DNA of 34,857 nt, from NCBI GenBank assembly GCA_033763355.1, contig JANRKT010000081.1, positions 1 to 34,857 of the forward strand. The letters run 5' to 3'. A model generated the notes under the pieces. It did not search any database. It worked only from the letters and a program-made list of their open reading frames with translations, and was not told the origin of the DNA. The DNA comes from Chitinophagaceae bacterium (GTDB taxonomy: Bacteria; Bacteroidota; Bacteroidia; Chitinophagales; Chitinophagaceae). Both the position numbers and the translations under genes were made by a program. This document shows positions 1 to 34,857 of the stretch, piece by piece; position 1 is the first letter of the stretch, and each line of letters begins with the position of its first letter.

Positions 1-258
1 TTTGGTAAGCTGAATGATCCTGTCTTCATAAGCCTGCGCTGTGGGGCAATGGTTGCACGTAAAAACGATAACCAGTATGGCAGCATTTTTAAATGATGCA
101 AGCGAATAGGTTTTACCATCAACACCCGGCAGGCTGAATGCTGGGGCTTTTGCGCCAATGGAAAGCGTTTTGGGTTCATCGTTAGGTATGGCAAAACTTA
201 AAGCGGGGATTAACAGCAGGCTTGTAAATATGGCGCTGGCTGGGCACAGTTTTTTCAT
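1..258 (-). CDS. Thioredoxin-fold redoxin (AhpC/TSA or TlpA-like thiol-disulfide oxidoreductase), 5' part only; the gene continues past the window edge
   Basis: Reverse-strand translation from the ATG at 256-258 gives [23 protein letters not shown] (signal peptide) followed by ...[46 protein letters not shown], the typical redoxin N-terminal region with a CxxC pair. The frame stays open to position 1. Confidence 0.6.
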
Positions 259-430
259 CTCAATATATTTGTGAAAAGGTACAATTTTTTACTTTTTGTA
301 AAAACATAATTGAAGCTTGTAACGGATAGATGTGCAGATCATCAGTTTACAAAGAAACCATCCGGCAGGAGATAGAGGCACATTTGATTTGATGCAGAAA
401 GAAAAAGGGTAAAGTGGTTACATATATAAA

Positions 431-886
431 TCACCCTTCAAACCCCGTTTTCTTATGGCTTCCGTCGCAATAGGGTTTATTTTGAGATGAGCCGCAGCGG
501 CATAAGGCAACGGTTCCGCTTTTCTTTTCTTCTCTGCCGTCGCTGTGTTGAATAAGGCATTCGGTTTTGATAAGGTAAGGGCCGTTTTCAGAAACCTGTA
601 TTTCAATTATGTTAGCCTGTCCGGCAATTATCTTTTCTGTTGTTGCCTGCGGTCCTTCGTTGTTTGGCTGTTCATTCATTACATAACTCAGAGCGCCGCT
701 GGGGCATTTTCTAACCTGTTCAACAATCCCTTTGGTATCTGACAGGGACATGTCAATCCACGGCTTGCGCTGCACATTAAAAACACCCGGTAAGCCTTTA
801 ATACAAACGGCAGAATGGATACACACTTCTGGTTTCCATAGTACCGTTACTTCGCCATTGGTATATTTAAAAGTTTTTTGAGACAT
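431..886 (-). CDS. Fusion protein: divergent 4Fe-4S mono-cluster (Fer4_19/DUF1271-like) N-domain plus CDGSH-type iron-sulfur domain
   Basis: The N-terminal half carries Cys spacing CIHSAVC...CPSGA. The C-terminal half carries C-R-C-GSSQNKP-Y-CDGSH, which matches the zf-CDGSH signature CxC...(S/T)xxxPxCDG(S/A/T)H. Confidence 0.65.
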   Translation of the reverse strand: MSQKTFKYTNGEVTVLWKPEVCIHSAVCIKGLPGVFNVQRKPWIDMSLSDTKGIVEQVRKCPSGALSYVMNEQPNNEGPQATTEKIIAGQANIIEIQVSENGPYLIKTECLIQHSDGREEKKSGTVALCRCGSSQNKPYCDGSHKKTGFEG

Positions 887-905
887 TGAAAGATGTTTCA
901 GGTTT

Positions 906-951
906 CAGGCTACAGGTTGCAACTAACATGAAATTTGTAACCTGTAGCCTG
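906..951. other. Perfect 13-bp inverted repeat (caggctacaggtt / aacctgtagcctg) with a 20-nt loop, in the icd-CDGSH intergenic region. It is preceded by a tandem ggtttcagg duplication.
   Basis: Read directly from the sequence. There is no U-run on either side, so it is not a canonical intrinsic terminator. It could be an RNA stability or attenuator hairpin. Confidence 0.4.
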
Positions 952-958
952 TAAAAAA

Positions 959-2410
959 CTATTGCCCCTGCGCCAGACTGTATGCTTTTTTATCACCCCA
1001 CATGTTCAACACTTCCGAAGAGCAAATTTTAAAATTACCGCTCATGCTTACATACAGGCCTAAAATATCCTGCTGGTTAAGCGGTTCGCCATCGAGGCTT
1101 TCAAAACGTACATTGTATTGGTTTACGAGGTTGGTAAATACCGAACCTGTAGGCCAAACCTGAGTGCCCCTGTTGCTGATGTTGATGAGCTTGAATTTAA
1201 CCCCTGCATGCCGCTGGCATTTTTTGGCGATAATTTCAGGCTGCTCTTCACTTTCTATGAACAAATCAACCCCAATGATATTTTCATTCACCATCTCTTT
1301 TGATATCATCATAGGATTTTTTTCAAGTTTAAAAACAGTGGGTGTTACCGGCATATTGGGCAACATGGGCCTTGCCCCGAATGCAGGTATTTTACCAAAA
1401 TTACTGATGATGGCTTCTGCAAATTGGGTGGTGTTAAAAGCGGGTTTGCTTTTGTCACCGAAATCGCCTGTGCGTACCCCCGTTTCAAGTGTATATAATA
1501 ATGCGTTCTCTATTATTGCAGCGTTTTCCATAAAACCGAGGTGCTGAAGCATGGCCAGTCCGCTTAATAAAAGCGCAGTGGGGTTGGCAATATTTTTTCC
1601 GGCAATATCAGGCGCTGTTCCATGTACCGCTTCAAAAATGCAGATGTGGTCTCCGATATTGGCTGAAGGGGCAAAGCCAAGGCCGCCCACAAGTCCGGCG
1701 CAAAGATCAGATACTATATCTCCCTGAAGGTTGGTGAGCACCACCACATCAAATTCATTGGGGCGGGTTACCAGTTTCATACAGAGGTCATCTACTATTA
1801 CATCATCCGCTTTCAGTTCAGGATAATCTTTTGCTACCTCATAAAACACTTCCAGAAACAATCCATCAGTAATCTTCATGATATTGGCCTTATGGCCACA
1901 GGTAATACGCCGTGCTGCTTTTTTTCTTGCCATTTCAAAAGCGTATTTGATTACCTGCAAACTTCCCGGCCTTGTAATAAAGCGGCGGCTTAGGGCCACA
2001 TCATGTGTAAGCATGTGTTCAATGCCGCCATACGTGTCTTCAATATTTTCACGTACTACTGTAATATCAATGGGTATGCCCCCTTTTGAAAATACCGTAT
2101 CCACCCCATGCAAGGTTTGAAAAACCCTTTTGTTGGCATAAGTGTTCCAGGTTTTGCGGGCTGTAACATTTACACTTTTTACGCCCTTGCCTTTAGGTGT
2201 TTCCATCGGCCCCTTGAATAGGATACCTATCTTTTCAATGGTTTTTTGCGCTTCCGGCGTCATTCCGTTTGAAAAGCCTTTGTCAAACACCCATTTGCCC
2301 ATATCTACAAAATCACATTCAAGGGGAACCTTACTGGCTTCAAAAATCCTTAAAACAGCATCCATGATTTCCGGGCCTATTCCATCGCCTTTAGCTACAG
2401 CTATTTTCAT
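959..2410 (-). CDS. icd: Isocitrate dehydrogenase (isocitrate/isopropylmalate dehydrogenase family) with a ~130-aa C-terminal extension
   Basis: 483-aa ORF starting [15 protein letters not shown], with ...[27 protein letters not shown]... typical of beta-decarboxylating dehydrogenases. Bacteroidota NAD-IDHs of about 480 aa have this architecture. Confidence 0.75.
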
Positions 2411-2597
2411 AATATGAGTTTTGAAAATTGAAAATGAATGGTTTATATGGGTGGCCGCGGCAGGGAAGGTTCATTTCCCACAGCCATTCTGCCAGCGCAA
2501 AAATAACGGCTTCCGGCACAGAATGGTTTAAATCCCGAACAATTTCCGCAACCTCCTGTTCTTTTTTTGTACTTTTAAAATGCAAAACCACCATTAA

Positions 2598-2984
2598 ATG
2601 GTATTTAAAGTAACAGAAGGAGTAAAGGTAAGTGTGGAAACTTTTTACCAGCCTGATTACAGCAACCCTGTAAACAGCGAATATATGTTTGCTTACAGGA
2701 TAACCATTGAAAACAACAATGCTTACCCGGTAAAATTACTGCGCAGGCACTGGCATATATTTGATAGCAACGGATCGCACCGTGAAGTGGAAGGCGAAGG
2801 CGTTGTAGGTGTGCAGCCCCAGATTACCGCGGGTGAGCAATACCAGTATATCAGTGGCTGTAACCTGCGTACCGAAATGGGCAAAATGTATGGTACCTAC
2901 CTGATGGAAAATATCCCCTCCAAAAAACAGTTTCATGTCAACATCCCCATGTTTGAAATGGTGGTTCCCTTTAAGATGAATTAA
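2598..2984 (+). CDS. apaG: ApaG (DUF525) protein
   Basis: 128 aa of the usual ApaG length. Conserved stretch ...YMFAYRITIENNNAYPVKLLRRHWHIFDSNG...VVGVQPQITAGEQYQYISGCNL... Confidence 0.75.
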   Translation: MVFKVTEGVKVSVETFYQPDYSNPVNSEYMFAYRITIENNNAYPVKLLRRHWHIFDSNGSHREVEGEGVVGVQPQITAGEQYQYISGCNLRTEMGKMYGTYLMENIPSKKQFHVNIPMFEMVVPFKMN

Positions 2985-3109
2985 TTAACAATTAAGTCTG
3001 CGATTCTTACGTTAACTTTGCGGCCAATTGTTAAAAGCCTGCCGCATTGCTTTCGTGAAAGGTGATTTTCCAGGTTAAATGTTTTTTTGCAAAAAGTTTA
3101 TCTGCACAC

Positions 3110-4210
3110 ATGTCATATTCAACAGCTCCTAAAGTAAGTTTTAATAATAAAAACAGGCAGTTCTTTAACACGCTAAAGGCCTCAGTAGAGCGGTATTTTT
3201 CAGAAAACGGGATTAAAAAAACCGGTAACTGGAAGCTGTACCTTAAAACAGGCATCCTTATTCCCGTTGCTGTCGCCCTGTACGCAGTTCTCCTTTTCGT
3301 TCCCATGCATTGGTTGCCGGCTGTATTGCTGAGCGGTTTGTTCGGGTTTGTTGCAGCCTGCATAGGGTTTAACATCATGCACGATGCATGCCATGGCAGT
3401 TTTTCATCCCGGCGTTGGGTTAATGAAATTTTCGGGTTAACCAACAATGCCCTGGGCGGAAATGCTTTTTTATGGAAGCTTAAGCACAATATCGTCCATC
3501 ACACCTACACCAATATAGACGGTGTGGATGACGACATTAACAATACGCCTTTTCTCAGGCAATGTTCAACACAGCCTTTGTGGTTTATCCACCGTTTCCA
3601 GCATTATTACATGTTCCCGCTTTACGGGTTCACATCTCTGCTGATGAACTTTACGGATTTTGTAAAATATTTTTCGCGTAAAGTATATACTACTCCCCTT
3701 AAGCCAATGGATGTAAAAGAGCATGTTATCTTCTGGCTCACTAAACTCTTCTACATTATTTTTTATGTTGTAATCCCCATTCAGTTGCTCGGGTGGCAAA
3801 GCTGGCTGGTGGGTTTTCTTGTTTTAAACTTTGTATTGGGCTTTACGCTGGCCATTGTATTTCAATTGGCGCATGTGGTAGAACATGCAGAGTTTGAAGT
3901 TGCAGGAGTTGAACCAAAGAAAATAGAAAATGAATGGGCCATTCACCAGGTTAAAACCACAGCTAACTTTGCCCGGAACAGCAAACTGGTAACCTGGCTG
4001 GTTGGCGGTTTAAATTTCCAGATAGAACATCATCTTTTTCCCCGCATCAGCCATATCCATTATCCGCAGGTAAGTAAAATAGTAAAAGAAACCTGTGAAC
4101 AGTTTGGCATTATGTACAACGATTTTCCTACAATGGCGGCAGCGGTGGCATCTCACTTTAACATGATGAAGCAATTAGGCCGGAAAAGCACCGCTCTGGT
4201 TGCAGTATAA
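3110..4210 (+). CDS. Membrane fatty-acid desaturase, front-end (delta-6/DesD-like) type, no cytochrome b5 domain
   Basis: Three His boxes: HDACHGS, HNIVHHTYTNI and QIEHHLFP. The Q-for-H third box marks front-end desaturases. The start was moved to the ATG at 3110; the track's 3062 is a GTG extension. The N-terminus MSYSTAPKVSFNNKNRQFFNTLKAS aligns with the paralog's MSRITFNNRQNHFFNTLKSS. Confidence 0.8.
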   Translation: MSYSTAPKVSFNNKNRQFFNTLKASVERYFSENGIKKTGNWKLYLKTGILIPVAVALYAVLLFVPMHWLPAVLLSGLFGFVAACIGFNIMHDACHGSFSSRRWVNEIFGLTNNALGGNAFLWKLKHNIVHHTYTNIDGVDDDINNTPFLRQCSTQPLWFIHRFQHYYMFPLYGFTSLLMNFTDFVKYFSRKVYTTPLKPMDVKEHVIFWLTKLFYIIFYVVIPIQLLGWQSWLVGFLVLNFVLGFTLAIVFQLAHVVEHAEFEVAGVEPKKIENEWAIHQVKTTANFARNSKLVTWLVGGLNFQIEHHLFPRISHIHYPQVSKIVKETCEQFGIMYNDFPTMAAAVASHFNMMKQLGRKSTALVAV

Positions 4211-4411
4211 CCCTTCTCATTTTACAAAGCTTTCCAGGTTTGAAATTTATAAAGTTTATCATTCCCTGAAAGCCCGCAAGAACAAGAGATTAGTTTATAG
4301 TTAAATTTTCCGCAAACAGCCTTTGTTTACACGGTTAAAACGTACATTACATAGTGTGCAGGCTGCAAATGCATATTTCTTCACTTATTATTTTTAATAA
4401 ACAGATAATAC

Positions 4412-5491
4412 ATGTCACGGATAACTTTTAATAACAGGCAAAACCATTTTTTTAATACATTAAAAAGTTCTGTTGACGGGTATTTTCAAAAAAATAAACT
4501 GAAGAAGACAGGCAACTGGAAACTTTATCTAAAAGCTGTAATTCTAATTCCACTTGCAATAGTTATTTACATCAGCCTGCTGATATTTCCGTTACACTGG
4601 TTTGCGGCGCTTTTGTTATGCGCAGTTTTAGGTTTTGCGCTGGCATGTATCGGGTTTAATGTAATGCACGACGCCTGCCACGGCAGTTATTCTACCCGTT
4701 CATGGGTTAATAATCTTTTCAGCCTTAGTATGAATGTGCTTGGCAGCGCCGCTTTTATCTGGAAACTGAAGCACAACATCGTTCATCATACTTACACCAA
4801 TATAGATGGCATTGATGATGATATTGCCAAAAGCCCCGTGTTCAGGGAGTGTAAAACGCAGCGCTGGCACCCCGCCCACCGCTTTCAGCACTATTATATT
4901 TTTTTGCTCTACGGGTTTTCCTCTTTATCATGGGTTTTTGGAACAGATTATAAAAAGTACTTCAGCCAGAAAGTGCATAATACCCCGTTTAAGAAAATGA
5001 ATTTTAAAGAACATATTATTTTCTGGCTGAGTAAAATACTGTACATGGTAATATACATTATCATTCCCGCTGCTGTGTGGGGATGGGGCGCCTGGGCCAT
5101 CGGTTTTATAACCATGCATTTTGTACTGGGCTTTGTACTGGCAATCGTGTTTCAGCTGGCGCATGTGGTTGAGCATGTTGAATTTGAAGCCGTTGGCAAA
5201 AGCCCTAAAAAAATTGAAAATGAATGGGCTGTTTATCAGGTAAAAACAACTGCTGATTTTGCCCCGAAAAATAAATTGATAACCTGGCTTACCGGCGGAT
5301 TGAATTATCAAATAGAGCACCACCTTTTTCCCAAAATCAGCCATGTGCATTATCCGGCAATCAGCAATATAGTAAAAGAAGCCTGCAGGAAGTTTGGAAT
5401 TGAATACCATTATTTCCCTACTATGATGGCTGCTGTCGCTTCACATTACAGGTTAATGAAAGAGATGGGGAAAAGGCCTGAATTTATTTAG
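4412..5491 (+). CDS. Membrane fatty-acid desaturase, front-end type, tandem paralog of 3110..4210
   Basis: Same His boxes (HDACHGS, HNIVHHTYTNI, QIEHHLFP) and collinear with the upstream gene over the whole length. Confidence 0.8.
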   Translation: MSRITFNNRQNHFFNTLKSSVDGYFQKNKLKKTGNWKLYLKAVILIPLAIVIYISLLIFPLHWFAALLLCAVLGFALACIGFNVMHDACHGSYSTRSWVNNLFSLSMNVLGSAAFIWKLKHNIVHHTYTNIDGIDDDIAKSPVFRECKTQRWHPAHRFQHYYIFLLYGFSSLSWVFGTDYKKYFSQKVHNTPFKKMNFKEHIIFWLSKILYMVIYIIIPAAVWGWGAWAIGFITMHFVLGFVLAIVFQLAHVVEHVEFEAVGKSPKKIENEWAVYQVKTTADFAPKNKLITWLTGGLNYQIEHHLFPKISHVHYPAISNIVKEACRKFGIEYHYFPTMMAAVASHYRLMKEMGKRPEFI

Positions 5492-6527
5492 GCTTATACT
5501 TTGAATCATTGAGGATTTTTTTTGAATCAAACAACATTAGTTCCTGAAGTTTGGTATCAGGGAACTTTTTCATGAATTCCCTGATAATCTGCCTGCCTGT
5601 AAACAAACTGATATAGCCGGGCGAACCGTCACCCAGTTCCGCTGTTTTTGGCCCATCGCTGATGTAAGACTTTATTTTTAAAAAATCTGTTTCATAAACC
5701 AGGTTGTTATCAGCAAGGAAATTCCAGATCAAACCTTCGTTTTCTATACAACCCTGCAGTTGTTTTTGGGTATAACCAATTTTCAGTGTGTCTGCAGTAT
5801 GCGGTAAAAGCAGGTCAAGTATATATAATCTCTTTCCCCTGTCTATTGCAATTTCAAGCAGGGATTTTCCTTCGGTCTGGTCGGGGTACATATCATCAAT
5901 AATATTTTTCATACAGTTTACAGGTATATAAGCGGGTTCAAAACGCTGAGAGATATATGAAGGATACAATTGCTGCCCGATCTGGTTATTGTAGTAAGAA
6001 GAATTTTTGCCAAGGTGCAACTGAAGCCCTGCGCCCAAAGCACCGGTTGTTATTATATCTCCATAACCTCCAAGCGTACCAACAGCAAAAGCATCCATCG
6101 GACCAATAAAAGTGATGAGTTGTTGGGGCGGGTTGTACGAAGGAAAATAATATTTAAGGAACTGAAGCCCCTTTTTTACGTCTGCTGCAAGAACATCAAA
6201 ATTTTTAAAAACAAGGTCTGATGAATCTTTTACAGGTTTATAATCTGCCAGGAATTTCTTAATGGCAAATGATGCATCGGGATTACTGTCAGGCATGGGA
6301 ATACCGAGTATATTGCCGAGAAAGTCTTTAAGGAAAACAGGATATTTAGCCGAAAGCCTGCGCATGCTCCCGCTTATGTCATTGGTGTCAGCAGCAAAAA
6401 AATCTTTTTCAAAACGATGAACCTGCAGTTCAACTTTAATGCCCGATACATCGGGTATGCTTTCATCATTTTTGCAGCAGGAGACGATCAGCGGCAGGCA
6501 GAAAAGGTAAACAAGTTTTTTTTTCAT
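5484..6527 (-). CDS. gldB: Gliding-motility lipoprotein GldB-like
   Basis: 347-aa protein with a lipoprotein signal (MKKKLVYLFCLPLIVSCC). Size and lipoprotein character match GldB. It is divergent from nadE, and gldB-nadE linkage is known from Flavobacterium johnsoniae. No sequence comparison was possible here. Confidence 0.5.
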   Translation of the reverse strand: MKKKLVYLFCLPLIVSCCKNDESIPDVSGIKVELQVHRFEKDFFAADTNDISGSMRRLSAKYPVFLKDFLGNILGIPMPDSNPDASFAIKKFLADYKPVKDSSDLVFKNFDVLAADVKKGLQFLKYYFPSYNPPQQLITFIGPMDAFAVGTLGGYGDIITTGALGAGLQLHLGKNSSYYNNQIGQQLYPSYISQRFEPAYIPVNCMKNIIDDMYPDQTEGKSLLEIAIDRGKRLYILDLLLPHTADTLKIGYTQKQLQGCIENEGLIWNFLADNNLVYETDFLKIKSYISDGPKTAELGDGSPGYISLFTGRQIIREFMKKFPDTKLQELMLFDSKKILNDSKYKPK

Positions 6528-6619
6528 GGCTTTTGAAACGATGGGGGGATGAAATTAGTACGAAAGCTGCAAACTTTAACGCATTCGCTAAAGTCGCCGT
6601 AAATCGTGAAATTTGTATC

Positions 6620-8353
6620 ATGAAGGTTGTACTGGCTCAGCAAAATTACCACATCGGAAATTTCGAAAGCAATACAAAGAAGATCATCAGCGCTGTTGCA
6701 AGGGCAAAACAGCAGGGAGCAGACCTCGTTGTTTTTTCAGAATTAGGTGTTTGCGGTTACCCTCCCAGGGATTTTGTGGAGTTTTCTGATTTTATCAGCC
6801 GCTGTTATCATTGCATTAATGTCATCAAACAGCATGCTGATACCATTGGCGTAATTGTTGGTGCACCCAGCCGCAACCCCCAGGAGGAAGGCAAAGACCT
6901 TTTTAATACGGCATGGCTGCTATACGACAAGGAGATAAAAGGTATGGTGCACAAAACGCTTTTGCCTACCTATGATGTGTTTGATGAATACCGCTATTTT
7001 GAGCCGGCTTACGAATGGAAGACCCTTGACTTTAAAGGAAGAAAAATTGCACTCACCATATGTGAAGACATCTGGAACCTGGGAGATAACCCGTTGTACA
7101 GGATATGCCCGATGGATATATTAATACAGCAGCAGCCGGATCTTATAATCAATATTTCTGCATCACCTTTCGATTATGACCATGATGAAGACCGCAAAGA
7201 AGTGATAAGAAGAAATGTACTGAAATATAAATTACCAATTGTGTATTGCAATGCAGTTGGTTCACAAACCGAAATTGTTTTTGATGGCGGCAGCCTGGTG
7301 TATGATGCAGAAGCTAACCTTATTGCAGAACTGAAATATTTTGAAGAAGATGAAATGATGGTTGACCTTGATGCAGCTGGAAGTCAGCAGTCAACGGTCA
7401 GCAGCCACCATACGAGCATTGTTCGCCGGCTTTCAACTGCGTTTGATAAAGAAATGCGGGTAAGTAAAATAAACGACCCCGAAAAGATCATTGATTACCT
7501 TATTGCCGAAAACAATATCCGCCAGATATACGATGCCCTGATACTTGGCATACGGGATTATTTTTTCAAGATGGGTTTTACCAAAGCCATACTGGGCAGC
7601 AGCGGCGGTATTGACAGCGCAGTTACACTGGCCCTGGCATGCCGTGCACTGGGAAAAGAAAATGTAAGGGCCGTTTTGATGCCGTCACAGTTTTCTACAA
7701 CCCATTCAGTAAGCGATGCAGAACAACTGAGCAAAAACCTCGGCAACCATTATGATATTATTGCCATTAAAGATATTTATCAAGCATTCATTAATTCTTT
7801 AAAGCCGGTATTTAAGGACCTGCCTTTTGGTATTGCAGAAGAAAACATACAGAGCCGCACAAGAGGAAACCTGCTGATGGCCATTGCCAACAAGTTTGGT
7901 TATATTCTTTTAAATACTTCCAACAAGAGCGAACTGGCGACGGGTTACGGCACTTTATATGGCGACATGGCGGGTGGCCTGAGTGTATTGGGGGATGTGT
8001 ACAAGATGCAGGTGTATGCACTGGCAAGATATATTAACCGAAATGGGGAACTTATTCCCGGAAACATCATTAAGAAAGCGCCTTCAGCAGAATTACGCCC
8101 CAACCAGAAGGACAGCGACAGCCTTCCCGATTACCCGCTGCTTGACAAGGTGCTGTACCAGTACATTGAAAGAAGGCAGGGCCCCAAAGAAATTATTGCC
8201 ATGGGCATTGATGAAGCGCTGGTAAGAAGGGTATTGAAACTGGTTAACACCAACGAATACAAACGAAACCAGTTCTGCCCCATTATAAGGGTAAGCTGCA
8301 AGGCGTTTGGTGTGGGAAGAAGGGTGCCGATAGTGGGGAAGTATTTGAGTTGA
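6620..8353 (+). CDS. nadE: Glutamine-dependent NAD+ synthetase (N-terminal nitrilase/CN-hydrolase domain plus C-terminal NAD synthetase domain)
   Basis: C-terminal domain shows the PP-loop ILGSSGGIDSAV and ...LLNTSNKSELATGYGTLYGDMAGGLSVLGDVYK... The N-terminal domain is CN-hydrolase-like (MKVVLAQQN...VVFSELGVCGY). The start was moved to the ATG at 6620; the track start at 6533 is TTG. Confidence 0.85.
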   Translation: MKVVLAQQNYHIGNFESNTKKIISAVARAKQQGADLVVFSELGVCGYPPRDFVEFSDFISRCYHCINVIKQHADTIGVIVGAPSRNPQEEGKDLFNTAWLLYDKEIKGMVHKTLLPTYDVFDEYRYFEPAYEWKTLDFKGRKIALTICEDIWNLGDNPLYRICPMDILIQQQPDLIINISASPFDYDHDEDRKEVIRRNVLKYKLPIVYCNAVGSQTEIVFDGGSLVYDAEANLIAELKYFEEDEMMVDLDAAGSQQSTVSSHHTSIVRRLSTAFDKEMRVSKINDPEKIIDYLIAENNIRQIYDALILGIRDYFFKMGFTKAILGSSGGIDSAVTLALACRALGKENVRAVLMPSQFSTTHSVSDAEQLSKNLGNHYDIIAIKDIYQAFINSLKPVFKDLPFGIAEENIQSRTRGNLLMAIANKFGYILLNTSNKSELATGYGTLYGDMAGGLSVLGDVYKMQVYALARYINRNGELIPGNIIKKAPSAELRPNQKDSDSLPDYPLLDKVLYQYIERRQGPKEIIAMGIDEALVRRVLKLVNTNEYKRNQFCPIIRVSCKAFGVGRRVPIVGKYLS

Positions 8354-8526
8354 GGTTCATATTCGGAAAGGTAATGTTTGATTTTAAAATGATGCAGCAG
8401 ACACATCAATAACAGGCAAAAGCTGTTTTATAGCGACCAGTTTGATTGAGGATGTTGTATAATCAGGCAGATGAAAGTCCGGTTATGTATAACTACACAA
8501 CTTCAAGCTAAGCACTCCCGGTTGTT

Positions 8527-9024
8527 TCAGTTCACCACTTTGTTTGCGCAGCTTGTGCTGGCAAAGGCTTCTGGTTTGGCTTTAAAGGCAAAGCCCATAC
8601 CGAGGATGTAACCCATGGCTTCCCGCAGCGCTTCATTGCTTTTAAAGTGCGGGTTGGTATTGATGTCGGCATGCACTTCCATGTCAACATCATATACAGT
8701 AAAAAGATCGCACAGTTCATATGCGATCTCTATACTTTTGGCTACTTCTACCAGCATGCGTTCCTTTATAGAAAACTGCTGGCGGGTTTTTTCGTTGTGG
8801 ATGAACATGAAACCCCCGTGCCCTTCCCGGAGAAAAACGATTACTGTGGCAAACTCCGTTTCATCTCCCTTTACCTGTGAATCGGTACCGATGCAGACTT
8901 TCAGTTTATAACCGGCAGCGGTTTCCCGTCTTATGGCCTGTTCTACTGCATCCTTAATGGGGAGCTGAATCGTGTCGCCGTTGAACCGTCTCCAGATGGT
9001 TTTATGTGTTCCGTAGTGTTTCAT
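8527..9024 (-). CDS. Hypothetical protein, possibly RNase H-fold DUF458 (YkuK-like)
   Basis: 165 aa with ...YKLKVCIGTDSQVKGDETEFATVIVF..., which resembles the GTDSQ core of DUF458. This rests on memory of the family and was not verified. Confidence 0.35.
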   Translation of the reverse strand: MKHYGTHKTIWRRFNGDTIQLPIKDAVEQAIRRETAAGYKLKVCIGTDSQVKGDETEFATVIVFLREGHGGFMFIHNEKTRQQFSIKERMLVEVAKSIEIAYELCDLFTVYDVDMEVHADINTNPHFKSNEALREAMGYILGMGFAFKAKPEAFASTSCANKVVN

Positions 9025-9175
9025 ATAAAACGCGGTTTCAGTTGGTCAGTAAGCATATCTTACAGGTTTGCTGAAATTACAAAAAAAATTCCAACAATCA
9101 CAGGGCTGTGGTGTGATGTAATTATTAAAAGAACGGGGTTCACATCAAGGCATAGGCGAACAGATTAAAAGCGGG

Positions 9176-9607
9176 TTAGTCTTTAATGGCGTTGGATACC
9201 TTTATCTTTTTCAGGTAATAAAGGCCTTCATCATTCAGCCGCAGTTCAAGCCCGTCATCGTGTTTGCTGCTGAGGATGCGGCCGGAGTAAAGAACAACTC
9301 CTTCATTATCTGTTTTCATGGAAACGGAAAATACAGCGCCACGGTAATTGGAAGATTCAATAATTACACTTTTAAGATAGGTATATTTCTGCGCAGATGA
9401 TCTGATGGTGCCTTTCAGGAGGAAATTTTCAGAAAAGTTTATAGTTATTGTACTGCCCGCAGCAAGTTCAAAAATTTTGCTGATCCCCTCCTCATTGCAT
9501 ATTACAGAATCCGGTACAGCTTTAAATAAATATGACTGGGGGAATAAGCCATTCATCAGGCAGCAGCCTGTAATGCAAAGCAGCATGGCTTTGAAATGGT
9601 AATTCAT
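9176..9607 (-). CDS. Hypothetical secreted protein
   Basis: The internal ATG gives MNYHFKAMLLCITGCCLMNGLFPQ, a signal-like N-terminus. No recognisable motifs. The track's start at 9715 lengthens it by 36 aa. Confidence 0.4.
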   Translation of the reverse strand: MNYHFKAMLLCITGCCLMNGLFPQSYLFKAVPDSVICNEEGISKIFELAAGSTITINFSENFLLKGTIRSSAQKYTYLKSVIIESSNYRGAVFSVSMKTDNEGVVLYSGRILSSKHDDGLELRLNDEGLYYLKKIKVSNAIKD

Positions 9608-9725
9608 AACAGGATATTCAGTTTTTCTCAATGGTTTCCCGCAAAGGAGCGGGGAACAAAAGCTATTTTTAAACGGATGAAAGGCGTTAAATATTTTGCT
9701 TTTTGCGCATGGCAAATAAACAGTT

Positions 9726-10112
9726 TCAATACTGTCCCGTACTCAGCATTACAAGTGTGCAGGCTTCAACAGGCTTGATGTTGTTTTTTTTTGCCAGTTG
9801 GTACAGCTCTGTATTTTCAGCTCCGGGGTTAAAGATGATGCGGCGGGGTTTAAGTGAAAGAATATAATCATAATATTCCTGCTGGCGCAGGGGGTTAAGG
9901 TAAACAGTAATGGTATCAATGCCTTTCCAGTCTTTCTTTCCGGTTTCTATTTCCACACCTGCCACAGTGTTTTGTTTTTTACCGATTGCAACTACCTCAT
10001 GCCCTTTGCTTTTTAACCTGTTTAAAGCAAGATAACTGTAGCGGGAGGGGTTTGCTGATGCACCGAGGATAAGGGTTTTGTTTTTTGGCTCGCTCATAAT
10101 CAAATCTAACAC
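9726..10112 (-). CDS. CoA-binding domain protein (YccU/CoA_binding_2-like)
   Basis: 128 aa: ...KTLILGASANPSRYSYLALNRLKSKGHEVVAIG...TITVYLNP... The Rossmann-like pattern is typical of small CoA-binding proteins. Confidence 0.6.
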   Translation of the reverse strand: MLDLIMSEPKNKTLILGASANPSRYSYLALNRLKSKGHEVVAIGKKQNTVAGVEIETGKKDWKGIDTITVYLNPLRQQEYYDYILSLKPRRIIFNPGAENTELYQLAKKNNIKPVEACTLVMLSTGQY

Positions 10113-10133
10113 ATAAAGAGAGTCTAAATGAGG

Positions 10134-10640
10134 TTATTTAAAGAGCTTCATCATGGTTCCGAGAAACCAGCTTTCATCTGCCTTTACAAGTATATCAAGT
10201 GCTTTATCTGCCTGTTCACCAAATTTTTTTATCCCTGTAACAGTATCGGTAAATGTTTTGATCTCTTTGTCTTTTTTATCTCCTTCCACCTGGCTAAGCT
10301 GTCCCAATAGTTTCAGCATGGGGTCCAGTTCCCTTTTCTTTCTTTCCCGTACAATCTGTCTTGCCACTTTCCAGATGTCTTTTTCTGCGGTAAAAAATTC
10401 TTTTCTTTCACCGGGCAGTATCACCCTGTCAACAAGGGCCCAGTCAATCAGTTCACGGATGTTCATATTGGCATTGCCGCGGCTGATGTTGAGTTGTTCC
10501 ATAATGTCATCAGCGCTCAATGGGTCAGGGCTGATGAGCAGCAGGGCATGTATCTGTGCCATGGTGCGGTTGATGCCCCAATGGGTTCCGAATGCGCCCC
10601 ATGAAGCGATGAATTGTAATTTGGCTTCGTTGAGTTTCAT
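10134..10640 (-). CDS. GbsR/MarR-type winged-helix transcriptional regulator
   Basis: 168 aa. ...FGTHWGINRTMAQIHALLLISPDPLSADDIMEQLNISRGNANMNIRELIDWALV... is an HTH of the GbsR-like family common in Bacteroidota. Confidence 0.55.
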   Translation of the reverse strand: MKLNEAKLQFIASWGAFGTHWGINRTMAQIHALLLISPDPLSADDIMEQLNISRGNANMNIRELIDWALVDRVILPGERKEFFTAEKDIWKVARQIVRERKKRELDPMLKLLGQLSQVEGDKKDKEIKTFTDTVTGIKKFGEQADKALDILVKADESWFLGTMMKLFK

Positions 10641-10724
10641 GCTTCAAAATTACAATTCAATTTCGAATTTTCAAAACTTTTTGAAAATTGAATTAGTTTT
10701 GAGGCAATAAGAATGTGGCAAAAA

Positions 10725-12161
10725 TCAGAATTCCGGGCAATCCCTGTTTCTTTTTTTCAGGTCAAATGGCTTTATGCTGATGGCCATATAATACCCGCCC
10801 CTGTTAAAATCGTTCCTGCTGCTGAGGCTGCCAAAATCATGGATGCCGGCAAGTATGGGGCCGAGCCTGATGGCAGCGCCAACCATAGCCTGCCCATCAA
10901 TATTAACCATCACGGGAATATACAATCCGGCAAAAGAAGTTTCCCAGCGGGGATTGATTAAGATGTGGGCAATTTCCGAAACATGCTTAGTGGTTGTCCA
11001 ACTGTTGCCTGTAAGCGGTACAACAATTTGCGTACCGAGGTAAAGGTTATTTGAAAAACTTTTATCCGCAGTAACAATAAATTTTGCAGGCAGGGATAGT
11101 GCAAATTTTCCGGTTTGACGTGCCAGGTTGTTAACTACAGTCGTAAGCGAGTCTGTAAAATCAAGCAGGGAAAAATCTGATATGGTAGTGTAGGGAAACT
11201 TATTATCAAGAACAGTTCCTGTTATACCGGGCCGCATATTACTTGCAATGCTGCTGGCTACACCGGTTTGATAAGAAAGCCGTCCAATGTCGGTTATTGA
11301 AGCGCCTATCCTGAAATCGTACTGCGACTTGTCTTCGGTTACATAATAACCGCTTGTTCTTTTTGTTTTGTAACGTACATATTCAATGCCCAGGTCAATG
11401 CCCGGCGTGGGACCTGTACCGGATAATAATTCACTGATCACTTTACTGCGTGGAGACTGGTCATCAAAGCGCTCAATATTCCTCGAAATATGATATTCTG
11501 CAGTTACCTGTGTTAAAAAATCTTCAGGCTGCGTAACATCAGTTGAAGGAACGATGATAAAGTTTCCGATATCTGCATTAAAGCCAAAAGAACCCCTCAT
11601 CAGCTTAAGTGTGGCACCTGCAATCCATGCATCGCTTTCGGATTCGGCAACCTTTCTTCCGTAAGTAAAATATCCTTCCACCCAGTTGTTGGTTACCATC
11701 CTGCCTTCAAGCGGGTTATTGGTTTTATTCGCGGCCAGGAACTGTGCTGTATTGAGGTTGCGGGAATAAAACAACGCTGATGTATTCAACTGGCCATACA
11801 GCCGGATATTGATACCCGCCGCGATGTAACCGTTATTTTTCAGCTGTAGTACAGCATTCAGTATGCTTACTTTACTATGGCCGCGGAAAAACCTTTCATA
11901 CTGGCCTTCCTTTACTTTAATGTTATCAAGATTAAGGTTTAAGAACCCGGTTGGTATTTGCAGAAAATTATTCTTCTGAAGAAAAATATTGAAACCTGCA
12001 GCAGTAACATCCCATCGTTGCTGGTATGCAGCAAAACTTGCAGGGTTCTGGTGCACAGATAATGCCCCTGCATAAGGTGAGCCGGACAAGGCAGTGTAAT
12101 GCTGCGCTTTTGATGAAACAAAAAGAACGGTAACGGATAATATGGTTATAAATCTTTTCAG
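10725..12161 (-). CDS. Putative outer-membrane / secreted protein (possibly a FadL/PorV-like beta-barrel), with a non-canonical start
   Basis: The track ORF (TTG at 12089) is open in frame for 24 more codons upstream, encoding (L)KRFITILSVTVLFVSSKAQ, a classic signal peptide. This stretch has no ATG, GTG or TTG; the only candidate is CTG at 12159-12161, 15 nt after the stop of the upstream oxidoreductase gene. The protein ends in ...ISIKPF...F, an aromatic C-terminus. Confidence 0.45.
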   Translation of the reverse strand: MKRFITILSVTVLFVSSKAQHYTALSGSPYAGALSVHQNPASFAAYQQRWDVTAAGFNIFLQKNNFLQIPTGFLNLNLDNIKVKEGQYERFFRGHSKVSILNAVLQLKNNGYIAAGINIRLYGQLNTSALFYSRNLNTAQFLAANKTNNPLEGRMVTNNWVEGYFTYGRKVAESESDAWIAGATLKLMRGSFGFNADIGNFIIVPSTDVTQPEDFLTQVTAEYHISRNIERFDDQSPRSKVISELLSGTGPTPGIDLGIEYVRYKTKRTSGYYVTEDKSQYDFRIGASITDIGRLSYQTGVASSIASNMRPGITGTVLDNKFPYTTISDFSLLDFTDSLTTVVNNLARQTGKFALSLPAKFIVTADKSFSNNLYLGTQIVVPLTGNSWTTTKHVSEIAHILINPRWETSFAGLYIPVMVNIDGQAMVGAAIRLGPILAGIHDFGSLSSRNDFNRGGYYMAISIKPFDLKKRNRDCPEF

Positions 12162-12175
12162 TGGCTTAAAGTTTT

Positions 12176-13315
12176 TTAATAAGCGGCCCCATGTGTTTTG
12201 CGTATCAGTTTATTAATTAACGATGGAAAAGGCTTCATCGTGCTGATGAACAGGTTAGTTAAGGATGGTTTCCCAAAAAAATACTGGATGATGCGGCCGG
12301 TTTTCATCCTTGCTGCAAAAGCTGCATTCCATTGCAGTATATATTGTTCTTCCATTTCCTCCCTTGATAGTTGCCCTTCAAGGAATTGCAGTATTTGAAA
12401 AAAAGCAATTTTGGCTGCATGCAGCGCCATGCTCATCCCGTTGCCGCAGAGCGGGGTTATCATTCCGGCTGCATCCCCGGCCATCAGGATGTGGTTTTCA
12501 ATCAAAGATTTTTTTTCAAAGCTTATTTGCGCAATCGTAACGGGTTCAGGCAGCAGAAATTTTGCAGTGCTGAATATTTTTTTGAGGTGGGGGTTTTTGC
12601 ACAGTATCCTCCTTTCCATTTCAGGTATTAAGTTGCCGCAACGCCGCAGGTTTTCAGCAACTGTAAGATAGCATAAACAATACTTATTGTCTTCCACCTT
12701 TGATATGCCGCAATAACCATTGTCAAAATTATGCAATGCAATAGTGTCCGCGGGAAAATCGCATGCTATATGGTATTTAACGCCTATATAATTATTGAGT
12801 TTATTGGGCTTGTGCAGTACAAAACTCCTTTTCCATTGCACATCAAGATTGCTCTTTTTGCCAAAACTGCCGCAGCAGGCAATGACTTTATAAACGCCGG
12901 TTGCAGTTTCAACTGAAAAAAAGCCATCATGGTAAACAACGTCATTCACTTTGGTTTCTTCAAATAGCTCAACTCCTTTTTGTCTTGCTATTTTGGCCAT
13001 CAGGCTGTCTAAAAAATAACGGCTGATGCCGAAGCCGCCAAAGGGAAGGGATTGCTCAATCATTTTACCTCCCGGTGAAGACACAAGCAGCTTACTGATG
13101 TGGGGCAATTGCATGTCACTTAAGGGCACACCTAATTCTTCAAGAAAATTCCATGATTCAAAACTGATGTATTCACCACAAACGCGGTGAAAGGGGTATT
13201 TTTCCTTTTCAAATAAAATCACATCATAACCCGCATCGGCCAGTTGTATGGCTGTTGCAAGGCCTGCCAGGCCCCCGCCAATGATTGCCGCATGATATGT
13301 TTTTTCAGTTTGCAT
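12176..13315 (-). CDS. FAD-dependent oxidoreductase (geranylgeranyl-reductase-like or flavin monooxygenase family)
   Basis: N-terminal dinucleotide fold AAIIGGGLAGLATAIQLADAG, then RVCGEYIS and GDAAGMITPLCGNGM. It overlaps the methyltransferase gene by 11 nt. Confidence 0.75.
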   Translation of the reverse strand: MQTEKTYHAAIIGGGLAGLATAIQLADAGYDVILFEKEKYPFHRVCGEYISFESWNFLEELGVPLSDMQLPHISKLLVSSPGGKMIEQSLPFGGFGISRYFLDSLMAKIARQKGVELFEETKVNDVVYHDGFFSVETATGVYKVIACCGSFGKKSNLDVQWKRSFVLHKPNKLNNYIGVKYHIACDFPADTIALHNFDNGYCGISKVEDNKYCLCYLTVAENLRRCGNLIPEMERRILCKNPHLKKIFSTAKFLLPEPVTIAQISFEKKSLIENHILMAGDAAGMITPLCGNGMSMALHAAKIAFFQILQFLEGQLSREEMEEQYILQWNAAFAARMKTGRIIQYFFGKPSLTNLFISTMKPFPSLINKLIRKTHGAAY

Positions 13316-14048
13316 GGTTTACCACCAGCAGCCACCGGAAAGCCCATTGCCACTGCAGGCTGTATTTACCAATGGCAGTATGATGTAAAATATCAACCCA
13401 CTCATTTTTTGTTAACCCCCTGAGCACTGACAGCGGTGCATCATTTTTTACAAGATAAGACCTTGAAAAAACCGAGGTTAGTATTTTAATTGAATAATAG
13501 GCAACCGGGTTCCGCTGCAGATCATTAATAAAAAAACCGGCTGCAGAATTCTCCCTCATCCAGTTTATCATCTTTTCTATGTCTTTTTCATTAAAGTGAT
13601 GACAGAACAGCGAGGAAAAAATAATATCAGGTTTTTTTTCAAACACCACTTTTTCATAATCAGAGCAAACCCAGTTTATATTTTTTAAACCTGAACAATT
13701 TTCGCCTGCATAATTTATACATTCTTCTTTAATATCAATTCCGGTAAAATTGCAAACTATATTTTTTTTTGCGAGCCACCTGTCAATGGCTTTCAGGTTA
13801 TCCCCGCCACCGCAGCCTATTTCGCAAATAGTAAAAGAGGTTTCCTGTTGTGATAATAATGCACTGTTGCTGTTCAATAATTTCTTTATTCCGTTAATGG
13901 TAATGTTATGCCCGCCGAGCCACCTGTTGATGACCTCCAGCTCCTTCATGTTCTGTTTAATGTCTTCAAAAGGGATATTGTTTTTATCCAGCAGTTCTTT
14001 CCTGTATGACCTTTTTGAAAAGTTCATAACGCTGAAATTAAGAAACAT
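13305..14048 (-). CDS. Class I SAM-dependent methyltransferase
   Basis: Motif I ICEIGCGGGDN and motif II-like VCNFTGIDI. 247 aa. Confidence 0.75.
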   Translation of the reverse strand: MFLNFSVMNFSKRSYRKELLDKNNIPFEDIKQNMKELEVINRWLGGHNITINGIKKLLNSNSALLSQQETSFTICEIGCGGGDNLKAIDRWLAKKNIVCNFTGIDIKEECINYAGENCSGLKNINWVCSDYEKVVFEKKPDIIFSSLFCHHFNEKDIEKMINWMRENSAAGFFINDLQRNPVAYYSIKILTSVFSRSYLVKNDAPLSVLRGLTKNEWVDILHHTAIGKYSLQWQWAFRWLLVVNHAN

Positions 14049-14078
14049 TCTTTCAAGGGATGATGGACACGAATATAT

Positions 14079-15182
14079 TCAGAAAGAAGCCGTAAAGGTT
14101 TCCATGGTAAGACCAGGGCCAAATGCCGCAGCAAAAACTGCTTCTCCCCGGTGGGTTTCCCTGGAATGGGCAACTATTTTTGACATGATTTTTTTAAGTA
14201 CAAAAAGGATAGTGGGGGATGACATGTTGCCGTAATCTTTCAGCACGGCATAGCTTTCATGAAGCTGGCTGTTTTTCATCCCGAGGCTTTTACAAATGGA
14301 TTCGAGGATGCGTTTGCCGCCGGGATGTATGCACCAGTGCGAAATATCAGCTGCATTTTTTTTACTGTGTGCCAATGCCCTTTTCACAAGCGGTTCAAAA
14401 TCTTCTTCAATCAGGTCGGGCACATATCCGCTCAGCGTCATTAAAAAACCAGAAGAAGACAATTCCCATGCCATGTCCCTCTTTCCTTTTGTTATCACCT
14501 CCGAATAAAAGCTTTCTATCTGAAGACCGTTGCGGCTGCATTCATCTCCGGTAACACACATTGCAGCAGCGCCATCTGAAAATAATAAACCGGATGCAAT
14601 ATTGTCAACAGTTGCTTCACGCTGAAAATGCAGTGTACACAATTCCGTGCATACAATCATCACTTTAGAGGCTGTATCCGCTTTACAAATCGCATCAGCC
14701 ATTTTTAATGCATGTATAGCTGCATAACAGCCCATAAAGTTAACTGAAGTGCGGTAAATGTTTTTGGGTAAATCCATCATCTCCATTACCTGTAAATCAA
14801 GGCCCGGCGCACTCATCCCGGTGCAGCTCACTGTAATGAGGTGCGTAATATCATGGTCGTGAATAAATCCATCCATACAGTTCCTGATGGCATCTACCGA
14901 AAGTTGCGCCGCATATTTGTTGTACCATATCATTCTTTGTTCAAGGGCGGGAAATGGTTCAAGGTTTTCGCTGTGCGGGTAAAACTTCCAGTCAGGCACT
15001 TCACGGCTATAATCAGGAACTACTGAATAACGTGTGTGTATGCCGCTCTGGTTGTAAAGAAAACGAAGCTTGCGTTTATCGGCTTCATTCATGGCATATA
15101 CCTTTTGCATGAAATGAAGAATGTCTTCCTGCCGGTGACGGTAAGCTGGTATTGCCGTGCCTATTGAAATAATTTTACTCAA
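14079..15182 (-). CDS. Type III polyketide synthase (chalcone/stilbene synthase family, alkylresorcinol/alkylpyrone synthase-like)
   Basis: 367 aa. Active-site Cys context VNFMGCYAAIHAL, C-terminal AAAFGPGLTME (the GFGPG loop), and overall thiolase-fold KAS-III-like layout. The start overlaps the UbiA gene end by 8 nt. Confidence 0.85.
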   Translation of the reverse strand: MSKIISIGTAIPAYRHRQEDILHFMQKVYAMNEADKRKLRFLYNQSGIHTRYSVVPDYSREVPDWKFYPHSENLEPFPALEQRMIWYNKYAAQLSVDAIRNCMDGFIHDHDITHLITVSCTGMSAPGLDLQVMEMMDLPKNIYRTSVNFMGCYAAIHALKMADAICKADTASKVMIVCTELCTLHFQREATVDNIASGLLFSDGAAAMCVTGDECSRNGLQIESFYSEVITKGKRDMAWELSSSGFLMTLSGYVPDLIEEDFEPLVKRALAHSKKNAADISHWCIHPGGKRILESICKSLGMKNSQLHESYAVLKDYGNMSSPTILFVLKKIMSKIVAHSRETHRGEAVFAAAFGPGLTMETFTASF

Positions 15183-16038
15183 AAGCCCTCCCTGTAATTA
15201 AAACCATAAAACCAGTATTGGTACAAACAGATGCTATGATGTTCATGCGCATGGTATTGGAAAAATTGGCCTGCTTCTCATCTTTCCACACCCGTGCAGA
15301 CCATATAAAGAAATATACGGGGATTGGCGACATACAGGTTGCCAAAAGCAAAAACTTTAATTGCTGCGACTGACTGAAGAAATAATAAAACAGTAACAAC
15401 ATGGCAACTGTATAAACCAAAGCACAAAAAATAAATGTGCCCCTGTAACCCAACATATAGCTTAGCGACCTCACTTGATCTCTCCTGTCTGCTTCATGCT
15501 GATAAATCTGTGTTAAAGGGTAAAACCCGCCGATAAGTAAACTGCTTATGATGACAGGTAAACCAGGAACATCAATTGGCTTACCCGCACTGCTGCCGTG
15601 ATAAACCAGCCAGTAAGTTACTGCGCCCTGGAAAATGATTACAGTCAGGTAACCGACAAAAGGATATTTTTTTAAACGGATATTACGATTGCTATAGGCC
15701 CTTGATACGAGGATGTATGCCAATATGCCGGCAGAAAAATAAATACTTACGGGTAGTGAAAGCAAAACAGCAGCAATATCCATTGCTATGGTAACATAGA
15801 ATAACTGTTTTGTTGGCTGCATAGGGCTTTTTATTCCGCCAATGCTTTCTTCATCCCTGTCTATATAAGAATTGTAGCCATTGCTGGCGGGATAAACCAA
15901 AAGGTGGAGAATTAAAAAGACAAGTATGGCATCAGGCCAGTCAATCACAGGAACCCCGCTGAGTGCAAACAGGTAAACAGGCAATAAAAAAAAAGAGAAA
16001 TGAAAACGGAGCAACTGTATGGTAGAGGCTTTAAGCAC
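15175..16038 (-). CDS. UbiA-family aromatic prenyltransferase (integral membrane)
   Basis: 287 aa and very hydrophobic with about 8 predicted TM segments. It has an Asp-rich motif ASNGYNSYIDRDEES and a second one YQHEADRRDQ. GTG start; the first in-frame stop is 14 codons upstream. Confidence 0.6.
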   Translation of the reverse strand: MLKASTIQLLRFHFSFFLLPVYLFALSGVPVIDWPDAILVFLILHLLVYPASNGYNSYIDRDEESIGGIKSPMQPTKQLFYVTIAMDIAAVLLSLPVSIYFSAGILAYILVSRAYSNRNIRLKKYPFVGYLTVIIFQGAVTYWLVYHGSSAGKPIDVPGLPVIISSLLIGGFYPLTQIYQHEADRRDQVRSLSYMLGYRGTFIFCALVYTVAMLLLFYYFFSQSQQLKFLLLATCMSPIPVYFFIWSARVWKDEKQANFSNTMRMNIIASVCTNTGFMVLITGRAFE

Positions 16039-16179
16039 AGCGGTAAGATAAGGATTTTTGACAGGCCCGGGTTGCTTTGTTCAGTCGGTTAATCAATAAA
16101 CTGAATTCAGCTCCATATCTTGCAGGTTTGCTGATACAGCTTATATTTACGTCAATTGGTAACGAAGCAACCCCTGCTG

Positions 16180-17850
16180 ATGAAATCATTAAATCAATGG
16201 CAATACACAACGCTTATCGCAATAGCGGCTGCAGTGTTGTTTTTTCCTTTTCTCGGAGCAGTTCATTTGTTTGACTGGGATGAGATCAACTTTGCCGAGT
16301 GTGCACGGGAAATGATACTGATGGATGATTACACCCGTGTTTATGTTGACTTTAAACCTTTCTGGGAAAAACCGCCGATGTTTTTCTGGATGCAGAGCAC
16401 GGCGATGAAATGGTTTGGTATTACGGAGTTTGCCGCAAGGTTCCCCAATGCGGTATGCGGAATTGTGACACTGATAGTTGTTTTTTTATGCGGCAGTAAA
16501 ATTTATGACAAAAAATTCGGCCTGTTATGGGCAATGGCTTATGGCGGATCACTTTTCCCCAACATGTATTTCAAATCCGGCATTATTGACCCCTGGTTTA
16601 ATCTTTTCATTTTTCTTTCGTTATATTTTTTTATTCTATATCACTGGAAACGCAATGGCTTTGACAAACCGGGCCTGCAAAAAAAACCTGTTGTTTATGC
16701 AGTATGGTCTGGTGTTTTCATGGGACTTGCTATGCTGACCAAAGGCCAGGTGGCGCTGATGATTTTTTTACTGGCGCTGGGTGCGTATTTTATTTACAAC
16801 CGTTTCAGGTTTTATTTTGGATGGGGCCATGTGGTATTGTTTTTATTGGTTACTGTATTGGTTACCGCCACATGGTATGGATATGAAACCGCCAAAAACG
16901 GTCCATGGTTCATCAATGAATTTTTCAAATACCAGTACCGCCTGTTTACCACACATGATGCGGGACAGAAAGGGTTCTTCGGCTATCATTATGTGGTTAT
17001 TCTTCTTGGCTGTTTCCCTGCTTCTGTTTTTGCCATACCTTCTTTTTTCAGGAATACTTACAGCGGCAGGTTTGATAAGGATTTTAAAGTATGGATGCTG
17101 ATCCTTTTCTGGGTAGTTACCATTCTTTTTACCATTGTACAGTCACGTATCATCCATTATTCTTCCATGGCATGGTTCCCGGTTACATTTCTTGCAGCTT
17201 ATACTTTTTATAAATGGCAGTTAAAGCAAATGAACCATAAAAAGTATGCGGGTGTTATTGCAGCAATTGTCGGGGGTATCATATCGCTTGCTTTGCTTGC
17301 CATTGCCATTTTTGCTTTTAACATACGAAAACTGATACCTTATGTGAAAGATAAGTTTGCACAGGCCAACATGGAAGCTGATGTGCACTGGGGCGGATGG
17401 GAAAGTGCTGCCGGGCTGCTGCTTGTTCTTACAATTGTATGGGGCTTGCTGAACCTGAGGAAACACAATTATTATAAAACAGCAGCGATATTTTTTGGGG
17501 GCACAGCAATTGTTATTTTTCTTGCTTCTGTTATTATTGTTCCTAAAGTAGAAAGGTATTCGCAGGGCGCTGCCATTGATTTTTTTAAAGAGAGAAGGGG
17601 TGAAGACTGCTATGTTCATTTGCTGGGGTACAAGAGCTATGCCCAGCTTTTTTACACGCAAAAACCAAAGCCGGCTAACCCGGATTCTTACAGCCAGGAG
17701 TGGCTGCTTAACGGAAATATTGACAAGCCCGTTTATTTTGTTACCAAGGTTGACCGTTACCAGAACTTTCAGCAGTACACTCAGCTAAAAGAGCTGTACA
17801 GGAAAAACGGGTTTATTTTCCTCAAAAGAGAAGTTCCTCCAGGGGAATAA
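16180..17850 (+). CDS. Glycosyltransferase family 39/83 (ArnT / PMT_2-like polyprenyl-phosphate-sugar dependent transferase)
   Basis: Polytopic membrane protein. N-terminal FDWDEINFAECAREM resembles the DE..YAE..REM catalytic-loop motif of ArnT/PMT enzymes. The start was moved to the ATG at 16180 (track start is TTG at 16156). Confidence 0.65.
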   Translation: MKSLNQWQYTTLIAIAAAVLFFPFLGAVHLFDWDEINFAECAREMILMDDYTRVYVDFKPFWEKPPMFFWMQSTAMKWFGITEFAARFPNAVCGIVTLIVVFLCGSKIYDKKFGLLWAMAYGGSLFPNMYFKSGIIDPWFNLFIFLSLYFFILYHWKRNGFDKPGLQKKPVVYAVWSGVFMGLAMLTKGQVALMIFLLALGAYFIYNRFRFYFGWGHVVLFLLVTVLVTATWYGYETAKNGPWFINEFFKYQYRLFTTHDAGQKGFFGYHYVVILLGCFPASVFAIPSFFRNTYSGRFDKDFKVWMLILFWVVTILFTIVQSRIIHYSSMAWFPVTFLAAYTFYKWQLKQMNHKKYAGVIAAIVGGIISLALLAIAIFAFNIRKLIPYVKDKFAQANMEADVHWGGWESAAGLLLVLTIVWGLLNLRKHNYYKTAAIFFGGTAIVIFLASVIIVPKVERYSQGAAIDFFKERRGEDCYVHLLGYKSYAQLFYTQKPKPANPDSYSQEWLLNGNIDKPVYFVTKVDRYQNFQQYTQLKELYRKNGFIFLKREVPPGE

Positions 17851-17961
17851 AAAATAAAACACAAGCATAAAGTATTTTAAAGTGTTGGCGGGGACACAAA
17901 CACTGGCAGAAGTGGGAAATTCCTGAAAAGTACTAAGGTGTATTACAGCTGAATGTTTATG

Positions 17962-19518
17962 TTAATGCAGCTCAATAGTCTCTACTTCGGGAATATCTTT
18001 CAGGATGAGTTGTATGTGTTTGCGGTGTGCTTTGGTTTTGTAGTCCTGGAATATTTCAAGAATATCACGGTCAATATAAACGCTGTCTGATCCGTCAATT
18101 TCCACAACAGAGTATTCGGGTATTTTATCCAGCATTTCCATAAAGCGCTTTTTATTGAGAAAACTAACGTTTAATGCAAGCCCGATAGTAAAACGCTTTA
18201 TGTCACCTTCTTTTTTTTCTTTAATGCTGTATCCTGCACGGTAAGTGTGTTTGATTAAAAAATAAATGGAATAAGCAATGCCTATCGCAACTCCTATCAG
18301 CAGGTCAGTAAAAAGGATGGCAATAACCGTTACAATAAACGGCAGAAACTGTTCCCGGCCCTGTTTATAAACGGCATAAATCATCCCGGGCTTGGCAAGG
18401 CTGTATCCCGTCTTTGTGAGGATGACGGCCAGCACACAGAACGGGACCAGGTTAAGAAAGGGAACGGCAAACAGTACTGCAAGCAATAGCCAGATGCCAT
18501 GTGTAAATGAAGAAAGTTTTGTTTTTGCACCAGCCTCTGCATTGGCTGAGCTGCGCACAATAACAGCCGTAACAGGCAAACCACCCAGTAAACCACTCAG
18601 AAAATTTCCTGTTCCCTGAGCCACCAGTTCACGGTTTTGCGGTGTAATGCGGTTGTATGGGTCCAGTTTGTCAATGGCTTCAATGCTCAGCAGTGTTTCA
18701 AGTGTTGCTACAAAACAAATTACCAAAGCATTTCTCCATATTTCTGCATTACTGAAAAGTGCATTGAACCGGGGAAATGTTACCTGTGAAAAAATGTTTT
18801 CTGGTACTGTTACAAACTGAGTTGGCTGCAGGTGAAGCAGGGAAGAGTTTTTAAGTATAAAAGCCATTAAGGTACCTGCGGCAACTACAATAAAAGAAAC
18901 AGGCAGAAAAGGAATTTTTTTAGACACCCACCTCTCCCATATACCAATCAGCAAAATGGAAAACAAAGCAAGCACAATGGCGCCGGGCGTAATGCTGTGG
19001 TATAAATTGCTGATGTGCTGAAAACCGTGGTTAAAGGTAAAGATGTTAAACAGTTCATTTGTCCAGAAATCGGGTTTGTCATAACCTATCAGCAGGGGGA
19101 TTTGTTTTGAAATAAGAATAATTCCGATTGCAGTGAGCATGCCTTTAATAACTGCTGAAGGAATAAAATGGGTAAACCCGCCCAGCCTAAAAAGCCCGAG
19201 CAGGATTTGAAGGATACCCGCTATTGCAATTGATAAAAAGAAAATTTCAATGGCCCCCAGTTTGGTAATGGCTGCAGCGCAAATGGCCGTAAGACCGGCA
19301 GCCGGGCCGCTTACACTCAGTTCCGATTTACTGAACAGCGAAATGACGATGCCTCCTATAATCCCTGCAATGAGGCCTGAATAAACAGGTGCATTGGATG
19401 CAAGGGAAATTCCAAGGCATAAGGGGAGTGCAACAAAGAAAACGGTAATGCTTGCTTTAAAATCGTGTTTGAGAAATGCAAGAAAATAATACCTGTACTT
19501 CCTTCCTGGTATATTCAT
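17962..19518 (-). CDS. SulP-family anion transporter with C-terminal STAS domain
   Basis: 518 aa. ...FFVALPLCLGISLASNAPVYSGLIAGIIGGIV...SVSGPAAGLTAI... are SulP signature regions. The C-terminal ~120 aa is STAS-like. Confidence 0.85.
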   Translation of the reverse strand: MNIPGRKYRYYFLAFLKHDFKASITVFFVALPLCLGISLASNAPVYSGLIAGIIGGIVISLFSKSELSVSGPAAGLTAICAAAITKLGAIEIFFLSIAIAGILQILLGLFRLGGFTHFIPSAVIKGMLTAIGIILISKQIPLLIGYDKPDFWTNELFNIFTFNHGFQHISNLYHSITPGAIVLALFSILLIGIWERWVSKKIPFLPVSFIVVAAGTLMAFILKNSSLLHLQPTQFVTVPENIFSQVTFPRFNALFSNAEIWRNALVICFVATLETLLSIEAIDKLDPYNRITPQNRELVAQGTGNFLSGLLGGLPVTAVIVRSSANAEAGAKTKLSSFTHGIWLLLAVLFAVPFLNLVPFCVLAVILTKTGYSLAKPGMIYAVYKQGREQFLPFIVTVIAILFTDLLIGVAIGIAYSIYFLIKHTYRAGYSIKEKKEGDIKRFTIGLALNVSFLNKKRFMEMLDKIPEYSVVEIDGSDSVYIDRDILEIFQDYKTKAHRKHIQLILKDIPEVETIELH

Positions 19519-19587
19519 GTTGACTGCAAAAATCGGAAAAAATACGGTGCAGTCATTTAAGGATTTTGTTCAGGTGGCAGGTACTAT

Positions 19588-20469
19588 TTATTTCTTTTTC
19601 CGTGAAAACCGCTTAAGGATGTTGCTTACAATTTTATCATTTGCACCCAGCCAGCCCTTTATTTCGGTATAAACAGCCACCATCATGTTATCCAGTTTTA
19701 CCATAAATTTTTTACTGCCTTCACCAGGCCTTGCTTTGTAGTAAGTGGCGCGGCGGAAGGGTTTTTCTTCAATGGTATAATAGTATAAAGCAATTGATCT
19801 CCTGAACTGGCCTTCGGGGCAGGTCATGGGTTCAGGGTGGCCATGATAAGAATCTGCATCTGTATTGAATATTACACAACGGTTAAAAACAGGCGAAACC
19901 TTTTTCTCACAGGCTTTCATTTGTTTGTCCCACAGTTCCAGTTGGCCGCCCCATTCGTCCTGCCAGTTTTTGTTCAGGTAAACCAATACATTAATACGGC
20001 GCTGCCAGTGGCGGTGATGCGGGTGTACTGTAAAATCAGCATGAATGTTCAGGTATCCGCCTCTTTTTGACTGATGTACCCCGCCGCCTTCAAGCATGTC
20101 GTCACTCACTAAATTTTTTATACCCGTTAATGTGCTGAGGAACTGAAGGAATTCGTTGGAGTTGAGTTCTGTAATGGTATTCCTGATAGTTGCCGGCAAC
20201 AGGTCAATCTTATTTAAACCCCGCTTGTTTTCATTGAAGTGAACGTAATTGATCCAGCCGTCGGTTTCATTCAGTTTGTTGAATTCGTCAATACACTGGC
20301 CCAGTACTTCGGGGTTAAGGGAATTTTCAAGTACGATATGCGGATAAGGAGAACTTTGCTGGTATTGTTTGCTCAGCTCACCGAGCCTGCTGTTCCATTT
20401 GCTGTAATCAAAAATCTGCCTGCGTGCCTGTACTTCCAGAACTTCCATAGTATTTGATTTAATGGGCAA
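19588..20469 (-). CDS. 2OG-Fe(II) oxygenase (prolyl-4-hydroxylase-like fold)
   Basis: HxD...H...RxS pattern: GGYLNIHADF, WGGQLELW, SYHGHPE and RRSIALYYY. Confidence 0.65.
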   Translation of the reverse strand: MPIKSNTMEVLEVQARRQIFDYSKWNSRLGELSKQYQQSSPYPHIVLENSLNPEVLGQCIDEFNKLNETDGWINYVHFNENKRGLNKIDLLPATIRNTITELNSNEFLQFLSTLTGIKNLVSDDMLEGGGVHQSKRGGYLNIHADFTVHPHHRHWQRRINVLVYLNKNWQDEWGGQLELWDKQMKACEKKVSPVFNRCVIFNTDADSYHGHPEPMTCPEGQFRRSIALYYYTIEEKPFRRATYYKARPGEGSKKFMVKLDNMMVAVYTEIKGWLGANDKIVSNILKRFSRKKK

Positions 20470-20505
20470 AGATAATGTACAGGCAGGTGCAGGCCAAAAG
20501 CAGCC

Positions 20506-21249
20506 CTAACCCGTAAGCAGTTTCCATTTGTATAATTTCAGTTTGGTAAGCCGGTAAAGCAGGCTTACTTTAAGTACCCCCAGGCCATAGGTTACACTTC
20601 TCTTAAAATTAATGGAAGAGGCATCATCAAAATATTTTGTGGGACAGGTGATTTCTGCAATTTCAAAGCCTTTGTAAAAAATCTGCGCTATCATTTCATT
20701 GTCGAAAATAAAATCATCGGAGTTGTGGGCAAGGTCAATCGTTTGCAGCACTTTTCCCGAAAAAGCACGGTAACCGGTATGGTATTCACTCAGTTTCTGG
20801 TTCATTAACTGGTTTTGCAGAAAAGTAAGGATGCGGTTGGCAACGTATTTATACAATGGCATTCCCCCTTTCAGCGCCCCTTTTCCCAAAATGCGTGAAC
20901 CGAAAACAACCGGGTAAACCCCGTTGCCTATCAGTGACACCATTGATGTAACCAGTTTTGGAGTGTACTGGTAATCGGGGTGCAGCATTACAATAATATC
21001 CCCGCCCAGTTCAAGGGCTTTTGCATAGCATGTTTTCTGGTTGCCACCATAGCCTTTGTTGTTTTCGTGCCTGATAACGTGCTGTATGCCCAGTTCACGG
21101 GCTACTGTACTGGTGCTGTCGCGGCTGTAGTCATCCACCAGCACCACTTCGTCCACAATATCAAAAGGGATTTCCCGGTATGTCTGTTCCAGTGTTTTTT
21201 CAGCATTATAAGCCGGCAACACAATTACTACTTTCTGCCCGTTGTACAT
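20506..21249 (-). CDS. Family 2 glycosyltransferase (DPM1/ArnC-like polyprenyl-phosphate sugar synthase catalytic domain)
   Basis: VVIVLPAYNAEKTL...VVLVDDYSRDST...GDIIVMLHPDYQYTP... is the GT-A DxD-type architecture. 247 aa. Confidence 0.8.
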   Translation of the reverse strand: MYNGQKVVIVLPAYNAEKTLEQTYREIPFDIVDEVVLVDDYSRDSTSTVARELGIQHVIRHENNKGYGGNQKTCYAKALELGGDIIVMLHPDYQYTPKLVTSMVSLIGNGVYPVVFGSRILGKGALKGGMPLYKYVANRILTFLQNQLMNQKLSEYHTGYRAFSGKVLQTIDLAHNSDDFIFDNEMIAQIFYKGFEIAEITCPTKYFDDASSINFKRSVTYGLGVLKVSLLYRLTKLKLYKWKLLTG

Positions 21250-21498
21250 GGGCGGAAAATTAGGGATTAATTGAGTAATTTATACACGGAAAAAAATCGG
21301 GAAGGAGCCTGTTTAATCAGGGGGCTGATTTTTGAAAGTCCTTTTTGTACCGGTTTTGTCCGGAGAAAATCCGGCAATAATACCCCGGTAAACGGCGTTT
21401 ATTTGACAATCCGTTAACGGATTATTACAATTCACATCAATATGTGTTTTGTTTTTTGCCCGATATTTATAGCTTTGAAGTCCAAAAAAATAATTGTT

Positions 21499-22005
21499 AT
21501 GAAAAGAATTACCATGACCCTTGTGGCTGCTTTTTTATTTATAGCAGCATTTGCCCAGAACGATAAAATGCATAAACACAACGGGGAGAAATCAGAAGTA
21601 AAAATCATTAAAGTAGGGGAGTGGACCATCAGCTACTCTTACCCGGGAGAAACTGCCGAACAAACCATCGGCAAATATGCCGTTGCAAAAATTGAATACG
21701 CCAGCGGCAGAACAGAAGATGTAACTGAAAAAATTACAGTAGCAGGCGAGGACGACTGGGAGAAAGTTGTGATTATTGAAGACAAAGGCGCAGCAATTGG
21801 TTTGAAAAAAATGGATGAGATAAGAGGCAAAACATCCGGCTGGATAGGTGTTCATACTGCAGGCAGCGCCGATAAAAAATCACTGAAAAAACTGAAGATG
21901 GCCGCTGCTGCAATGGGCGCACCGTTTATTTTAATGACATCAGATAAAGACAACCAGTTTACCAACCAGAGCATTAAAAAAGGGATTGCTTATTCCTATA
22001 AATAA
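21499..22005 (+). CDS. Hypothetical secreted protein
   Basis: The internal ATG gives MKRITMTLVAAFLFIAAFAQ, a signal peptide. The remainder has no recognisable motifs. Confidence 0.45.
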   Translation: MKRITMTLVAAFLFIAAFAQNDKMHKHNGEKSEVKIIKVGEWTISYSYPGETAEQTIGKYAVAKIEYASGRTEDVTEKITVAGEDDWEKVVIIEDKGAAIGLKKMDEIRGKTSGWIGVHTAGSADKKSLKKLKMAAAAMGAPFILMTSDKDNQFTNQSIKKGIAYSYK

Positions 22006-22015
22006 CTTGAGTTAA

Positions 22016-22053
22016 AAAGAATACGGTAGTTTCAAAAAACTACCGTATTCTTT
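22016..22053. terminator. Bidirectional hairpin between convergent genes: perfect 16-bp stem aagaatacggtagttt/aaactaccgtattctt with a 4-nt loop
   Basis: The palindrome was read directly. A T-run (ctttgtt) follows on the + strand and an A-rich stretch precedes it. Confidence 0.6.
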
Positions 22054-22068
22054 GTTGAATAAAGTAAA

Positions 22069-23592
22069 TCATTTCACCTCTTCGGCTTCCGTATCCACGG
22101 CAGTACCTCCTTTTTTCTTACCGAGGTAATCGGGCAAATCCATACCGGCCATATCAAAAATATCTTTTAAAGGCGGCACGGCTTTATACAAACCACTTAC
22201 AAAATTGGCAGTTGAATTTTTATCCCCGCCATTCTGCCCGCCTTCCCATACCGTTACTTTATCAATCTTAATATTTTTAATCGCTTCTGTCTGCATCTTT
22301 ACCAGTTCAGGTAATTTATCGGCAATAAGCAACAGTACCGCGTCTTTGGGGCTGTTGCCTGCGGATTTTACAATCCTGTCCAAACCTTCAGCCTGCTTGG
22401 TGAGTATTTCATACATACCCCTTGCTTCCGCTTCTAATTTGGCAAATATGGCATCGGCTTCACCCTTTGCTTTTTCACGCAGTTGCTCCGCTTGTGCCTG
22501 TGCTTCTATAATCAGCTTTTGTTTCTGTATATCGGCAGCTACCACAATGGTTGCATTCTGTGTGGCACGGTCCCTTTCTGCACGGGCCTCTTCCGCTTTC
22601 TTTTCCGCCAGATAAGCTTCTTCAAGTGCTTTGGCCGATTGTACTTTTTCTGCAGCAATCGCTTTTTTCAACGCTTCAGCTTCCCTTTCCCTTCTTTGCG
22701 AATCGGAATTGGCAATCTGGATCTTCGACTGGTTTTCTCCCTGTACAGCAAGGGCATTGGCTTCAGCCGTTTTAATACGGGTGTCCCTTTCTGCTTCAGC
22801 CTTACCGATATTTTCATCTTTTTTGGCACCCGCTATCTGCACCTCTTTATCTTTTACAGTTACCGCTACCTGTGTATCACGGTCTCGTACTGTTTCTGCC
22901 ACTTTAATATCCCTTTCTTTTTCTGCGGTGGTTTTACCAATGTCGCCTGTGCGTTCCTGTTCGGCCACTCTTATTTTCGCTTCGTTTATGGCTTTGGCGG
23001 CCGCTTCTTTACCCAATGCTTCAATATAACCGCTCTCATCTTTAATATCGGTTACGTTTACGTTAATCATCTTTAAACCGATCTTGTTCAGTTCAGCTTC
23101 CACATTGGATGCGATGTTGGCAAGGAATTTATCACGGTTGTTGTTGATCTCTTCAATATCCATCATCGCTACCACCAGGCGCATCTGACCAAGAATGATA
23201 TCCTTGGCAAGGTCATGTATCTGCGGCCTTTGCAAACCCAGCAAACGTTCTGCTGCATTCTGCATCACTGCGGGTTCGGTGGAAATGCCAACAGTAAAAC
23301 GGGACGGTACATCCACCCGGATGTTTTGTTTGCTCAGCGCACTGGTAAGGTTTACTTCAATAGAAATAGGCGTAAGGTCAAGGAATGAATAGTCCTGTAT
23401 AACGGGCCAGATAAATGCAGCGCCGCCGTGGATACATTTTGCCGTACGTGAGCCGTCAGGTCCTTTGCCCACTTTACCATACACAACAAGGATGCGGTCA
23501 GACGGGCAGCGTTTGTAACGCCTGAACATAGACAGGATCATGATGAGCAGGAACGCCGCTGCCGCTACAATTACAATAAGGATAAAATCCAT
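22069..23592 (-). CDS. Flotillin / SPFH (band 7) domain protein, YqiK-like
   Basis: N-terminal TM, then an SPFH region, then a long Ala/Glu/Lys-rich coiled coil (...EAEALKKAIAAEKVQSAKALEEAYLAEKKAEEARAE...) typical of flotillins. Confidence 0.8.
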   Translation of the reverse strand: MDFILIVIVAAAAFLLIMILSMFRRYKRCPSDRILVVYGKVGKGPDGSRTAKCIHGGAAFIWPVIQDYSFLDLTPISIEVNLTSALSKQNIRVDVPSRFTVGISTEPAVMQNAAERLLGLQRPQIHDLAKDIILGQMRLVVAMMDIEEINNNRDKFLANIASNVEAELNKIGLKMINVNVTDIKDESGYIEALGKEAAAKAINEAKIRVAEQERTGDIGKTTAEKERDIKVAETVRDRDTQVAVTVKDKEVQIAGAKKDENIGKAEAERDTRIKTAEANALAVQGENQSKIQIANSDSQRREREAEALKKAIAAEKVQSAKALEEAYLAEKKAEEARAERDRATQNATIVVAADIQKQKLIIEAQAQAEQLREKAKGEADAIFAKLEAEARGMYEILTKQAEGLDRIVKSAGNSPKDAVLLLIADKLPELVKMQTEAIKNIKIDKVTVWEGGQNGGDKNSTANFVSGLYKAVPPLKDIFDMAGMDLPDYLGKKKGGTAVDTEAEEVK

Positions 23593-23612
23593 AGTTAAGG
23601 GTTTTGGTGTTT

Positions 23613-24203
23613 TTAAGAAATGTTTGCTGTTACCAGTAAAATATTATCGTTAATAATGCCAACTACTTTTACAGGCCTGCCGGTGGAAATATCTGTTTCA
23701 TCATCCGTCATGGCCTGTAATTCATGCAGGCTGCCCTGCACCGTTACATGCACTTTACCGAAGCCGCTTCGCTTTGCAGGAATGAACAAATAAGTTTCGC
23801 CAATCTGCCTTACAGCATTCTGGATCTGCATGGTACCGCTTTCTTTTAGTTTGCCCACATTTTTAAACAGCAGCGCCATAATAAAAACCATTACCGCACC
23901 GCCCAGCAATGCCAGCAAAATGGAAACCGTTTTGCCCATGTTGCTGCTGTATGCAGCAAGGCCCACCCATCCGAACAGGGTAAAAAAGGCCACAAAGTTT
24001 TTAATGGTGAAGAACTGGTAGTTTACACCATCATCATCTCCAACATAGTCATCTGCATTGCCGGATTCTGCATCACCTTCACCGCCAAAAAGGGAGATCA
24101 GTGTCTGCAAAAGGAACAGCGCTGAAAATATAAGGGCAATGCCCCATAATATTTTTTCAAAACCCTGTAGCCCCTGCCACCAGGAAGAAATATCAAGTAA
24201 CAT
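23613..24203 (-). CDS. YqiJ/NfeD-like membrane protein (flotillin partner)
   Basis: 196 aa with two TM helices and a C-terminal soluble OB-like segment. It sits immediately upstream of the flotillin gene on the same strand with a 20-bp gap. Confidence 0.55.
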   Translation of the reverse strand: MLLDISSWWQGLQGFEKILWGIALIFSALFLLQTLISLFGGEGDAESGNADDYVGDDDGVNYQFFTIKNFVAFFTLFGWVGLAAYSSNMGKTVSILLALLGGAVMVFIMALLFKNVGKLKESGTMQIQNAVRQIGETYLFIPAKRSGFGKVHVTVQGSLHELQAMTDDETDISTGRPVKVVGIINDNILLVTANIS

Positions 24204-24387
24204 GTATGCTGAATTTTAAACCGAATATAGTTATTTCAGGAAAACCGGAAAGTTACCAATCCGAAGGTTTGCACAACTATTATTCAAAGGACAGGAAGAT
24301 ATGATTTTCTTAATAGCAGACGTAGTAACAGCAAAACGAGTTGTACAAACGCATAAGATTATTTTGAAAGCAATTGAATAAAAAAAT

Positions 24388-24417
24388 GCTATAGTTTCAA
24401 AAAACTACCGTAGTCTT
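24388..24417. repeat. Degenerate second copy of the 22016..22053 hairpin element (shared core tagtttcaaaaaactaccgta[tg]tctttgtt)
   Basis: About 30/33 identity to the first copy. The left arm is partly deleted. It sits 3 bp before the stop of the minus-strand gene 24420..25367. Confidence 0.45.
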
Positions 24418-24419
24418 TG

Positions 24420-25367
24420 TTATTTCCCCATCCACACCACTTTTTGCTCTGCCTTATGCGCTTTACTGATGATGTCTTTGTACAGTTCAGGCCGCCTTGC
24501 TTTAATGTAACGGTATCCGCCAGCCTGTGTAAGTTTTTCGGGGATTAATGTGGCCGTAACCAAATCATCACCCAATGTCCTGCATTCAGCAATAATATCT
24601 CCAAAAGGGTCAATGATCATGGAGCAGCCGTTTTTTAACTGGTCATCATCCATGCCAATGGGGTTTGAAAACACCGCATATACGGCATTATCATAAGCCC
24701 TTGCCGGCAGCCATTTCATCAGCCATTCCCTGCCTTTCATGCCTTCAAATTCCAAACGAAGAGATACAGGATCTGTTTCACGGTTTATCCAGAGTTCAGG
24801 ATCAACAAAACCGGCGCCGGGCCTTGTTGATGGCGTGCACATGGTAACATGCGGCATGAAGATAATATCGGCGCCAAGCAGTTTTGTGGCCCTTACATTT
24901 TCAATGATGTTGTTGTCGTAACAAATCAGTATCCCGCATTTCCATCCGTTTAATTCAAACACGGTATAACTGTTGCCCGGGTTTAAAAAAGGGTTGATAA
25001 ACGGGTGGAGTTTCCTGTGCTTGGCAACCAATCCATTTTTATCAACGCATACATACGCTTTAAATAAATTATCATCACGGTCTTTTTCAAACAGCCCCGC
25101 CAGAACGGCAACATCATGTTTTACAGCAATAGCAGTAAGTTTTTTAATGCTTTCCCCTTCCGGTACCAGTTCTGCCAGTTCAAGCATCTGTTCTTTTGAA
25201 AGATGCCGGGCAAACGTGTAACCTGTAACCGAACATTCATGAAAAGCAATTGCATGGCTGCCCTGCTGCGCAGCTTTTTTTGCAAGCCTGTCAATAACAG
25301 AAAGGTTATAGGCTTTGTCCCCGCTGCGGTGCTCAAACTGGGCTGAAGAAATTCTTATGTTTTCCAT
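24420..25367 (-). CDS. Carbon-nitrogen hydrolase (nitrilase superfamily)
   Basis: E-K-C triad contexts: AFHECSVTGY, KHRKLHPF and GWKCGILICYD. Confidence 0.8.
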   Translation of the reverse strand: MENIRISSAQFEHRSGDKAYNLSVIDRLAKKAAQQGSHAIAFHECSVTGYTFARHLSKEQMLELAELVPEGESIKKLTAIAVKHDVAVLAGLFEKDRDDNLFKAYVCVDKNGLVAKHRKLHPFINPFLNPGNSYTVFELNGWKCGILICYDNNIIENVRATKLLGADIIFMPHVTMCTPSTRPGAGFVDPELWINRETDPVSLRLEFEGMKGREWLMKWLPARAYDNAVYAVFSNPIGMDDDQLKNGCSMIIDPFGDIIAECRTLGDDLVTATLIPEKLTQAGGYRYIKARRPELYKDIISKAHKAEQKVVWMGK

Positions 25368-25495
25368 TTTATAATTTTACCGTTCCGCCTGTATAAATTT
25401 AAGGCATTCAGTCATTCATTTATTGCATCTTGCCATTAAAGTATTTAAGTCAAAAATATAGCGCTGGTATTTTTTTAAACACGTGTTCCCGTATA

Positions 25496-27709
25496 ATGAT
25501 CAGGCAAGTTACTTTTTTGCTGTTTTTTATTTCACCTGCAGTTTTTGCGCAGGATGCTGAAATTTTTAAACCTGCTTCCATCAAAAAAGAAATTGAAGCG
25601 GTGCAGGTATCTTCTTTTCTGCGCATAGATGGCGTAATGAATGAAGCGGAATGGAAGCTGGCAAAACCTTCGCCGCGTTTTGTGCAGATAGAACCTTACC
25701 AGGGGCAAAGCCCAAACCATGAAACCGAAGTGAGGGTTTTATACAACCGGCAGTATTTATACTTTGGTATCTTCTCTCATGATTCGCTCGGAAAAAAAGC
25801 CATTCGTGCCACTGATTTCAGAAGGGATTTCAATTTCCGGCAGCATGACCTTGTTACTTTATCATTTGACGGCTTTAATGATAAACGCAATGCCATGTCT
25901 CTTGCTGTAAATGCATATGGTGTGCAGCGTGACCTGCTGGCATTTGATGATACCTATTATGATATTGACTGGGATGGCCTCTGGCGGGTAAGAACCACAA
26001 GAACAGATTCAGGATGGATTGCAGAGATAGCTATACCGTGGCAAACATTACGTTACCCCAAAACCACTGACAGCATCCAGAACTGGGGATTTAATATTTA
26101 CCGCAACCGGAGGCTTACCAATGAGATCACAGCGTTTTCTCCGTTTCCCCGTTCCTTCAGTTCAGTAAGGATGGATTATGCAGGCGTGCTGAAAAATTTA
26201 AAACCCCCGCCGCCCAAACCCAATATCCGAATCCAGCCGTATTTTCTTACTTCTTATGATCACTACAAAAATTTTCCCGCCAGTGTAAAAGCAGAAGCAA
26301 CCAATTATAAGTTTGGCGGGGATTTAAAGTGGGCCATCAACCCTAACGCTGTTCTGGATTTAACCGCCAATACTGATTTTGCACAGGCCGATGCTGACCG
26401 GCAGGTAAATAATGTTACCCGGTTTTCGGTTTTCTTTCCTGAACGAAGACAGTTCTTTTTAGAGAATGCATCATTGTTTGCGGTGGGTGTGGCCCCCAAT
26501 GATGATTTGTCCGGTGGTTCCATGCGCATCCAACCTTTTTTCAGCCGGAGGATCGGGCTTGATGAAAGTGGCAACCCCATACCTATTGATGCAGGCGGAA
26601 GATTTGTGTACCGTTCTTCCAAAAGAAACTACGGTGCATTGATAATGCGGCAGCGTAAAACTGAAAATTCCCCTGCAGCTAATTTTTTTGTGGCAAGGTT
26701 CAGCGAAAATTTCGGCAGGCAAAACCGTATCGGTGCATTGATGACAGTAAAAAACCAACCGGGTGGTTCCAATGTGGTAAGCGCTGTTGATGGTTTCTTC
26801 CGTTTCAATGAATCACATTCGCTCAATACAATGCTTATACATTCTGCCACTACAACGCCTGGCGGCAAGAATGGCTTTGCAGGATATGCACAATACTATT
26901 ATACCAGTAACCAATGGAAACTCTGGTGGACACAATCTGTGGTTACTAAAGATTTCAATCCCGGAACCGGTTTTGTTTCCCGCAACGATGTGGTGGGCAC
27001 AACACCGGGCATCTTCTGGTATTACCGCGGCAGCAAACTTCCGTTTAAAAAGTTTATCCGTGCATTTGAGCCGGGCGTACTTACTGAATTTTATCACCAG
27101 GCATCAACAGGTAAACTGATAGAAAGGCAATTAAATTTTAATCCCGTCTGGCTCAATTTCCAGAACGGGGGTTATTTTGGTTATCTTATTAATCCGACTT
27201 TTCAAAGGTTAACAGAACCCTTTCAGCCATTGGGATTAAATATTGCTACGGATAATTACAACTATGTGCAGCACCAGTTTTATTTCAGTGCAGACCAGTC
27301 GAAAATTATTAACCTGCTTGTTAATTATACTTTCGGAACTTATTTTAATGGCAAACTGAGTTCTGCGGATTTAAGGTTGCAGTTTGCACCCGATCCGCAT
27401 TTTGCAATGGTTGCACGGTTTAACCGCAACCATTTTAAAGCGGTGGGAGAACCCAGAACCAATGCCACCGTTGACCTGTACAGCATTGAAGGACGGCTTG
27501 CACTGAACCCACGCCTGCAGCTTATCGGTTTTTACCAGCGCAATTCAGAAAACAAACTGCAGAATTACAATATCCGGCTTTCGTGGGAGTACCAGCCGCT
27601 TTCTTTTTTATACATTGTATTCAACCACCGCGGATTTGATAACCTTCAACGGGTAAGACAAGTTGAAGACCACGTGATAGGAAAGATCAGTTACCTGCGG
27701 CAGTTGTAA
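25496..27709 (+). CDS. Secreted DUF5916 / CBM9-like domain protein (large beta-rich outer-membrane-associated protein)
   Basis: Signal peptide MIRQVTFLLFFISPAVFAQ from the ATG at 25496. The N-terminal region (EWKLAKPSPRFVQIEPYQGQ...YLYFGIF) resembles CBM9-like sugar-binding domains. The long C-terminal region is rich in alternating aromatic and polar residues, suggesting beta structure. Confidence 0.45.
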   Translation: MIRQVTFLLFFISPAVFAQDAEIFKPASIKKEIEAVQVSSFLRIDGVMNEAEWKLAKPSPRFVQIEPYQGQSPNHETEVRVLYNRQYLYFGIFSHDSLGKKAIRATDFRRDFNFRQHDLVTLSFDGFNDKRNAMSLAVNAYGVQRDLLAFDDTYYDIDWDGLWRVRTTRTDSGWIAEIAIPWQTLRYPKTTDSIQNWGFNIYRNRRLTNEITAFSPFPRSFSSVRMDYAGVLKNLKPPPPKPNIRIQPYFLTSYDHYKNFPASVKAEATNYKFGGDLKWAINPNAVLDLTANTDFAQADADRQVNNVTRFSVFFPERRQFFLENASLFAVGVAPNDDLSGGSMRIQPFFSRRIGLDESGNPIPIDAGGRFVYRSSKRNYGALIMRQRKTENSPAANFFVARFSENFGRQNRIGALMTVKNQPGGSNVVSAVDGFFRFNESHSLNTMLIHSATTTPGGKNGFAGYAQYYYTSNQWKLWWTQSVVTKDFNPGTGFVSRNDVVGTTPGIFWYYRGSKLPFKKFIRAFEPGVLTEFYHQASTGKLIERQLNFNPVWLNFQNGGYFGYLINPTFQRLTEPFQPLGLNIATDNYNYVQHQFYFSADQSKIINLLVNYTFGTYFNGKLSSADLRLQFAPDPHFAMVARFNRNHFKAVGEPRTNATVDLYSIEGRLALNPRLQLIGFYQRNSENKLQNYNIRLSWEYQPLSFLYIVFNHRGFDNLQRVRQVEDHVIGKISYLRQL

Positions 27710-27735
27710 TAAACTGTGAAGCTTAAAATATTAAG

Positions 27736-27806
27736 AGACCTGACGGGTTTCTGCAAGATAGCTGAAGAAAATACTCATGCTGAAAAGACCCGTCAGGTCT
27801 TTTTAT
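27736..27806 (+). terminator. Stem-loop with a 13-bp perfect stem (agacctgacgggt/acccgtcaggtct), a 38-nt loop and a tttttatt tail
   Basis: Read directly. It lies 27 nt after the DUF5916 stop. The loop is unusually large for an intrinsic terminator. Confidence 0.5.
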
Positions 27807-27817
27807 TACACCCCTTA

Positions 27818-27893
27818 TTTGATAACCTTCAGCAGGTAAGACAAATTGAAGACCATGTGACAGGAACGATCAGTTACCTGCGGCAGCTCTGAT
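27818..27893 (+). pseudogene. Fossil duplicate of the last ~25 codons of the 25496..27709 gene (70 bp, 64/70 identical to 27634..27703), with its own in-frame stop
   Basis: Copy A is atttgataaccttcaacgggtaagacaagttgaagaccacgtgataggaaagatcagttacctgcggcag. Copy B is atttgataaccttcagcaggtaagacaaattgaagaccatgtgacaggaacgatcagttacctgcggcag. Copy B still reads FDNLQQVRQIEDHVTGTISYLRQL*. Confidence 0.5.
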
Positions 27894-27912
27894 GCACCGG
27901 ATGCACGTGCAG

Positions 27913-28332
27913 TTATAATTGTTTTGAAAAATGATGTGATGCCAGTATAAAACCTTTGTTGAGGTAAAGCCGGTGGGCATCATGACGCTGGTAGCCTGAA
28001 TCAAGTGTTACGCAATTGTAGCCATTCTGCCGGGCAAGTTCAGTTACATGGTCAAGCAACAAACCCGCATAGCCTTTGCCTCTTGCTTCGGGTAAAGAGC
28101 TCAGGTCATCAATATAAAAATGTTTCCCATTAAAAAGGTATTGCTGGTAGCGGAAACCGATTGCTGAAACCGCCCTGCCGTTTTCTTCAATGTAAGCAAG
28201 CCGGTAACCTTCTGTTATCATTTCTTTTACCATCGGCAAAAAATGTTCATCGTTAAGATGGGGGCGCAACACTTTTAAAACTTCCCTGCATTTAAGAATG
28301 TCTTCGTCTGTTAAGGCGGTTTTTATTTTCAT
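27913..28332 (-). CDS. GNAT-family N-acetyltransferase
   Basis: 139 aa. ...YIDDLSSLPEARGKGYAGLLLDHVTELARQNGYNCVTLDSG... is acetyl-CoA binding motif A (R/Q-x-x-G-x-G/A). Confidence 0.8.
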   Translation of the reverse strand: MKIKTALTDEDILKCREVLKVLRPHLNDEHFLPMVKEMITEGYRLAYIEENGRAVSAIGFRYQQYLFNGKHFYIDDLSSLPEARGKGYAGLLLDHVTELARQNGYNCVTLDSGYQRHDAHRLYLNKGFILASHHFSKQL

Positions 28333-28374
28333 GCGCTTTTATGGTGCTCATTTTTAAGTTAAGTAATAATGCCC

Positions 28375-29217
28375 CTATCTTCTTTCTTTTGAATACTGTT
28401 TAAGTATTTCTTTTTCTTTTTTGCTGAGGCTGTTCATCCCTTTCTGGTGTATTTTTTCCAGTATCCGGTCAACCTCCTGCTGTATGTTGTTTTTTTCAAC
28501 ATTGTATTTCTGGTCAGCATTGTAATACTTTTTGTTTTTCTTAAAAAAGAAATTGTCTATAAGTAAAACATGGGGGCGGCTTATGATAATATAAATAAAG
28601 ATGATTGAAGGAACGGCCACTGCAAGTATGGGCAGGTAATTATAAACAAGCGAAGAGGGTTTAATTAAAATAGCGATGGCCATACCAATTAACGCCCCGC
28701 CCAGGTGCGCTTCATGGCCTATATTGTCACGCTTGGACCTGATACCGTATATGGAAAACAATACAAACATAAGCCCATATACCCAACCGGGAATGGAAAC
28801 CGGTATAAAAAAGAAGCCAATGCCCTGGCCGGGGTTAAGCGTTATGGAAGCGAATATAATTCCGCACACAGCACCTGATGCGCCCACTGAACTGTAACTG
28901 CCATGCCTCTTATGTATAAAGAGAGCAAAGAGGTTGCCGCCGGCAAGGCTTGCGAAATAAACAAGCAGAAAGGGCAGCCAGCCCAGGTAGAGCTCAATGC
29001 TGCTGAAAAAATAAAGTGAGAGCATGTTGAAGATAAGGTGTGTCCACCCCACATGCAAAAAGCCGGAAGTTACCAGTCTTTTGTAATCCCTGTTCAGGAG
29101 CACCTTGTCCACTTCAAACTCATACGCTTCAAAAAAAGACGGGCTTGTTAAACCCCTGTAAGAAAAAATAATGTTTGCAACTATGAGCAATAAAGTAATG
29201 ATACCTGTGTCTGCCAT
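28375..29217 (-). CDS. Rhomboid-family intramembrane serine protease with a C-terminal soluble extension
   Basis: GxSG catalytic motif SVGASGAVCGI and catalytic His in IGHEAHLGGALIGM. Six TM segments, followed by a Lys/Glu-rich tail. Confidence 0.8.
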   Translation of the reverse strand: MADTGIITLLLIVANIIFSYRGLTSPSFFEAYEFEVDKVLLNRDYKRLVTSGFLHVGWTHLIFNMLSLYFFSSIELYLGWLPFLLVYFASLAGGNLFALFIHKRHGSYSSVGASGAVCGIIFASITLNPGQGIGFFFIPVSIPGWVYGLMFVLFSIYGIRSKRDNIGHEAHLGGALIGMAIAILIKPSSLVYNYLPILAVAVPSIIFIYIIISRPHVLLIDNFFFKKNKKYYNADQKYNVEKNNIQQEVDRILEKIHQKGMNSLSKKEKEILKQYSKERR

Positions 29218-29244
29218 GGGTAAATGCCGGGGATGCCTGGGCGG

Positions 29245-29261
29245 TTATAAATTTACGCAAT
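29245..29261 (-). promoter_or_regulatory. 17-mer ttataaatttacgcaat (20-mer with one mismatch, ggNttataaatttacgcaat), 28 nt upstream of the rhomboid start; an identical copy is at 31206..31222
   Basis: Exact 17/17 match at two loci. Each lies 25-28 nt upstream of an unrelated minus-strand gene (rhomboid, CN hydrolase). It contains the palindrome TAAATTTA. On the coding strand it reads ATTGCGTAAATTTATAA, a near match to the Bacteroidetes -7 element TAnnTTTG (TAAATTTA). Confidence 0.4.
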
Positions 29262-29471
29262 TCGCATATACCCCCTGCTGTTATGGCTCAAAAAACCTGC
29301 AGCACACCCATTCTGCTTTTCCTGCTGCCCCGCAGGCAGGTATGTGGTGAAATTTTACCACATAGGCAGATAAGAAACATAGAAATCAGATAGAACTGAC
29401 TGTATCACTGTTGAGGTTTAATATATTTCAATAGCACAACATGTTAATATCTGTGTGTTCCTTCTGTATGG

Positions 29472-30440
29472 TTATTTTTTACCCCTGTTGTATTTCAGTA
29501 TCAGCTCTTTTGTTTTCAAGCCAGATTCTTTCAGGTCTTTATCGCCCCATGGCCCTTCAGAAGAAGCGGTAGGTAATAAAATTGAACAGGTTTCATTTTT
29601 ATCCGCCACTGCCCAGGTAAGCCAGCTGATCTTATTTTTCTCGGCCCATTCAATCCATTTGTTCCATTCTTCATAGTTCACCGGGCCGTCGCCGGTTGCT
29701 TCCATGCCTGCCGATTCAGAAATGAATACCGGCAGCCCTTTACCGAGTGCATAATCACATCTGTCACGCAGCCATTGTTTGTGCGTGGCTGCATAAAAAT
29801 GTATAGTGTACATTAAGTTGCTATGCCCTTTTATCGGGTCATCTGCTGCGAGGTGAAGGTCCTGCGTCCAGTGGGGCGAACCAACAAGGATGATATTATC
29901 CGGGTCAGCCGAACGTATAACAGCAATAATTTCTTCTGAATATTTTTTTACTTCGGCCCATGATTCCTTATCGGGCTCGTTAAAAATTTCATAGATCACA
30001 TGCGGATATTTTCCGTAAGTGGTTGCCATTTCTTTAAAAAATGCCTTAGCTGCTTCAAGGTTGATGTTGTGGCTGTGCCAGTCAATGATTACATAAATAT
30101 CTTCTTTGATGGCGGCGTCCACCACTGCTTTTATTTTTTCTTTCGACCATTCCGGTTTTTGCAGGTAGGCGCCGTCTGGTTCAATGCCCATTGCGGCCCT
30201 TACTATATTGCATTTCCAGTCATCCTTTAGCCATTTTACTGCGCCGGCATTGTAAAACCGCGGCCACCAGTTGTGCCAGCTAAAGCTCATGCCCCTCAGT
30301 ACAATGGTATTTCTTTTTTTATCTTTCAGCTGTGTCCCTTCCACGTTCAGCCGGCCATGTTTTTTTACAAACTGTGCATTTGCAATATTGCCAAACAAAA
30401 AAAAGATGAATAATGAAATAAAGACTTTATAAACTTTCAT
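29472..30440 (-). CDS. Glycoside hydrolase family 5 endoglucanase (cellulase), secreted
   Basis: Signal peptide MKVYKVFISLFIFFLFGNIANAQ. GH5 catalytic acid/base in IYEIFNEP and nucleophile region VFISESAG. Also ...IIDWHSH..., the typical GH5_2 block. Confidence 0.85.
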   Translation of the reverse strand: MKVYKVFISLFIFFLFGNIANAQFVKKHGRLNVEGTQLKDKKRNTIVLRGMSFSWHNWWPRFYNAGAVKWLKDDWKCNIVRAAMGIEPDGAYLQKPEWSKEKIKAVVDAAIKEDIYVIIDWHSHNINLEAAKAFFKEMATTYGKYPHVIYEIFNEPDKESWAEVKKYSEEIIAVIRSADPDNIILVGSPHWTQDLHLAADDPIKGHSNLMYTIHFYAATHKQWLRDRCDYALGKGLPVFISESAGMEATGDGPVNYEEWNKWIEWAEKNKISWLTWAVADKNETCSILLPTASSEGPWGDKDLKESGLKTKELILKYNRGKK

Positions 30441-30452
30441 TTGCCAATGGGT

Positions 30453-31181
30453 TTATATTGTTTCTTCAATTACTTCGCCGGTTTCTGTATCATAAATCAA
30501 TATCCCTTCACTTTTGTTGTCCAGCCTGCCTGCGAGCAGCCCTTTATTATCCCATACAGCGCTGTTGCCGTAACTTTCAAAATTGTCGCAATAACCAATG
30601 CAATTAGACATTAAAACCGTCATTGCATATTTTTTTGCAATTCCCGGAAAATGCAGCAACGCTTTATCAATACCTTTTTGGGACTTGGCAACACTTGCAA
30701 CATAAATTTCTGCACCAAGCCTGCTTGCGTTTTCTGAATGACCGGGCTGTAAAGATTCATAACAGATTGCAGGGGCAATTTTTTTATTGCCCGTTGTGAA
30801 GATAACCTGGCTGTTGCCGCAAACAAAATAAGGGAACTCATCTTCGTGCAGTTGCTGTTTTGAATAAGTGAGCCTTGGTTTACCAGGCTGAAAAATAACC
30901 ATGCTGATCTGTATTCCTTTTTCCGACTTTATCGGGATACCCAGGCCAATTGTTAATTGATGGGTGTTGCTGATGTTTTGAAAATCATCAAGCCTGCTGT
31001 CACCCTGTTCTGTTGCCAGTTCCTCCGACAACCCGGGTTCATAACCTGTTACGGAAAGTTCAGGAAAAAATATGGCATCCGCTTGATATGAAACAGCAAG
31101 CGCTGTAAATTTTTTGTGCATTTCAATATTTGCTGCAATATCACCTTTCACCGGCCTTGTTTGCGCCACACTTATTTTCAT
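30453..31181 (-). CDS. Carbon-nitrogen hydrolase family protein (nitrilase superfamily)
   Basis: MKISVAQTRPVKGDIAANIE...AIFFPELSVTGYEP (Glu), ...KQQLHEDEFPYF (Lys region) and ...APAICYESLQPGH (Cys). Confidence 0.75.
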   Translation of the reverse strand: MKISVAQTRPVKGDIAANIEMHKKFTALAVSYQADAIFFPELSVTGYEPGLSEELATEQGDSRLDDFQNISNTHQLTIGLGIPIKSEKGIQISMVIFQPGKPRLTYSKQQLHEDEFPYFVCGNSQVIFTTGNKKIAPAICYESLQPGHSENASRLGAEIYVASVAKSQKGIDKALLHFPGIAKKYAMTVLMSNCIGYCDNFESYGNSAVWDNKGLLAGRLDNKSEGILIYDTETGEVIEETI

Positions 31182-31205
31182 GATGTTGTTTGCTTTTGCT
31201 GCTGG

Positions 31206-31222
31206 ATTATAAATTTACGCAA
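31206..31222 (-). promoter_or_regulatory. Second copy of the 17-mer ttataaatttacgcaat, 25 nt upstream of the CN-hydrolase start
   Basis: See 29245..29261. Confidence 0.4.
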
Positions 31223-31260
31223 TCATACATAATAGTTTTGATTTTGGGTAAGGATCAGTT

Positions 31261-31370
31261 TGTCATTCCGATTTCGTCTCAGGGGAAGGGGAATCTGAAA
31301 GATAAAGTAACAAGCAGACATTATTAAGTAATTTAGATGCCTTCCCGCTTATAGCGGGAGCATGACAAAC
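31261..31370. repeat. MITE/REP-like small element, copy 1: begins tgtcattccga, has internal tagatgccttcccgc plus a short hairpin (tcccgc ttatag gcggga), and ends catgacaaac
   Basis: Read directly. The terminal tgtcat/atgaca inverted ends and the internal block are both repeated in copy 2. Confidence 0.5.
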
Positions 31371-31439
31371 TCTGTGGGGTGATCTGAAATCAAATGGAAT
31401 GGCAGAACTCCGGTTTACACTTGCACATAAAAAGTAGTC

Positions 31440-31579
31440 TGTCATTCCGACGCTGCTGAAGCAGGGCCTTTGTGCGTTGCGCAGCAGAGGAATCTGTTTG
31501 AAAAAACTTTACTTATTATTTTATCTTATAGATGCCTTCCCGCACTTTGCGTGACAAGCCATTCACCGGCATGACAAAC
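31440..31579. repeat. MITE/REP-like small element, copy 2 (diverged, 140 bp): tgtcattccgacgctgctgaagcagggcc...tagatgccttcccgcactttgcg...catgacaaac
   Basis: It shares the 11-nt start, the 15-nt internal block and the 10-nt end with copy 1. It contains its own hairpins (gctgctg...cagcagc, cgcactttgcg). Confidence 0.5.
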
Positions 31580-31644
31580 AAACTGACCCACTACCTGATT
31601 TGCCCCCGGCTGCATACCATTTCATTTTTTATTAGATTAGCGAT

Positions 31645-32517
31645 ATGAAAAAAATACCCCTTGCTTTTATTGTTTTATCCTGCCTTGCTGTTTCGGCACA
31701 AACCGGCTCCGAAATATTCCTGTTTGATATGAAAATTGCAAACGGGCAGGTATTTCTTTCGGGCGGAATAAACTTTACAAACCATAAAGGTTACGACAAC
31801 CAGCCTTTCTTTCATCCCTCTCAGCCGGTAATTTATTTTTCTTCTTTTAACGACAGCGGCCGGAGTGATATTAAATATTACAATTATCAAACAAAGGAAA
31901 CAAAGAACCTCACGGTGACAGATGAAAGGGAATATTCGCCTGTGGTAACACCTGACGGGCAATTTATTTCCTGCATTATACAAAGGGATAATGGTGCACA
32001 GGACCTCGGTAAATACCCCATTGAAGGCGGCAAACCTGTTATCCTCATCAATCATCTTAAAATCGGGTACCATGCATGGGCCGGGACGGATAAACTGTTG
32101 CTGTTTGTGCTGGATGACAGTTCCGGTAATTCGCTGCATTACTATTACCTGGAAAATAACGCCGACGTTGTTATTGCTGAAAACATCGGCCGGAGCCTGC
32201 ATAAAATACCCGGGCAGGATGCCATGAGCTTTGTTCAGAAAATTTCTTCAACATTGTCGGTAATAAAAAAGTTTAAAATGGCCACTGGTGTTATCGCTAC
32301 CATTGTTGCAACCCTTCCGGGACAGGACCACCTGACATGGCTGCAAAACAACATGCTGCTGATGAGCGACGGGACCAGGTTTTTTTCGTGCATTGACAGG
32401 CATGAAACCAGCTGGCAACCGGTAATTGCTGAAGGAAACACTGCAGCGCTGAAGGGCGTAACAAGGCTTGCAGTAAATGCTGATAATACCAAACTGGCGG
32501 TGGTGGTGAGTGAGTAA
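31645..32517 (+). CDS. Hypothetical secreted protein, possibly a TolB/PD40-like beta-propeller
   Basis: Signal peptide MKKIPLAFIVLSCLAVSAQ. The motif YSPVVTPDGQFIS resembles PD40 repeats. Confidence 0.35.
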   Translation: MKKIPLAFIVLSCLAVSAQTGSEIFLFDMKIANGQVFLSGGINFTNHKGYDNQPFFHPSQPVIYFSSFNDSGRSDIKYYNYQTKETKNLTVTDEREYSPVVTPDGQFISCIIQRDNGAQDLGKYPIEGGKPVILINHLKIGYHAWAGTDKLLLFVLDDSSGNSLHYYYLENNADVVIAENIGRSLHKIPGQDAMSFVQKISSTLSVIKKFKMATGVIATIVATLPGQDHLTWLQNNMLLMSDGTRFFSCIDRHETSWQPVIAEGNTAALKGVTRLAVNADNTKLAVVVSE

Positions 32518-32570
32518 ACGGAAAACCCGGCCGGCTTATCCTGTAAAGGATTACAACCTGTGCCCCTGCA

Positions 32571-33677
32571 TCAGCGGATATGAAACGGTCTTTTATAAAT
32601 TTCTTTTTGATTGGTTTTGTTTTGCTGTTTAAGCTCTTTATCAAACAAACGGTTCAGGTTGTTGCCTGCATGGTCCTCAAGGCGGGATTCAATTTCTATT
32701 GTATAATCGCCGGGCGCCCATACTGTGGCCGGAATAAAATTTAAAATGCTTTCTCCCGCTTCCGTTTCAATAATACCATTTACAGTATTGCCATTTTTAT
32801 CAGTAATGCGGATTGCATTTTTCAGCAGCACATAATCAAGCGGTTCAGGAAGTTCTGTTTTAAGAGGTTCTTTGGTTCCCCGCTTCGGTAAGCGGATTGT
32901 CCATTTCGCAGGGTCGGGACAAATACTGTCTCTCTTGCCAACAATAAAATGTTTGTTATATACTGATGACAGTTCAATACCTTCTGCATCCCGCCAGTCT
33001 TTTTTAATGATCAGCTGATACGATGCGCCCTCTTCCAGCGGCGGCCCCATGAGCTGGTTGGGCTGCAGCTCACGTTTTATCCTGCCGGGGTCAAGCCAGA
33101 GCGTAAGCATGGTGCTTTCCCTGTTCCATAACTCAGGTTGCAGGTCAAGAAATACAGAAGGAATAGTATCCTTTTCATTTTTAATTACAGTAATATTTTG
33201 CAATGCCTGCCCTTCCTGCATGGGCTTTGAAAATGCCACATACATCTTTAATAAATTAAGCGGCAGCGAATCAGCAGATGGGTAAACAGCAATTACTGCC
33301 GGGGCGTTAGCTGCACTGTCTGCAGGTATCTCAATTTCATCCAGCAAACCGCCTGAAAGCCGCACTTCATATTTTAAGCCACGTGTAAATGCAATCAACG
33401 GACGGAACAACAGCACATCACCTGTTACGGTATATTCACCCAACACTGGTGTGTTGCTGTTCAGCAATTGAATGTGCAGTCTTTTTTCAATGGAATCCGC
33501 GGGTGTATTTCCTAACAGTTTTAAAGGAATGCTGATGCTTTCTGCACGGTTGTCTTTCCATTGAATGCTGATGCTTTGTTTTTCTTTTTCTGAACAGGCA
33601 ATAATGGTAACAAAAAAGACCAGGCCCCATAAAACATGTAGCCCGGTCTTTTTATTATTGAAAAAATCAGAAAGCAT
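32571..33677 (-). CDS. Hypothetical (lipo)protein of unknown function
   Basis: The internal ATG gives MLSDFFNNKKTGLHVLWGLVFFVTIIACSEK, a lipobox-like signal ending in Cys. Its ATG overlaps the upstream gene's TAA as TAATG, which suggests translational coupling. Confidence 0.45.
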   Translation of the reverse strand: MLSDFFNNKKTGLHVLWGLVFFVTIIACSEKEKQSISIQWKDNRAESISIPLKLLGNTPADSIEKRLHIQLLNSNTPVLGEYTVTGDVLLFRPLIAFTRGLKYEVRLSGGLLDEIEIPADSAANAPAVIAVYPSADSLPLNLLKMYVAFSKPMQEGQALQNITVIKNEKDTIPSVFLDLQPELWNRESTMLTLWLDPGRIKRELQPNQLMGPPLEEGASYQLIIKKDWRDAEGIELSSVYNKHFIVGKRDSICPDPAKWTIRLPKRGTKEPLKTELPEPLDYVLLKNAIRITDKNGNTVNGIIETEAGESILNFIPATVWAPGDYTIEIESRLEDHAGNNLNRLFDKELKQQNKTNQKEIYKRPFHIR

Positions 33678-34789
33678 TATATCCACCTGTCGCTTCTTGC
33701 AGTCCACAGATCAAGGTCGCCGTTGGCCCTGCGCTGCAGCACCAGCACCTGTGTTTCATCCAGCTTATCCATCTGCAGTACGTTTACCGTTGGCAGTGTT
33801 ACAAAATTTACGCCTGCTGTTGCATAACTTTCTTTTATGGGCTCAGTGAGCGAACCTTCATAGGTTTCAATGTTCTTATAATTTATGCGCATAACCGGGC
33901 GGTTGGTATTGGCCATAAAAAGCCAGGAGTTGCCGTCTTTTTTTAAGGTAACCATATCAACAGGTGAATTGCCTGCGCCGAATTCGCCGACAGTCCTGCC
34001 TTTTACATGTTTGCCGGGTTTCAGTTCATCCAGAGGGAAGAGCACCAGCGGCGTACAGGTATAACTTGCAACAAGGTATTTTTTACCGTTCAGTTCGGCA
34101 GTGGTAAAGGTGCGGATGGGTGCATTGGTTTCATATTTGCCATGCGCTGCATGGTAAATTTCCAGCGAAGCCTGTTCCTGTTTATCAGTAAAAGGGAAAG
34201 GGATTTTTCTGAATGTGGAACCAAACTCCTGGTTTGACAAACCGCTCAGCAGTACGCTTCCCTCAGCATAGCCAAGGTCGGATATGGCCTGGTCACGCAA
34301 GGGGCGGCCACCGCGGTCTTTCGCATCCGCACCGGGCACATTGGCAATAGAAATGCTGCTGTATAAAATGTCTTTCAGGTTTACGGCCTGCACCTTGTCC
34401 CCTTCCAGTGAAAGCAGCACCGGCGTGCCATCGCTGTTTTGCACCGCCAGGTATATTTTTTTGGAGAGCGGGTTCACGGCAATATCCTGTATCCTGATGT
34501 TTTTGGTTTCTGTGCCAAGGGCGGCTGCAACTTTCTGGTCAATGTTTTTAATTTCAACCGCCGCTGCTTTTTCAACTGCAGTTTTATCTTTCGTATCAAT
34601 GGCAAAAACAGAAGCGGATTTTGAATCGCCGATAAAGAGTATCCCGTCAGGGCCAAATGCAATGGCGCTGATGGATTGTACGGCGGCTGTTCCCTTTTTC
34701 AATCCGTAGGGGTTATCTGATGAATGGCTGGCTGCAACAAGGATAACAAAAACTGCACAGGCGGCAATTAGATAATATAGCTTTTTCAT
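33677..34789 (-). CDS. Hypothetical secreted protein of unknown function
   Basis: The ATG at 34787-34789 gives MKKLYYLIAACAVFVILVAASHSS. The track start at 34828 adds 13 aa. No recognisable catalytic motifs. Confidence 0.45.
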   Translation of the reverse strand: MKKLYYLIAACAVFVILVAASHSSDNPYGLKKGTAAVQSISAIAFGPDGILFIGDSKSASVFAIDTKDKTAVEKAAAVEIKNIDQKVAAALGTETKNIRIQDIAVNPLSKKIYLAVQNSDGTPVLLSLEGDKVQAVNLKDILYSSISIANVPGADAKDRGGRPLRDQAISDLGYAEGSVLLSGLSNQEFGSTFRKIPFPFTDKQEQASLEIYHAAHGKYETNAPIRTFTTAELNGKKYLVASYTCTPLVLFPLDELKPGKHVKGRTVGEFGAGNSPVDMVTLKKDGNSWLFMANTNRPVMRINYKNIETYEGSLTEPIKESYATAGVNFVTLPTVNVLQMDKLDETQVLVLQRRANGDLDLWTARSDRWI

Positions 34790-34857
34790 AATCGCTGAGG
34801 TTTGATGAACAATAAATTCGCAGGACATGTAATTTAAAAAAAACGGGGCTTACCGGG

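Follow-up and report, generated by a model that had tools for sequence, protein, structure and literature searches.

A conserved UbiA, type III PKS, methyltransferase and flavoprotein operon of Chitinophagaceae is a candidate phenolic-lipid pathway

Introduction

In Actinoplanes missouriensis, the agqABCD cluster yields alkyl-O-dihydrogeranyl-methoxyhydroquinones (Awakawa et al. 2011, ChemBioChem 12:439, as summarised in PMC10896814 and PMC4044012). According to these later accounts, the cluster combines a type III PKS that makes alkylresorcinols, enzymes for ring hydroxylation and methylation, and a membrane prenyltransferase for O-prenylation. The srsABC genes of Streptomyces griseus and the pkqABC genes of Mycobacterium smegmatis lead to alkylquinones via a methyltransferase and a hydroxylase (PMC9927152). 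In picocyanobacteria, the hidABC genes for hierridins encode a type III PKS, a methyltransferase, and an oxidoreductase, and their products are methylated alkylresorcinols. A membrane UbiA-fold enzyme, a ring methyltransferase, and a flavin hydroxylase-like enzyme also work on a phenolic head group in the ubiquinone, plastoquinone, and tocopherol pathways. The prenyltransferase of the agq cluster, AgqD, is said to be UbiA-like, and AgqA to AgqD have reportedly been assigned gene by gene.

Here we describe a locus from a Chitinophagaceae bacterium that has all four agq-type enzyme classes in one co-directional cluster, as do, wherever the contig reaches, the 80 loci that we compared. The likeness to agqABCD, as that cluster is summarised in the accounts above, is one of enzyme class in a small cluster. 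The agq genes are from Actinomycetota and these are from Bacteroidota, where the UbiA gene heads the operon and its translation is coupled to that of the PKS gene (in Dyadobacter the two are fused), the UbiA protein comes from a divergent subfamily, and some lineages add an outer-membrane barrel gene. With srsABC and pkqABC the locus shares the tight, co-directional order of PKS, methyltransferase (MT), and flavoprotein genes and a resorcinol-type Trp in the PKS, in a comparison by order and class; those two clusters are without a UbiA gene and their alkylquinones are non-prenylated. A sequence-only reading of this DNA had rightly likened the PKS-MT-flavoprotein order to srsABC and to hid, although the gene order of hidABC itself differs. 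A hid-like cluster of Raphidiopsis encodes a prenyltransferase, which is exceptional in cyanobacteria whereas it is constant in the 80 loci here. Compared with the pathways of UbiA, MenA, and homogentisate phytyltransferase, the head group here would come from a polyketide instead of from chorismate or homogentisate. The same reading proposed a prenylated phenolic lipid, which in general terms we find reasonable. Its view that this architecture has no characterised product has to be given up because agqABCD has the same four enzyme classes and a characterised product, as reported in PMC10896814 and PMC4044012. The locus is the Bacteroidota counterpart of pathways characterised in actinomycetes and not a new kind of system. 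Our literature search found no experiment on any Bacteroidota member.

Results

The window is the whole stretch of DNA analysed (34,857 nt). The following minus-strand genes of the window are relevant here:

15175..16038, minus strand: membrane protein of the UbiA superfamily, 287 aa from a GTG start; heads the operon, presumed aromatic prenyltransferase
14079..15182, minus strand: type III PKS, 367 aa from a TTG start; predicted to synthesise long-chain alkylresorcinols or alkylresorcylic acids
13305..14048, minus strand: class I SAM-dependent MT, 247 aa as called; enzyme in the SrsB position
12176..13315, minus strand: FAD-dependent oxidoreductase (FAD gene), 379 aa, with a monooxygenase/halogenase/geranylgeranyl-reductase (GGR) fold; SrsC position
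10725..12161, minus strand: DUF5723 outer-membrane beta-barrel protein (OMP), starting at a CTG (12161) and carrying a signal peptide; lineage-specific accessory
10134..10640, minus strand: GbsR/MarR-type winged-helix regulator; frequent same-strand downstream neighbour

The first five genes are tightly packed, with overlaps of 8 nt between UbiA and PKS (15175-15182) and 11 nt between MT and FAD (13305-13315) in the ORF coordinates of the window, just as the sequence-only reading had them. Its gene identities (UbiA family, type III PKS, class I SAM methyltransferase, FAD protein, and secreted beta-barrel protein) were also borne out, and a Pfam search gave matches above the curated cut-offs for PF01040, Chal_sti_synt_N, Chal_sti_synt_C, and Methyltransf_25. 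The motifs NFMGCYAA and RVCGEYI that it quoted are present; the loop that it gave as GFGPG reads AFGPG.

The four genes UbiA-PKS-MT-FAD recur in the same order and on the same strand in 80 loci, one for each of 80 species-level genome records. MT or FAD is absent from these loci only at contig ends, and MT is found in 78 of the 80. Almost all carriers are labelled as Chitinophagaceae or relatives, in at least 15 named genera, with one additional metagenome-assembled genome labelled Lewinellaceae; the Chitinophagaceae that carry the operon come from soil and fresh water. Niastella populi, Cnuella takakiae, and Pinibacter soli are among the carriers in culture. Because of this recurrence the arrangement is not due to chance, and the four genes form a real, conserved operon. 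The expectation that the neighbourhood would be syntenic in relatives thus held for the four-gene core. It failed for the fifth gene, the OMP: of the 66 loci that could be evaluated, only 16 have it directly after the operon. The conserved core is UbiA-PKS-MT-FAD and the OMP is a lineage-specific add-on.

The UbiA protein matched PF01040 with 69.1 bits (cut-off 34.2) across profile positions 3-249 of 250 and has at least seven hydrophobic segments, as a polytopic membrane protein should. This confirms the earlier assignment of the ORF to the UbiA superfamily of membrane proteins. The curated UbiA, MenA, HPT, and ChlG models scored 20-35 bits each, far under their cut-offs. In this superfamily, Mg2+ and the diphosphate are bound by two motifs rich in Asp, NDxxDxxxD and DxxxD. 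Across 77 orthologues and the window sequence the corresponding conserved stretches are YPxSNGYNSYxDxD (N56, D60, D62) and YPxTQxYQ..D184xxD187. The motifs are therefore N56-xxx-D60-x-D62 and D184-xx-D187; conservation does not extend to the third Asp of motif 1 or to the first of motif 2. Because this spacing (NxxxDxD, DxxD) is non-canonical, catalysis is no more than plausible. The protein is a member of a small and divergent UbiA subfamily in which the Asp motifs are modified, and we presume that it is an aromatic prenyltransferase.

The UbiA gene might be just a conserved neighbour that serves a separate prenyl-lipid function, which would leave a plain, srsABC-like three-gene alkylquinone pathway. 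The atypical Asp motifs are in keeping with this, as are members of the same UbiA subfamily for which no type III PKS gene was called in the surrounding 5-6 kb. So are the PKS-MT-FAD trios without UbiA found elsewhere: on Falsirhodobacter and Mesorhizobium plasmids the three genes occur in the same order, and all three proteins are homologous to those of the window (identities of 35-37% for PKS, 19-23% for MT, and 23-24% for FAD). Four observations make a mere neighbour very unlikely. An 8-nt overlap is the commonest UbiA/PKS spacing in the 80 loci (median -8 nt). In Dyadobacter, UbiA and PKS are fused in frame into a 652-aa protein, with the MT and FAD genes following it, and all six members of the 90%-identity cluster of this fusion have this length. 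Gene content upstream of UbiA differs among genomes, yet the UbiA-PKS pair is never separated. Finally, the gene for a more distant UbiA protein (36% identity) again has type III PKS and MT genes as cluster partners, arranged in another order.

The PKS is a genuine type III enzyme, as the sequence-only reading held. It matched Chal_sti_synt_N with 89.4 bits and Chal_sti_synt_C with 85.3 bits (cut-off 27), compared with 39 bits for ACP_syn_III_C and 33 bits for ACP_syn_III, and the NCBIfam fabH models gave 47-65 bits, far under their cut-offs. A FabH/KAS-III identity is ruled out by these scores. The catalytic triad C152, H286, and N319 aligns with C164, H303, and N336 of CHS2 and is invariant in 22 homologues and five distant cluster-linked PKSs. 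W239, which aligns with L266 of PKS18 and G256 of CHS, is invariant in the same set. This corresponds to the Trp281 position of ArsB that decides between resorcinol and pyrone formation and is occupied by Gly in ArsC and by Leu266 in PKS18 (PMC7064976, PMC6274091). Resorcinol-type Trp has been reported for PkqA and ArsB (PMC9927152). At the position of CHS Phe265 the window PKS has Met, which it shares with the HidC clade (PMC8086630). We predict from these residues that the PKS is a long-chain alkylresorcinol or alkylresorcylic-acid synthase.

Alternatively, the PKS might make alkylpyrones, or mixed tri- and tetraketide pyrones, with the tailoring enzymes acting on a pyrone head. Pyrones are the in vitro products of many bacterial long-chain type III PKSs. 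The best solved relatives of the window PKS are Ectocarpus PKS1, Steely1, and PKS18, the last of which is a pyrone synthase. The in vitro profile of resorcinol synthases is often shifted towards pyrones (PMC7064976). We nevertheless judge a pyrone product to be quite unlikely: the Trp is invariant at a position where the swaps W281G and G284W reverse the cyclisation specificity of ArsB and ArsC (PMC6274091), and the pairing of an MT with a flavoprotein goes with resorcinol-to-quinone chemistry (PMC9927152).

The MT matched the Pfam families Methyltransf_25, Methyltransf_11, and Methyltransf_31, and its top NCBIfam match was PRK06202 (118 bits, under the cut-off). Methyltransferase genes on three alphaproteobacterial plasmids, located within type III PKS clusters or next to them, encode homologues with 19-27% identity to it. 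The true start of the window MT is probably its second Met at 14027, as called in a close relative, giving 240 aa.

For the flavoprotein, the sequence-only reading favoured a GGR-type enzyme, with formation of the head group followed by prenylation, reduction of the chain, and O-methylation, and no ring hydroxylation. The best curated family match of the protein is indeed the GGR superfamily, under the cut-off. TIGR02032 scored 90 bits, well short of its cut-off of 158.8, with a best-scoring stretch confined to residues 10-140, the N-terminal FAD-binding part. The alignment shows that the YxWxFP motif of GGRs is replaced by GYCGIS, of which G, Y, C, and G are invariant. Full-length matches are to the flavin monooxygenases QhpG, LodB, and GoxB. 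Some homologues are encoded together with a PKS, with or without an MT, in fetched loci that showed no UbiA homologue, and the sole plasmid homologue of the UbiA protein is a ChlG. The one aligned homologue from such a UbiA-free PKS cluster keeps the HxxCGE motif, so this motif does not mark prenyl reduction. A 44%-identical homologue is encoded downstream of an isonitrile synthase and a TauD dioxygenase with no annotated prenyltransferase nearby, and thus in an aromatic context. The flavoprotein is therefore independent of UbiA, and a prenyl reductase is unlikely. With that idea undercut by the UbiA-free homologues, the srsABC precedent favours a ring hydroxylase, which by analogy is the most likely function.

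A phenol halogenase that would give a halogenated alkylresorcinol (compare hierridin C) is highly improbable. The protein has GYCGIS in place of the WxWxIP of flavin-dependent halogenases, and the candidate halogenase Lys, placed by eye at position 75, is not invariant (R in 26, K in 19, N in 12, Q in 7, and other residues in the rest of 72 aligned sequences).

Some sources label homologues of the flavoprotein as menaquinone-9 beta-reductase.

The frame of the OMP gene contains no ATG, GTG, or TTG upstream of 12089 and is open back to a CTG at 12161-12159, the first base of which lies 15 nt past the end of the FAD stop. Read from this CTG, the protein begins with a typical signal peptide, LKRFITILSVTVLFVSSKAQ. 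Both the CTG and the frame are retained in a genome with a 96%-identical OMP, and seven of eight aligned homologues open with an equivalent signal peptide, the eighth being the call from a downstream TTG in the near-identical relative. The start that had been reconstructed 15 nt after the FAD stop is thus upheld. In loci where the OMP directly follows FAD, mechanical ORF calls often overlap by 17 nt, and in a split operon the OMP gene still adjoins FAD. The sole Pfam match of the protein was PF18990 (DUF5723, 74 bits); the FadL-family model gave no match in this search. A structural model of low confidence (pLDDT 63) had FadL, TbuX, TodX, and PorV-like chains as its top Foldseek folds with TM scores of only about 0.4. 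Of the suggestion of a possibly FadL-like partner of the operon, the signal-peptide barrel protein is there, while the FadL-like fold is weakly indicated and the partnership is confined to the lineages noted above.

The regulator gene lies downstream of FAD or OMP on the same strand in 23 of 64 evaluable loci (72-83% identity), and a link to the operon is possible. The protein matched MarR_2 with 31 bits in Pfam and a CudC/GbsR-family model with 46.9 bits, under the cut-off of the latter. The GT39/ArnT-like gene that had also been named as a flank adjoins the operon only in the near-identical relative and is not conserved. Among the upstream ORFs of nine loci, assigned by eye, we saw no prenyl-diphosphate synthase or acyl-activating gene beside the operon, and the neighbouring genes inspected included no PKS loading enzyme.

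Discussion

Our direct observations are the identities of the genes, the residues of the catalytic sites, the conserved order with its coupling, the UbiA-PKS fusion, and the independence of the flavoprotein from UbiA. Together they describe what is probably an srs/agq-type phenolic-lipid operon for a membrane phenolic lipid with a prenyl group. The chemical steps that we propose, their order, the prenyl donor, and the physiological role are predicted by homology only. The type III PKS would take a fatty-acyl thioester from primary metabolism, add three malonyl units, and close the ring by aldol condensation to give an alkylresorcinol or alkylresorcylic acid. An SrsB-like O-methylation of the ring by the MT would follow. 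The flavoprotein would then hydroxylate the ring, as for SrsC and PkqC, to an alkyl-methoxy-hydroquinone that can be oxidised to the quinone. Finally, the UbiA-family protein would add an isoprenoid chain to the head group, either O-linked, like the agq prenyltransferase, or C-linked. The predicted product is a doubly lipidated, redox-active phenolic lipid of the cytoplasmic membrane. The translational coupling of UbiA and PKS and the Dyadobacter fusion suggest that polyketide synthesis takes place at the membrane, with the polyketide passed straight to the transferase. In some lineages, the DUF5723 barrel, co-expressed with the flavoprotein, may transport the lipid to the outer membrane or through it.

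To our knowledge, menaquinone is the only quinone described for Chitinophagaceae and for some other Bacteroidota. A broader and more doubtful proposal is that these bacteria have a second membrane quinol with a type III PKS head group and alkyl and prenyl tails. It would be put together at the membrane, where the PKS would dock on a divergent UbiA enzyme or be fused to it. Such a quinol would be an alternative electron carrier or a membrane antioxidant and not an antibiotic, and in some lineages its transport to the outer membrane would fall to the DUF5723 barrel. If this is true, the quinol would have a role comparable to that of the mycobacterial polyketide quinones.

Organization of the operon

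Five minus-strand open reading frames occupy the positions at which the sequence-only reading had placed them.

Genes of the locus
15175-16038, minus strand, open reading frame of a UbiA-family membrane protein (UbiA)
14079-15182, minus strand, open reading frame of a type III polyketide synthase (PKS)
13305-14048, minus strand, open reading frame of a SAM methyltransferase (MT)
12176-13315, minus strand, open reading frame of an FAD-dependent flavoprotein (FAD)
10725-12089, minus strand, mechanical open reading frame of an outer-membrane protein (OMP), with a probable extended start at CTG 12159-12161

The reported overlaps between UbiA and PKS (8 nt) and between MT and FAD (11 nt) are exact. 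The domains foreseen for the first two proteins were found with Pfam: UbiA matched PF01040 at 69 bits across the full domain, and the PKS matched Chal_sti_synt_N (89 bits) and Chal_sti_synt_C (85 bits), clearly exceeding FabH domains. The MT has class I SAM methyltransferase domains, the matches of the flavoprotein are confined to the N-terminal dinucleotide-binding part of several FAD families, and the OMP belongs to PF18990 (DUF5723). The downstream regulator matched MarR_2 and the divergent upstream gene PMT_2. In an NCBIfam search no curated equivalog took in any operon protein: UbiA reached only 20-35 bits with the UbiA, MenA, ChlG and HPT models, the PKS scored 160 bits with DpgA (cut-off 425), and the best match of the MT was PRK06202. 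Against solved structures the MT found generic class I methyltransferases only. The PKS is 100% identical to the NCBI record 'type III polyketide synthase [Chitinophagaceae bacterium]', and the single genes of the operon are already annotated in public records.

Conservation and gene neighborhood

In a scan limited to one genome per species, the PKS clade has at least 596 relatives, and the best 80 of these loci were taken for neighborhood analysis. They come from Niastella, Longitalea, Cnuella, Paraflavitalea, Pinibacter, Pseudoflavitalea, Ginsengibacter, Lacibacter, Puia, Agriterribacter, Terrimonas, Hanamia, Flavisolibacter, other Chitinophagaceae-type genomes and one metagenome-assembled genome labelled Lewinellaceae. 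UbiA lies directly 5' of the PKS gene in 80/80, and MT and FAD are then present in every locus where the contig continues. The order UbiA-PKS-MT-FAD is therefore kept across the best 80 of at least 596 loci, mostly of Chitinophagaceae type. The spacing between UbiA and PKS has a median of -8 nt across the 80 loci, and an overlap of exactly 8 nt is the commonest value.

The genes 5' of UbiA vary from genome to genome. Inspection by eye of the upstream open reading frames of nine other genomes revealed no acyl-activating enzyme, ACP or prenyl-diphosphate synthase. These frames were rejected as loading or prenyl-supply genes; they resemble PDH E2, a flotillin-like protein, PriA, a DEAD-box helicase and an ABC permease. 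The GT39/ArnT-like gene, previously described as flanking the locus, was also dismissed as an operon member: none of the 80 loci has a homologue of it inside 8 kb, and it adjoins the operon only in a near-identical relative (L081). A GbsR/MarR-type regulator gene is found downstream on the same strand in 23/64 loci. Four genomes carry a small opposite-strand gene between PKS and MT (L008:9190-9615, L014:9182-9616, L015:4213-4641 and L022:9183-9611), whose product is about 142 aa long and has a signal peptide.

Scanning 10000-16400 gave 18 promoter-like sites (15.1 expected from shuffled sequence) and 8 terminator-like sites (6.6 expected), which is uninformative; moreover, the consensus used for the scan is not the Bacteroidota one. 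The strongest compositional skew of the window, at 22001-23000 (GC skew -0.196, AT skew -0.303), falls inside a 507-aa minus-strand open reading frame (22069-23592), to which a 507-aa Band_7 gene at the edge of a close relative's locus may correspond.

The type III polyketide synthase

Alignment with alfalfa CHS2, whose canonical residue numbers are internally consistent, placed the triad of the PKS at C152/H286/N319, W239 at CHS G256 and M248 at CHS F265. A HMMER alignment set W239 opposite Leu266 of M. tuberculosis PKS18. This residue, like Trp281 of ArsB and Gly284 of ArsC, holds the position deciding between resorcinol and pyrone (PMC7064976), and the swap experiments W281G and G284W are described in a type III PKS review (PMC6274091) from which the characterized agq and srs clusters are absent. 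W239 is invariant in 22 close homologues and is also present in the PKSs of alphaproteobacterial clusters, of a Dyadobacter fusion and of a freshwater metagenome cluster. The closest solved relatives are Ectocarpus PKS1, Steely1 and PKS18. Judged by its sequence, the enzyme is a true type III PKS and belongs to the long-chain phenolic-lipid kind. Because the triad is accompanied by W239 at the deciding position and this residue is kept in homologues, we predict that the PKS forms resorcinols.

The UbiA protein and a natural fusion to the PKS

Among 1.84 billion representative proteins, UbiA has only 721 relatives when E <= 1e-3 is required, of which 219 reach E <= 1e-30. In sequence terms the subfamily is small and sharply bounded, and a single-sequence search does not connect it to the bulk of the superfamily. 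A comparison with plasmids returned a single ChlG match and nothing else. The acidic motifs N56xxxD60xD62 and D184xxD187 are conserved in 77 orthologues and the window sequence yet unusually spaced, so that catalysis by UbiA is plausible only.

The strongest functional link of UbiA to the PKS is a natural fusion. Dyadobacter sp. 32 encodes a 652-aa in-frame protein (WP_149244224.1; L087:6001-7959) in which UbiA occupies residues 19-271 and Chal_sti_synt residues 294-648. The length of 652 aa is shared by all six proteins of its 90%-identity cluster, and MT and FAD genes come after the fusion gene. The coupling of UbiA and PKS, together with this fusion, suggests that the PKS works at the membrane surface. 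Another gene of the Dyadobacter locus, about 2 kb upstream on the other strand and past a histidine-kinase gene, encodes a type II NADH dehydrogenase.

A 36%-identical UbiA is encoded on a freshwater metagenome contig (L091:181-5858) in the order PKS, unknown 169-aa protein, MT, UbiA; the contig stops before any flavoprotein gene could show. This cluster adjoins genes for a microbial rhodopsin and an RPE65-family carotenoid oxygenase. Other members of the subfamily are solitary or are lengthened at the C terminus by about 210 aa without a Pfam match, giving proteins of about 500 aa (P0316, P0328, P0341 and P0350; L088:6001-7524, L089:6001-7476). No type III PKS gene was seen near the extended genes at the two loci inspected (L088 and L089), and in L089 a gene of the YceI family, which includes polyisoprenoid-binding proteins, is next to the extended UbiA gene with a 4-nt overlap. 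Since some members are solitary or extended, the subfamily is not exclusively PKS-linked.

The flavoprotein

An alignment of 72 flavoprotein sequences showed the signatures GGGLAG, an invariant H-x-V-C-G-E-Y and GDAAG..PLCGNGM. FGK(R)SN stands where hydroxylases and geranylgeranyl reductases (GGRs) carry a DG motif, and GYCGIS where GGRs carry YxWxFP and halogenases WxWxIP. Among the aligned sequences C46 (in VCGEY) and C202 (in GYCGIS) are invariant and C290 (in PLCGNGM) is found in 71/72; of these three, a Novosphingobium homologue keeps C46 only.

Homologues of the flavoprotein occur in several other settings. On Falsirhodobacter and Mesorhizobium plasmids the homologue is the third gene of a PKS-MT-FAD trio, and in Novosphingobium it comes after ACP-KS-type III PKS; no UbiA homologue was found at any of these loci. 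A 44%-identical homologue on plasmid pHsw1 of Hymenobacter swuensis (L082:2051-7065) is third after an isonitrile synthase and a TauD/TfdA dioxygenase, a setting of aromatic tailoring. That locus looks like an uncharacterized isonitrile cluster employing the same flavoprotein clade.

The RVCGEYI segment had been taken as a sign of prenyl reduction. The Novosphingobium homologue, PKS-linked and with no UbiA homologue found at its locus, retains it as HHKICGEF, so the motif marks a PKS-associated flavoprotein clade instead. The assignment to GGR-type reductases is favored neither by motif nor by score: the best NCBIfam match is the GGR superfamily model GG-red-SF, whose cut-off is 158.8 and which the flavoprotein matches at 90 bits. 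Reduction of a prenyl chain is thus a minority alternative. The agq product does have a reduced geranyl group, but the GG-red-SF score is below cut-off, YxWxFP is replaced by GYCGIS and homologues sit in UbiA-free clusters. A halogenase, raised by fold ranking, is unlikely: the sequences lack WxWxIP, and they vary at the position assigned by eye to the candidate Lys. In the characterized srsABC and pkqABC clusters the third gene encodes a hydroxylase/oxidoreductase that converts methylated resorcinol to quinone (PMC9927152). On this precedent, and because homologues sit in UbiA-free PKS clusters, we consider the flavoprotein to be probably a ring hydroxylase.

The outer-membrane protein

Upstream of 12089 the OMP frame is open and contains no ATG, GTG or TTG. 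Translation from the CTG at 12161, which begins 15 nt past the FAD stop codon, yields a textbook signal peptide, LKRFITILSVTVLFVSSKAQ. Both CTG (about 9929-9931) and frame are conserved in L081, where the OMP is 96% identical. Among the aligned OMP homologues, 7/8 open with an equivalent signal peptide that has AQ or a similar pair at its end; the eighth is L081's own gene call, which begins at a downstream TTG. The kept CTG and frame and the equivalent signal peptides support the start reconstructed in the sequence-only reading, and the start codon appears to be a rare CTG. Gene callers put the start 24 codons late, and the signal peptide is lost.

A DUF5723 gene directly follows FAD in 16/66 loci with enough sequence, and the mechanical open reading frames of OMP and FAD overlap by 17 nt in 8/17 loci. 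In one genome (L094:911-8464) three inverted genes part UbiA-PKS-MT from FAD-OMP, and FAD and the DUF5723 gene are adjacent, 12 nt apart. The inverted genes include a beta-carbonic anhydrase and a HAEPLYID-family member. A distant flavobacterial DUF5723 protein had no PKS nearby. The OMP evolves fast, and a search at E <= 1e-5 brought up just 10 homologues. Its structure model is poor (pLDDT 63) and best matches FadL, TbuX, TodX and the Bacteroidota FadL-like PorV and BAM-associated proteins, at TM of about 0.4, which makes a FadL-like nature of the OMP a weak lead.

Proposed pathway and relation to known systems

By homology, the PKS would join a fatty-acyl starter with three malonyl-CoA to give an alkylresorcinol or alkylresorcylic acid. 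The MT would O-methylate, the FAD protein would hydroxylate the ring to a methoxyhydroquinone or quinone, and UbiA would transfer a prenyl group at the membrane; these last three steps may follow another order than the one given here.

The closest characterized system, going by published description, is agqABCD of Actinoplanes missouriensis. According to PMC10896814 and PMC4044012, the alkylresorcinols made by its type III PKS receive hydroxyl and methyl groups and an O-linked prenyl group, the last from a membrane prenyltransferase. Both agq and srs have been expressed in heterologous hosts. The earlier statement that this architecture has no characterized product must be amended, since agqABCD combines the enzyme classes and its product is known. 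In antiSMASH-based papers, agq-like type III PKS clusters are a routine finding for actinomycetes, the srs-like clusters noted in Jiangella and Micromonospora include some with an extra UbiA gene, and one hid-like cyanobacterial cluster includes a prenyltransferase (PMC8086630). The window locus differs from these systems in its phylum, constant UbiA-first overlapping order, natural fusion, divergent UbiA subfamily and optional outer-membrane gene. The literature searched contained no experiments on a Bacteroidota member. The observation made from sequence is confirmed and its interpretation partly supported: the type of pathway is already known and detectable by standard tools, and the product of this locus is predicted only.

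Implications

The main appeal of the locus lies in its wide conservation across one family and in the UbiA::PKS fusion. The fusion would directly evidence physical coupling of a soluble type III PKS to a membrane prenyltransferase, which would help in the design of meroterpenoid or cannabinoid-like pathways. Two protein groups are also defined by the locus, a small divergent UbiA subfamily and an HxxCGE-marked flavoprotein clade of putative chemistry. Because cultured carriers exist, the pathway question is directly testable; the operon is present in Niastella populi, Cnuella takakiae, Pinibacter soli, Ginsengibacter hankyongi, Longitalea luteola and Pseudoflavitalea rhizosphaerae.

The wide conservation of the operon across one bacterial family is suggestive of a membrane lipid with a physiological role, or of an alternative quinone. 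Its compactness amid varying, apparently housekeeping surroundings points to a possible membrane or respiratory role, like that of mycobacterial and Streptomyces polyketide quinones, and away from a sporadic antibiotic. If the prediction is true, an as yet undescribed prenylated phenolic lipid is among the products of a large bacterial family that lives in soil and freshwater and is ecologically abundant.
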